Of a stretch of DNA of 63,300 nucleotides, positions 1 to 63,300 are shown in pieces (within the stretch, counting starts at the first letter, position 1; each line of letters opens with the position of its first letter). The translations under genes were made by a program, and so were the position numbers. Origin of the DNA: an uncultured Clostridia bacterium. Its GTDB lineage: Bacteria > Bacillota > Clostridia > TANB77 > CAG-508. Where the stretch lies: assembly GCA_944393485.1 (NCBI GenBank), contig CALYAJ010000001.1, positions 1-63,300 of the forward strand. Reading direction: 5' to 3'. The notes below the pieces were generated by a model, which saw only the letters and a list, made by a program, of their open reading frames with translations, made no database searches and was not told the origin of the DNA.

Positions 1-74
1 TTCTCTATGTGGTTGGCGATATCTACCTCCACTACGGACTTTCACCGATTAGCTAAACGACATGCCTGTCGCAC
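1..74 (-). mobile_element. 5' end of a group II intron (class C/IIC-like), truncated by the window edge
   Basis: The minus strand reads ...TTTTCATATAAT|GTGCGACAGGCATGTCGTTTAGCTAATCGGTGAAAGTCCGTAGTGGAGG. This gives the GUGYG 5' splice consensus followed by a GGTGA(A/G)AGTCC domain-I-like motif. The segment is about 49% G+C in a very AT-rich window. It begins 12 nt after the adhE terminator hairpin, which is the typical IIC insertion context. Confidence 0.55.
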
Positions 75-82
75 ATTATATG

Positions 83-120
83 AAAAAGTCCTAGCAATTT
101 AACATTGCTAGGACTTTTTA
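83..120 (-). terminator. intrinsic terminator downstream of adhE (bidirectional hairpin)
   Basis: Perfect 12-bp stem AGTCCTAGCAAT/ATTGCTAGGACT (87-98/104-115) with a 5-nt loop, an A-run on one side and a T-run on the other. Confidence 0.8.
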
Positions 121-130
121 TTTTTGTTTC

Positions 131-165
131 GATAGGGATTTTAGGACCGCCCCCATTTCCCTATC
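131..165 (-). other. hairpin with GC-rich loop in the adhE 3' UTR
   Basis: 8-bp stem GATAGGGA/TCCCTATC (131-138/158-165) encloses the 19-nt loop TTTTAGGACCGCCCCCATT. It directly abuts the adhE stop codon (167-169). Confidence 0.4.
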
Positions 166-166
166 T

Positions 167-2764
167 TTATTTTCCATAATAACTGTCTAATAGAATTTGT
201 TTTATTTCTTTTACTAATGGTAATCTTGGATTTGCAGGTGTACATTGATCTTCAAATGCTCTATCTGCTAATTCATCTACATTGTCTAAAAATTCTTTTT
301 CGTCTACTCCTGCTTCCTTAAATGATACAGGAATATTTATATCTTTATTCATTTTTCTAATAGCTTCTGCTAATGAATGTACTCCCTCTTCTACTGTGTC
401 AGCTTTTAATCCAACCATTTTTGCAATTTTAGCATATTTTTCGTCTGCTATATAATATTCATATTTTGGGAATGATGTAAATTTAGTTGGTTTACTTCCA
501 TTATATTCTACAACATATGGTAATAAAATTGCATTAATTCTACCATGTGGTAAATGGAATTTTGCTCCTAATTTATGTGCCATAGAGTGACATATTCCTA
601 AAAATGCATTTGAAAATGCCATACCTGCCATTGTACTTGCATTATGCATTCTTTCTCTTGCATATTTATTATCTCCATGGTTATATGCTTCTTCTAAGTT
701 TTCAAATACTAATTTTGTTGCTTTTTCTGCTAATGCATCTGTATAATCTGTTGCCATATTTGATACATATGCTTCTAATGCATGTGTTAAAACATCCATT
801 CCTGTATCTGCTGTTAAAGATTTTGGAAGTGTTGATACAAAATCTGGATCTACTATTGCAACATTTGGTGTTAATTCATATGCTGTTAATGGATATTTTT
901 TACCTTCTTTTTTATCTGTTATAACTGCAAACGATGTAACTTCAGAACCTGTTCCAGATGTTGTAGGAATTGCTACCATTTGACATTTCTTTCCTAGTTC
1001 TGGAATTTCATATGTACGTTTTCTTATATCCATAAATTTTAATTTTAATCCATCTAAATCTACATCAGGAACTTCATATAATAGCCACATCCCTTTTGCA
1101 GCATCCATTGCAGATCCTCCACCTAATGCAATAATTACATCTGGCTCAAATTTTCTCATAGCTTCAACACCTTTTTTAACTGTGTCAAATGATGGATCTG
1201 GCTCTACATCAAAGAATATTTCAGAATGTACATAATCTTGTCTTTTTCTTAAATGATATAAAACTTTATCAACATAACCAAGTTTAACCATTGATTCATC
1301 TGTTACTATAAAAGCTCTTGAAATATCTCTCATATCTTCAAGATATTTTATTGCTCCCGCTTCAAAATATATTTTCTTTGGAACTTTAAACCATTGCATA
1401 TTAACTCTCCTTCTTCCCATCTTTTTAACATTTAATAAATTTTTAGCAGATACATTATCTGTTGTAGAGTTTCCTCCAAATGTACCACAACCTAGTGTAA
1501 GTGATGGTGTAAATGAATTATATATATCACCAATTCCACCATGAGAAGATGGTTGATTTACAATGATTCTACTAGCCTTTACTCTTTTACCATATTCTTT
1601 AATTATTTCTGTATTTTCAGAATGGATTACTGCGGAATGTCCTAGTCCTCCATTTTCTAGTAGTTTTTCTGCTTTTTCTATTCCCTCTTTGCTATCTTTT
1701 ACAATATAGTAAGCAAGTACTGGGCTTAATTTTTCTTTAGAGAATGGGAATTCTGGTCCCACTCCTTCTTCATATACTACTAAAACCTTTGTATCTTCTG
1801 GAACTTCAAATCCTGCTTGTTTTGCAATACTATATGGACTTTGTCCTGGTATTTTAGATTGCAAAGCATATCCTTTTTCTTTATTAAACATTACTTCTTT
1901 TAATTTTTCTTTTTCTTCTGGAGATACAAAATAACATCCAGCATTTTTCATTAATTCTTCAAATTCTTTATAAATTGCTTCATCTACTATTACTGATTGT
2001 TCTGAAGCACAAATCATTCCATTATCAAAAGATTTAGATAATACTAAATCATTTACAGATGTTTTTAATTTAGCTGATTTTTCTATATAGCATGGTACAT
2101 TCCCTGGTCCTACACCTAATGCTGGCTTTCCAGATGAATATGCAGCTTTAACCATTCCAGTTCCACCTGTAGCTAATATTAAGTCTACATCTGGATGTGT
2201 CATTAATGCATGTGTTGCATCCATTGATGGTTCTTCTATCCATAAAATACAATCTTTTGGAGCTCCTGCTTTAACTGCTGCATCTCTTAATATTTCTGCA
2301 GCTCTTTTACTACATTGTTGTGCAGATGGGTGGAATCCAAATATTATTACATTTCTTGTTTTTGCAGAAATTATTGATTTAAACATAACTGTTGATGTTG
2401 GATTTGTTACTGGTGTTACACCTGCAATAATTCCAATTGGTTCTGCAATTTTTATATAATCATCTTCTTCATTTTCTTCTATTATACCAACAGTTTTTTC
2501 ATTTTTAATGCTATTATATATATAATCTGTTGCAAACATGTTTTTTATAATTTTATCTTCGTAAATCCCTCTTCCAGTTTCTTCTACTGCAAGTTTTGCA
2601 AGTTCCATATGATGTTCCAAGCCCGCCATAGACATGGCTTTTATAATTTTATCTACTTGCTCTTGATTTAGTTTCATATATTCTTTTGAAGCTTTTTTTG
2701 CTCTTTCTACTAAATCATTAATCATTTTCTCTACTTTATTGCTATCATTTTTTGTTTCAGCCAT
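167..2764 (-). CDS. adhE: bifunctional acetaldehyde-CoA/alcohol dehydrogenase
   Basis: 865 aa. The N-terminal half looks like an aldehyde dehydrogenase and the C-terminal half like an iron-type alcohol dehydrogenase (GGGSAMDAAK, HSMAHKLG). A GGAGG RBS lies upstream of the ATG. Confidence 0.95.
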   Translation of the reverse strand: MAETKNDSNKVEKMINDLVERAKKASKEYMKLNQEQVDKIIKAMSMAGLEHHMELAKLAVEETGRGIYEDKIIKNMFATDYIYNSIKNEKTVGIIEENEEDDYIKIAEPIGIIAGVTPVTNPTSTVMFKSIISAKTRNVIIFGFHPSAQQCSKRAAEILRDAAVKAGAPKDCILWIEEPSMDATHALMTHPDVDLILATGGTGMVKAAYSSGKPALGVGPGNVPCYIEKSAKLKTSVNDLVLSKSFDNGMICASEQSVIVDEAIYKEFEELMKNAGCYFVSPEEKEKLKEVMFNKEKGYALQSKIPGQSPYSIAKQAGFEVPEDTKVLVVYEEGVGPEFPFSKEKLSPVLAYYIVKDSKEGIEKAEKLLENGGLGHSAVIHSENTEIIKEYGKRVKASRIIVNQPSSHGGIGDIYNSFTPSLTLGCGTFGGNSTTDNVSAKNLLNVKKMGRRRVNMQWFKVPKKIYFEAGAIKYLEDMRDISRAFIVTDESMVKLGYVDKVLYHLRKRQDYVHSEIFFDVEPDPSFDTVKKGVEAMRKFEPDVIIALGGGSAMDAAKGMWLLYEVPDVDLDGLKLKFMDIRKRTYEIPELGKKCQMVAIPTTSGTGSEVTSFAVITDKKEGKKYPLTAYELTPNVAIVDPDFVSTLPKSLTADTGMDVLTHALEAYVSNMATDYTDALAEKATKLVFENLEEAYNHGDNKYARERMHNASTMAGMAFSNAFLGICHSMAHKLGAKFHLPHGRINAILLPYVVEYNGSKPTKFTSFPKYEYYIADEKYAKIAKMVGLKADTVEEGVHSLAEAIRKMNKDINIPVSFKEAGVDEKEFLDNVDELADRAFEDQCTPANPRLPLVKEIKQILLDSYYGK

Positions 2765-2875
2765 AAATATGCCTCCTTAAAATATATTCATACAATTTTA
2801 ATAATATCTTATTAAAATTGTAAAGTCAATAGAAAGAATCTATTTTTATGTGACAATATTTGCTATTTTTCATAG

Positions 2876-2907
2876 CACAAAAAAGAGAAGATTTTTAATC
2901 TTCTCTT
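2876..2907 (-). terminator. intrinsic terminator overlapping the stop of the 341-aa gene
   Basis: Stem AAGAGAAGAT/ATCTTCTCTT (2883-2892/2898-2907). The stop codon lies in the loop. The minus strand continues with TTTTTTGTG. Confidence 0.6.
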
Positions 2908-3920
2908 CCATCACCTTCCGGTGGATTAGGATTATTTAATAAGTCTGTATTTTGTACAATATCCGCTATTTGCTGAACAGCTTGTTTTCCTGCATCTCTT
3001 TGCACTTTTGCTAATTTTTCCCTTTGAATTCTATCTTTTTCCTCTCTTAATTCTCTTTCTATTTCTTGTTTTACCTCTTCTGAAGATTCTTTTTCAACAT
3101 ATCTTAAGAAAAATTTTTCTTGAGCCTGTTCTATTGTTATTTCTGAATCCTTTTTATTTTTTGTAACAAAATCAGTTAATTCATCTAATTCACCTAATGG
3201 TGATGCATCTATAAATTTAGTAATCCTCATATTTATTCCGCTTTGCCTATAATTTGCTATAACTTTTTTAGCAGCGATGGCAACTAATTTTCTATTTATT
3301 GCTTGAGCTTGTTGTCTTCTTTTTTCGATTATAGCTCTTTGTTCTTCCAAAGATAAATCCTCTTCTGAATCTTTGTTTTCTTTAGTGACTGGCATATCTA
3401 GTAACTCCTGTATTCTTGATTTAGCTACATCTATATATCTTAATGTTTTCCAATCATTTGCATAATTAACCATTCTATAAATACCATTTATAGATTTCTC
3501 TAATTCTTGGAAATTCATGTTATTTAATCTTACTTCTTGATTTGTAATTACTCTTCTTACAATATCATAGCTATCCTCTTTTGGTAATTCGTCAATAAAA
3601 TCTTTTCCAGCCTGTTTTAATAAGGTTTCCGAATCTATTGTTTTGGCAATTGCAGTTTTTTGTGGGCCTGTTAATTTACTTCCTATATCTGTTTCTGTTA
3701 ATATTTCAAGTTGTTTTTCTGATTCTTCAATCTGTTCTAATGCTTTTGCCACAGTTGCTTTTTCTTCAGTATCGCCTTTTACTACAGCCCTTTCTTTCTT
3801 GGCAATAAAATCCAATAGTTCCTCATCTGTCATCGCTTTAAATTTAGCTACTAATTTTTTATTTCTCGAATCTGTCATTTTTGTTTCTATCTTATCTTTT
3901 ATGTATTTTATTATTCCCAT
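2895..3920 (-). CDS. hypothetical charged coiled-coil protein (341 aa)
   Basis: Long ORF with an AAAGGA RBS. The protein is Lys/Glu-rich and helical with no TM segment. I recognise no family. Confidence 0.65.
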   Translation of the reverse strand: MGIIKYIKDKIETKMTDSRNKKLVAKFKAMTDEELLDFIAKKERAVVKGDTEEKATVAKALEQIEESEKQLEILTETDIGSKLTGPQKTAIAKTIDSETLLKQAGKDFIDELPKEDSYDIVRRVITNQEVRLNNMNFQELEKSINGIYRMVNYANDWKTLRYIDVAKSRIQELLDMPVTKENKDSEEDLSLEEQRAIIEKRRQQAQAINRKLVAIAAKKVIANYRQSGINMRITKFIDASPLGELDELTDFVTKNKKDSEITIEQAQEKFFLRYVEKESSEEVKQEIERELREEKDRIQREKLAKVQRDAGKQAVQQIADIVQNTDLLNNPNPPEGDGRED

Positions 3921-4046
3921 TCAAATTATCCTTTCTGCATAAATATTAATTGTATTTATATATTTTACTTTATTTTTACCATAAAGTAAAGCCTAACTAT
4001 TAGCTTTCACAAAACTTTAGTTAGGCTTTATTAATTTTATATTAAA

Positions 4047-5039
4047 TTATAAATATTTTTGAGGATTTATGGTTTTTCCATTTTTTCTTATTTCAAAATG
4101 TAAATGAGGTCCTGTTGAATTTCCTGTAGAACCTACTGCTGCAATTTTAGTACCTGCAGAAACTCTTTGACCTTTTTTTGCATATAATTTACTACAATGT
4201 GCATACCACATTTCGTAACCATTATCACATTTTATTTTTATCATATATCCATAGGCTCCATTATAACCTGCAAATGTTACTTTTCCTGTTGCAGCTGCTT
4301 TTATTGTAGTTCCTTTAGGTGCTGCTAAGTCTATACCAGTATGTGTACTAGAACGAATACTACTTCTTTCTCCATATCTTGATGTAACAGTTCCTCCTGA
4401 AATAGGTCTTACTGCGACAACCACTTTTTTAGCTTTCTTAGCTTTTTCTTCCTTCTCTTTCTTTTCTTTTTCCTCTAATTTTTTTAATTTAACATCTAAA
4501 TTATCTTCTTTAAGTTTTGCAATAGCTTTTTTAGTATCTAAAGTTTTTATTTTTTCTTTTTCAAATACTTGTTTTACTCCAATTTCAACAGTCATTTTAT
4601 CTTCATATTCTTTTTGTAAGTCTTCTGCAATTTTATCTGCTTCTTCTTCTGTATCAACATATGTTTGTATTTTATCATCTATTGTTATACCATATGCTGT
4701 ATATGTTGTAGAAATATTTTCTTTTAATTTACTTATAACTTCTTCCTCATTTTGTTCTTTATTACTTACAAATTTTAATTCATAGACTGGTTCTATTTCT
4801 AAGTTTTTAAAAGCTACTCCATCCTCTTTATTTTCAAGAATCTTATTTATTTCATTTTGAATTTCATTCTTACTTCTAACATAACCTAATTCTTCACCAT
4901 CAGCAGTAACTTTATATAATGCATTATATTTAAATAATACAACCATTAAAAAAAGTAATGCTATTGATAAATATCTAGCTATTTTTATAATTTCTTTTGT
5001 GTGTTTTCCGGTTTCTTCTTCGTTTAAAATATTCTTCAC
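4047..5039 (-). CDS. M23/LytM family metallopeptidase, membrane-anchored
   Basis: N-terminal TM segment, a Lys/Glu-rich linker, and a C-terminal HTGIDLAAPKGT...GSTGNSTGPHLHFEI motif typical of M23 peptidases. The listed start is a GTG placed very close to the SD, so the start is uncertain. Confidence 0.85.
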   Translation of the reverse strand: MKNILNEEETGKHTKEIIKIARYLSIALLFLMVVLFKYNALYKVTADGEELGYVRSKNEIQNEINKILENKEDGVAFKNLEIEPVYELKFVSNKEQNEEEVISKLKENISTTYTAYGITIDDKIQTYVDTEEEADKIAEDLQKEYEDKMTVEIGVKQVFEKEKIKTLDTKKAIAKLKEDNLDVKLKKLEEKEKKEKEEKAKKAKKVVVAVRPISGGTVTSRYGERSSIRSSTHTGIDLAAPKGTTIKAAATGKVTFAGYNGAYGYMIKIKCDNGYEMWYAHCSKLYAKKGQRVSAGTKIAAVGSTGNSTGPHLHFEIRKNGKTINPQKYL

Positions 5040-5294
5040 TCTCCTTTAATTTCTACACACACGTATTAATTATTATACTATATATTTTATGTTTTTTCAA
5101 TCTTTCTATACATTAAATTCCTATTTCTTCATATTTTTTCAATTTTAAACACTAAATATTAAGATTTTCCATATATTTATCTCTTTTTATCGCCTTTTTC
5201 CTCGTTTTTCCAGCTTTTTTCATTTTTGAAAGCTTCGTTTTTTTCTTTAAATACGCAATCTAATCTTTGTTCTCGCCAATTCAAGTTTCAGATT

Positions 5295-5336
5295 AAAATA
5301 AGAAAAAAGACAAGCTTAAAATTATAAGTTTGTCTT
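5295..5336 (-). terminator. intrinsic terminator after the DUF2207 gene
   Basis: 12-bp stem AAGACAAGCTTA/TAAGTTTGTCTT (one mismatch), followed on the minus strand by TTTTCTTATTTT. Confidence 0.6.
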
Positions 5337-5356
5337 TTGAATTATTCGTTTTATTT

Positions 5357-7264
5357 TTATCTGCCTCCCATTCCGGCCACCGGCCACCTCCGGCCTCCGC
5401 CTCCTGAAGAGAAGCTTCCTCCTCCACCTCCATAATTCGAAGATGAATGGAAGTTTATTGTATATGTATGAATACTAATATTATGTGTTGTCATTCCATG
5501 TGTAAAGTTTATAAAATTACAATTACTACGTACATATATTGGATTACATACCATATTTAATATAGTACTTGTATTTCCATTAATATCCCAATATTTTTCT
5601 GTAAATAAATCTGGATATTTTGCTTTTAAACTATTAACCACCTGTTTTGATATTCCCAGTGCAGTAGCAAAAACCAAATATTTTTCCCATAATTTTATAT
5701 CAAAAACATCTTTTTCTTCTATTAATGAATAATCTTTTAAATAATTCTTCAAACCATTCCACTCTTCGGCTTCATATGCACCAGTTTGTGTTAATTTAAA
5801 TAATTTATTAGCTTTATTTCTTACTTTTGAAATAATTACCATTTCTATAATAAATAATGGAATCGTAATATATAATAATAAATTTACAAATTGTATTGCA
5901 AAAGGTACTATAAGTGCAAATAGAAATCCATAATATAATACACTTTCTTTTTTTACATTTCTTCTTAGAGCTTCTTCATTTCTTTCTATTAAATTTTCCT
6001 TTTTTAGGTTATATTCTACACTATCAATTATTGATTCTACATATTCTTTAAATTCTCTAGAATGTTTTTTAGAAAATTTATTTAATTCTTTTATATTAAT
6101 TTCATTAGCCCCTAATGCTACTTTGTTTATAATTTCTAATACTATTTTTTCATCTTCTTTTAAATTTTCTGGCAATTTTAGAATCTTTACAAACATCTCT
6201 CCATTTTTCTCTTGAATATCTAAATAACCTTTTACAGATAAGTTTAAAATATATGCTGCAATAATAGATGTGTTTTTGTCTTTTCCTGCAAACATATTAT
6301 ATAAATATATTGCCTCTCCTGGAGTTGCAGTATTTTCTCTTGGAATTTCTCTAAAGTACTCTATTCCTTTATAATTTATTCCGTCATTATCTTCGTTTCC
6401 AAAATATGAATATTTTATTATTTTAAATAATCCATATAACAAAATTATTCCTTCTATAACCAAAATTGCTATATTAACCATGTTCCAAAAGTTCTTTTCA
6501 TTATCTGTCTCTATTGCCAAAAGATTTTCCTCTTCTAATAAGTCATTTAAAACAGTTCTATCTTCTACTTTTAAAGTATTAAATATTTTATCGGTTACAA
6601 CTGTTCTAATCTCTAACATCGTTCCCGAACTAAAATTGTTAATATTAAATTCTATAGTATCATTTGAAACTCTTTGAATTGTTCCATCAATAGGTCCATG
6701 TCCCCAAACTTTCAAATTATCTATATATGAAACTGGTTTATATAATTTTATATTTCCAGTTATCTTTTTACATGGTATACCATTTGATGTATCTAATAAT
6801 TTCCAATATAGTTCTTGGCAATCATTATATGATGTTATTACATTATTAACTTTGTATGATATTTGATATTTAAGATTTCCTTTTGTTGTATTTTTTCCTG
6901 TTCCCCATGCTATTTCAAAACTATCATAACCTGTTTGAAGTCCATAATATTGTCCTTCTGGTACATCTTGCATCTTTCTACTAATACTATTTAACTTATT
7001 ATTAGTAGTTAAATCTACTACTTCAGCATCACTTATTTGATATTCATTAAAATCATCAAACGTTCTAAATAATGTTCCTGTATTTTTTACATATATATCC
7101 CATGTTTCTATAACATTCATGCTTCCATCTTCATTTAATGTTATATTATAATTTAATTCATTCATCTTTTGAGATTTTGCAGTTTTAGTTTTTGGTAAAA
7201 TTGTTAGTACAGTAAAAAATGCAAGTAATGTAAAAAATACAATCAAATATTTCTTCCCATTCAA
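5357..7264 (-). CDS. DUF2207-like membrane protein with Gly-rich C-terminal tail
   Basis: 635 aa. It has a signal/TM segment, a large extracytoplasmic domain, central TM helices and a terminal GGGGGSFSSGGGG tail, all typical of the DUF2207 family. Confidence 0.75.
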   Translation of the reverse strand: MNGKKYLIVFFTLLAFFTVLTILPKTKTAKSQKMNELNYNITLNEDGSMNVIETWDIYVKNTGTLFRTFDDFNEYQISDAEVVDLTTNNKLNSISRKMQDVPEGQYYGLQTGYDSFEIAWGTGKNTTKGNLKYQISYKVNNVITSYNDCQELYWKLLDTSNGIPCKKITGNIKLYKPVSYIDNLKVWGHGPIDGTIQRVSNDTIEFNINNFSSGTMLEIRTVVTDKIFNTLKVEDRTVLNDLLEEENLLAIETDNEKNFWNMVNIAILVIEGIILLYGLFKIIKYSYFGNEDNDGINYKGIEYFREIPRENTATPGEAIYLYNMFAGKDKNTSIIAAYILNLSVKGYLDIQEKNGEMFVKILKLPENLKEDEKIVLEIINKVALGANEINIKELNKFSKKHSREFKEYVESIIDSVEYNLKKENLIERNEEALRRNVKKESVLYYGFLFALIVPFAIQFVNLLLYITIPLFIIEMVIISKVRNKANKLFKLTQTGAYEAEEWNGLKNYLKDYSLIEEKDVFDIKLWEKYLVFATALGISKQVVNSLKAKYPDLFTEKYWDINGNTSTILNMVCNPIYVRSNCNFINFTHGMTTHNISIHTYTINFHSSSNYGGGGGSFSSGGGGRRWPVAGMGGR

Positions 7265-7265
7265 T

Positions 7266-7940
7266 TTATTTTTGTCCTCCTACATAAAATAAACTTGCTA
7301 ATTTAGATACTGGCATTGATTGTATCCAAACTGTTCCTGGTCCTTCTAATGTGGTTAAAAATAGTCCTTCCCCACCAAAAACAATGTTTTTTACACCTTT
7401 TACTGTTTCTATATTTAGATCAACCTTGCTTGTCATTGCTGCTAAATGCCCATTATCTATTTTTAATTTTTCTCCTGTTTGTAATTCTTTCTTAACTAAA
7501 CTTCCATCAATTTCTAAAAATACTTTACCAGGTCCAGTCATTTTTTGCATTATAAATCCTTCTCCACCAAAAAATCCTGCACCTATTTTCTTTCTAAAAT
7601 GCATAGAAATATCTACAGTATTTTCCGCACATAAAAAAGCTCTTTTTTGTGCAATTATTGTTTCTCCTTCTTTTAAATTAAATTCTAATATTTCACCTGG
7701 AAAACATGATGCAAAAGCAATTTCTACATCATCTTTTTCTGCTGTATATGTATTCATAAAAATTGATTCCCCAGCTAATGCTCTTCCTAATCCTTTCATT
7801 ATTCCGCCATTTGTTGTAGTTTTCATTGTAATATCACTATCCATCCAGCTCATTCCACCGTTTTCTGTAAGTACTGTTTCACCAGCTTTTAATTTACAAA
7901 TAACTACTGGTAATTCTTCTCCGACTATTCTTGTTTCCAT
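7266..7940 (-). CDS. TIGR00266/AIM24 (DUF124) family protein
   Basis: 224 aa. Motifs GGMSWMD, GESIFMNTY and GGEGFIMQK match my recollection of this family. It is separated from the downstream DUF2207 gene by only 1 nt. Confidence 0.75.
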   Translation of the reverse strand: METRIVGEELPVVICKLKAGETVLTENGGMSWMDSDITMKTTTNGGIMKGLGRALAGESIFMNTYTAEKDDVEIAFASCFPGEILEFNLKEGETIIAQKRAFLCAENTVDISMHFRKKIGAGFFGGEGFIMQKMTGPGKVFLEIDGSLVKKELQTGEKLKIDNGHLAAMTSKVDLNIETVKGVKNIVFGGEGLFLTTLEGPGTVWIQSMPVSKLASLFYVGGQK

Positions 7941-8092
7941 ATTACTCCCCCTTATGATAATTTTATATTATTGTATCATACTAAAATTTATAACAAAACT
8001 AGAATTTAAAAAATTTTATATTTTGTATAATAACTCTATATTTTTAAAATTTTTTTGTGAAATAATATTTTAAATACTCTGGCATAGTACAC

Positions 8093-8120
8093 AAAAAAAA
8101 GATATAGCATAAGCTATATC
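8093..8120 (-). terminator. intrinsic terminator ending the spoVG transcript
   Basis: Perfect 8-bp stem GATATAGC/GCTATATC with a 4-nt loop, followed on the minus strand by T8. Confidence 0.7.
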
Positions 8121-8130
8121 TTAAATTTAT

Positions 8131-8233
8131 TGCTCCAAAAATCTAAAGATTTTTTCGGAGCAACAAGGTTAAGTTACCTTTGTTCGTGCGATTGCGAAGC
8201 AATCTGCACATGTGGCAAAGCCACTTTTCTTAT
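8131..8233 (+). repeat. structured intergenic repeat, copy A (forward orientation)
   Basis: Four consecutive hairpins: TTGCTCC..AAAAATC/GATTTTT..GGAGCAA, CAAGGT/ACCTTG, GATTGC/GCAATC and GTGGC/GCCAC. The sequence aligns with copies at 26090-26216, 61984-62074, 34447-34550 (reverse complement) and 47985-48140 (reverse complement). Confidence 0.7.
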
Positions 8234-8241
8234 AATTTATA

Positions 8242-8541
8242 TTATTCTGCTGATTCTTCAGATTCTTCGTTTTTTACTTCTTCATTATTATCAGGAGTTT
8301 CGTTATATTTTTCAATTATAGCGCTTTGAATTTTCTCCCTTGTTTCAGCATTAATTGGATGAGCTATATCCCTAAATTCGCCATTTTGAGCTTTTTTGCT
8401 AGGCATAGCAATAAATAATCCATCTTTCTCGATAACTTTAATGTCATGTACAACAAATTCGTTATCAAATGTTACAGAAGCTACTGCTTTCATTCTGTTT
8501 CCTGAATTTACTTTCTTTAAACGTACATCTGTGATTTGCAT
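8242..8541 (-). CDS. spoVG: septation/sporulation regulator SpoVG
   Basis: [11 protein letters not shown]...[18 protein letters not shown]...FIAMPS is a highly characteristic SpoVG sequence. I chose the ATG at 8541; the upstream TTG lies within the SD. Confidence 0.95.
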
Positions 8542-8715
8542 TTGAGCACCGCCTTCCAAAGTTTTAAATATTTGTACATTTTTATATGTACACTTATATT
8601 ATTCGTCAAAAAAACTTTTTTTCCTTCTATTTTTTTAAATTTATTTATTTTTTAACAATTTTGAAATATTTATCATAAAATAGTAATAATTATATTGAAA
8701 AAAAAACATAATAAT

Positions 8716-8723
8716 TGTATAAT
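8716..8723 (+). promoter_or_regulatory. extended -10 promoter element upstream of murC
   Basis: TGTATAAT matches TGnTATAAT. It lies 31 nt upstream of the murC ATG, with a GGGAGGGG RBS in between. Confidence 0.4.
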
Positions 8724-8753
8724 CTTATGTGTTCACAATGGGAGGGGAACTTA

Positions 8754-24716: not shown

Positions 24717-26027
24717 TTATTCACCTACATCTGATTGATACAAACCATTCTCTTTTACTGTCTCATCTTCTCCTTTTTTCCCAACAGTATATGAATATTC
24801 AATTATCTTACTAAATATACTATCTATTTTTTCCTTTATATTATCTTCATATTCTTGTCCTACCACAACCTCATTAAAATATCTTCTTATTAATTTTCTA
24901 TCTTCTTCAGGCGAATTTATAATTTTTTCCCAATTCTCTGGATTATTCCAAAATTGGACATCTTCAATATAGTTTTCATAGTCTTTTGAATCATATGGAT
25001 CTAGTCCTATTTTTCTTCTATATATAGCAGTATTTGAAATTTTTAATGGTACATTATAAAGTCTTTCCATCATTGTAGCTCTTTCAAAATCTCTTAAGTT
25101 AATTTCACAACCATTCGTTTTAAAAAACACACCAATGACTTTAATTTTAGAATCATCCAAAATCACCTCATTTACATCTTCTGTTCTATTTGAAAAAACA
25201 GATCCACGTTTTTCTTGATTTTTAATTGTATCTTCTTCTAGTTGATTTGGTGATTGAATCTTTGTAGTACTTACTTTTCCATCTTTATCTAAATTTCCAG
25301 GGAAACCAGCATCCAAATAAAGACCTTCTTTAAATTTAAATACTGTTCTTATTCCTTGTACACTTGTTATATTTGTTCCTGCATCTTCTTGTGTAGAACA
25401 TATAATTGCATCATTTGCCTCAATAATTAATCCTACTTGTGAATTTCTAAACATCGCCATTTGTTTATCACTTAATAATGATGCTGATACATAATCTCCT
25501 TCAAAATTTCTTCTTCTTCTATAATTTGGAATACCTGGTAAATAAATAATTCCCTCACCAGAATGAACTAAATATTTAAATTTATCTCCTGGTTTAATTT
25601 CCGTATTTATACTTGTTGTAGATTTTTTCCATAATGGTATTGTTATCAATTCATGAATCGTCTCTTCTATTTTAAATACCTTGTCAAAATCTTTTTTTAT
25701 GCTTTGCAATGTTTCAGAAGAATTTTCATATATTCTTTTCGATTCTTCGCTTGAAAGTCCAGCATATTCTTGATTATTCGCCATTTCATTTAAGCCAAAG
25801 CTTATTTGTTCATTAGATATTTTTAAAACTGTTGAAAATGAATCCTTATATTTTTCTAACAATTCTTCAATTCTTCTTTTACTTTCTTCTAAAAATTGAT
25901 TGTTCATTTCAGATAAATTTTCATTATTTAAATAATACTCTATTTGTCTTATGATAGCTTTAGCTATTGCAAAAGCATCAAATATATCTGTTTCATTATA
26001 ATTCTCACTAAATTTTCTAGTAGTCAT
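24717..26027 (-). CDS. hypothetical protein (436 aa), monocistronic
   Basis: Long ORF with no TM segment. I recognise no family. It is bounded by a terminator downstream and repeat copy B upstream. Confidence 0.65.
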   Translation of the reverse strand: MTTRKFSENYNETDIFDAFAIAKAIIRQIEYYLNNENLSEMNNQFLEESKRRIEELLEKYKDSFSTVLKISNEQISFGLNEMANNQEYAGLSSEESKRIYENSSETLQSIKKDFDKVFKIEETIHELITIPLWKKSTTSINTEIKPGDKFKYLVHSGEGIIYLPGIPNYRRRRNFEGDYVSASLLSDKQMAMFRNSQVGLIIEANDAIICSTQEDAGTNITSVQGIRTVFKFKEGLYLDAGFPGNLDKDGKVSTTKIQSPNQLEEDTIKNQEKRGSVFSNRTEDVNEVILDDSKIKVIGVFFKTNGCEINLRDFERATMMERLYNVPLKISNTAIYRRKIGLDPYDSKDYENYIEDVQFWNNPENWEKIINSPEEDRKLIRRYFNEVVVGQEYEDNIKEKIDSIFSKIIEYSYTVGKKGEDETVKENGLYQSDVGE

Positions 26028-26089
26028 ACTACATCTCCCCTATAATATTCTAATTAAATAGAGCTTACAAATGTAAGCCCTGTTTTTAT

Positions 26090-26216
26090 TAAATATGAAA
26101 AATCACCAGATTTTTCGGAGCTACAAGATCATGTTATCTATTTCCTTCCATACAAAACAATTGGTATGCATTTCGCCAAGTATCTCTTTTAAGAAATACT
26201 TGGCAAAATGTCTTCC
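26090..26216 (+). repeat. structured intergenic repeat, copy B (forward orientation, long form)
   Basis: AAAAATCACCAGATTTTTCGGAGCTACAAG... aligns with copies A and C. The distal part aligns with the reverse complement of copy E (ACAAAACAA.TGG, CTTGGCAAAAT). It ends at the hpf stop codon. Confidence 0.6.
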
Positions 26217-26219
26217 TTT

Positions 26220-26741
26220 TTATGCTTCTGGTTCTATTAAACCATAATTTTTATTATCTTTTAATTTATAAATTACATTAACTTTACCATTTTCTAAATT
26301 AACAAATGTTAAGAAAGTATTTCCTTTCTTTTCTTGTAATTTTAATTTTGCATCTTCTGGTGTCATTGGTTTTATTTCATAATATAATTCTTTTATAATT
26401 TCATTTTCTGGTTCTGCAGAATCTTCTTCTTGAGAAATTCTAATACTTGCATCTTTATCCATTTTTTCTTTTTTAGTTTTTACTTTTCTTATTTGTCCTT
26501 CTAAAATATCTATATTTTTATCTATAGATGCGTATAAATCCTTATGTGCAGTAACGGCTTTATATGTAATTCCTTGATATGCAACTCTTGATTCAGCTAC
26601 TTGCTCATTCCCTTCTACTTTGATTGTAACTGTGCCATCAAAATCATCCATATATTTTGATAATTTTTCCATCTTTTTTTCTGCATAATCTCTTATTGCA
26701 TCTGTAACTACTAAATCCTTTCCTACAACTTTTATATTCAT
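26220..26741 (-). CDS. hpf: ribosome hibernation promoting factor (long HPF)
   Basis: MNIKVVGKDLVVTDAIRDYAEKK N-terminus plus the C-terminal dimerisation domain. The ATG at 26741 follows GAGAGGAGAG. Confidence 0.9.
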   Translation of the reverse strand: MNIKVVGKDLVVTDAIRDYAEKKMEKLSKYMDDFDGTVTIKVEGNEQVAESRVAYQGITYKAVTAHKDLYASIDKNIDILEGQIRKVKTKKEKMDKDASIRISQEEDSAEPENEIIKELYYEIKPMTPEDAKLKLQEKKGNTFLTFVNLENGKVNVIYKLKDNKNYGLIEPEA

Positions 26742-26861
26742 AAAAATCTCTCCTCTCAATTATAGTGCTTTCTTTTGTTATATGCTTATTATATCTTGTA
26801 ATCAGCTTTTTTTCAACCCTATTTTATTTTTTTTAGCTTAGTATTTAAGTTTCTGACATTT

Positions 26862-26942
26862 TTAGAAAAGATCTTCCATTTTATAATCTTTTTCTAATTT
26901 ATCATTTAAATATAATTTGGCAATAAGTTTCAATTCTTTCAT
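26862..26942 (-). CDS. candidate 26-aa small ORF downstream of recO
   Basis: Encodes MKELKLIAKLYLNDKLEKDYKMEDLF. A GGAGAGGAAAG SD sits 4 nt upstream of the ATG, which lies 17 nt after the recO stop. There is no other support. Confidence 0.2.
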   Translation of the reverse strand: MKELKLIAKLYLNDKLEKDYKMEDLF

Positions 26943-26958
26943 ACTTTCCTCTCCTATG

Positions 26959-27588
26959 TTAAAAGAAAAAACTTTTTTTATAGGTGCCATCATAATATAT
27001 CTTATTGATTGAATTGTTCCGTGCAGTTACATGTACAGCACCTGTATCTTGCTTTCCACAAATTGCACATTTAAACCCACTGTCTTTAAAACTAAAATAT
27101 TCTAAATTGGTTTCTCCACAATTTAAACATTTTGTAATTTGTGGAGTAAATCCTAATATATTCATTAATTTTAATTTAAATATCGCTACAATAAATTCTA
27201 AATCTTTATCTGTTTCTGAAATCATGTAAAGTGTATTCAAATAAAGTTGTAATACTTTATAATCATTTTCATTTTCGTCTGTAACATCAATAATAATTTT
27301 TGTAATATATGATGCATATCTTAATTTATCTAAATCTTTTCTAATATTGTAAAATATTTCAATAGGTTCACAAGAATTAATATAATATGTAGTTGCAGAT
27401 TTATATAAAACATATTCTCCAAAACATAAAAATTGGCTACCTACTAGGAGCGAACTTTTAAATCTTTTCGCTCCTCTGGCAGCACATGATATTTTTCCAA
27501 GACCTGGTGTTAACATTGTTAGCATTTTATCGAAATCGCCCATATTATGTTCAACTAATATAATCCCTTTTGTCTTTATTGTTCCCAT
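26959..27588 (-). CDS. recO: DNA repair protein RecO
   Basis: OB-fold N-terminus (GIILVEHNMGDFDKMLTMLT) and a C4 zinc motif (CLNCGE...CAICG). It follows era and yqzL as in Bacillus. Confidence 0.9.
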   Translation of the reverse strand: MGTIKTKGIILVEHNMGDFDKMLTMLTPGLGKISCAARGAKRFKSSLLVGSQFLCFGEYVLYKSATTYYINSCEPIEIFYNIRKDLDKLRYASYITKIIIDVTDENENDYKVLQLYLNTLYMISETDKDLEFIVAIFKLKLMNILGFTPQITKCLNCGETNLEYFSFKDSGFKCAICGKQDTGAVHVTARNNSINKIYYDGTYKKSFFF

Positions 27589-27697
27589 TCTTTTCTTCCT
27601 CTATTTTTTTCTCTATTTCTTTAATCTGACTAAATTCCATAAAAGTATTTATATCACCAGTTTTTTTAAAGGTATCCCAAGCTATTTTCTTAATCAT
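27551..27697 (-). CDS. yqzL: YqzL-like small protein (48 aa), not in the ORF track
   Basis: Encodes MIKKIAWDTFKKTGDINTFMEFSQIKEIEKKIEEEKNGNNKDKRDYIS. A GGAGATGA SD lies upstream. It sits between era and recO, exactly where yqzL is in B. subtilis, and overlaps the recO start by 38 nt. Confidence 0.55.
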   Translation of the reverse strand: MIKKIAWDTFKKTGDINTFMEFSQIKEIEKKIEEEKNGNNKDKRDYIS

Positions 27698-27748
27698 GAA
27701 ATCATCTCCTTTATAATTATCTTCTGTATTTTATGCAATTTTATACAA

Positions 27749-28651
27749 TTAGTTGAATTTAAATTTTTTCACAATATTTTCTTTGTCCTGCCAGTCTTCT
27801 TTTACTTTTACCCAAACTTTTAAATTAATCTTCATTCCTAACATTTTTTCTAATTCTATTCTTGCTCCAGTTACAATTCTTTTTAGCATCGAACCATTTT
27901 TACCAATAATTATTCCCTTGTGAGAATTTCTTAAACAATATATAGTGGCTTCTACATCATATATGTCTTCACCTTTTGTTGTTTTTCTATCTTTCATTTT
28001 TTCGACTTCTATATATATTCCATGAGGTACTTCTTCACTTAAAAATTTTAATGCTTTTTCACGTATTACTTCTTCTACTAATTGTCTTGCTGTTTGATCT
28101 GTATATTCATCTATATCATAATATGCAGGTCCTTCTTTTAAATTTTTTTCTATTTCATCTAATATAATCTCATTCCATTTATTACTTAATGCAGAAATTG
28201 GAATAATTGCTTCAAAATTATATTCATTTTTATACATATCTATTACTTTTAAGATTTCTTCTTTTTCTATTAAATCTATTTTGTTTAATACTAATATTGT
28301 CTTTTTATTAATTGCTTTAATTTTGTCTAGTATTATTCTATCTCCTTTTGTTATTTCTTTTTTAGAACAATCTACAATATAAAGTATTAAATCAACATCA
28401 CCTGCAATTCCATATGATGTTTCTAACATTGTTTCTCCTAATTTAGTAGTCGGTTTGTGTATTCCTGGTGTATCTATAAAAATTATTTGTGAATTTTTTC
28501 TATTTACTATTGCCCTTATTGCAGTCCTCGTTGTTTGAGATTTATTAACTGTTATTGCTACTTTCTCTCCTACCAGATTGTTAATAAGTGTTGATTTTCC
28601 AACATTAGTTTTTCCTATTATTGCTACAAATCCAGATTTAAATTTTGCCAT
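27749..28651 (-). CDS. era: GTPase Era
   Basis: Has the G1 motif GKTNVGKST, the G3 motif DTPG, NKID and a C-terminal KH domain. I chose the ATG at 28651. Confidence 0.95.
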   Translation of the reverse strand: MAKFKSGFVAIIGKTNVGKSTLINNLVGEKVAITVNKSQTTRTAIRAIVNRKNSQIIFIDTPGIHKPTTKLGETMLETSYGIAGDVDLILYIVDCSKKEITKGDRIILDKIKAINKKTILVLNKIDLIEKEEILKVIDMYKNEYNFEAIIPISALSNKWNEIILDEIEKNLKEGPAYYDIDEYTDQTARQLVEEVIREKALKFLSEEVPHGIYIEVEKMKDRKTTKGEDIYDVEATIYCLRNSHKGIIIGKNGSMLKRIVTGARIELEKMLGMKINLKVWVKVKEDWQDKENIVKKFKFN

Positions 28652-28811
28652 CAAATTTTTCCTTTCTTATAAAATATTTTAGCTATAATTTACTTCTCTC
28701 TAGAAGGTATTTTACCATATATATATAATTAAATCTAGCAAAAAACAAATATTTAATTATACATATTCACAAATCAAATTTTATAATATTATATAATTTA
28801 AATAAATTCGT

Positions 28812-28856
28812 CAAAAACAATTGTAACTCTTGGATTTAATTATTCCAAGAGTTACA
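28812..28856 (-). terminator. intrinsic terminator after the DUF3048 gene
   Basis: Perfect 13-bp stem TGTAACTCTTGGA/TCCAAGAGTTACA. The minus strand continues ATTGTTTTTGA. Confidence 0.65.
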
Positions 28857-28863
28857 AAAAATG

Positions 28864-29934
28864 TTATTCGAATGTTACATCACTATCTATAGGACAAATA
28901 TTAAAAAATGTATTTCCATCATTTACTTCTATTTCATTTCCGTCTAAATCTTGATAAACAGTTTGCCCTTTTCTAGATTTTTTTACACATTTAATTTTTA
29001 TTGCTTTTCCATTTGTAATATAATATCCATCACATGTTTTTACATTATTTAATGTTTGTCTATCTTTTTTAGTTCCATCATTAAGTTTAGAATTTCTTAC
29101 AAATGTAATTATTATATTTTTAGTCGTTATAGGCTCTTTCGTTTCGTAATCTGTTTGTTTTTTACCTCTAGCATATCTTGTATATCTTTTTGTTTCTTCA
29201 TCATATTTATAGCTTGTTGTATGTAATTCTGAATATGGAATAGTTACTGTATTTGCATCAATTCCATCTTCTAAATTCACTTCATCAAAAGTATAATTTA
29301 ATACACTATCTTCATCAGAAGTTAAACTATATCCTTTATTTTTAGCAATTTTCTTAATATCTTTTGTACTTGTAAAAACATTATGTGGAGCTGCTTTTGC
29401 CTTTGTTCTCCAAAAACTACTTGAACTCTCTGTTATTCCATTAATATTATCCACATCTAATGAACTAATATCTGTTCTTGCCTTTGGACTCCAACCATAA
29501 TGTGCATATATTGCATCATTTTCTAAAGCATAATCTAGAAAATAATGTCTAGAACTACGAACTGGACCTATTTCATCCAAATCTACTCCTTTAAATAAAG
29601 CCATTAGTCTAGTTTCTCCACCTTCTACTATAATTTCGTAAACACTATATGCTTTATTTAAACCTGCTTGTGGCCATGCTCCCTTATGATTGTCGATCAT
29701 TACTGCTATTGGTCTTTCATCTCCAGAAAATATACTTTCTTGTTCTGGCTCTGGTTCTTCCACTACCTCTGGTAAAATTGTATTTGTTTCTGAACTGACT
29801 TCAGTTTTATTATATATTTCAAAATAATAGTAAGTTCCTGCAATTGCAAGTAATATTATAAGAATTAAGAAAAATGCTCCTACAATTTTCTTTTTACTTT
29901 TGTGTTCCTCTACTTTCAATCTTTTTCCTGCCAT
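28864..29934 (-). CDS. DUF3048 (YerB-like) membrane-anchored protein
   Basis: N-terminal TM segment. PIAVMIDNHKGAWPQAGL...EGGETRLMALF...IGPVRSSRHYF matches my recollection of DUF3048. Confidence 0.75.
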   Translation of the reverse strand: MAGKRLKVEEHKSKKKIVGAFFLILIILLAIAGTYYYFEIYNKTEVSSETNTILPEVVEEPEPEQESIFSGDERPIAVMIDNHKGAWPQAGLNKAYSVYEIIVEGGETRLMALFKGVDLDEIGPVRSSRHYFLDYALENDAIYAHYGWSPKARTDISSLDVDNINGITESSSSFWRTKAKAAPHNVFTSTKDIKKIAKNKGYSLTSDEDSVLNYTFDEVNLEDGIDANTVTIPYSELHTTSYKYDEETKRYTRYARGKKQTDYETKEPITTKNIIITFVRNSKLNDGTKKDRQTLNNVKTCDGYYITNGKAIKIKCVKKSRKGQTVYQDLDGNEIEVNDGNTFFNICPIDSDVTFE

Positions 29935-29946
29935 TTTGTTTCCTTT

Positions 29947-30336
29947 CTATTTAAACATTTGAATTATTTTGTCCGCAAATAAAAAATAAGATACTACAAC
30001 CGCATTTATAGAAGCTAAAACTACAGCTCCTGCAGCAGTATCTTTAGCTAACTTAGCTTTAATATGATATTCTTCGGTTGTAAGGTCAACTGCTGTTTCT
30101 AAAGCTGTATTCATCATTTCAGAACCTAATACCAAAAATACAGCTAAAGATAAAATTGCCCATTCAGAAGAACTAATTTTTAAAACAATTCCAAGTATCA
30201 CTACAATTATTCCTGCAATCAATTGTATTCTTAAATTTCTTTGTGTTTTAAATGCATATACAATTCCAGAAAAAGCATTTTTCCATGCTTCAAAAAAATT
30301 TTTATTATATAATCTGCTATCCTTTTTTTTATCCAT
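29947..30336 (-). CDS. dgkA: diacylglycerol/undecaprenol kinase family protein
   Basis: 129 aa with three TM segments and the EMMNTALE motif. It lies downstream of ybeY. Confidence 0.85.
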   Translation of the reverse strand: MDKKKDSRLYNKNFFEAWKNAFSGIVYAFKTQRNLRIQLIAGIIVVILGIVLKISSSEWAILSLAVFLVLGSEMMNTALETAVDLTTEEYHIKAKLAKDTAAGAVVLASINAVVVSYFLFADKIIQMFK

Positions 30337-30338
30337 GT

Positions 30339-30815
30339 TTACTCCCTATTTATATTTAATTCACTTAATACATTTTCTTCTTTTTCTCTCATCTCTTTTT
30401 TATCTTCTGGTTGAATATGATCATATCCCATTAAATGATAAAATCCATGAACTAACATATAGGCTAATTCTCTTTCAAAACTATGTCCATATTCATCTGC
30501 TTGCATTTTTACTTGACTTAAATTTACAATTATATCTCCTAAAACTTCTGTTACAATACTTTTTTCTTGTTTTAATTTTTCTACCTCTTCTTTTTCAAAC
30601 ATAGGAAAAGATAAAACATCTGTTGCTTTATCTATATTCCTATATTCTTTATTATATGCTTGTATATCTACTGGTGTTGTATAAATAATACTTACATAAA
30701 TATTTTTATCTAATAAATTTTCTGTTTCAAAACATTTTTTTAATACTTTTTCTGTTAATTCTGAATACATTTCATTAGGTTCAACATTTAAATATTCTAT
30801 TTCTGTACACTTCAT
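30339..30815 (-). CDS. ybeY: rRNA maturation endoribonuclease YbeY
   Basis: Has the HGFYHLMGYDH zinc-binding motif. Confidence 0.9.
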   Translation of the reverse strand: MKCTEIEYLNVEPNEMYSELTEKVLKKCFETENLLDKNIYVSIIYTTPVDIQAYNKEYRNIDKATDVLSFPMFEKEEVEKLKQEKSIVTEVLGDIIVNLSQVKMQADEYGHSFERELAYMLVHGFYHLMGYDHIQPEDKKEMREKEENVLSELNINRE

Positions 30816-30834
30816 ATTATACCCCTTCTTCTCT

Positions 30835-32052
30835 TCAACCTATTTCTTTTTTTTCTTCTCTTTTGCTTCTTGAATATATTTTATCTGAAGTAGTACATGT
30901 ATTGCTTAAATTTCTCATTTTGCCTAATTCTACTAACTTATTTTTATAAAATTTTATAATATTATTATAATTTCTTTTTGCTTTTCTTAATTTTTCCATA
31001 TCTGCTTTTATAAATAAAGCTTGTTTTTCTATTTCATATTTTTCAAAATCGTCATCTTTAATTTTTTGTATTTTTTTATAGCTATTCCAAAACTCTTTAT
31101 ATTCTTCCCTATCTGATGGTTTGTCCCAATAAATTTTTGTAGAGAGTAATCTAATATTATAATCTTCTATAAGTTCCATTAATAAATTGTATGCATCATT
31201 GCTTTTCTTTTTTATTTTTGTAGTTACCATTATATGTCTTAAATCTTTTAATAATTTTATATAACATTGTTCTGCAACTACTAGAGGTAAACTATGTGTA
31301 AATAATTGTCTACTTATTCCTAATAGAATCATTCTTTTTTCTATTGAATCATTCATATCTAGTTTTCCTACTGTAAGTTTATCGAATTTCTCGTATTGAG
31401 AAATAATATTTTTATATGTATTTGTAGTATCTAATTTTATTTTTAATGGTAAAATATCTGCAATATATTCTTCTAACAAATCAAATATTTTATCATATAC
31501 TATATTTTTATCTTGATATGTTAAATTGTCTGCTAATTGTATAGAAAAATGTTTTAAAATACCTTTGTATAATTGTTCCATTTTAGTTATATAAAATTTT
31601 TCATATCTTTCTATATTCTTTATGTTTTCATTTTTAGCTGTTTTATAATCTAATTCTAATAAATATTTTTGCTTTCTATATTTATATTCTATATATTCTG
31701 TTTGTTTTAAATGTATTACTTCATAATAATTTGAAAGTGCATTTTTTTCAAAATCTGAAGCAGATCCATTTTTAACTTTTTTATAAATAGAATCCATTAT
31801 ATACTTATCTATTGATTCTAAATATAAAGTATATGCATCTTCATATTTTTTAGCTAAATTTTCTTTTTTATTGCCTTCTTCTTTTGTATTAGTATACACT
31901 TCAAAAGATTTTAATAAACTATTTCTTTTTATTGTAATCATTAATCCATTAAGCCCTAATTTAGTTGGAATTAGTAACTTACTTATAGTATTTGTTAATT
32001 TTGCGAAAAAATTTTTATTTGTGCTTACAACTCTTAGACTTCTTTGCTCCAT
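30835..32052 (-). CDS. hypothetical Lys/Glu/Tyr-rich helical protein (405 aa) in the phoH/pgpH slot
   Basis: Long ORF. The ATG at 32052 is preceded by AAAGGA. It has no P-loop, no HD motif and no TM segments. Confidence 0.65.
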   Translation of the reverse strand: MEQRSLRVVSTNKNFFAKLTNTISKLLIPTKLGLNGLMITIKRNSLLKSFEVYTNTKEEGNKKENLAKKYEDAYTLYLESIDKYIMDSIYKKVKNGSASDFEKNALSNYYEVIHLKQTEYIEYKYRKQKYLLELDYKTAKNENIKNIERYEKFYITKMEQLYKGILKHFSIQLADNLTYQDKNIVYDKIFDLLEEYIADILPLKIKLDTTNTYKNIISQYEKFDKLTVGKLDMNDSIEKRMILLGISRQLFTHSLPLVVAEQCYIKLLKDLRHIMVTTKIKKKSNDAYNLLMELIEDYNIRLLSTKIYWDKPSDREEYKEFWNSYKKIQKIKDDDFEKYEIEKQALFIKADMEKLRKAKRNYNNIIKFYKNKLVELGKMRNLSNTCTTSDKIYSRSKREEKKEIG

Positions 32053-32065
32053 GCTAATCATCCTT

Positions 32066-33259
32066 TCAAAATACTATTTTTTCATTTGTCCCTATATTTT
32101 CAAATACTTCATATGTTACCTCTGCCTTAACTTTATCTTTTTCTACTTCATAATTTACTGTTACATTTTTTATGTTATCCTTGTTTTCTACTTGTGCATT
32201 TAGTTTTTCTTCTGCTATTTTTTTTGCTTCGTTTTTTGCTTCTTCTACACTGTATTTAACACTTTTTTCTTGTATTTCAAAATTATTACATTCAATTAAC
32301 TCTACGGGTAGATAGAAATTTGAAAATATTTTTATTTTTTTCGATGTGTATATTGTATCATATTTTTCAAAATTTGAAAGCTTTTTATATAAATTTATTC
32401 TAAAATTATTTATTTTTAATGCATATTTTTTCTCTGTATTTCCGGTTTTTTCGATACTTTTTTCTTCTAAGTTTACTTCTCCTGTTTCTGTATACCATAC
32501 ATTTGCTTCTATATTTCCATCAGCCCTTACAAACCTTGTACCCGTATACTTTCCTTCTATCCATCCTGCAATTAGCAAAGATCCTTCTTTTACAACATCT
32601 CCCGGCTTTACCATTGCAGTACCATTATTGGCAGTAATTTTTAAAATTTTTCCTTCTTTATTTGATACTATGTTACAATAATCATCTTCATTAGCAATTT
32701 CGGGTTTTTTCTCTGCTTCTACAACTTGCACTATAGCATTTGTTCCTTTAATTTCTATTCCAATCCACGAAATATCATTTCTATTTAATCTTACTTTATT
32801 TACAATTTCTTTTACATCAATTTTATTTTTTCTTTCTCCAATATATAGTCCATTTTCATTTAATGTATTTATAATATCTTCCTCTTTCAAATTACTACCA
32901 TTAATTTTTACTTCAATATTCCATACAAACTGTGACAATACAATTAGGCTACCAATTATTATACACATCATTAATAAAAAAATTTTTCTCTTCTTATATT
33001 TTTCAAATATAAAAGGAATACCTTTTTTATTTTTTATTTCTACTTTGCACTTTGTCTTTTTTGTAATTTTTCTTATTCTTTTAAAATCATTTATCCCTAT
33101 TTTGCAACTTATAAAACTAGAATTTTTTCTTTTCATGCCCCACAAAAGTATTTTTTGATTTCTGCACATATTTATAAATCGTTCTATAAAATAGCCTTCT
33201 ACATTTATATTTAAATATCCTAATATGTAATTTAAAACTAGCTTTATAAACAATTTCAA
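32066..33259 (-). CDS. yqfD: sporulation protein YqfD
   Basis: 397 aa. The N-terminal LGYLNINVEGYFIERFINMC, the central TM segment and the position after yqfC all fit YqfD. Confidence 0.85.
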   Translation of the reverse strand: MKLFIKLVLNYILGYLNINVEGYFIERFINMCRNQKILLWGMKRKNSSFISCKIGINDFKRIRKITKKTKCKVEIKNKKGIPFIFEKYKKRKIFLLMMCIIIGSLIVLSQFVWNIEVKINGSNLKEEDIINTLNENGLYIGERKNKIDVKEIVNKVRLNRNDISWIGIEIKGTNAIVQVVEAEKKPEIANEDDYCNIVSNKEGKILKITANNGTAMVKPGDVVKEGSLLIAGWIEGKYTGTRFVRADGNIEANVWYTETGEVNLEEKSIEKTGNTEKKYALKINNFRINLYKKLSNFEKYDTIYTSKKIKIFSNFYLPVELIECNNFEIQEKSVKYSVEEAKNEAKKIAEEKLNAQVENKDNIKNVTVNYEVEKDKVKAEVTYEVFENIGTNEKIVF

Positions 33260-33543
33260 TCCTCCTCTGCAGGTTCTAAATATAACTTTTCTATTTCTCC
33301 ATTGATTACAACATCATTTTCTGTTATTTGATTTAAATCTAATTTTGTTCCTTCCACTATTATTATTCCTATAAAAGTATTTATTTTTATTAAGTAATCT
33401 TCATATTCTATAATTCCTTTATAATTTTCTACCATTAATTCAGAAAATCCCAAGATAGTTATTTTAGGATTAGAAGTGGTTACCTCAATTGGCATTTCTA
33501 AAATTCTTTCTAATTTATTTCTATTTTTCTTTATTTTAACCAC
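33256..33543 (-). CDS. yqfC: sporulation protein YqfC (YabP family)
   Basis: 95 aa with a YabP-like sequence. It overlaps yqfD by 4 nt. Confidence 0.8.
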   Translation of the reverse strand: MVKIKKNRNKLERILEMPIEVTTSNPKITILGFSELMVENYKGIIEYEDYLIKINTFIGIIIVEGTKLDLNQITENDVVINGEIEKLYLEPAEED

Positions 33544-34359
33544 CTATCTTTCAAATTCATCTAGAGATTTAAATTCATATCCTTCTTGCTTTGCAGTCTT
33601 TATAACTTCATCTAATACATTTGCATTGTCTTTAGAATTTCCATGTAACAGCATTATCTCTCCATTGTGTAGATTATCTAAAATCATCTTTTTAGCATAT
33701 TCTTCTCCCTTTTGATTATTTTCATCATAATCCATATATCCAAATGTCCACATTACAGTAGTATATCCTAAATTATTTGTAACAGCTAAACTTCTTTCAC
33801 TATATTCACCTTTTGGAGGTCTTATATATTTCATTTCATAGCCTGTTTTTTCATATATTGCTTGATGTAATTTCATTACTTCTTCTTTTATTTCTTTATC
33901 TGAAATATCTGGAAGAGTTTTATGATTTACTGTATGATTTCCTACTATATGTCCTTCATTAACCATTCTTTTTACCAAGTCTTCTGCCTTATTTAAATAA
34001 TGTGCTGTTATAAAAAATGTAGCTTTAACGTCATTTTCTTTTAAAACATCTAAAATCTTTTCAGTATATCCTGCTTCATATCCTTCATCAAAAGTTAAAT
34101 AAATATATTTCTTTTCTTCATTTCCTAAGTACATCCCATTATACTTTTCCATTAATTCTTTGTTTTCTTTTCCCACATCAGGTCTTTTGTGATCTTTTTC
34201 TCTTTTTATTCCCCAACCTATTTTTTTATTGCTCAAAGTTGTAGATGTTGATACTTCCTCTGCTTTACTTGTGTTAATTATTAAAATTCCTGTTAATATT
34301 ACACATATTATCAGCATAATAGAAATATATATTTTTACCTTTTCCATAACATCCTCCAT
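33544..34359 (-). CDS. pdaA: polysaccharide deacetylase, PdaA-like (spore cortex delta-lactam synthesis)
   Basis: YLTFDEGYEAGYT...ATFFITAHY...GHIVGNHTVNH...RPPKGEYSE closely follows B. subtilis PdaA as I remember it. The start may instead be the ATG at 34347. Confidence 0.75.
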   Translation of the reverse strand: MEDVMEKVKIYISIMLIICVILTGILIINTSKAEEVSTSTTLSNKKIGWGIKREKDHKRPDVGKENKELMEKYNGMYLGNEEKKYIYLTFDEGYEAGYTEKILDVLKENDVKATFFITAHYLNKAEDLVKRMVNEGHIVGNHTVNHKTLPDISDKEIKEEVMKLHQAIYEKTGYEMKYIRPPKGEYSERSLAVTNNLGYTTVMWTFGYMDYDENNQKGEEYAKKMILDNLHNGEIMLLHGNSKDNANVLDEVIKTAKQEGYEFKSLDEFER

Positions 34360-34446
34360 AAAAGACTTTTTTAGTAATTTTATGTGGTTTTTATTTTTTT
34401 ATTACTAAATGTTGAATTCAATTTATGTAAATCCATTTAAATCATA

Positions 34447-34550
34447 TAAAATGTAGCTTCTCCAATTGTACAAATTGCTTTTCAATCGCACAGTCATAGG
34501 TAACTTCGGCCTTGTTATATACATAAAAATCTCTGATTTTCCTACATAAG
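34447..34550 (-). repeat. structured intergenic repeat, copy D (reverse orientation)
   Basis: The plus strand TGTACAAATTGCTTTTCAATCGCACAGTCATAGGTAACTTCGGCCTTGTT...AAAAATCTCTGATTTTCC aligns base by base with the reverse complement of copy A. Confidence 0.7.
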
Positions 34551-34703
34551 AACAAATCGGAAAGCCTTAATATTGTACTAACTTTATCCTTTTCTTTGGC
34601 TTTCCGTAAATTTGTTCTGTGCCAATTTTAAATTAGTAAAATTGTGTAAAACTGTTGGAACGAAGCGACTTTTATACAACAGGAAAGCATAACTTTCCTA
34701 TTG

Positions 34704-34744
34704 TATAAAAAAACACCTAAAATATTAATTTATTTTAGGTGTTT
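34704..34744 (-). terminator. intrinsic terminator after the cohesin-protein gene
   Basis: Perfect 13-bp stem AAACACCTAAAAT/ATTTTAGGTGTTT, followed on the minus strand by TTTTTAT. Confidence 0.8.
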
Positions 34745-34756
34745 CTATAACTTTTA

Positions 34757-35590
34757 TTATTTTACATCTCTATATTTTCTATTACGTATAAATGTTACAA
34801 CCAAAACTATTGATAAAACTATAATTGCTATTGCAACTATACTTGTTCCAGTATAAGGTAACTTACCCGGTGCTGTAGTATCATCATCTTTAGAGTTATT
34901 ATCTTGGTTGTTGCTATTATTATTGTTGTTATCGTTGTTATTATCATTGTTATTATCGTTATTATTACCGTTATTATTATCTCCCGGATTCTCTGGATCT
35001 GGATTTTCTGGATCCGGATTTTCAGGATCTGGATTTTCTGTTCCTGGGTCTTCAGGATCTGGATTTTCTGTTCCTGGATCTTCTGGATCTGGATTCTCAG
35101 GATCTGGATCTTCTGTTGAATCTCCAACTATATTTATTGTAATTGTTTGTGCTGGTACATAGTAGTTTGAATCTGTTGCTTCCATACTAGCAACAAGAGT
35201 TTCTGGCATGCTTATTTGTGTTGTTGTATTGGCTTGTGCATCATCCTTTACTTTGAAAGTTATAACAAATACATCTGCATCTGTTATATCAGGTGCATTA
35301 GCAATAACTTCGATTTTATTATTTATTCCTAAATTTGCAAAATTTCCACTTGCTGTATTTGCACTTACAACTTCTAATATATTAGAATCATAATTATATT
35401 CTGTTTGGATACCATTGATTTTTTCACTACATGTTGCATGTAATGTAACTGTAAAAGTTTCTCCTGGTTTTACATTAGTAGTACTAGGTACTAATGTTGC
35501 TGATACATCTTCAGCTCTAGCAAATACTGAGCTAGTTCCAACCAAAGCCACAACTAATACTAATAACATTGTAATAATTTTACTTTTCAT
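34757..35590 (-). CDS. LPxTG cell-wall-anchored protein with one cohesin-like domain
   Basis: Signal peptide, then a roughly 140-aa cohesin-like module (KPGETFTVTL...YDSNILEVVS...VFVITFKVKDDA), a PENPDPEDPGT/NNND low-complexity stalk, and LPYTG plus a TM segment plus RNRKYRDVK. Confidence 0.65.
   Translation of the reverse strand: MKSKIITMLLVLVVALVGTSSVFARAEDVSATLVPSTTNVKPGETFTVTLHATCSEKINGIQTEYNYDSNILEVVSANTASGNFANLGINNKIEVIANAPDITDADVFVITFKVKDDAQANTTTQISMPETLVASMEATDSNYYVPAQTITINIVGDSTEDPDPENPDPEDPGTENPDPEDPGTENPDPENPDPENPDPENPGDNNNGNNNDNNNDNNNDNNNNNSNNQDNNSKDDDTTAPGKLPYTGTSIVAIAIIVLSIVLVVTFIRNRKYRDVK
34893..35115. repeat. coding tandem repeats (12-nt and 30-nt units)
   Basis: GGATCTGGATTTTC-type 12-mers, two copies of a 30-nt unit AGGATCTGGATTTTCTGTTCCTGGRTCTTC, and GTTATTATCRTT repeats. 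They encode the Pro/Glu/Asp/Asn stalk. Confidence 0.85.
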
Positions 35591-35604
35591 ATTATACCTC
35601 CATT

Positions 35605-38600
35605 TTATAAAGTACTTGTATTTCCTAATCTATATTTATTTATTTCTAAAATATCTTGGAAATCAGCCTTTCCATCATCATTTACATCTCCTGCAATTAA
35701 GTATGCACCTTGTAAACCATTTCCATTTAATCTGTATTTATTTATATTTAGAATATCTTGGAAATCTGCATCTCCGCTTCCATCTGTATCTCCTGTAACA
35801 ATAAGTATATATTCCTTATTATTACTTAATCTAATCTTATCACCTGTTGAAACAGTATTTGAAGAACTCATTTTATTTCCATTTTTGTTTATTACATCAT
35901 ATTGTAATTCACAGTCTAAATTATTTTTTAATGTATTTACAGATGTTTTTGGTGATATTCTAGAAATGTATAAAGTATCTTCGCTAACTCTATATTTACT
36001 AGATGTTACTACATCTGAGGCAGTTCTTATTTCAAAAGAAACTGTACTCTCATTTCCGAACTCATCTCTAGCTGTTAAAACATATTTTCCATTACCTGAA
36101 ATCGTATTACCATTTCTGTAATTAATTATTTCTTGTCCATTTTTTGTTAATATTACTTCTTTTAAGTTTTCATCAGTAATTGTAGGTGTTACTGGACCAT
36201 CATACACTTTATTATTTTCAACATTTGAAATTGTTGGTGGTGTTGTATCTGCTTCTGTTGTAATTGAAATCTGAAGTTCATTTCCTGCTATATCTGAAAC
36301 AGTAATTGTTTCTTGATCTCCTGCATTAAACGTTTTTGTTAACACTTTTTTATCTTCGCTTAAATCCCAGCCCCAACCAGATGGTTTTTCTACTTCTTCA
36401 TTCATTGTAATTGTTACTATTACTTTATTTCCATCTTGTTGTTTTGAAATTGTATATTGTGGAGCATCTTTATCTATCCAATTAACTGTAGCTATTGCTT
36501 GTCCTGTAAAGCCATATTCATCCATATATTCAAATGTAAATTCATCATTTTGCGTAAATGTATATGTATTACTTCCTGAATTATTTGTTATTGTTACATT
36601 TGCTCTATTAAAGCTAATTGTTGCAATTACATTTTGATTTGTTTTTTCTTTAATATTATAATCTATTGTTGCTTCTAATGGTTTTGCTACTGAAAGCATT
36701 GTTCCATCTGCATTTCCTCCAGAAATTGTTGCTGTTGCAATTTTATCTCCTAGTGTTGTTAAATTTACTACTATACTATTTCCATCTGGAGATAATGAAC
36801 AATTTGATAAATTAAAGTCTGCACTAGTATATACTTTACTTCCATTTTGTTTTGATGATTTAAATATTGCTGGTAATTCTACAGTCATTTCTCCTTGAGC
36901 ACTCTCTGCAGCAGTTCTTACCATTTTTTGTCTTTTTGCAGAAAATACATTTCTTATATTTAATGTTTCTAAAGAAGAAATATCATCAATCATATTATTG
37001 TCCATATATAAATCTGTTAAACTTGTCATTCTTGACATTGAGCTAACATCACTTACTCTGTTTCCAGAAAACTCTAATACTGTTACTGCTAATCTTGATA
37101 TAGGTTCAATACTATAAATTTTGTTGTTATTCATATATAAAGTTCTTAAAGCTGTTAAATTTGATAATACTGATATGTCTTCTATCTGGTTACTTGATAT
37201 ATCTAAAGTATTCAAACTTGTTAAATTGCTATATCCTGAAATATCTGTTATATTATTTCCAGATACATATAATTTTTGAAGTGGTGTAATATTTTTTATT
37301 CCTTCCACTTTGTCATCTGATAAGCCGTTATTTGAAATATTTAATTCTATTAACTCTATATCATCTTTTTCAGATATCCAATAATTTACTAAATCATTTA
37401 CAATATTTATATTTGTAATTCCAGTATTTGATAAATCTAAACTTTGTAATTCTGTCATTTGAAGTATTGCTGAATTATTATCTCCTACTGGTGAATTAGA
37501 AAGATTTAGGTTTGTAATCTTGGTGCATGATTTCAATTCATCTATTGTTGTAATTTTATTTTGTGCTAAATTTAAATTTTCAAGTTCTGAGAAACTTGCA
37601 AGTCCAGTTAAATCTCTAATATCCCCATTTGATAAATTCAATTCATCTACTTCTTTTATTATACTATGTTCTATATTTATAATTTTTGGAATTCTAGTTA
37701 TATATGTGTCCTCATCTAAAAGAGTTAATAAATGTTTATATATTGCTGCATCTAAGTTTTCATCAACAAATAATAATGAATCTATTGCTGAAGAAGATGA
37801 TGAAATTTCAAAATTAATAATACTTCCATCAGCATTTCCACCATGTAATGTAAGTGATAACATATCATCTTTTGTTTTGTTATAGTCAATAATTACATTA
37901 TAATTTCCTGGTGTTTGATATTCTGAAGCATTATTTAATGTAACTCCATTTACATCAAAACTTGCATTTTCAGAATAAACTATACTTCCACTCGTTTTAC
38001 TTAATTGGAAAATACTTGGCAAAATTATGTATTGATCAACTTCTGCTTCCTTCTTATATATTGGAAAATCTATTATTTGATCTTGTAAATATATACCTTT
38101 TGAATAACTTTCACCAGTTAATGGTGTTATATTATATATATGGTTTTGTGATAAATCTAGGTATTCTACACGTTGAGGTAAAGCTGCAAAAACTGATACA
38201 TCTGAAATCTCATTGTTTTTCAAACTTATCTCTGTTGCAGGCATATATTTATCTATAACTTGTACATCATCCACAGTTTTCCATTTTATAAAATAACTAA
38301 TATCAGAAATATTATTATCTTCCAAATTTAAATATTGTAAATTTGACATTTCATATATTCCAGATATACTGCTTATTGAATTTCCTTGCATATATAATTC
38401 TTTAAGTTCTGTTAATTTAGATAAAGATGAAAAAGAAATTTTATTTGTATATCTCATATCTAACATTTCCAAATTTGCAAGATATGGAACTGTTTCAGAG
38501 TCTACTCTATGTGTTTGGATTATTGGGCTTACACTTATACCTGTTAAGTTTCCTATGTTTAATCTTTTTAAATTTCCTAATTGAATTATACTAGAAATAT

Positions 38601-39267
38601 CAGTTATACCTGTTGATGAAATATTTAAATCCTCTAAAGTATCATGTGTTGAAATTTCATTTAATGTAGCTAAACTTCTATTGCTAGAAACATTTAATGT
38701 GATTAAAGAATTTAATAAATTAATTCCTTGTAAATTACTAATATTATTACTAGAAATATCCAATGTCTTTAAATTAACTAAATTATTTAAAAAAGATACA
38801 TTACTTATTCCAGTATTTGATAAATATAACTCTGTCAAATTAGTTTTATTAGATAATTCTGATAAATTGCTTACAGGATTATCATTTAAATTTAAATTTG
38901 TTAAATTATTTAAGCTAATTATTGGGCTTATATCAGATATATTATTTCTTGATAAATCTATACTATTTAAGTTAATAAATTTTTCTATTCCGGATAAGTC
39001 AGAAATATCTGAATTTCTTAAGTCCATTGATGTTATTCCATTTAATGTTTCTGTCGCTATTGTTATTGTTTTGGTACCATTATCAGAGCTCATAATTTCT
39101 TTTGATAAAACATTTTTTACTGCTTGATATAAATTATTGTCTTGAAATGTTATTTCTGTTTTTTCAATTGTTGCTGAATAAATAATTGCTGATAATGCTA
39201 AAAGAATAAAAATAATCAAGAATGAAAATATTATTCTTCTTATGTTCCTTCCTCTTCTATATTTCAT
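35605..39267 (-). CDS. 1220-aa surface protein: two internalin-like LRR blocks, Ig-like modules, C-terminal dockerin
   Basis: N-terminal signal/anchor. It contains many 22-aa LxxLxLxxNxIsDIS repeats in two blocks. The C-terminus GDTDGSGDADFQDILNINKYRL...GDVNDDGKADFQDILEINKYRL is a duplicated Ca-binding dockerin motif. Confidence 0.75.
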   Translation of the reverse strand: MKYRRGRNIRRIIFSFLIIFILLALSAIIYSATIEKTEITFQDNNLYQAVKNVLSKEIMSSDNGTKTITIATETLNGITSMDLRNSDISDLSGIEKFINLNSIDLSRNNISDISPIISLNNLTNLNLNDNPVSNLSELSNKTNLTELYLSNTGISNVSFLNNLVNLKTLDISSNNISNLQGINLLNSLITLNVSSNRSLATLNEISTHDTLEDLNISSTGITDISSIIQLGNLKRLNIGNLTGISVSPIIQTHRVDSETVPYLANLEMLDMRYTNKISFSSLSKLTELKELYMQGNSISSISGIYEMSNLQYLNLEDNNISDISYFIKWKTVDDVQVIDKYMPATEISLKNNEISDVSVFAALPQRVEYLDLSQNHIYNITPLTGESYSKGIYLQDQIIDFPIYKKEAEVDQYIILPSIFQLSKTSGSIVYSENASFDVNGVTLNNASEYQTPGNYNVIIDYNKTKDDMLSLTLHGGNADGSIINFEISSSSSAIDSLLFVDENLDAAIYKHLLTLLDEDTYITRIPKIINIEHSIIKEVDELNLSNGDIRDLTGLASFSELENLNLAQNKITTIDELKSCTKITNLNLSNSPVGDNNSAILQMTELQSLDLSNTGITNINIVNDLVNYWISEKDDIELIELNISNNGLSDDKVEGIKNITPLQKLYVSGNNITDISGYSNLTSLNTLDISSNQIEDISVLSNLTALRTLYMNNNKIYSIEPISRLAVTVLEFSGNRVSDVSSMSRMTSLTDLYMDNNMIDDISSLETLNIRNVFSAKRQKMVRTAAESAQGEMTVELPAIFKSSKQNGSKVYTSADFNLSNCSLSPDGNSIVVNLTTLGDKIATATISGGNADGTMLSVAKPLEATIDYNIKEKTNQNVIATISFNRANVTITNNSGSNTYTFTQNDEFTFEYMDEYGFTGQAIATVNWIDKDAPQYTISKQQDGNKVIVTITMNEEVEKPSGWGWDLSEDKKVLTKTFNAGDQETITVSDIAGNELQISITTEADTTPPTISNVENNKVYDGPVTPTITDENLKEVILTKNGQEIINYRNGNTISGNGKYVLTARDEFGNESTVSFEIRTASDVVTSSKYRVSEDTLYISRISPKTSVNTLKNNLDCELQYDVINKNGNKMSSSNTVSTGDKIRLSNNKEYILIVTGDTDGSGDADFQDILNINKYRLNGNGLQGAYLIAGDVNDDGKADFQDILEINKYRLGNTSTL

Positions 39268-39561
39268 TTGTTATCCCCCATTCTTTATCTATTGTAAACA
39301 TTACTTATATCTTACTATTTTTAACTTTTTTAGTCAATAAAATCTAATATATTTTTATATTACTTTTATGTTACTTATTTTCTACAATATTTTATTCATT
39401 TTTACAGAATTACTGTTTAATCATAAGATATTTTTTTGAAATTATTGTAAAATTTTTTTGTATTTTTTCCCTTTTGTATTTTTAACAACTCTGCTACTCT
39501 GTAAGGATGTGAGGTTTTTTAATTATTTATTTTAAAATTTTAATTACTGTATTTTTTTATA

Positions 39562-39590
39562 TTGACATTATCAAAATTTTAGATTATATT
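39562..39590 (+). promoter_or_regulatory. sigma-A type promoter upstream of the LytTR regulator
   Basis: TTGACA-17 nt-TATATT, about 100 nt upstream of the ATG at 39688. Confidence 0.5.
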
Positions 39591-39687
39591 GTATTTATTA
39601 TTGGAAAATAAAGGTAATTGTCAAACCAACTTGAATTTTGCATATTCTTGCTGATTCATGAATTATTTAGTTTTAGGAGATGAAAAA

Positions 39688-40443
39688 ATGCTTAGTTTTG
39701 TGTTGTGTGATGATAATATAACTGTTTTAAATAAATTATCTCAAATGTTAGAAAATATTTTGATGCAATATGATTATGATACAAGTATTACTTATAAATG
39801 TACTAACGCCAATGATTTAATGAAATATATAGAACAACATACTGTTGATGTTCTATTTCTTGATATAAATTTAAAGAATAAATTATCGGGATTAGACATA
39901 GCAGAAAAAATTAGAGAAACTAATAAGGAAATGTATATTATTTTTACCACAGGACACCTTGAATATGCATTAGTTGCATATAAGTATAAAACTTTTGATT
40001 ACATTCCAAAGCCTTTTATTTCTGAAAGACTTGAATTAACTATTTCTAGATTATTTGACGATATAAAATCTAATACAGCAAAATTTATTAAAATCGGTAA
40101 TTCCCCAATTATAATTAAAGAAGAAGATATACTTTATATTAGAAAAGATAATATGAAGTCAATTTATCATACCCATTTTAATGATTATTCAGCATATATA
40201 CCTTTTAATAAAATTGAGGCTAAACTACCAGAAAATTTTATAAGATGTCATAAATCATATATAGTGAATATTGATATGATTGAACATATTGATATTAACA
40301 ATAATACAATATACCTTATGTTTAACAATATTTGTCCTATTGGTCCAAAATATAAAAACAATTTAATGGAGGTTTTAAATAATTATGAATATTTTTCAGA
40401 AAATTACAGAGGGCTTGATGAGCCCAAACGAAATGTTAACTAA
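39688..40443 (+). CDS. agrA: LytTR-family response regulator (AgrA-like)
   Basis: Receiver domain (VLCDDN...DVLFLDINL) plus a C-terminal LytTR domain (FIRCHKSYIVNI). The ATG at 39688 follows AGGAGA. Confidence 0.75.
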   Translation: MLSFVLCDDNITVLNKLSQMLENILMQYDYDTSITYKCTNANDLMKYIEQHTVDVLFLDINLKNKLSGLDIAEKIRETNKEMYIIFTTGHLEYALVAYKYKTFDYIPKPFISERLELTISRLFDDIKSNTAKFIKIGNSPIIIKEEDILYIRKDNMKSIYHTHFNDYSAYIPFNKIEAKLPENFIRCHKSYIVNIDMIEHIDINNNTIYLMFNNICPIGPKYKNNLMEVLNNYEYFSENYRGLDEPKRNVN

Positions 40444-41731
40444 TATATTGAGTATACCTTTCTTTCTAATTGAGGCATATATTGATATAAATTTATTTAT
40501 AACTCTTTTCGCTAAAAGTCCGTCTAAGAAAAATAAATATTTATGTATGTTAATATTAGTTTTGTCTAGTATTATAAGTAGATTCTTAATTCCTATACCT
40601 TATAATACTATATTTAATGTTTTCGCATTTGCTATATCTTATAAGATATTTTTTAATTCTAAAATTTTAGAATCATTTATTGGTGTTGCTATACAGTTTT
40701 TACTAACTGCTTTATTTGAGATGATTTCTTCGCAAATATATACATTATTTTTCAATGGAACATATTCTGAATTTGCAAATTATCCAATATATGCTGTTAT
40801 ATTTATGTTTATTGTATATTCTTGTCTATTTATAATGCTTAAATTATTTCAAAAGTTTAATATAAATATTACTTTATTCAAAAATATTAATAAAAAAGAT
40901 AGTATAGTTATATTAGCCACAATTGTTCTAGGCTTTATTACTGTATTCTTACAATTATATATTTCTGCATTTTATAATAATTTATTACCTACATTTGTTA
41001 TATTTATTAGTATTATTTGTTTAATAGCATATTTCTTTGTAAGTATGTTTAATATTGTAAAAACTAAACAATTAGAAATTGCAACTATTGATAATCACAA
41101 TTTACAATCATATAATGATAATTTAAAATCAATGTATGATAATATTCGTGCATTCAAACATGATTTTAATAATATTGTTCATGCAATTGGTGGATATGTA
41201 AGAGCAAAAGATATGAATGGACTTTCAAAATATTATAATTCTTTATTTGATGAATGTAGTAGTATTAATAATTTATCTGCGCTAAATCCTGAAACAGTAA
41301 ATAATCCTTCTATATATGCAATTCTTTTAGATAAATATAATAAAGCTGAGAAGAAAAATATAAAAATGGAACTTGGTGTATATATTGATTTAAACACTTT
41401 AAATGCTGATATTTATGAGATTTGTAGGATTCTTGGAATATTATTAGATAATAGTTTAGAAGCTGCACAAGAATGTGATAAAAAATATATTAATATTAGA
41501 TTTTTAATGGATAATAGAAAAAATAGACAATTAATTATTATAGAAAATACATATAAAGATAAAAATGTAGATACAATAAAAATATTTGAAAAATCATATT
41601 CTACTAAGCCACATAATACTGGATTAGGTTTATGGGAAGTTAACAAAATATTAAATAAACATTCAAACCTTGCAATATTTACTAGTAAAAATGATGAATA
41701 TTTTTCGCAACAATTAGAAATATATTTATAA
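40385..41731 (+). CDS. agrC: AgrC-like sensor histidine kinase (HPK10-type)
   Basis: About 6 N-terminal TM segments, H-box FKHDFNNIV, N-box LLDNSLEAA and G-box STKPHNTGLGLWEV. The start is uncertain (40385, 40418 or 40433). Confidence 0.75.
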   Translation: MNIFQKITEGLMSPNEMLTNILSIPFFLIEAYIDINLFITLFAKSPSKKNKYLCMLILVLSSIISRFLIPIPYNTIFNVFAFAISYKIFFNSKILESFIGVAIQFLLTALFEMISSQIYTLFFNGTYSEFANYPIYAVIFMFIVYSCLFIMLKLFQKFNINITLFKNINKKDSIVILATIVLGFITVFLQLYISAFYNNLLPTFVIFISIICLIAYFFVSMFNIVKTKQLEIATIDNHNLQSYNDNLKSMYDNIRAFKHDFNNIVHAIGGYVRAKDMNGLSKYYNSLFDECSSINNLSALNPETVNNPSIYAILLDKYNKAEKKNIKMELGVYIDLNTLNADIYEICRILGILLDNSLEAAQECDKKYINIRFLMDNRKNRQLIIIENTYKDKNVDTIKIFEKSYSTKPHNTGLGLWEVNKILNKHSNLAIFTSKNDEYFSQQLEIYL

Positions 41732-41830
41732 CAAAAACAAAAGCGGACATTAATAACTTTGTTGCTATCTATAATTTTGTAAAGTCCGCATCTTTGTTTG
41801 TATGCCAAAATTACTTTGTAATTAAATTTA

Positions 41831-41871
41831 TTTATAATTAGGGAAGTTCTTTGAACTTCCCTAATTATAAA
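41831..41871. terminator. 18-bp perfect hairpin between the convergent agr transcription units
   Basis: TTTATAATTAGGGAAGTT/AACTTCCCTAATTATAAA with a 5-nt loop. Confidence 0.65.
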
Positions 41872-41872
41872 T

Positions 41873-41905
41873 AAAATACCTAATTTCTTAGGTATTTTTC
41901 TTTTG
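41873..41905. terminator. second bidirectional terminator hairpin
   Basis: AAAATACCTAA/TTAGGTATTTT with the 4-nt loop TTTC, followed by TCTTTTGTT on the plus strand. Confidence 0.7.
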
Positions 41906-41933
41906 TTAGTCGTTTAATTAGTTTAGAATACGC

Positions 41934-42053
41934 TTAGTCCCTCTTAATCATACTGTCTGGTATCTTTGGTTGATGTATAATTCCAAATATTACACATGCA
42001 GTATTTGATGATTTAGCATATTTTTCAGCTAATCTTGCTAAGAACTTTAACAT
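41934..42053 (-). CDS. agrD: AgrD autoinducing-peptide precursor (39 aa), not in the ORF track
   Basis: Encodes MLKFLARLAEKYAKSSNTACVIFGIIHQPKIPDSMIKRD. GGGAGG lies 7 nt upstream of the ATG, which is 42 nt downstream of the agrB stop. It has an amphipathic leader, a single Cys followed by hydrophobic residues, and a Pro-containing charged tail. Confidence 0.75.
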   Translation of the reverse strand: MLKFLARLAEKYAKSSNTACVIFGIIHQPKIPDSMIKRD

Positions 42054-42095
42054 TGCTATTCCTCCCTTTTTTTATATATAGTAAGAGTTTAAAAC

Positions 42096-42707
42096 TCAAT
42101 TACTACCATAAACTTCATAACCATATTTGTTTTTAGTAATCTTATAAGCTGTTTTTGTTAAGGTACATGTTTGAAATATAATTCCAAGAATTATCAAATT
42201 AGAGATTACTTTATATGGTATAAATATTGCAATTATTAATTCAATTCCTGCAATTACAAATGACCATATTTTTCTTTTTCTTCTTTCTTTTTTTTGAAGA
42301 ATTGGAACATTTTCTGTATCTGCAGGTGCATATTTATTTATCATCCAAAAACTAAATATAAATGTAAATGCTATAGCTATATATCTTACTTCATCACTTA
42401 TATTAATTATACTTGCTAAATATGGAGTCCCTATATATAAAAGATTTGTAACTATTATACAGCCTAAATGTGTATGTAAATGAAAACCACCGGAAAATGT
42501 TCTATATGGTAGAATAATTAAAAAAGAAATTAAAGTAAGACCAACCATGTGAAATAAAATTGCTAAAATTAATGTAATAAAAAATTTTGGAACTTCTCCA
42601 ATCAATAATTGTAATCCATAATTTATTTCATCAGCTTTGCTCTCATCTACTTCATCCACTGATTCTATAATTTTTTTAGTTAATGAATTACAAATTGCTT
42701 CTATCAT
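42096..42707 (-). CDS. agrB: AgrB accessory gene regulator B (AIP-processing membrane peptidase)
   Basis: 203 aa and polytopic. INYGLQLLIGEVPKF...PYRTFSGGFHLHTHLGC contains the conserved His/Cys region of AgrB. Confidence 0.85.
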   Translation of the reverse strand: MIEAICNSLTKKIIESVDEVDESKADEINYGLQLLIGEVPKFFITLILAILFHMVGLTLISFLIILPYRTFSGGFHLHTHLGCIIVTNLLYIGTPYLASIINISDEVRYIAIAFTFIFSFWMINKYAPADTENVPILQKKERRKRKIWSFVIAGIELIIAIFIPYKVISNLIILGIIFQTCTLTKTAYKITKNKYGYEVYGSN

Positions 42708-42878
42708 TCTTTCATTTCCTTTCTTATTCTGTGATAATTATATTTCTTAATTTATTTTTTTAACTATCATTTTTGTAAAATCAAATATTATTTTTATGAA
42801 AATTTTGATTTTAAATTTCACATATTTATTTTGTTTTTTTACAAAATACAAAAGGAAGCAACTACTGTTACTTCTTTT

Positions 42879-43565
42879 TTAATCTATTTTATTAACATCA
42901 TTTAATATATTCCATATACTTTCTGCTTTTGGCAAATATGTAAAGCTCATTCTTTCTTTAGTTATTGGATGATTAAATTCTAATTTATATGACCATAAAG
43001 CAAGCTTCCCTGTTCTACTTCTTGTCCCATATTTAGAATCTCCACATAAGCTATGACCTCTACTCGAAAACTGTACTCTTATCTGATGATGTCTACCAGT
43101 CTTTAAATTTATTTTTACTAAACTCATATTTCTAATTTTATCATAATATAATACTTCATAATCTAATTCTGCATATTTTGCCTTAGAATTTTCTTTATTA
43201 GTAACCATAGATCTATTTAGTCTTTCATTTTTTACTAAATAATCTTGCATACTCCCTTTTTCTTTTTCCATTTTTCCCTTTACTATAGCTATATATTTTT
43301 TAGATATAGTTTTATTTCTAACCTGTTCACTTAATCTTGATGCAGCTTTAGAAGTTTTGGCAAATACCATAACTCCACCAACAGATCTATCCAATCTATG
43401 TACTAAACCTAAATACACATTTCCTGGCTTATTATATTTTTCCTTTAGATATTGCTTAATTATTGTAAGCATATCTAAATCATGAGTTTTATCTGCTTGA
43501 GAAGGAATTTTTGGTTCTTTTACTACTACAATAATATGATTATCTTCATATAATATATTTAGCAT
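42879..43565 (-). CDS. RluA-family pseudouridine synthase
   Basis: Has the HRLDRSVGGVMVFAKT catalytic motif. The ATG at 43565 overlaps the stop of the upstream gene (TAATG). Confidence 0.85.
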   Translation of the reverse strand: MLNILYEDNHIIVVVKEPKIPSQADKTHDLDMLTIIKQYLKEKYNKPGNVYLGLVHRLDRSVGGVMVFAKTSKAASRLSEQVRNKTISKKYIAIVKGKMEKEKGSMQDYLVKNERLNRSMVTNKENSKAKYAELDYEVLYYDKIRNMSLVKINLKTGRHHQIRVQFSSRGHSLCGDSKYGTRSRTGKLALWSYKLEFNHPITKERMSFTYLPKAESIWNILNDVNKID

Positions 43566-44425
43566 TATTTTTCCTCCCATTTTCCATATATACCACATGG
43601 AAGTACTAATTTTGAATCTTTCATAGGTAGTCCAACTTCTCCAGATTCAAAAACTCCATCATTTTTTATATTTATTCTTAAAATATTTTCTAATACTTTT
43701 GCAGATATTCCAGTTGTATATGAGTTTATTAAAAAGAATAGTGGATTTTTAGATAATACTTTAGTACATAATTCTACTAAATCTGTAATATCGTCTTCAA
43801 ATCTCCAAACTTCACCTTTTGCTCCTCTTCCATAAGAAGGTGGATCCATTATAATAGCATCATATTTATTGCCTCTTCTAATTTCTCTATTTACAAATTT
43901 AACAACATCATCCACTATATATCTAACTGGTCTATCCTTTAATCCAGATGAAATTACATTTTCTTTCGCCCAACTAACCATTCCTTTTGAACTATCAACA
44001 TGACACACAGAAGCACCTGCTGAAAGACAAGCAACTGTTGCTCCACCAGTATATGCAAATAAATTTAACACTTTAATATCTCTTTTTGCAGATTTTATTT
44101 TTTCCATCATCCAATCCCAATTAACTGCTTGCTCTGGGAAAAGTCCTGTATGTTTAAATCCCATAGGTTTAATATTAAATGTTAAATCTTTATATTTTAT
44201 TTTCCATTCGCTTGGCATTTTCTTTTTATATTGCCAACTTCCTCCACCAGTTTTGCTTCTATTATATATAGCATTTGCCGTTTTCCACTTTTCCTCATGT
44301 TCTTTTTTATTCCAAATTATTTGTGGGTCTGGTCTAATTAAAATAACATTTCCCCATCTTTCTAGTTTTTCACCATTTGCCATATCTAATATTTCGTAAT
44401 CTTTCCAATTATTAGCAAGTTTCAT
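43565..44425 (-). CDS. class I SAM-dependent (rRNA) methyltransferase
   Basis: Has VLNLFAYTGGATVA (motif I) and IIMDPPSYGRG (motif IV), RlmI/RlmK-like. Confidence 0.8.
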   Translation of the reverse strand: MKLANNWKDYEILDMANGEKLERWGNVILIRPDPQIIWNKKEHEEKWKTANAIYNRSKTGGGSWQYKKKMPSEWKIKYKDLTFNIKPMGFKHTGLFPEQAVNWDWMMEKIKSAKRDIKVLNLFAYTGGATVACLSAGASVCHVDSSKGMVSWAKENVISSGLKDRPVRYIVDDVVKFVNREIRRGNKYDAIIMDPPSYGRGAKGEVWRFEDDITDLVELCTKVLSKNPLFFLINSYTTGISAKVLENILRINIKNDGVFESGEVGLPMKDSKLVLPCGIYGKWEEK

Positions 44426-44439
44426 AATACATCTCCATT

Positions 44440-44607
44440 TTACAAGTTTGATAAAATTCTAAAAAAATTATATATGCAAAATATATTTGCAACACAAAAT
44501 ACAATTCCTATTGAAGTTAATAGTTTAAAAATATCTCTGTCATTAATTTTTCTCTTTTTTTCGTCCATATACTCAATTGTATATATTTCATCCTTAGCAT
44601 ATTCCAT
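44440..44607 (-). CDS. small membrane protein (55 aa)
   Basis: Encodes MEYAKDEIYTIEY... with a C-terminal TM segment. GGGAGG lies 8 nt upstream of the ATG at 44607. Confidence 0.45.
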   Translation of the reverse strand: MEYAKDEIYTIEYMDEKKRKINDRDIFKLLTSIGIVFCVANIFCIYNFFRILSNL

Positions 44608-44737
44608 GTTTTTTCCTCCCATTATAATATATTCAAAAAAACATGCATTATGCTTAGTACAGACTATATTTTACCATATATTTTATTCATTTTTCAATAT
44701 TATGTAACATTTTATGTAGTTAATTTCTATATAATAT

Positions 44738-44769
44738 CAAAAAATGCACTTATTAAGATAAGCGCATTT
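44738..44769 (-). terminator. intrinsic terminator after greA
   Basis: Stem AAATGCACTTAT/ATAAGCGCATTT (one mismatch) with a 4-nt loop and a T-run on the minus strand. Confidence 0.6.
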
Positions 44770-44792
44770 TATTATTACTCCATTATATATAA

Positions 44793-45275
44793 TTATTTTT
44801 TAATTTCTAATATTTTATATTTACATACCCCCGCTGGTACTTGTACTTCTACTACTTGATTCTTTTTACTTCCTAATAGAGCTGAACCTATTGGTGATTC
44901 GTTAGAAATTTTATTTTGTGTAATGTCTGCTTCTGTTGTTCCTACTATAGTATATTCTACTTCTTCATCGAATTCCATATCTAAAACTTTAACTGTGTTA
45001 CCTATTTGAACTTTTTTAGTATCGATTTCTGAATCATCAATTATTTTGGCAAATCTTAATTTTGCTTCTAGTTCTGCTATTTTTTCTTCATTTGCGGCTT
45101 GTGCATTTTTTGCTTCGTCGTATTCTGAATTTTCTGAAAGGTCACCAAATCCTAGAGCAACTTTAATTCTTTCTGCTATCTCTGCTCTTTCTTCTGTTTT
45201 TAGCTTTTCTAGCTCAGCTTCCATTTTTTTATATCCTTCTTCTGTTAGTAGAATTTCTTTGTTGCTATCTCCCAT
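44793..45275 (-). CDS. greA: transcription elongation factor GreA
   Basis: Coiled-coil N-terminus with [13 protein letters not shown], and a C-terminal [13 protein letters not shown] motif. Confidence 0.95.
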
Positions 45276-45361
45276 ATTGTTTTCCCTCCTGATATTTTTA
45301 TTCCTGCATTATATTAAGCTAATATTTTTGTTTTGTCAAGTATCGACCAATAAGTTTTATT

Positions 45362-46180
45362 TCATTTATATTCATTTTCATTTATTATTCCATTCTTTCC
45401 TTGTAAATACATAATTTTTACTTTATCATTCTCTATTTTTCTTCTTATTTCATTTATAGATTTATTTATTATAAATGACTCATATAATTCATTATAATTA
45501 AACTCATTTAGTTCATCTACTTGTTTAATAATAAAATTATTTATATTAATTCCTTCAAAACTTTTTGAATTTATATTAACATTTTCTTCTATATTAATTA
45601 AAATTGCTCTTCTATTTATTTTATATTTATTTAGTTGCTCTTCTGAAAAATCTATATTAATTATATATCTTTTATTTTTTAGACTTTTCATTTTATTATT
45701 CATAACTGGTATAACTATTCCTTCATTATTATATAATTCATTACTCCATCTTTTAAATTTACTTATATTATTAGTTACTATATTTATTCCTTTTGCTCTT
45801 TTTAATATCTCATTTATATAAAATATATTTATTTTTGTAAAATCATTTATTAAAATTGTTATCTCTAATTTCTCTTTATTAGTTTCCACTTTATTAGATA
45901 AATATTCAACAATTTCTGGTAATAAATTTTTAAATAAAAACTTTCCATTTAAAACATCTATATTGTTTGCATACAATGCGTTTATAAATTCATCTTCAGT
46001 TTTATCTTTTTTAGCTATTACAACAATCTTTATATTATCTTTTAATAATGTTTTTAATAATTTAGAATTAAGTTTTGCAGATGTATATTTAATTCCATTT
46101 TCAAAATCTTCTTTTTTTATTTTATTAAAAATCTTATCAAAAAGTCCGCACTCTTCTTCTTTTTTTATATATCCAATCAT
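45362..46180 (-). CDS. hypothetical protein (272 aa from the ATG at 46180)
   Basis: Asn/Lys/Ile-rich ORF. The ATG at 46180 has the SD GAAGGTGA. The ORF-track ATG at 46198 lies in a hairpin loop and has no SD. Confidence 0.6.
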   Translation of the reverse strand: MIGYIKKEEECGLFDKIFNKIKKEDFENGIKYTSAKLNSKLLKTLLKDNIKIVVIAKKDKTEDEFINALYANNIDVLNGKFLFKNLLPEIVEYLSNKVETNKEKLEITILINDFTKINIFYINEILKRAKGINIVTNNISKFKRWSNELYNNEGIVIPVMNNKMKSLKNKRYIINIDFSEEQLNKYKINRRAILINIEENVNINSKSFEGININNFIIKQVDELNEFNYNELYESFIINKSINEIRRKIENDKVKIMYLQGKNGIINENEYK

Positions 46181-46181
46181 A

Positions 46182-46218
46182 AAAATCACCTTCTTCATTA
46201 TATGAAAAAGGTGATTTT
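46182..46218 (-). terminator. hairpin after the GH18 gene that contains the SD of the next gene
   Basis: 11-bp stem AAAATCACCTT/AAGGTGATTTT with a 15-nt loop, starting 11 nt after the GH18 stop. Confidence 0.55.
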
Positions 46219-46228
46219 ATATTACTAG

Positions 46229-47920
46229 TTAATTTAATTGTTCTTTTACCATTGTCCAAAATGCGTCGTTTGGCTCTCTATCTTTTTCCCAAAAAGCTAT
46301 TCCAGCTAAATTATATTGATTTGCCAAATTTATTTTTTCTTGAACTGATCTATCATTTTCTATCCATATTTTATAAGTCGCTCCATCTTCTTGATATTCT
46401 GCATAATATTGTTTTAATTCTTCATCCCAATTAGCAACTAGACCTTCTGGAACTTCTGATTCAATATCTTTCATATTAACAACCTTAGAATCCACTTCTC
46501 CGTCTTTTTCTTCCCAAATTCTTGTATATAATGGTATTCCTAAAATTATTTTTTCTGCATCTACATCTTCTTGTCCTAAAAATTTCTTTATATTAGTTTC
46601 TACCCAATTATATCCAGCTACTGTTCCTGGTTCTTTTGAACTTGGTCCATGTTGATCATATGCCATAAATATAATATAGTCTGAAACATCAGCTATAGTA
46701 TCTCTGTCAAAACATAATGACCAGTTTTCTGAACCATCAGGTGCTGTTACATCTACAGATAATATCTTACCTGCCTTTTTTAATTGTGGAGATAATTCTA
46801 TTAAAAATCTAGAATATAAATCTTTGTCTTCTCCATTCATATTTTCAAAATCTACATTTAATCCATCTATATTATATTCTTGAACTAAATTTAATATATT
46901 TTGTATCATATATTCTCTTTTATCATAATCATTTAATATTGCAGATGTAGTATCTCTTAAAGAATTATTAGAAAACATTGCCCATACTTGATATCCATTA
47001 TTATGTGCCCATTCTATATATCTTCTTCCTTCATCATTACAATTATCAAAAATCTCCCCATTACTTCCTGTTTCTAATGAAAAGAATGATGGTGATACAA
47101 CATTTACTCCATCTATAACTTGATTTGTTCTATCTGGTGCTGTTACATATTCAGAAAAATAATCCCATACTAAATTTACTTTTCCCTCTGGTTTTGTTAC
47201 AAATTCTTTTTCTTCTCTTATTGTTTGCTTTTCACCAATAGTATCATTTTTAACATATCCTATTATTCCATCTTTTGTTCTTCCCTTTATCCAATCCTCT
47301 GTTTCATCTATATATATTAATTCATCGCCTTCTTTTAGTTTTGACAATGTTTTTGAAAATACTGTTGTTTTATATTTTAAATTTGTATCTTTTTCTACTA
47401 CTACTTTTTCTTGCTTTCTATCTAAAGAATCAATTATTATTGTGTCTGTACTTTGTATATAATTTAAATTAACATCATAAACTTTTTCACTTATTTCTGA
47501 AAATGGAATATATACTGTATCATCTCTTTCTAGTATTTCTGAATTTAATGTTTCATCTGTTCCATTTATTGAAATATTATTGTTATTAAGGTGCATTCTT
47601 GCAATATTTATTTCTGATGTTGTTATAATTTCACCAGTTTCTTCATCATATTCTATATATTTGTCAAAAAAGTTTTTTATATCTTCAAGTGATAAATAAA
47701 TATTATTATTATCATCTTTATAAATGTCTTTTTTCATACTTAAAGTAACATCATTATTATTAATTAATATTCCTATTTTTCCTTCTCTATCTTCTTTAGT
47801 ATAATTTGGTGATAAATAAAAAATAGTAGCTATAATACTCAAAAATAATAAAGCAATTATTATATGAACTATTACTTTTCCTTTATTCCCTTTCGTATCT
47901 TCTAACATTCTTTTTGCCAT
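46229..47920 (-). CDS. glycoside hydrolase family 18 protein, membrane-anchored
   Basis: N-terminal TM segment, an SH3-like segment (WIKGRTKDGIIGYV) and the catalytic DGLNVDFE (DxxDxDxE) motif. Confidence 0.85.
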   Translation of the reverse strand: MAKRMLEDTKGNKGKVIVHIIIALLFLSIIATIFYLSPNYTKEDREGKIGILINNNDVTLSMKKDIYKDDNNNIYLSLEDIKNFFDKYIEYDEETGEIITTSEINIARMHLNNNNISINGTDETLNSEILERDDTVYIPFSEISEKVYDVNLNYIQSTDTIIIDSLDRKQEKVVVEKDTNLKYKTTVFSKTLSKLKEGDELIYIDETEDWIKGRTKDGIIGYVKNDTIGEKQTIREEKEFVTKPEGKVNLVWDYFSEYVTAPDRTNQVIDGVNVVSPSFFSLETGSNGEIFDNCNDEGRRYIEWAHNNGYQVWAMFSNNSLRDTTSAILNDYDKREYMIQNILNLVQEYNIDGLNVDFENMNGEDKDLYSRFLIELSPQLKKAGKILSVDVTAPDGSENWSLCFDRDTIADVSDYIIFMAYDQHGPSSKEPGTVAGYNWVETNIKKFLGQEDVDAEKIILGIPLYTRIWEEKDGEVDSKVVNMKDIESEVPEGLVANWDEELKQYYAEYQEDGATYKIWIENDRSVQEKINLANQYNLAGIAFWEKDREPNDAFWTMVKEQLN

Positions 47921-47984
47921 TTGTATTCTCCTTACTTTTACATTTTTTAATAAAATTCTTTATCATCTTATCATAATATAAAAA

Positions 47985-48140
47985 TTTTGCCAAGCATATC
48001 TTTGAAGTATATGCAAAATATATGCCACTCCTAAATTTTTAATTTCGTTAGATTTAACTATATGCAACGCTAAGCCACTTGTTTTGTTCGGGCAGACATA
48101 TGTAACCTAAGCTTTTTTCTAAAAAATCAAAAATTGCTTT
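47985..48140 (-). repeat. structured intergenic repeat, copy E (reverse orientation, long and degenerate)
   Basis: The reverse complement GATTTTTTAGAAAAAAGCTTAGGTTACATATGTCTGCCCGAACAAAACAAGTGG...CTTGGCAAAATTTTTAT aligns with copies A and B. Confidence 0.5.
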
Positions 48141-48166
48141 ATTTACATAATTTGGCAGTATTTTTC

Positions 48167-48195
48167 TTTACTTTTATATGTCTTTATGGTATAAT
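48167..48195 (+). promoter_or_regulatory. promoter for the nfeD-SPFH operon
   Basis: TTTACT-N14-TGGTATAAT (extended -10), 35 nt upstream of the ATG at 48230. Confidence 0.5.
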
Positions 48196-48229
48196 TTTTA
48201 TAGTTGATTGTGCGAAAGGAGGCTTTCTT

Positions 48230-48685
48230 ATGTGGTTACTTTGGTTAGTACTAGGAGGAGTACTATTTGTTGGTGAAATATTGACAGCTGGATTTTTATT
48301 ATTATGGTTTGGAATTGGTGCTATCGCAGCAATGTTGGTAAGTTTTGTAACATCTAATTTATTTATTCAAATTTTAGTATTTGTAGTAGTTTCTATTATT
48401 TTACTTATATTTACAAAACCTATCCTTTCTAAATATACAAAGAACGATACTACAATAACAAATTCTAAAACAATAATTGGAAAAAAGGCTATCGTAACAG
48501 AAGAAATCTCTTTACTAAAAGGCACTGGACAAATAAAAGTTGATGGCGAAATATGGTCAGCCAAAACTATTGATTCAAGTATAGTTATACCAAAAGGTTC
48601 TGAAGTAGAAATCATTGATATAGATGGTGTAAAAGCTTGCGTTGCAAGCAATTATAGATTACCATCTAATAATAATAAAATATAA
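48230..48685 (+). CDS. NfeD-family membrane protein
   Basis: Two or three TM segments plus a C-terminal OB-like domain (GQIKVDGEIWSAK). AGGAGG lies upstream of the ATG at 48230. Confidence 0.85.
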   Translation: MWLLWLVLGGVLFVGEILTAGFLLLWFGIGAIAAMLVSFVTSNLFIQILVFVVVSIILLIFTKPILSKYTKNDTTITNSKTIIGKKAIVTEEISLLKGTGQIKVDGEIWSAKTIDSSIVIPKGSEVEIIDIDGVKACVASNYRLPSNNNKI

Positions 48686-48700
48686 TAAAAGGAGATTATT

Positions 48701-49657
48701 ATGGGAGGAATTATTTTTTTAATAGTTTTTATTGTTTTTGTACTTATAATTGCATATAAATCAATTAAAGTTGTAAAACAATCTGAAGTTTATATTATTG
48801 AAAGATTAGGTAAATTTCATAAAGTAGCTGATGCTGGTCTTACAATTATATTTCCATTTGTAGATCACGTTCGTAGTGTTGTTAGTTTAAAACAACAAAC
48901 AATGGATATACCACCACAAGGAGTTATCACTCAAGATAACGTTACAATTACAATTGATACAGTTGTGTTCTATCAAATAACAGATCCTGCAAAAGCTGTA
49001 TATGAAATTCAATCATTAAAGAAAGGTATTGAATATTTAGCTATTACAACAATTCGTGATATTGTTGGTAAGATGACATTGGACGAAACATTTAGTTCAA
49101 GAGACTTAATAAACCAAAAATTAAGATCTATACTAGATGAAGCAACAGATAAATGGGGATGTAAAATAGATAGAGTTGAAATTAAAGATATTAACCCACC
49201 TGAAGATATTAGAGATGCAATGGAAAAACAAATGAATGCAGAAAGAAATAAAAGAGCTTTAATTCTTCAATCTGAAGGTGAAAGACAATCTGCAATCACA
49301 CTTGCTGAAGGACAAAAAGCTGCTGCAATATTACAAGCTGAAGCTGATAAAGAAGCAAGAATTAGAAGAGCTGCCGGTGAAGCTGAAGCTATTAGAAAAG
49401 TTGCTGAAGCTAAAGCAGAAGAAGTTAGAATGGTTTATGATGCAATAAAGAAAGCTGATCCAGATGAAAAGCTTATTCAAATTAAATCCCTTGAAGCTCT
49501 TGAAGAAGTTGCTAAAGGTGATGCTAACAAAGTATTTATTCCATTTGAAGCAACAGCAGCATTAAGTGGTTTAGGTGCAGCAACAGAAGTTATTAAAGAT
49601 GGTGAAAAAAAAGCTGTAGATAAAAAATTAAAAGATGTTGCTAAAGATCAAAAATAA
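48701..49657 (+). CDS. SPFH/band-7 (stomatin-like) protein
   Basis: N-terminal TM segment, an SPFH domain (IIERLGKFHKV...TQDNVTITID) and an Ala/Glu-rich coiled coil. It is paired with nfeD, as is typical. Confidence 0.9.
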   Translation: MGGIIFLIVFIVFVLIIAYKSIKVVKQSEVYIIERLGKFHKVADAGLTIIFPFVDHVRSVVSLKQQTMDIPPQGVITQDNVTITIDTVVFYQITDPAKAVYEIQSLKKGIEYLAITTIRDIVGKMTLDETFSSRDLINQKLRSILDEATDKWGCKIDRVEIKDINPPEDIRDAMEKQMNAERNKRALILQSEGERQSAITLAEGQKAAAILQAEADKEARIRRAAGEAEAIRKVAEAKAEEVRMVYDAIKKADPDEKLIQIKSLEALEEVAKGDANKVFIPFEATAALSGLGAATEVIKDGEKKAVDKKLKDVAKDQK

Positions 49658-49667
49658 TTAAATACGT

Positions 49668-49708
49668 TAAAAAGTGGATGCTAGATTTTTAGCATCCGCT
49701 TTTATTTT
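49668..49708. terminator. bidirectional intrinsic terminator
   Basis: Stem GTGGATGCTA/TAGCATCCGC (one G-T pair on the plus strand), flanked by an A-run and a T-run. Confidence 0.75.
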
Positions 49709-49738
49709 ATATCATAGATATTCTATGATATTTTTTTA

Positions 49739-50881
49739 TTACATCTGTATCCTTAGATTTTTTATAATTTCTTCTAATGAATCTACTAAATAATCGATAT
49801 CTTCTTTAGTATTTTCCTTTCCTAATGTTATTCTTATGGTTCCTCTTGCAATACCTTCAGAAAGCCCTATTGCAGAAAGCACGTGAGAAGTCCTTATTTC
49901 GCCACTACTACATGCTGAACCAGCTGAAACACATATTCCCTTTTTATTTAATTCTGTAATAATATCTTTATTATTTGTAAATAAGAAAGATATGTTAATA
50001 TTTCCCGATAATCTATTTTCTAAATCACCATTTATTTGTATATATGGTATTATTTTTATTCTTTGTAAAAAATATTTTCTAAGGTCTAACAATTTTTTAT
50101 TGTAATCTAATATTTCATTATTTGCAATTTCTATTGCTTTACCTAATCCTACAATACCTGCAACATTTTCAGTACCAGCTCTTTTATCAAATTCTTGATG
50201 TCCTCCATCTTGAATCGGAATAAATTTAACATTTTCATTTATATATAATGCTCCTACTCCCTTTGGTCCATAAAATTTATGTGCAGACATAGATAGTGCA
50301 TCTATTCCCATTTTTCTTACATCAATTTTTATATTTCCTATTGCCTGAACAGCATCTGTATGAAATATTATATTATTTTGATGTGCTATTTTAGAAATTT
50401 CTTCTATTGGTTCTATTGTCCCGATTTCATTATTTGCCATCATAATAGATATTAATATTGTATCTTTATTTATTGCATTTTTTAAATCTTGTAAATTTAT
50501 AAAACCATTTTTGTCTACATTTAAATACGTTACTCTAAATCCTTCGTTCTCTAGACTTTTACAAGAATTTAATATTGCCGGATGTTCTATTACACTTGTA
50601 ATTATATGATTTCCTTTCTTTCTATAAGCTTTTGCAATTCCTTTTAAACTTAAATTATCACTTTCAGTTCCACAAGAGGTAAAATATATTTCTTCTGGTT
50701 TTGCATTTATAGCTCTTGCCACTTTTCCCCTTGCTATATTTATTGCTTCCTTAGATTTTTTACCTAAATCGTATAATGATGATGCATTACCATAGTTTTC
50801 ACAAAAGTATGGTAACATTTCTTTTTTTACTTCTTCAGCAACTGCAGTTGTAGCTGCATGATCAAAATATCTTATTTTCAT
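49739..50881 (-). CDS. cysteine desulfurase (NifS/IscS class)
   Basis: Has the PLP lysine motif SAHKFYGPKG and the active-site segment SAGSACSSG. Confidence 0.9.
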   Translation of the reverse strand: MKIRYFDHAATTAVAEEVKKEMLPYFCENYGNASSLYDLGKKSKEAINIARGKVARAINAKPEEIYFTSCGTESDNLSLKGIAKAYRKKGNHIITSVIEHPAILNSCKSLENEGFRVTYLNVDKNGFINLQDLKNAINKDTILISIMMANNEIGTIEPIEEISKIAHQNNIIFHTDAVQAIGNIKIDVRKMGIDALSMSAHKFYGPKGVGALYINENVKFIPIQDGGHQEFDKRAGTENVAGIVGLGKAIEIANNEILDYNKKLLDLRKYFLQRIKIIPYIQINGDLENRLSGNINISFLFTNNKDIITELNKKGICVSAGSACSSGEIRTSHVLSAIGLSEGIARGTIRITLGKENTKEDIDYLVDSLEEIIKNLRIQM

Positions 50882-50943
50882 ATAACATTACCTCTCTATA
50901 TAATATTATATGTATATAGTAATAAATTGTGTAATTCTTACCA

Positions 50944-50988
50944 CAAAAAAAAATCACTTTAAGAAAATACTTAAAGTGATTTTTTTTT
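50944..50988. terminator. bidirectional intrinsic terminator
   Basis: A9-ATCACTTTAAG/CTTAAAGTGAT-T8. Confidence 0.8.
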
Positions 50989-51012
50989 GGCTTTTAAGAC
51001 CATCTCAAATTT

Positions 51013-51771
51013 CTAATAGCTAAGTCCACTATATAATTGTTGTAAATATGAATTATAATCAAATGGTGTTACTGTTTCTGGTTCTCCGTAATCAACACCA
51101 AATGTATCTACTCTTACGCTTTTAATTACAGGTGGATCAACTGGTGTACTTGCTTCTTCACCATCTTCTGCCTCTTCTACTTCTGTTTCATTTAATTTAT
51201 CTAATACATCCATTCCTTCTATAACTTTACCAAAAGCTGCATAATATCCATTTAAACTTGAATTATCCTCTGTCATAATGAAGAATTGTGATCCTGCTGA
51301 ATTGTATCCTTCTTCATATAATCCCATTTGGCTATAATCAGATCTTGCCATAGATATTACACCTTTTTCATGTCTTAAAGTATTTTGGTTAAATCCATTT
51401 TGTACGAATTCACCTTTTATGGCATAATTTTCTGTATCTGAGCCTCCGTCTTTTAAATCTGCTAATGTTGGAGATCCTGAACCAGTTCCCTCTTTATCAC
51501 CACCTTGTACCATAAAGTCTTTAACTATTCTATGGAATGTTAATCCATCATAAAATCCTCTATTTGCTAAAGTAATAAAGTTTTTAACTGTATTTGGTGC
51601 TTGGTCTGGATATAGTTCAATTTTCATAGTTCCCAATCCTTCTATTTCCATAGTAGCTATAGGATTTGATATATTAACTGTTTGTTTTTGATAAATAGTA
51701 TAAGACACTAATCCTATTAAAACAATTACTAATATAATTGCTATTATCATTATTATTCTTTTTGCTTTCAT
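51013..51771 (-). CDS. cyclophilin-type peptidyl-prolyl isomerase, membrane-anchored
   Basis: N-terminal TM segment. FHRIVKDFMVQGGD and SQFFIM motifs are present. Confidence 0.9.
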   Translation of the reverse strand: MKAKRIIMIIAIILVIVLIGLVSYTIYQKQTVNISNPIATMEIEGLGTMKIELYPDQAPNTVKNFITLANRGFYDGLTFHRIVKDFMVQGGDKEGTGSGSPTLADLKDGGSDTENYAIKGEFVQNGFNQNTLRHEKGVISMARSDYSQMGLYEEGYNSAGSQFFIMTEDNSSLNGYYAAFGKVIEGMDVLDKLNETEVEEAEDGEEASTPVDPPVIKSVRVDTFGVDYGEPETVTPFDYNSYLQQLYSGLSY

Positions 51772-51785
51772 TTGTTTTCCTCCTC

Positions 51786-52862
51786 TTAAATTAATGCATT
51801 ATCAAATATAAATTGTTCTTGCATTCTTTTTAGTGATTGCTTGATGGTTTTGGCTCTTACTTCACCAATACCTTCTACTTCGTCTAGTTGTGGTATATCT
51901 GCAGATAATATGTGTTGAAAAGACTTAAATGATTTTACCAAATTATCTACAATATTACTAGGAACTTTAGGAATTTTATTTAATATTCTATATCCTCTAG
52001 TATATACACCAACTTCATCATAGTTTTCAAAATCTTCATAACCTAATATTTTAGCTATTGAAGATGATTTTAATAATTCTTCATAAGGTAAATTAATTAT
52101 TTCTTCTAATACTACTTCTTCATTTTTTTCTTTTTGTTTTCCATTATAATCTTTAATAATTAGTAATTCTTCTTTTTCTAATCCTCCAACTAGCTCTTCT
52201 AGTTGCATACTTATTAATCTTCCCTCATCACCTAGTTCTGAAATTCCTCTTTTTACTTCATCTACAATTTTCATAACCATTTCTGCTCTTTGGATACATG
52301 TTATAACATTATCTAAAGTTACTATATCATTAAATTCATATTCATTTAATACTTTTAATTTACTATCAAACACTTTTTTATATCTTTCTAATGTTTGTAT
52401 TGCTTGGTCTGTTCTATTTAATACAGTAGAAGATTCCCTCATTGTATAACGTAAATCACCTTTAAAGACTGTTATTATATTTCTTCTTTGTGAAATACTT
52501 ACTACTAATGCTCCAGTTTGTTTTGCAGTACGCTCTGCAGTTCTATGTCTTGTTCCTGTTTCTAATGTTGAAATTTCTGGTGATGGAATTAATTGTGCAT
52601 TTGCATATAAAATTTTTTTCAAATCAGAGCTTAATATTATGGCTCCATCCATTTTAGCTAATTCATATAATTTAGATGGAGTATAATCTTCATTTATAAA
52701 AAAACCTCCATCAACAATATCTAAAACTTCTTTACTATCTGAAAAAACTAGTAGTGCACCCGTTTTTGCTTTTAATATATTATCTAACCCATCTCTTATT
52801 AATGTGCCTGGTGCTATTAATTTTAATATATCTGTAATTTCGTCTTTCTTGCTGATTCTCAA
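51786..52862 (-). CDS. disA: DNA integrity scanning protein DisA (diadenylate cyclase)
   Basis: DAC domain (DGAIILS, RHRTAER) and a C-terminal HhH. It lies downstream of radA, as is typical. Confidence 0.9.
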   Translation of the reverse strand: MRISKKDEITDILKLIAPGTLIRDGLDNILKAKTGALLVFSDSKEVLDIVDGGFFINEDYTPSKLYELAKMDGAIILSSDLKKILYANAQLIPSPEISTLETGTRHRTAERTAKQTGALVVSISQRRNIITVFKGDLRYTMRESSTVLNRTDQAIQTLERYKKVFDSKLKVLNEYEFNDIVTLDNVITCIQRAEMVMKIVDEVKRGISELGDEGRLISMQLEELVGGLEKEELLIIKDYNGKQKEKNEEVVLEEIINLPYEELLKSSSIAKILGYEDFENYDEVGVYTRGYRILNKIPKVPSNIVDNLVKSFKSFQHILSADIPQLDEVEGIGEVRAKTIKQSLKRMQEQFIFDNALI

Positions 52863-52900
52863 GTTTAACCAACCCTTTCTACCTTACAATATATTAATAG

Positions 52901-54259
52901 TTATTTTAAACCTATTGCCTTCATAGCTTCATTAATATTTTTCACACCAATTATATCCAATTTATATGTTTCTTTCAATAGTTTTTTGTTATTTTCTGGG
53001 ATTATGCACTTCTTAAAACCTAATTTTTCTGCTTCTTTTATCCTTTTCTCTATCATATTTATTGTTCTTACTTCACCTGTAAGTCCAACCTCTCCCATTG
53101 CTATTATTCCTTTAGGAATACTTACATTTTTATAACTAGATGCTGTTGCTAAAATAATTCCTAAATCTAGTGCAGGTTCATTTACTTTCATTCCACCTAC
53201 AACATTTAAATACACATCTTGATTTCCCAAACCAAGTCCTGCCCTCTTCTCCATTACTGCAACTAATAAAGTTAGTCTATTATAATCTATTCCATTTGCA
53301 GTTCTTCTTGGAAGACCAAATACACTTTGTGTAACTAAGGCTTGTAGCTCTACTAAAAGAGGTCTTGTTCCTTCTATTGTTGCAACAACAATGGATCCTG
53401 ATGGATTATCATCTCTTTCTGATATAAGAATTGAAGATGGATTTGTAATTTCTACCATGCCTTCTTCTTGCATTTCAAACATTCCGATTTCATTTGTAGA
53501 ACCAAATCTGTTTTTAACACTTCTTACAATTCTATATGAAAAATATCTTTCACCTTCTATGTATAAAACCGTATCTACCATATGTTCTAATACTCTTGGT
53601 CCTGCTATATTTCCATCTTTTGTAACATGACCTATAATTATAGTTGTTATTTGTCTTGATTTACAGATTTTCATTATTCTGGCTGTAATCTCCCTTACTT
53701 GGCTTACACTTCCTGGTGCTGAAGAAATCTCGTCAGAATACATTGTTTGCATAGAATCTATTATGACTAATTTTGGCATAATAGATTCTATTTGTTCATC
53801 AATTATATCTATATCAGTTTCTCCTAAAAATAATATATCTTCATTTTGAATATTTAATCTATCTGCTCTTAATTTAATTTGTTCTGCAGATTCTTCCCCA
53901 GATACATAAAGTACTTTTCCTTCTCCTTTAATTTTATTACATATTTGTAATATTAAAGTTGATTTTCCTATTCCAGGTTCTCCTCCAACTAATACAAGTG
54001 ATCCTTTTACTAGTCCACCACCAAGTACTCTATCTAATTCTTGATATCCTGTAGAAGTTCTTTTTGCATCTTTACCAACAAAAGTATTTAGTGGCTTTGG
54101 TACTTGTTCAATTTTTTTCTCTTTTTTTCCACCTTCTGTTTTTGTTGATATTTTTTCTTCGAAAAATGTATTCCATGAATTACATGCAGGACATTTTCCC
54201 ATCCATTTTGCAGATTCATATCCACATTCATTACATACAAATACTGTTTTTGCTTTCAT
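52901..54259 (-). CDS. radA: DNA repair protein RadA
   Basis: Zinc finger CNECGY...CPAC, Walker A GEPGIGKST, KNRFG, and a Lon-like C-terminus. Confidence 0.95.
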   Translation of the reverse strand: MKAKTVFVCNECGYESAKWMGKCPACNSWNTFFEEKISTKTEGGKKEKKIEQVPKPLNTFVGKDAKRTSTGYQELDRVLGGGLVKGSLVLVGGEPGIGKSTLILQICNKIKGEGKVLYVSGEESAEQIKLRADRLNIQNEDILFLGETDIDIIDEQIESIMPKLVIIDSMQTMYSDEISSAPGSVSQVREITARIMKICKSRQITTIIIGHVTKDGNIAGPRVLEHMVDTVLYIEGERYFSYRIVRSVKNRFGSTNEIGMFEMQEEGMVEITNPSSILISERDDNPSGSIVVATIEGTRPLLVELQALVTQSVFGLPRRTANGIDYNRLTLLVAVMEKRAGLGLGNQDVYLNVVGGMKVNEPALDLGIILATASSYKNVSIPKGIIAMGEVGLTGEVRTINMIEKRIKEAEKLGFKKCIIPENNKKLLKETYKLDIIGVKNINEAMKAIGLK

Positions 54260-54271
54260 TTAAGTCCCTCT

Positions 54272-56227
54272 TTATATTAATTCTTCTAATCCTAATGCTA
54301 ATATGAACATTGCATGTGACCATCCTAGTCCTATTACCCATTTAGCTTCCATTTTATCATTATCTACTTGCTCAGCAAGAAATCCTAAATCTGTAGCTGT
54401 ATTTATAACAAAGTTAAAGCATTCGTTTGCTTCCTCTTCTTGTCCAACCATTTTATAATAGATATACATCCATAGTGTAGCTATTGGCCAAGGATTTTTT
54501 CCTCCAATATAACTATCATGTTCAAATCTTAAAATTCCGCCTGTATATGTCCTTAATGTTAAATTTATTTTTTGAACAGTATTTTTTACTATTGGATCAT
54601 TTGGATCAAACACTTTAAATGGTGTAACAGCTCCTAATATGCTTATATCCATACAATTATCATTTGTATTTCTTTTTAATATATTTTGATTTTTATCAAC
54701 TAAATTATTTAAAATATATTCTTTTATTTCATTTTTATATTGTGAAAGTTCTTCATAATCATCTGGTAATTTAAATTTTTTATTGTCTTTTTGAAGTTCT
54801 AAGTAAATTTTTTCCATAGAATCAAATGCAGAATATATAGCAGATAATGAATATAAATGAATTCCTTCATTCATTTCCCATAAATCATAACTTACATGTT
54901 TATATATTCTTTTTCTATTTAAATAACTATATTTATCTTCTATTTCTTCTACTTCATCTGCATCTCTTCCCATTAAATGATCCATATATCTTTTTAAGAA
55001 TTCTGTAGCATTTTCACACATATCTAAATTGTTTTTTAATAGGTCCATATCTCTTTCTTTTTTTCTAAATTCTTTAATTTTAAAATGTTGATACATACCA
55101 GTTAAAACACTTGCTGTTTCATCTATTTGATAGCCCCAACAAGGTGCTAATCTTCCATCTGTATAAAAACGTTGTTCCCACATTCCATTCTTACTTTGTG
55201 TTTTCCTTAAAAAGATATTATAGAACTTATCTGATTCATTATACATTCCAATCATATCCAATGCTTGAGAAATAGTTACTGCATCTCTTGGCCAACAATA
55301 ATTATATCTTCCACACATATCTTTTTCTTCATCAACTTCTAATGCTGCACTAACTCCTCCAGTTTTTTCATTTATTAACAATGGATATAAAAGAATTGTT
55401 CTTTTTAAAATCTTTTTTACTTTTGCATTATTGTTTTCTCCATAATCTTTTACTTTTAAAACTTCATGTTTTTTTACATATCTTCTCCAATAATCTCTTG
55501 TTTCTTTTAATAATTTAAGAGTATCAAATTTTTTTATCTTATCTATTTCTTTATTCAATTCATAAAGAACATCTACTTTATAATTTTTATTTATATAAAT
55601 ATAAATATTAAAACTTTTTGTTTCTCCTGGTTTTAATACTCCAATATCATAAGAAACAGCAGAATGATCTGACATTCCAATATAATCTTTATCTTGTAAA
55701 ATTCCATATGCAATATTATTATCTACATTATTTAATTGATATCCATGTATTGGCAAATTAGAAAATGTAGCCATTGCAAAATCATGAGTATATTGAAGCA
55801 TAGCATTATTGCAAACTCTTGAACTTATCATATTATTTAAATTAGAAAATAATTTTGAATTAATTAAGTATTTAACATCCAAATCAATTTTATTATTATT
55901 TGTAAATTCATATCTTCTAATTAATACTTCTTCATTCATTGGTACAAAATCTTGTTGTAAAATTTTAAGATTAAAATAAGTATTATCTATTTCTGTATTT
56001 AATATATTTGTATCTTCTATATAATATTGATTATATGAATTATTAATATCATTTTCTAATTTAATAAGCATAGAATCATTTATTTTTATACCTGTTTCGT
56101 AGAAATCTATAAATTGTCTGTAATCTACTGTTGGATATGATAATCTTAATAATTCTCCATGTTTTGAGATACTTGCAATCATTCTTCTATTTCCTATAAT
56201 TGCATCATTAAAATATTTCTTTTTCAT
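54272..56227 (-). CDS. glycoside hydrolase family 15 (glucoamylase-like) protein
   Basis: 651 aa. The CWPRDA motif and an (alpha/alpha)6-type C-terminal half fit GH15. Confidence 0.75.
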   Translation of the reverse strand: MKKKYFNDAIIGNRRMIASISKHGELLRLSYPTVDYRQFIDFYETGIKINDSMLIKLENDINNSYNQYYIEDTNILNTEIDNTYFNLKILQQDFVPMNEEVLIRRYEFTNNNKIDLDVKYLINSKLFSNLNNMISSRVCNNAMLQYTHDFAMATFSNLPIHGYQLNNVDNNIAYGILQDKDYIGMSDHSAVSYDIGVLKPGETKSFNIYIYINKNYKVDVLYELNKEIDKIKKFDTLKLLKETRDYWRRYVKKHEVLKVKDYGENNNAKVKKILKRTILLYPLLINEKTGGVSAALEVDEEKDMCGRYNYCWPRDAVTISQALDMIGMYNESDKFYNIFLRKTQSKNGMWEQRFYTDGRLAPCWGYQIDETASVLTGMYQHFKIKEFRKKERDMDLLKNNLDMCENATEFLKRYMDHLMGRDADEVEEIEDKYSYLNRKRIYKHVSYDLWEMNEGIHLYSLSAIYSAFDSMEKIYLELQKDNKKFKLPDDYEELSQYKNEIKEYILNNLVDKNQNILKRNTNDNCMDISILGAVTPFKVFDPNDPIVKNTVQKINLTLRTYTGGILRFEHDSYIGGKNPWPIATLWMYIYYKMVGQEEEANECFNFVINTATDLGFLAEQVDNDKMEAKWVIGLGWSHAMFILALGLEELI

Positions 56228-56239
56228 TTGTGCTCTCCT

Positions 56240-57895
56240 TTATTTCTTTACAATTCTTGTAATTTGATTCTGTAAATCGCGTATTTTAGCTGCTAAACTA
56301 TCTAATTCTGAATTTTGTATTGTATTTTCTGTAGAATCATCTTTAATTAAGTCTTGCATATTATCAATCTTTTCTTTCAATCCATTTAACCTGTCGATAA
56401 TTGCAACTCGTGTAAATTTGTTGCTTTCTTTTGTATCTCTTCTATATTTACCAACTAAACTTACTCTTTCATCTGTTATTTCATATGTTTCACCAAATGA
56501 AGGAATTGTTACTGGTAAATTAGTTGTCTCTATAATTTTATTTTTTAATATATCTTGACTTTCTGGCTCTCCATGAATTAAAAATATATGTTTTGGCTTT
56601 TTAATAAATGAATATATAAAATTCAAAAGTCCTTCTTGATCTGCATGTCCTGAATATCCTTCTATATATTCTATTTGTGCATTAACAGCCATTTCTTCTC
56701 CGAATATTTTTACTTTTTTGGCACCATTTACAATACTATATCCCAATGTTCCTGGTGCTTGATATCCAACAAATAAAATTGTATTTAGCGGATTCCATAT
56801 ATTGTGTTTTAAATGATGTTTTATTCTTCCTACATCACACATACCACTTGCAGAAATTATAATGCATGATTCATCACTTTCATTTAATGCTTTTGATTCT
56901 TCCACTGTACGTGTAAATTTAAGTCCAGGAAATTCCAAAGGATTATTTCCTTCTGAAATGTATTTTTGAGTTTCTTCATCAAATAAATCCATATTATCTT
57001 CAAAAACTTCTGTTGCAGAAATTGCAAGTGGGCTATCTACATATACTGGAACTCTCATCAATTCCTCATATTTCTTTCTAAAATCTTCGTCATCTCTTTT
57101 ATCTTTTAATTTATTAATTTCAAATAATATTTCTTGTGTTCTTCCAACTGCAAATGATGGGATTACAACTGTTCCTCCTCTTTCTAAAGTTTCGGAAACT
57201 ATATCTAGGAACATTTCTGCTTTATCATCATTTTTCATATGAAGTCTACTTCCATATGTAGATTCCATTATTAAATAATCTGTATCTTCTATCATTGTAG
57301 GTTCGCTTAATAGTGGAATATCATTATTTCCTAAATCTCCAGAAAATACTATTTTTTCTTCTTTTCCATTTTCATTAATCCATACTTCAATACTTGCAGA
57401 TCCTAACATATGTCCTGCATCATTAAATCTAACATGTATATTCTCATCTATTTCTATTACTTCATCATATTTAACAGCTCTAAATAATTCTAATGATCTT
57501 GCTGCTTCTTCTGCAGTATACAATGGCTCTAAAGGTTCTTCACCTTTACGTTTTCTTTTTTTATTTGTCCATTCAATTTCCATTTCTTGAATGTGTCCAC
57601 TATCTGGAAGCATTATAGAACATAAATCACATGTAGCTTTTGTTGCTATTATATTTTTTCTAAATCCTTCTTTATACAATTTTGGAATTCTTCCTGAATG
57701 ATCTATATGTGCATGTGTTAATAGCATAAAATCTATACTATTTATGTCATATTCAAATGGTTCTTGGTTTTCCAATTCTTCTGTTGCCTTACCTTGGAAT
57801 AATCCACAATCTACTAAGAATTTTTTTCCAGCTCCCTCTACTAAGAAATTTGAACCTGTTACAGTTTTAGTAGCTCCTAAAAAAGTTATTTTCAT
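56240..57895 (-). CDS. MBL-fold beta-CASP ribonuclease-like protein
   Basis: Has the HAHIDHSG motif 2, downstream beta-CASP motifs and a C-terminal coiled-coil extension. Confidence 0.8.
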   Translation of the reverse strand: MKITFLGATKTVTGSNFLVEGAGKKFLVDCGLFQGKATEELENQEPFEYDINSIDFMLLTHAHIDHSGRIPKLYKEGFRKNIIATKATCDLCSIMLPDSGHIQEMEIEWTNKKRKRKGEEPLEPLYTAEEAARSLELFRAVKYDEVIEIDENIHVRFNDAGHMLGSASIEVWINENGKEEKIVFSGDLGNNDIPLLSEPTMIEDTDYLIMESTYGSRLHMKNDDKAEMFLDIVSETLERGGTVVIPSFAVGRTQEILFEINKLKDKRDDEDFRKKYEELMRVPVYVDSPLAISATEVFEDNMDLFDEETQKYISEGNNPLEFPGLKFTRTVEESKALNESDESCIIISASGMCDVGRIKHHLKHNIWNPLNTILFVGYQAPGTLGYSIVNGAKKVKIFGEEMAVNAQIEYIEGYSGHADQEGLLNFIYSFIKKPKHIFLIHGEPESQDILKNKIIETTNLPVTIPSFGETYEITDERVSLVGKYRRDTKESNKFTRVAIIDRLNGLKEKIDNMQDLIKDDSTENTIQNSELDSLAAKIRDLQNQITRIVKK

Positions 57896-57910
57896 TAGTA
57901 TCCTCCTATT

Positions 57911-59452
57911 TTAAGAAAAAATTTTTATTTTCTTATTTTCTTTAATTTTGTATTTTCCTATGTCTGGTGGGAAAATAATTTTAATTGCTGTTTCTTCATT
58001 ATTTCCTTCTAAATAGTTAATTATTAATCCATTATCTATTTTTTGAAAAAATACTTCTGCATTCTCTAAATTTATTAGTCTTAGTGAAAACATATTTTTT
58101 AGTACTTCTAAATTTATGTATTCATTATTATTTACTACATTTATAATTTTCCCATCTAAAGCTTTGTTTATTAAAAATGTTCTTACCTCATCTATATCTT
58201 TTGCTAATAAATCTTCATCTTTTATTTGTGTTTCTTCATCTATAGGAATCATGTTATAATATCTGAACTCATACATTAGCTCTATTATTTCTCTTCTTCC
58301 CTCTAGTTTCTCTATTAGTATTTTATAATCTTTTAAAAATAGTTTTTCTAAACGTATTATTTCATCTTCTCTGCTAGAATTATTAATAATTATTTCATCA
58401 TAATTTATTAACTGTACTTCTTTAGATTTTTTAACTTTTTTTACAAATCTACTTGGATCAATTGCTTTATTATATTCTTTTATTTGTTTTATGCAATTTT
58501 CTCTATCTTTTATTAAAACTTTTCTTAAATCTTCTATATTATCTATATCTGTACCAATTTTTTTCCTTCTTGTTAATTCTCTTTTTAAATTTGTTGTATT
58601 ATTAATGTATTTATCTAATCTTTCAACCTCTTTTAAACATTTTCTCTTTTTCCTAGAAATTTCATCTAATTGTTTTAATATACTCTTATTATCTGATTCT
58701 TCTTCCTTTTTAGGTAAATCTCCTGGAAACCTTGTTAAATATACTACTAAAATTGTTTTTAAAAATTGGTGTATTAATTCTTTAGCCTTTTCATCATCAA
58801 GTCTTCTTGCTAATTCCTTTTGCAAGTCTTGCAAATAGTCTTTGTTTGGATCATCATTATTAATCCATGCCTCTACTAAATCATTTCCAGCTATTATTCT
58901 TAAGTTTTGAAATATTAAATTTGAATGTATATCTTCAAATTCTATTGGTGATATATACCAAGAATATCCATTAAAATCTCTTATTAATTCTGCTTTGTTT
59001 GAAGAATTACCTCTACTTAATACATAAGTTACCGCTTTTTTTAGCACACCATATTTATCACATACCATATTAGGATTATATTCCAAACTATATAATCCTT
59101 GTAATATTAATCTTTCATTTGGTAAAACTTCTAAAGATTTTTCTTTAATATTAGATATATAATGTTCTTTAACTGCTTTTAATTCTGTACTTCTAGCACT
59201 ATCAGGCTTTATTACATTTAATGTATCGCATTTTTTATCTATAATATTTATTAAGTCTGTTATAATCTTTTCTTTTTCTGATACATCTCTTTTTATATTT
59301 TTGTAATCTTCATATCCTGTTTCCATTTTATATAATATACTTAAAACTAAATTTTTTGCAGTACTAGGATATTCTTTTGTTTCTAAAACTTTTTCTAGTA
59401 ATTGATTATAATCTTTAAATTTTAACTTTGAAAAAATTTTTTTCTTTGGCAT
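57911..59452 (-). CDS. hypothetical protein (513 aa)
   Basis: Long Lys/Glu/Asn-rich ORF with no TM segment. It is tightly packed between ftsK and the beta-CASP gene. Confidence 0.65.
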   Translation of the reverse strand: MPKKKIFSKLKFKDYNQLLEKVLETKEYPSTAKNLVLSILYKMETGYEDYKNIKRDVSEKEKIITDLINIIDKKCDTLNVIKPDSARSTELKAVKEHYISNIKEKSLEVLPNERLILQGLYSLEYNPNMVCDKYGVLKKAVTYVLSRGNSSNKAELIRDFNGYSWYISPIEFEDIHSNLIFQNLRIIAGNDLVEAWINNDDPNKDYLQDLQKELARRLDDEKAKELIHQFLKTILVVYLTRFPGDLPKKEEESDNKSILKQLDEISRKKRKCLKEVERLDKYINNTTNLKRELTRRKKIGTDIDNIEDLRKVLIKDRENCIKQIKEYNKAIDPSRFVKKVKKSKEVQLINYDEIIINNSSREDEIIRLEKLFLKDYKILIEKLEGRREIIELMYEFRYYNMIPIDEETQIKDEDLLAKDIDEVRTFLINKALDGKIINVVNNNEYINLEVLKNMFSLRLINLENAEVFFQKIDNGLIINYLEGNNEETAIKIIFPPDIGKYKIKENKKIKIFS

Positions 59453-59466
59453 TTTTATCCACCTTT

Positions 59467-61893
59467 CTAATTATTTTCATTTTCTGAAGATTCTGACATT
59501 TTTAGTTCTGCTAGTCTTTCTTTAGTTATTAAAACTTCTCTTGGTTTACTTCCTTGATATCCTGATATTATACCTCTTTCTTCCATTTGATCAATAATTC
59601 TTCCCGCTCTTGCATATCCTACTTTAAATCTTCTTTGTATAAAAGATGTAGATGCCTGTCCTGTTTCTACAACTGTATCTATTGCATCCATTAATAATGG
59701 ATCTGTATCTGAATCAGCCTCTGCTTGGTCAATTTCTTTATCTGAACTATTTGATTTTTCTATGCTTTCTATAATATCTTCATTATATTTTGCTTCTCCG
59801 CCATTAAATTTTAAGAAGTCTACTATTTTTTCTACTTCACTATCTGATACAAATGAACCTTGAACTCTTGTAGGTTTTGATGCTCCTGAAGGATAAAATA
59901 ACATATCTCCTTTTCCTAATAGTTTTTCTGCTCCTACTGTGTCTAATATTGTTCTTGAATCCACTTGTGAAGAAACTGCAAATGCAATTCTTGAAGGAAT
60001 ATTTGCTTTAATAATACCTGTAATTACATCAACAGAAGGTCTTTGTGTTGCAATTACTAGATGCATTCCTGCAGCTCTGGCCATTTGAGCTAATCTACAT
60101 ATTGCATCTTCTACATCTTTGGCAGCTACCATCATTAAATCTGCAAGCTCATCTATAATTATTACTATTTGTGGAAGCTTTCCAGTTCCTCCTTCTTTTT
60201 CTATTGCTGCATTATAACCTTTTATATCTCTTACACCTTTATTTGCAAAAAGACTATATCTGTTTACCATTTCTTGAACTGCCCATGCTAAAGCACCTGC
60301 AGCTTTTTTTGGATCTGTTACAACTGGTATTAATAAATGTGGTATTCCATTATATACTGAAAGTTCTACAACTTTTGGATCTACCATTAATAATTTAACT
60401 TCATTTGGTTTTGCTTTATATAAAATACTTGTAATTAATGTATTAATACAAACACTCTTACCAGATCCTGTACTTCCTGCAATTAATACATGTGGCATTT
60501 TTGCTACATCTGCAATAACTGCTTCTCCTCCAACATTCTTACCTAAAGCTAAGGCTAATTTTGATTTATGATTAATAAATTCCTCTGTTTCTATAATATC
60601 TCTTAAGTGAACTACTTCATTTTCTTTATTTGGTATTTCTATTCCTACTGCTTGCTTTCCTGGAATTGGTGCTTCTATTCTTATACTCTCTGCTGCTAAA
60701 CTTAATGCAATATCATCTGCTAAATTTGCAATTTTACTTACTCTAACACCTTCTGCAGGTTTAACTTCATATCTTGTTATAGCTGGACCTACAGAAACAT
60801 TTTCTACTTTTGCAGATACACCAAAACTATATAAAGTTTTTTGTAATTTTGTTGCAGTATCTGTTAAAGCTTTTTTCCCACCTTTAAACACTCTTCCTTG
60901 ACCTTCACTTAATAATTCTATTGGTGGAAATTCATAATTTTCTTCTTCTTCTGTTAAACCATGTTCTAAAACTAATACTTCTCTTGTCTTTTCTTCTTTC
61001 TTTTCTTGCTCTTGTTTAAATAAATTTGCCTCTATTTGATCTGGTTTAGGTTCTTCTTTTAATACTGCATCAACTTCATTTTTAGTACTTCCAAATAATT
61101 TTTTCTTTTTAGGAGCTGTCTCATTTAAATTAATTGTAATTTGATCCTCCATTGGAATTTCTTCTTGTTCTTTTTCATTTTTCTTTTTCTTCTTTTTATC
61201 TTTTTTCTCTATAATAAGTTCTCTATCATCTGTTTTTTCTGTATCATCAATTTCTTCTTCATCGTCATCTTCTTCATATTCTCTACGCTCTTTAGCTCTT
61301 TCTACCATATTATTAATTATTTCCGCAGGTTTTATTTCAAATAAATTAATTAAATTAATAATTGCTATTCCAATTAATAATATTACACTACCCAATGTTC
61401 CTAAGAATTTACATAGTGGTAATGCTATCATTGCTCCTATTGCTCCACCACCTACATTGGTTGTTCCTAATTCATAAGATTCTTCTAGGAATTCAGAAAA
61501 TTCCATATCTTCTGATAATGTTCCATTTGATATAAGAAAAATTGTCATTGCTGCAGTTATACATAGTATAAAAATTATATAGTTTATTATTTTTTTGCTT
61601 AAATAATCTTTGTCATCTGTTGCTATTTTTATAGCTATAGCAAATGTTCCGATAGGTAGAATATATTTAATAACTCCCATTATTCCACCAAGTGTTGGAC
61701 TTAAATGTTCTCCCATCCAACCAGATTTTGTATATATTAAAACACATAGTAGTAAACTTACTATTATCATTACTACTACAATTAAATTTTTATCAACATT
61801 ATTTTTCTTTCTTCTTCCTTTATTATTAGTACTTCCCTTTGGTCTTCCTACTGATTTTTTTGTAGATGTTTTTGCTCTTCTAGCTTGTGCCAT
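59467..61893 (-). CDS. ftsK: DNA translocase FtsK/SpoIIIE
   Basis: N-terminal TM segments, an acidic linker, the motor Walker A GSTGSGKS, and a C-terminal winged-helix gamma domain. Confidence 0.95.
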   Translation of the reverse strand: MAQARRAKTSTKKSVGRPKGSTNNKGRRKKNNVDKNLIVVVMIIVSLLLCVLIYTKSGWMGEHLSPTLGGIMGVIKYILPIGTFAIAIKIATDDKDYLSKKIINYIIFILCITAAMTIFLISNGTLSEDMEFSEFLEESYELGTTNVGGGAIGAMIALPLCKFLGTLGSVILLIGIAIINLINLFEIKPAEIINNMVERAKERREYEEDDDEEEIDDTEKTDDRELIIEKKDKKKKKKNEKEQEEIPMEDQITINLNETAPKKKKLFGSTKNEVDAVLKEEPKPDQIEANLFKQEQEKKEEKTREVLVLEHGLTEEEENYEFPPIELLSEGQGRVFKGGKKALTDTATKLQKTLYSFGVSAKVENVSVGPAITRYEVKPAEGVRVSKIANLADDIALSLAAESIRIEAPIPGKQAVGIEIPNKENEVVHLRDIIETEEFINHKSKLALALGKNVGGEAVIADVAKMPHVLIAGSTGSGKSVCINTLITSILYKAKPNEVKLLMVDPKVVELSVYNGIPHLLIPVVTDPKKAAGALAWAVQEMVNRYSLFANKGVRDIKGYNAAIEKEGGTGKLPQIVIIIDELADLMMVAAKDVEDAICRLAQMARAAGMHLVIATQRPSVDVITGIIKANIPSRIAFAVSSQVDSRTILDTVGAEKLLGKGDMLFYPSGASKPTRVQGSFVSDSEVEKIVDFLKFNGGEAKYNEDIIESIEKSNSSDKEIDQAEADSDTDPLLMDAIDTVVETGQASTSFIQRRFKVGYARAGRIIDQMEERGIISGYQGSKPREVLITKERLAELKMSESSENENN

Positions 61894-61983
61894 TTTTTAC
61901 CTCCAATATATGTTAATTCTCTTTTGTAAGAAATTTCCTCATCTTAAATTTCACGTTTATATTGTATCATATAATTTTTTTAT

Positions 61984-62074
61984 TGCATAGAAAAAATCGT
62001 CAGATTTTTCCAGAGCAATAAGGTTAAATTTTCCTATATTAATTCAATTGTAAACCCACTTTTCTTTTTGCATA
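61984..62074 (+). repeat. structured intergenic repeat, copy C (forward orientation, internally deleted)
   Basis: AAAAATCGTCAGATTTTTCCAGAGCAATAAGGTTAAATTTTCCT...CCCACTTTTCTTTTT aligns with copy A. It is flanked by TTTTTAT on both sides. Confidence 0.65.
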
Positions 62075-62083
62075 TTTTTATTT

Positions 62084-62130
62084 AAAAAAGAAAAAAATCA
62101 GATGTCGTTTACAAATAAACCGACCTCTGA
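62084..62130 (-). terminator. intrinsic terminator after the 145-aa gene
   Basis: Stem TCAGATGTCG/CGACCTCTGA (one mismatch), followed on the minus strand by TTTTTTTCTTTTTT. Confidence 0.7.
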
Positions 62131-62137
62131 CTTCCAA

Positions 62138-62575
62138 TTATTTTAATTCTTTTCTATTACTTTGAATAACTTTTAAAGCATCTTCTAATGCTGTTTGAAT
62201 ACTTCCTAAAACATTGTCAGCATATTCTTTTGTTCCTTGAGATATTTCTCTTGACATTTCATTTGCTGTTTCTATTATTTGTGTTCTTTGTTCATAAGCT
62301 TTTTTAGTTATTTCATGTTCATCTATCATAGATATAATTCTTGTTTCTGCTTCCTTAACAATATCATTTGCTTCCTTCTGAGCTTCTGATAAAATTCTTT
62401 GTCTTTCTTCTTTTACCCATTTAGCCTGTTTTAGTTCATCTGGAAGTTTTAATCTTATTTCTTTTATAATTTCTAAAATTGCTTCTTTATCTACTACTAC
62501 TTTATCTGTAAATGGAACTTTTTTACTTTGTTCTAGCATTTCTTCCAAAGTTTCCAGTAATGTGAAAATTTCCAT
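62138..62575 (-). CDS. hypothetical coiled-coil protein (145 aa)
   Basis: Entirely helical and Glu/Lys-rich. It lies 4 nt downstream of rsmD. Confidence 0.65.
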   Translation of the reverse strand: MEIFTLLETLEEMLEQSKKVPFTDKVVVDKEAILEIIKEIRLKLPDELKQAKWVKEERQRILSEAQKEANDIVKEAETRIISMIDEHEITKKAYEQRTQIIETANEMSREISQGTKEYADNVLGSIQTALEDALKVIQSNRKELK

Positions 62576-62579
62576 TTGT

Positions 62580-63128
62580 CTACCCCTTTCGCATAAATAT
62601 TAATTTTGCCCTTCCATATTTTCGAATATCATATATTTCTATTTCTATATTTTCTAATTCTTTTATAACTCTTTCTTCTTGATCTGTTTCAGCTATAATA
62701 ATTCCATCATCATTTAACAAATTCTTTTTTATAATCAATTCTGTACTTTTGCTTATAAAATCAGTTTCATATGGTGGATCTAAAAAGATTAAATCATATT
62801 TATCATTAGAGGTTTCTAAAAATTTTCTATAATCCATAAAAGCAATTTTAACTTTGCTTTCTACATGCATTTTTTGTATATTTTTATTTATAATATCAAT
62901 TGCTTTCTTTTCTTTTTCACATAAAAATGCTTTTTTAGCTCCACGACTTATAAATTCTAATCCAATTGCTCCGCTTCCTGCAAATAAATCTAGTATAATT
63001 CTGTCTTTTATATTATTTTGCAAAATATTGAACATTGATTCTTTTACTCGATCTAAAGTTGGACGTGTATTTAATCCTTCTAATGTATATAATTTCGTTC
63101 CCCTTGAATTTCCGCCTATAATTCTCAT
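62580..63128 (-). CDS. rsmD: 16S rRNA (guanine966-N2)-methyltransferase RsmD
   Basis: RPTLDRVKESMFNIL, LDLFAGSGAIGLE and DPPY motifs are present. Confidence 0.9.
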   Translation of the reverse strand: MRIIGGNSRGTKLYTLEGLNTRPTLDRVKESMFNILQNNIKDRIILDLFAGSGAIGLEFISRGAKKAFLCEKEKKAIDIINKNIQKMHVESKVKIAFMDYRKFLETSNDKYDLIFLDPPYETDFISKSTELIIKKNLLNDDGIIIAETDQEERVIKELENIEIEIYDIRKYGRAKLIFMRKG

Positions 63129-63148
63129 TTTTACCTCTTATACCATAT

Positions 63149-63176
63149 ATTTTATTAAATAATAATAATATGTCAA
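63149..63176 (-). promoter_or_regulatory. sigma-A type promoter for rsmD
   Basis: TTGACA-16 nt-TAAAAT on the minus strand, about 20 nt upstream of the ATG. The leader would be very short. Confidence 0.4.
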
Positions 63177-63231
63177 TATTATTAATAGAAATGTAACATA
63201 CATTTAATAGATTTGTAATAAAGACAATCAT

Positions 63232-63300: not shown

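Follow-up and report, generated by a model that had tools for sequence, protein, structure and literature searches.

Within the 63,300-nt stretch of DNA analysed here (the window), a repeat of 103 nt, copy A, lies downstream of spoVG at positions 8131 to 8233 of the plus strand; it is full length, begins TGCTCC, ends ...CTTTTCTTAT and scores 89.7 bits against an nhmmer profile of its family. Directly 5' of it on the plus strand, at 8123 to 8130, stands the word AAATTTAT, its target word as judged from the comparison of filled and empty sites described below, which places the junction between the two. This word is in turn preceded by the intrinsic terminator hairpin of spoVG (8099 to 8122, a minus-strand feature in the terminator scan, here read on the plus strand). 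The spoVG stop codon occupies 8242-8244; i.e., copy A sits between the stop codon and the terminator of that gene, in its 3' UTR. The same terminator hairpin comes straight after the spoVG stop in relatives that do not carry the element.

An earlier note on this DNA had singled out five related stretches, and all five are present where it placed them, strictly intergenic as it had described. Copy B (26090 to 26223, plus strand), recognised through its BLAST relatives, is a mosaic in which the common 5' hairpin module is joined to another 3' module, ending CCTTTTTAT; the hpf open reading frame ends at 26220, its TAA stop codon being supplied by the terminal TTAT of the copy. Copy C (61984 to 62069, plus strand; nhmmer 26 bits, E 1e-5) retains the 5' two thirds of the element (positions 1-64 of the profile), followed by a T-rich end that has degenerated; TTTTTTAT stands directly before the copy. 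As the note had observed, copies A, B, and C each lie opposite the 3' end of a minus-strand gene. The two remaining copies are on the minus strand. Copy D (34444 to 34549; nhmmer 67.1 bits) is full length and more diverged, lying between two minus-strand genes behind a hairpin and a T-rich run that ends in TTAT. Copy E (approximately 47978 to 48150, its 5' limit being uncertain) is again a mosaic, with an A-like 5' part, a B-like 3' hairpin and the end ...GGCAAAATTTTTAT; it has BLAST matches to G000:C10, C31, and C7 and to B-type copies. Neither B nor E is matched by the copy-A nhmmer profile; the two have the 5' hairpin module in common with A and a 3' module in common with each other, and each has 3-4 relatives in the genome. 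At the far edge of the window, the contig end cuts off a further feature, the right end of an unassembled multicopy IS200 (a Y1 transposase element; 63227 to 63300, minus strand), to which we return below.

A BLASTN search with copy A in the 1.8-Mb draft genome (104 contigs) returned approximately 25 copies besides A itself, 80-89% identical across about 100 nt (best E 1e-28), and a profile iterated through three rounds of nhmmer found 43 matches in the same genome (E 7e-29 to 2.5e-4). The multicopy family proposed in the earlier note is borne out by these counts, and by both methods the five stretches of the window are related well beyond low-complexity A/T runs. The unit is gene-less and approximately 105 nt long, with a G+C content of 35% in the copies versus 26.9% genome-wide, which agrees with the impression that the copies are GC-richer than their surroundings. 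The note's author had not recognised a described element, and the literature that we searched likewise gave no description of the family; nothing in the whole window reached the gathering thresholds of Rfam, with copy A yielding only sub-threshold matches at chance level. The repeats constitute a new small non-autonomous mobile repeat family from an uncultured gut clade, with the kind of element being already known.

The limits and folding of the unit were defined with two alignments: the first comprises 17 full-length copies of the genome itself, and the second 71 distinct copies, taken mostly from other genomes. In both, the element starts TG(Y)ATAGG, i.e., TG(Y)ATAGGAAAAATCG, and ends GTGGCGAAGCCACTTTTCTTAT, with the 3' terminus always being CTTTTCTTAT, whatever the flank; a T-rich 3' end in the forward orientation had been correctly read from the window. 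The 5' terminus (TG(Y)ATAGG...) shows no complementarity to the 3' terminus (...CTTTTCTTAT), and the element is hence without terminal inverted repeats. As single-stranded DNA, copy A folds at -23.8 kcal/mol (z = -5.4) into four hairpins, in keeping with the three or four successive hairpins noted earlier. The first (H1) is long and A/T-rich, its outer stem being formed from the first nucleotides of the element, and the second (H2) is weak; H3 consists of GATTGC-GAA-GCAATC within an outer GTGC/GYAC stem, and H4 of GTGGC-GAA-GCCAC, which together with the T-run scores as terminator-like in the terminator scan.

Structure-preserving covariation, for which the earlier note had suggested a test, is found in the 71-sequence alignment. 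Standard pairs fill 96.7% of the cells there, versus 91.1% in column shuffles and 33-46% in slid controls, and two-sided changes occur at 11 pairs in 115 cells (many of these double changes being common to subfamilies, such that independent events are fewer than the cell counts); the observed values were reached by 0 of 500 shuffles. Compensation is clearest in H1, where AAAATC/GATTTT, AATTTC/GAAATT, and AAGTTC/GAACTT replace one another and the outer stem alternates between A-U and G-C and between C-G and U-A, while in H3 a G-C pair has become A-U in eight copies. G-U combinations outnumber A-C combinations by 225 to 20 (107 to 19 without H2), an excess which indicates that the T-ending, forward strand is the one that folds, and not its complement. 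The target word is read on the T-ending strand as well. Judging from these alignments, the four hairpins on the T-ending strand are maintained by compensatory changes. In this orientation H3 and H4 mostly carry a GCGAAGC cap, the complement being GCTTCGC; GCGAAGC is known as an extraordinarily stable DNA mini-hairpin (PMC13037366).

Evidence for insertion comes from loci at which filled and empty sites can be set side by side. Among the spoVG loci of 24 genus relatives that were compared, locus L015 of genome G010 (SpoVG 97% identical) reads uninterrupted as ...CTTAAATTTAT|AATTTATATTATTCTGC, and the 103 nt of copy A stand exactly at the bar in the genome studied here. At hpf, neither G003 (Hpf 100% identical) nor G010 (94%) has copy B. 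Conversely, four insertions in relatives (L003, L004, L007, and L010) correspond to empty sites in this genome, which brings the total to six precise pairs of the kind that the earlier note had suggested comparing. Locus L007, together with L009, also presents two independent insertions in opposite orientations, one on either side of a single bidirectional terminator. These pairs show the copies to be insertions, and such polymorphism between near-identical loci shows them to be dispensable.

The sites of insertion follow a one-sided rule. Across 104 unique, non-tandem sites, the 5'-flank logo reads TTTTTTAT, with 1.1-1.65 bits at each of its eight positions, while the 3' flank of the same 104 sites carries no signal other than background A/T richness; the element has a fixed orientation, its junction lying directly 3' of TTTTTTAT. 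Words of this type number 1949 in the genome, 462 of them intergenic. Of the occupied sites, 53% have an upstream hairpin with an MFE of at most -8 kcal/mol, versus 20% of 450 unoccupied intergenic TTTTTTAT sites (Mann-Whitney p = 8e-11). Besides terminators, the targets include a tRNA 3' end (L010) and palindromes that belong to a different repeat family (L006, L008). At most sites TTAT stands on both sides of the element, and for these a 4-bp duplication stays conceivable. Three sites with TCAT and one with TTGT in front of the element still terminate in TTAT, which argues against a real duplication. There is thus apparently no target duplication, the TTAT pair being better interpreted as the 5' target word plus the fixed 3' end of the element. 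The TTTTTAT and AATTTAT flanks recorded in the earlier note are accordingly real, but only the 5' one is the insertion target, the 3' one being the element's own end. With its 104 unique sites and six empty/filled pairs, the family provides a clean natural data set for a one-sided hairpin-plus-T6AT rule, and we are highly confident that the repeats represent a family of non-autonomous mobile elements targeted to terminators and T6AT.

Several features of the copies and their surroundings can be read from this rule. The element's own end, i.e., a hairpin followed by a T-rich run and TTAT, constitutes a new target, which gives rise to head-to-tail arrays; tandem arrays without spacer and with a period of approximately 105-106 nt are found at G000:C4, C47, and C2, and triple units in L093 and L124. 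Read on the opposite strand, the target is ATAAAAAA, a common gene end in this genome, and the element end is there ATAAGAAAA, such that a gene struck at its stop codon receives an identical A-TAA and stays intact. The stop codon of a convergent gene falls inside the terminal TTAT in 5 of 31 copies of this genome, and lies at most 12 nt away in nine more, with hpf at copy B being the documented case of a stop codon in this position. The target rule also accounts for the position of copy A, with the stop codon of spoVG on one side and the terminator of that gene on the other. More generally, 39 of 40 copies are faced by the 3' end of at least one neighbouring gene, and a divergent spacer is occupied in 1 of 40 cases, versus an expected 14%. 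Copies truncated at the 5' side start at an internal T-run, directly behind the hairpin and T-run of the host site, and are best explained as slippage deletions between two T-runs rather than as products of incomplete copying. For the host, insertion means longer 3' UTRs, added terminator-like hairpins, and replaced stop codons; we infer that these effects (the extra 3'-UTR hairpins, the terminator-like sites, and the replaced stops) are by-products.

The same hairpins might instead be selected through a function of their own, with the repeats being primarily an RNA or cis-acting element, either a small RNA with its terminator or a 3'-UTR module for stabilisation or termination. The compensatory changes and the surplus of G-U over A-C, by which one strand folds, would be expected of such an element, as would the terminator-like character of hairpin 4 with its T-run; in addition, family copies turn up in short contigs of metatranscriptome runs, where their summed depth is comparable to that over spoVG, and the bcr repeats of Bacillus are often parts of UTRs (PMC3446304). 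Those contigs, however, are unstranded and stem mostly from other copies, with carry-over of DNA being possible. Where a promoter would be expected, the 5' flank is the T-run of the preceding terminator, with no conserved promoter, and no Rfam family matches. Many copies are moreover antisense to the adjacent gene, so that read-through would yield the strand that folds worse, and insertion polymorphism at near-identical loci marks the copies as dispensable. We therefore regard an RNA or cis-element role as quite improbable as the primary explanation; the terminator-like end that the earlier note saw in its proposed multicopy small-RNA family is retained, and the small-RNA family itself finds no support in copies that sit behind terminators. 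The other proposal of that note, a MITE-like mobile element with an AT-rich target, holds insofar as the empty sites attest to mobility and the target is AT-rich, the label "MITE-like" fitting only loosely an element without terminal inverted repeats. Small size, absence of coding capacity, multiple copies (43 matches in 1.8 Mb), and insertion polymorphism are features that the repeat does have in common with MITEs. Taken strictly, a classical MITE would be a deletion derivative of an insertion sequence with a DDE transposase, generating a 4-bp TTAT duplication, in agreement with the TTAT on both sides of most copies and with an imperfect match (10 of 13 positions) of ATAGGAAAAATCG, which lies close to the 5' end, to the complemented 3' end. 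That match, however, is A/T-rich and subterminal on one side; the four sites with TCAT or TTGT in front still have the TTAT end; the target information extends over 8 nt on one side only; and no insertion sequence with these ends was present at any locus examined. Such an origin is thus highly improbable.

As to how this element moves, the combination of a one-sided target word, the lack of inverted repeats and apparently of target duplication, a fixed orientation, and strand-specific hairpins corresponds to the published signature of the IS200/IS605 family, the members of which have no inverted repeats, produce no duplication, and insert 3' of a tetra- or pentanucleotide, with ends-only derivatives moving in trans (PMC7290912). 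The repeat may thus be transferred as a single strand by an IS200/IS605-type "peel and paste" reaction, catalysed in trans by a Y1 (HUH) transposase, for which the resident IS200 would be the candidate mobiliser. Such a model predicts a single-strand circle junction in which ...CTTTTCTTAT is joined to TGTATAGG.... We put forward this single-strand, IS200/IS605-like route with a Y1 transposase in trans tentatively, as a possibility somewhat short of an even chance. The reading as a whole, i.e., a gene-less mobile family of approximately 105 nt that obeys the target rule and would move in the Y1 manner, is one in which we have moderate confidence.

The resident IS200 occupies the same niche as the repeat. 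Its junctions are found at 15 contig ends of this genome, eight of them right junctions (...GGTGGTTATGAT followed by unique flank) and seven left; the eight right contig ends carry the same 75 nt, which have homologues at the right end of complete IS200 copies from relatives, and all seven left junctions stand directly behind a terminator hairpin and T-run. The genome hence carries at least eight IS200 copies that use the same kind of site. A recent survey has found terminator-like sequences to be over-represented just upstream of IS200/IS605 elements (PMC13548323). Among the relatives, an IS200 in G005 begins TGGATAATGAAAA (a TG start) after a hairpin and TTTTTTTAT, and one in G033 follows a palindrome and TTTTTAAT downstream of hpf, at a site that is empty in G007. 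One IS200 subtype (L048, L071) starts TGTATATAAGAAAACC or TGTATATAAGAAAA and ends in a hairpin and TTTTTTTAT (T7AT), a partial likeness to the repeat. Neither terminus of the resident IS200 (TTGGCGCTTTAGC... on the left, ...GGTGGTTATGAT on the right) resembles those of the repeat. The repeat profile matched none of 30 Y1-gene loci, and the 1.5 kb to either side of the Y1 genes of the genus are free of copies. Left and right hairpins also resemble each other in IS200 and are unlike each other in the repeat. Together with the target rule and the target-mimicking end, the co-occurrence of the repeat with IS200 in one niche provides a testable case for Y1 trans-mobilisation.

The main rival to Y1 movement is a mechanism like that of bcr1, in which the repeat would be mobile but moved by some other recombinase that needs no single strand at the replication fork, with IS200 merely sharing its niche; an example would be a site-specific exchange between the joined ends of the element and the target via a TTAT core, as has been loosely proposed for bcr1-bcr3. 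Strand use speaks for it. With replication strand assigned by a GC-skew proxy (the skew here being extreme and following gene strand, r = 0.99), all 15 IS200 junctions have the top strand of the element on the G-rich strand, whereas the repeat, at 17:25, 24:23, and 22:14, or 63:62 overall, has no replication-strand bias; the bias of IS200 could itself stem from selection on the orientation of its gene. The dissimilarity between repeat ends and resident IS200 ends points the same way, as does copy number, which follows neither Y1 genes nor IS200 ends: G010 combines 35 copies with RAYT-like Y1 genes, no IS200 end having been found there; G007 (called 100% complete) has eight copies, with neither a Y1 gene nor an IS200 end found. 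The bcr repeats, also tied to TTTAT, have no known mechanism (PMC6542083, PMC3184786). Against another recombinase, no candidate enzyme was found, the one IS110-type gene near a copy being a lone decayed remnant, and a target defined on one side, termini without inverted repeats or apparent duplication, and hairpins specific to one strand form a classic HUH signature. We judge this alternative to be rather unlikely. A further conception, which we consider unlikely and somewhat more so, is that of a terminator-seeking element whose enzyme lies outside the known routes, has no replication-strand preference, and recognises the GCGAAGC mini-hairpins of the top strand together with the target-mimicking end; its mechanism might then be common to the bcr repeats, and the stop-regenerating end would have evolved to make gene termini into safe insertion sites.

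Other candidate systems were set aside. A REP/REPIN-RAYT relationship was considered in view of a RAYT-like gene at G000:C50, the only assembled Y1 gene of this genome; in such systems short palindromes flank the RAYT gene in inverted orientation, but this gene is flanked by another family of 33-nt palindromes, and no family-A copy lies near RAYT-like genes. An IS110/IS1111 element or its guide RNA was suggested by a DEDD remnant 0.4 kb upstream of the best copy (G000:C26), which is a single decayed gene truncated at its 5' side; homologues of this IS110 family occur in only three other genomes of the genus, which have 0-5 copies of the repeat, and the closest full-length relative has unrelated flanks and ends. 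Target-primed reverse transcription is ruled out by a specific junction at the 5' end and a random 3' flank.

Among described systems, the PATEs, ends-only derivatives of IS200/IS605, are likewise small and gene-less, have neither inverted repeats nor target duplication, and insert in one orientation 3' of a short word; structured ends, strand-specific folding, a niche behind terminator-like hairpins, and the presence of IS200 in the same genomes are further points in common. The repeat differs from them in that its ends match no IS200 found here, its left and right hairpins are dissimilar, its target word is longer (8 nt), replication-strand bias is absent, and copy number is independent of tnpA. 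The closest described analogue is the set of Bacillus cereus group A repeats bcr1-bcr3: these repeats are approximately 155 bp long, carry TTTAT at their ends, display compensatory changes, and are often found in UTRs, with their mechanism unknown (PMC3184786, PMC6542083, PMC3446304). The repeats of the window's genome resemble them in their Firmicutes host, their intergenic and interspersed positions, a distribution not conserved between close relatives, the TTTAT word at the ends, the compensatory structure, and the frequent location in UTRs. They differ in having 105 nt and four hairpins, as opposed to a cruciform of two, in belonging to a different, uncultured clade, and in the evidence here against a true 5-bp duplication. 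A search for the repeat in 72,556 plasmids gave no match, a comparison that covers the plasmid collection only, as distinct from B. cereus chromosomes or a bcr consensus; the collection should include B. cereus plasmids that carry bcr1 (PMC6542083). The family may help to explain the TTTAT-linked bcr repeats of Bacillus.

The modular construction of the repeat (different combinations of 5' and 3' modules in subfamilies A, B, C, and E) recalls the pneumococcal BOX, RUP, and SPRITE elements and the enterobacterial BIMEs, as do its tandem units, its terminator-like hairpin module, and its location in the 3' regions of genes. The repeat differs from RUP, which carries inverted repeats and duplicates TA, and from BOX, for which no target is defined; insertion after T6AT and regeneration of stop codons have been reported for none of these elements. 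Group IIC introns insert directly downstream of intrinsic terminator hairpins in one orientation, a likeness that is limited to targeting; the repeat, unlike these introns, has no ribozyme and no reverse transcriptase, and is only 105 nt long.

Of 18 genus relatives searched, 13 carry the repeat (1 to more than 35 matches per genome), and at the level of the taxonomic family it occurs in 41 of 121 genomes (22 of 50 genera); none of 12 genomes from other families of the same order contained it. A pattern scan of approximately 185,000 species genomes yielded 74 loci in metagenome-assembled genomes of uncultured Clostridia, among them Ca. Merdicola faecigallinarum, Clostridium sp. CAG:354, UBA1742, UMGS1570, and others; six matches outside Clostridia were without a profile match and were attributed to chance. 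Plasmid, phage, and viral collections gave no match. As far as searched, the family is thus confined to one family of uncultured low-GC gut Clostridia. With up to dozens of copies in genomes of 1.2-1.8 Mb, it probably fragments or misleads metagenome assemblies and searches for RNA motifs. Divergence among copies varies between hosts: the copies of the genome studied here are on average 77% identical to one another (maximum 96%), while a Merdicola genome contains 27 pairs of full-length copies that are at least 97% identical and lie at different loci. Such near-identical copies at separate loci point to recent activity in Merdicola, with the copies in the genome of the window being older.

The draft genome that contains the window (G000, 1.8 Mb) holds a multicopy IS200 element, of the single-strand (Y1) transposase type, that is present but unassembled, and its ends mark the window at 63227-63300 and 14 further contig ends as 8 right-end and 7 left-end junctions. 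The earlier note had described a "GC-rich element at the right edge" of the window, and this feature is indeed the IS200 end, truncated there where the contig stops. A terminator hairpin with a T-run precedes all seven left ends, and at 15 of 15 junctions the G-rich strand carries the IS200 top strand. Identical contig-end sequences form at least four more families, with 6, 5, 3 and 3 ends (e.g., C38, C43, C47, C53, C66 and C9; C17, C24, C42, C44 and C65), which points to other multicopy elements left unassembled.

The sole assembled Y1 gene of G000 encodes a 255-aa RAYT-like protein and is bracketed by one palindrome pair (C50:4149-5082; 1027-2006 of locus L013), a REP/RAYT-like arrangement, here in a Clostridia MAG. 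The palindromes belong to a second repeat family that occupies ~70 sites across the genome but has no copies inside the window. Its main form is a 33-nt palindrome, TGAACTTTAGGGACGGTCCTTAAAGTTCA (~55 copies), with a variant, TAGGGATTT..GGAC.GTCC..AAATCCCTA, accounting for ~15. Palindrome copies are frequently arranged as inverted pairs spaced 150-2400 nt apart, and many are directly followed downstream by a Shine-Dalgarno sequence and start codon.

Two copies of the main, ~105-nt repeat stand in tandem at C2:13098-13309 of G000. Another full copy lies 0.1 kb past the terminator of a decayed IS110-family (DEDD) transposase gene (C26:10078-11020; 1504-2446 of locus L186), which is frameshifted and lacks ~99 N-terminal codons; on its other side, this remnant borders a stub of 11 nt from the 5' end of the repeat (TGTATAGGAAA). 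The whole arrangement is probably a rearrangement scar. At locus L048 (contig C26 of genome G014), where the IS200 right end reads as a hairpin followed by TTTTTTTAT, a lone hairpin-1 module of the main repeat (GGTATAGGAAAAATCGAAGATTTTGACTATACC) immediately follows that end.

GC skew in G000 is very strong (mean absolute value of 0.23 per 20 kb), and it tracks gene orientation near-perfectly (r = 0.99).

Follow-up and report, generated by a model that had tools for sequence, protein, structure and literature searches.

What do a cohesin and a dockerin do when they are encoded side by side and neither is attached to a glycoside hydrolase? This question is raised by two adjacent genes in the 63-kb window (the whole stretch of 63,300 nucleotides analysed here, from an uncultured gut Clostridia bacterium), which contains exactly one cohesin and one dockerin. 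The original prediction took the pair for a surface-display device, in which a cohesin linked to the cell wall presents a leucine-rich repeat (LRR) protein. Sequence comparisons and structural models support this interpretation, and the pair turns out to be less novel than the prediction implied.

Organization of the locus

Both open reading frames lie on the minus strand, the LRR gene upstream and the cohesin gene downstream, with the positions and the 14-nt spacing originally given (Table 1). A ribosome-binding site of its own, GGAGG, precedes the ATG of the cohesin gene by 8 nt, and an intrinsic terminator begins 13 nt past the stop codon of this gene; the hairpin (dG -17.7 kcal/mol, z -5.9) was equalled by none of 200 shuffled sequences. 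Because the gap is only 14 nt, with a ribosome-binding site, and a single strong terminator follows the second gene, the two genes form one operon. A candidate promoter approximately 330 nt upstream of the first gene matches the sigma-70-type consensus at 11 of 12 positions, in an AT-rich region where matches of this kind are no more frequent than in shuffled sequence. The operon probably encodes a non-covalent surface-display pair, the two partners of which would bind each other.

An agr-type quorum-sensing locus, divergently transcribed, adjoins the pair; this adjacency is lineage-specific and is absent beside the orthologous pair in locus L020.

Table 1. Features of the cohesin-dockerin locus (positions in the window; aa, residues of the respective protein)
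Feature	Positions	Strand	Basis
Candidate sigma-70-type promoter, TTGACA-16-AATAAT	39597..39624	-	Consensus scan, weak evidence
Gene 1: predicted secreted LRR cargo protein, 1220 aa, with C-terminal X module and dockerin	35605..39267	-	ORF; Pfam
Putative N-terminal signal peptide or signal anchor, aa 1-32	39172..39267	-	Read from translation
LRR block 1 and Ig-like inter-repeat region, aa ~40-500	37768..39150	-	NCBIfam, repeat spacing, PDB match
LRR block 2 and second inter-repeat-like region, aa ~536-860	36688..37662	-	Pfam, NCBIfam, repeats
Ig-like stalk, aa 866-1074	36046..36672	-	tblastn
X-like beta module, aa ~1075-1156	35800..36045	-	Conservation; AF2
Dockerin, aa 1157-1220, two Ca-loop-plus-helix segments, GDTDGSGDADFQDILNINKYRL and GDVNDDGKADFQDILEINKYRL	35608..35799	-	Pfam, PDB, AF2, Foldseek
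Intergenic spacer, 14 nt, with ribosome-binding site GGAGG	35591..35604	-	Sequence read
Gene 2: putative cohesin-LPYTG anchor protein, 277 aa	34757..35590	-	ORF; Pfam Cohesin above cutoff
Predicted signal peptide, aa 1-26, ...SSVFARA/ED	35513..35590	-	Read from translation; kept in homologues
Cohesin module, aa 28-158	35117..35509	-	Pfam; AF2; Foldseek
Disordered acidic Pro/Asn-rich stalk, aa 161-243	34862..35110	-	Composition; pLDDT below 50
LPYTG sortase recognition motif, aa 244-248	34847..34861	-	Sequence; homologues
Hydrophobic TM segment and basic tail, aa 249-277	34760..34846	-	Sequence; model
Intrinsic terminator, 16-bp hairpin and U-run	34707..34743	-	RNA fold

The putative anchor protein

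The module that had been called cohesin-like proved to have the cohesin fold. The Pfam Cohesin model matches aa 34-144 at 42.1 bits (cutoff, 24.1), and the AF2 model, with pLDDT of 92-98 over aa 30-155, retrieved cohesins exclusively among its best 45 PDB matches in Foldseek, headed by 2vo8 (TM 0.76); a PDB search with the sequence of this protein yielded no significant match (E 0.47). The remaining parts anticipated for the small protein, namely, signal peptide, acidic stalk, sorting motif, transmembrane segment and basic tail, are all discernible in its sequence, composition or model. A hydrophobic helix is modelled at aa 2-17; the stalk of about 85 residues comprises 17 D, 8 E, 27 N and 17 P, with no R; and downstream of LPYTG are 19 hydrophobic residues and, at the end, IRNRKYRDVK as the tail, with a modelled helix at aa 251-274. 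This protein has 47 homologues. LPxTG-type motifs are at the same place in most homologues, and the cell-wall sorting signal is conserved family-wide. No sortase gene was found within the window; in two other loci (L029 and L032), a Pfam Sortase gene is located directly beside the family cohesin gene.

The LRR protein and its dockerin

The LRR protein, which is present as an identical copy in five metagenome contigs, contains 13 Pfam LRR_4 stretches (E 3e-56), the best LRR_4/LRR_8 stretches being at aa 663-717. A motif scan counted 16 repeats, which fall into two blocks (aa 78-388 and aa 562-771) and are predominantly spaced by 22 residues, in agreement with the two blocks of internalin-type repeats foreseen from the sequence. 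NCBIfam internalin_A matches aa 40-400 in part, and NCBIfam matches extend also over aa 536-770, the internalin models remaining far under their cutoff (163.6 bits vs 1600). The closest solved relatives by sequence include a bacterial Roco-type LRR protein (5il7, E 2e-42) and Listeria internalin A (E 4e-38). Pfam detects no glycoside hydrolase domain on this protein, as originally noted. Further downstream, aa 866-996 of the stalk are 33-43% identical in tblastn comparisons to the corresponding region of NPCBM/F5_F8 cargo proteins from other loci (L006, L013, L014, L016, L017, L021 and L025); the Ig-like stalk is common to unrelated cargos.

Directly before the dockerin is an X-like module of ~80 aa that is retained in 12 of 13 sibling cargos and across the best 150 representative matches. 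It is modelled as all-beta (AF2 pLDDT 97-98), and Foldseek found no confident PDB match for it. The dyad formed by this module and the dockerin is very common; at E <= 1e-10, it has 522 cluster representatives.

The dockerin occupies the last 64 residues, and the C-terminal sequence originally quoted for it is correct. The duplicated signature is evident from 16 identical positions between the two 24-residue segments, with residues D, D, S, D, D and D, N, D, D, D, respectively, at calcium-ligand positions 1, 3, 5, 9 and 12. The profile searches proposed along with the prediction bore out the cohesin above its cutoff, whereas the dockerin fell just short: the Dockerin_1 alignment spans model positions 2-55 of 57 (E 5.5e-4) and scores 20.5 bits, under the gathering cutoff of 22.9, which sibling and orthologous dockerins exceed. 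By sequence, the dockerin matches 3ul4_B in the PDB (E 1.9e-4), and the model of the X module with the dockerin (pLDDT 96, pTM 0.89) had dockerins as all of its best 20 PDB matches (rmsd 1.4-3.0 A), fitting type-I dockerins at 1.4-2.4 A (2ccl_B, for example, at 1.4 A). The two segments are nearly symmetrical, so that two alternative binding orientations may be possible. In particular, positions 10/11 are the same in both segments (FQ/FQ), as is the case in 62 of 124 family dockerins. The residues at these positions change from locus to locus and so suggest that specificities are diverging; the NK-RL helix motif hardly varies within the family.

Conservation of the pairing

The comparison covered 25 species-representative loci with a homologous cohesin gene, all from uncultured gut Clostridia. 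A dockerin-bearing gene directly adjoins the cohesin gene in 19 of these and lies 3 kb away in one more; starting from the dockerin, a family cohesin gene follows in two of three informative loci. The cargos are unrelated between loci (internalin LRR, BspA LRR, NPCBM/F5_F8, transglutaminase-like, heparinase-like and lysozyme), and their dockerins exceed the Pfam cutoff. Adjacency of a cohesin-LPxTG gene and a dockerin gene in distant species, despite the changing cargo, is as expected of a cognate pair of anchor and cargo. Cohesin and dockerin identities are correlated (Mantel r 0.58, p 2e-4), a relationship that shared ancestry alone could yield. These features are well beyond chance, as judged from the Pfam scores, the high confidence of both models and the pairing conserved in other species.

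Proposed mechanism and alternatives

From the directly established domain identities, folds, operon layout and conserved pairing, we infer the following course of events. Sec signal peptides would export both products, assuming that the signal peptide of the LRR protein is cleaved. A sortase would then cut the small protein at LPYTG and attach it to peptidoglycan, such that the acidic stalk crosses the wall and the single cohesin module is exposed outside. In the large protein, an Ig-like stalk bears two LRR domains of the internalin type, and a rigid unit of X module and dockerin forms the end; the Ca2+-loaded dockerin would insert into the cohesin, and this contact would retain the LRR protein at the surface. 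Most likely, then, the wall-anchored cohesin holds an internalin-like adhesin on the cell surface, where the most likely ligand of the adhesin is a protein or glycoprotein present in the gut, from the host, mucus or another microbe.

A more permissive arrangement, to which we give perhaps one chance in three, is that the cohesin-LPYTG protein acts more generally, anchoring to the wall several X-dockerin proteins whose genes lie elsewhere in the genome, or that the LRR dockerin prefers another cohesin, adjacency reflecting co-regulation as opposed to an exclusive one-to-one pair. A neighbouring cohesin is lacking for some X-dockerin proteins (L043); the pairing is therefore no strict requirement, and proteins may share anchors or use promiscuous ones. 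The abundance of the dyad, the three dockerin genes that precede a single cohesin gene in L027, the nearly invariant helix motif, and the many dockerins bound by Ruminococcus bromii Sca2 and Limousia cSca5 (PMC4611034, PMC12997984) point in the same direction. Against it stand the single cohesin and single dockerin in the window, the adjacency that is the rule in the core family and the variation at positions 10/11. Such sharing would extend the cognate display model and does not exclude it.

It is improbable that the LRR protein is instead held in the membrane by an uncleaved N-terminal signal anchor, with its dockerin binding cohesins on neighbouring cells or the same wall, so that the outcome is cell-cell aggregation or biofilm cohesion and not simple display. 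The strongly basic n-region (KYRRGRNIRR) and the ensuing hydrophobic stretch of ~20 residues could serve as such an anchor, and the neighbouring agr locus would fit; but the hydrophobic core is followed by a plausible signal-peptidase site (IYSA/T), sibling cargos have ordinary signal peptides, and the agr locus does not accompany the orthologous pair. Least probable of all, and strongly disfavoured, is the notion of chance neighbours with generic beta-sandwich and EF-hand-like domains serving other roles (carbohydrate or calcium binding), for which the subthreshold dockerin score and the insignificant PDB sequence search could be invoked, but which is at odds with confident fold matches to cohesins and dockerins only, sibling dockerins above the cutoff and pairing repeated with unrelated cargos.

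Relationship to known systems

A display system of this kind is real but already known: single cohesins anchored by sortase have been described whose partners are the dockerins of non-enzymatic proteins, among them LRR proteins (PMC4611034, PMC2930009, PMC12997984). In Ruminococcus flavefaciens, the gene order is scaC-scaA-scaB-cttA-scaE, and ScaE binds the dockerins of CttA and ScaB (PMC2930009, PMC4081043). CttA-ScaE is a type III X-dockerin/cohesin system (PDB 4IU2/4IU3); anchoring complexes of this type are mechanostable adhesion devices (PMC7456326). As in our locus, the gene of an adhesin with a terminal X module and dockerin immediately precedes that of an LPXTG protein with one cohesin, a sortase substrate; the complex ties a non-enzymatic binding protein to the wall (PMC2930009, PMC4081043), as is proposed for our pair. 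The binding head, however, consists of CBMs in CttA and of a double internalin-type LRR here, where no other scaffoldin genes are near the pair. In Foldseek comparisons, the compact cohesin is closer to type-I and Clostridium perfringens cohesins (TM 0.64-0.76) than to ScaE (TM 0.40-0.45), the dockerin is type-I-like, and the X module does not match that of CttA. Overall, the pair seems to repeat this architecture with modules of different subtypes and does not look like an orthologue.

The R. bromii amylosome anchor Sca2 likewise combines a cohesin with a C-terminal sortase signal. In a microarray assay, this cohesin bound to the dockerin from a '2x LRR' protein, CBL14720.1, and to those from peptidases, and the authors of the study proposed a general surface-anchoring mechanism (PMC4611034). 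Unlike our anchor, Sca2 has 534 aa, belongs to a cultured starch specialist and serves many dockerin proteins, amylases included; one-to-one gene adjacency was not reported. Closer in gene layout are the adjacent ClcC and ClcD of Cellulosilyticum lentocellum, a heterodimer shown experimentally (PMC13487519): one cohesin gene and one dockerin gene in one operon, each with its own ribosome-binding site, spaced by about 40 bp. There, ClcC carries CBM3 and X2 without a wall anchor and ClcD is a GH5 cellulase, such that the purpose is cellulose targeting, as against the adhesin display proposed here.

Cohesin-dockerin pairs outside cellulose degradation are also known from other gut Clostridia, namely, the Limousia pullorum mucinolysome anchor cSca5, with an N-terminal cohesin and C-terminal LPxTG (PMC12997984), and the non-cellulosomal pairs of C. 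perfringens, the GH33 cohesin of which (2vo8) is the best structural match of our module. What these systems assemble are glycoside hydrolases, which in Limousia are mounted on scaffoldins with multiple cohesins, whereas here the cargo is an LRR protein, a putative adhesin, and one cohesin is seen. Finally, Listeria class 1 internalins (InlA type) share the LRRs of 22 residues and the Ig-like inter-repeat region that comes after them; they possess their own LPXTG or GW anchor, whereas the LRR protein described here has none and would rely on a separate cohesin protein.

Organization of the gene pair

The two minus-strand open reading frames of the original prediction, one for a large LRR protein (the cargo) and one for a cohesin protein (the anchor), were recovered at exactly the positions that had been given for them (see the table). 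The gap of 14 nt that separates them holds a GGAGG motif 8 nt 5' of the cohesin ATG, and a hairpin of 16 bp followed by a U-run begins 13 nt past the cohesin stop codon (-17.7 kcal/mol, z = -5.9; 0 of 200 shuffled sequences fold equally well). Because no terminator-like site was found on the coding strand between the two genes, they form a compact bicistronic unit. Five metagenome contigs encode the identical protein pair with the same surroundings. Searches of the 63-kb window, the G+C content of which is about 27%, found no second cohesin, dockerin, LPXTG protein or sortase, and no Rfam family reached its gathering score over positions 1-63300. A promoter scan of the region was uninformative, with 36 consensus matches versus 44 expected from shuffles.

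Features of the window and of homologous loci in other species (L-numbers) discussed in the text
Feature	Location	Positions	Strand	Details
LRR protein gene (cargo)	window	35605-39267	-	1220 aa
Cohesin protein gene (anchor)	window	34757-35590	-	277 aa
Ig-like region of the LRR protein	window	36283-36672		aa 866-996
Cohesin loop	window	35189-35197		aa 132-134, ASM
agr-type locus	window	39658-42707
LytTR response regulator	window	39658-40443	+
GHKL histidine kinase	window	40385-41731	+
AgrD-like ORF	window	between 41731 and 42096	-	39 aa, MLKFLARLAEKYAKSSNTACVIFGIIHQPKIPDSMIKRD
AgrB	window	42096-42707	-
Direct repeat	window	39300-39322 / 39359-39381		imperfect, 23 nt
Lys-rich protein	window	30835-32061	-	408 aa
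Sortase, cohesin-LPQTG, dockerin-protein cassette	L029	282-5023		Pfam Sortase E ~4e-18
Sortase and cohesin genes	L032	6793-9275		Pfam Sortase E ~4e-18
Cohesin/dockerin protein P0028	L037	4422-8909
Three dockerin genes and one cohesin gene	L027	42-8639

The putative cohesin anchor

The cohesin assignment, made originally from the sequence alone, held in a profile search: Pfam Cohesin (PF00963) matches residues 34-144 (model positions 5-130 of 139) with 42.1 bits, above the gathering cutoff of 24.1 (E = 1.2e-10). A fold search was needed as well because the sequence search of the PDB with this protein was insignificant (E = 0.47). In the AlphaFold2 model, built with 43 homologues, residues 30-155 are all beta (pLDDT 92-98), residues 165-253 are disordered and residues 251-274 are helical. 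The top 45 Foldseek matches of this model in the PDB are all cohesins, and the module is a flattened beta-sandwich of the jelly-roll type that superposes on the solved structures, that is, it has the fold that had been claimed for it. The best match is 2vo8, the non-cellulosomal GH33 cohesin of C. perfringens (TM 0.76 to the target, rmsd 2.8 Å), followed by type-I cohesins (TM 0.6-0.7), with ScaE-type cohesins lower, at ranks 43-45 (TM 0.40-0.45).

The layout of a sortase substrate is present in full, from the N-terminal signal peptide (MKSK, a hydrophobic core and ARA) to the LPXTG motif, hydrophobic segment and positive tail. Of the 85 stalk residues, 25 are acidic, 27 are Asn, 17 are Pro and none is Arg; after LPYTG (residues 244-248) come 19 hydrophobic residues and the tail IRNRKYRDVK. 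Nearly all of the 47 homologues consist of a signal peptide, a cohesin, a low-complexity linker, an LPxTG-type motif, a TM segment and a basic tail, the sorting signal being kept in most of them, and at two homologous loci (L029 and L032) a sortase gene (Pfam PF04203) lies directly upstream of the family cohesin gene.

The LRR cargo and its X-dockerin

Pfam reports 13 LRR_4 stretches in the cargo, and a motif scan finds 16 internalin-type repeats arranged, as originally described, in two blocks with a dominant 22-residue spacing. Among solved structures, the nearest relatives are the Roco-type bacterial LRR protein 5il7 (E = 2e-42) and internalin A of Listeria (E = 4e-38). The NCBIfam internalin models NF033189 and NF033188 match the LRR parts only (163.6 bits versus a 1600-bit cutoff), and the protein falls outside class 1 of the internalins, with which its sole common feature is the 22-residue LRR type. 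No LPXTG wall anchor of its own was found in the cargo and, in agreement with the original reading that no glycoside hydrolase is attached, an enzyme domain is absent from it.

The last 64 residues of the cargo align with positions 2-55 of 57 of Dockerin_1 (PF00404; E = 5.5e-4) at 20.5 bits, just below the gathering cutoff of 22.9 bits. Among eight sibling cargos scanned, seven have a dockerin above the Pfam cutoff, at 25-39 bits, and for the remaining one (L013) Pfam reports no Dockerin_1 match; 41 of 56 family representatives match at E <= 1e-5. The best match among solved sequences is the C. thermocellum type-I dockerin 3ul4_B (E = 1.9e-4), with both segments aligned. The duplicated calcium-binding signature is borne out by two tandem segments that have 16 of 24 residues in common, the oxygen ligands at loop positions 1, 3, 5, 9 and 12 being D, D, S, D, D in the first segment and D, N, D, D, D in the second.

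Directly before the dockerin lies an X-like beta module (residues ~1075-1156), and the last 140 residues, comprising both (the X-dockerin), were modeled with AlphaFold2 from 28 family sequences. The model (mean pLDDT 96, pTM 0.89) shows the beta module and then three helices (residues 89-101, 107-113 and 123-133 of the query), which make up the dockerin fold of two antiparallel helices and a short connecting helix. The top 20 PDB matches found by Foldseek are all dockerins, mostly type-I dockerins studied for dual binding (2ccl_B, TM 0.82, rmsd 1.4 Å; 3ul4_B, TM 0.82; also 2vn6_B and 4uyp_B), and the top 50 contain no X-dockerin chain of type II or III. The X-like module has no confident match in the PDB by structure, the X modules of type II/III X-dockerins included. 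Loop positions 10/11 are FQ in both segments of the window protein and are alike between segments in 62 of 124 family members; by analogy with type-I dockerins, the near symmetry of the segments suggests a dual binding mode.

Conservation of the pairing and diversity of the cargos

Scanning the cohesin alignment against one genome per species (GTDB) yielded 25 loci, 24 of them in uncultured gut MAGs of Clostridia and related Firmicutes from humans, rabbits, sheep, goats, mice and chickens; the remaining locus, in the cultured Ruminococcus albus, is the weakest match. A dockerin-bearing gene directly adjoins the cohesin gene in 19 of the 25 loci, including all core relatives (L012-L023 and L025), usually at a distance of 3-77 nt on the upstream side (L031 has 161 nt); at a further locus, L024, the two genes are 3 kb apart. 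The cargos are mutually unrelated and include internalin-type LRR proteins (L019, L020), BspA-type LRR proteins with Big_3 (L018, L023), NPCBM with F5_F8_type_C proteins (L006, L013 and others), a transglutaminase-like protein (L015), a heparinase II/III-like protein (L010) and a lysozyme (L026). Common to the sibling cargos is the dockerin signature GDxNxDGxxDxxDILxINK[HY]RL...GDVNxDGKxDxxDILQINK[YF]RLGK and, in all but one, the X-like module. Moreover, the Ig-like region of the window cargo is 33-43% identical to the matching region of NPCBM/F5_F8_type_C cargos of other species; different heads therefore sit on a common C-terminal delivery unit, which suggests that domain shuffling has placed heads on one tail of stalk, X module and dockerin.

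The survey from the dockerin side required an index-free search of cluster representatives because a word-indexed homology search with the X-dockerin gave 3 matches only. Against 1.84 billion representatives, the 140-aa X-dockerin produced 522 matches at E <= 1e-10, in which it almost always occupies the extreme C-terminus. In a sample of 56 of these proteins, BspA-type LRR_5 (26) and internalin-type LRR_4 (10) are joined by single cases of GH5, M14, C1, M60, BNR and SLH. Two further internalin-type LRR/X-dockerin genes have a family cohesin gene within ~20 nt downstream (family HMM E = 5e-73 and 1e-46), no such gene follows the one for an X-dockerin protein with SLH, and a fourth contig is too short to tell.

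Several loci depart from the two-gene layout. In L029, the sortase and cohesin-LPQTG genes are followed by a gene for a 1095-aa protein with its dockerin at the N-terminus (aa 122-185), not the C-terminus; in L032, a sortase gene likewise precedes the cohesin gene. In L027, three consecutive dockerin genes of a different subtype (DLLKLRRYIA...) precede one cohesin gene, which is a several-cargos-to-one-anchor layout. The protein P0028 of L037 combines a signal peptide, cohesin, Big_3 and dockerin without LPxTG, an adaptor form, and its gene lies directly downstream of that of a 1183-aa beta-helix/dockerin cargo, an arrangement that implies two-tier assemblies in some relatives.

Proposed surface display and possible pairing specificity

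Together, these observations support the interpretation of the two genes as a surface-display pair, which was the original reading and is still the most economical one. Both proteins would be exported by Sec, sortase would fix the cohesin protein to the peptidoglycan, with the acidic stalk spanning the wall, and the LRR protein would dock onto the cohesin through its Ca2+-bound dockerin, presenting the repeats to a putative ligand. It is the gene pairing conserved across species from which we infer the cohesin-dockerin binding. By analogy with the X-Doc:Coh anchoring complexes of Ruminococcus (PMC7456326), the rigid X-dockerin unit may stiffen the link against shear.

Dockerin positions 10/11 differ by locus (FQ, FD, IQ, LQ, LK, FK, IR, IK). 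In the dockerin RL[GN]K motif, only the window/L012 lineage (RLNG and RLGN in the window protein) and L041 lack the Lys, and the cohesins of both are without the acidic D[ST]D loop of the relatives, the place of which is taken by ASM in the window cohesin; in L040 and L037, the loop is absent and the Lys is kept. The loss of both elements, independent in L041, is possibly a compensatory change, and this co-absence, along with the variation at positions 10/11, hints weakly at pair-specific recognition. The cohesin and dockerin identity matrices are correlated (Mantel r 0.58, p = 2e-4), a correlation that we do not count toward specificity because it is inseparable from shared ancestry.

It is conceivable, if on the doubtful side, that the pair belongs to a widespread, undescribed cassette system of uncultured human and animal gut Clostridia, in which diverse heads, mostly BspA- and internalin-type LRR adhesins, would be fused to a conserved C-terminal delivery unit (Ig-like stalk, new X module and symmetric INK[HY]RL-type dockerin), each cargo gene would be accompanied by a private sortase-anchored cohesin gene, and specificity residues would co-diversify, so that orthogonal channels coexist. 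Such a system, if real, would be a natural plug-and-play toolkit for adhesin display, distinct from the enzyme-assembling cellulosomes.

Relation to known systems

Every element of the proposed surface-display pair has a precedent. In R. flavefaciens, with the gene order scaC-scaA-scaB-cttA-scaE, the gene of an X-dockerin adhesin immediately precedes that of ScaE, which has a single cohesin and is sortase-anchored (PMC2930009, PMC4081043). The window pair is similar in that a single cohesin is combined with LPXTG and, in the partner, the dockerin is immediately preceded by an X module, but the modules do not match those of type III, the cohesin and dockerin being type-I-like and the X module unrelated; because the module subtypes differ, the pair is an analogue, not an orthologue, of cttA-scaE. 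The R. bromii Sca2, a cohesin with a sortase signal, bound the dockerin of a '2x LRR' protein experimentally (PMC4611034), and in R. flavefaciens FD-1, 28 LRR modules as well as transglutaminase-like modules are found on dockerin proteins (PMC2930009). The Limousia cSca5 is a cohesin-LPxTG anchor of a gut 'mucinolysome' (PMC12997984), and the adjoining single-cohesin and single-dockerin genes of the C. lentocellum ClcC/ClcD operon encode proteins shown to form a complex (PMC13487519). The principle having been established by ScaE, Sca2, cSca5 and ClcC/ClcD, the gain is in breadth rather than in concept. The novelty lies in the family itself, with its divergent cohesin-LPxTG anchor, its large set of X-dockerins whose X module is unmatched, the recurrent adjacency of cargo and anchor, and the predominance of LRR cargos in uncultured, low-G+C gut Clostridia.

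Docking appears to extend beyond polysaccharide degradation, with uncultured, non-cellulolytic gut Clostridia routinely mounting LRR adhesins on the wall, and it would explain the surface binding of large LRR proteins that have no LPXTG, SLH or GW anchor. In these organisms, which cannot yet be grown, the LRR/X-dockerin proteins are candidates for colonisation factors, the family can help to annotate hundreds of 'hypothetical' metagenome proteins, and the compact natural cohesin/X-dockerin pairs could serve as parts for surface display engineering.

Genomic neighborhood

A complete agr-type quorum-sensing locus adjoins the pair, its response-regulator gene and the LRR gene diverging from an intergenic region of 390 bp. 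This adjacency is kept in L001, L002 and L012 and absent beside the orthologous pair in L020; because it is lineage-specific, agr was set aside as a regulator of the pair and is treated as a side observation. The same intergenic region holds a direct repeat, the copies of which are 83% identical and 59 nt apart. Judged from its sequence, it could be an operator; as a LytTR-type operator, it was rejected, being a single imperfect repeat with a spacing atypical of LytTR sites. Elsewhere in the window, a Lys-rich protein with no Pfam match is encoded between yqfD and ybeY, the usual place of phoH in related Firmicutes.
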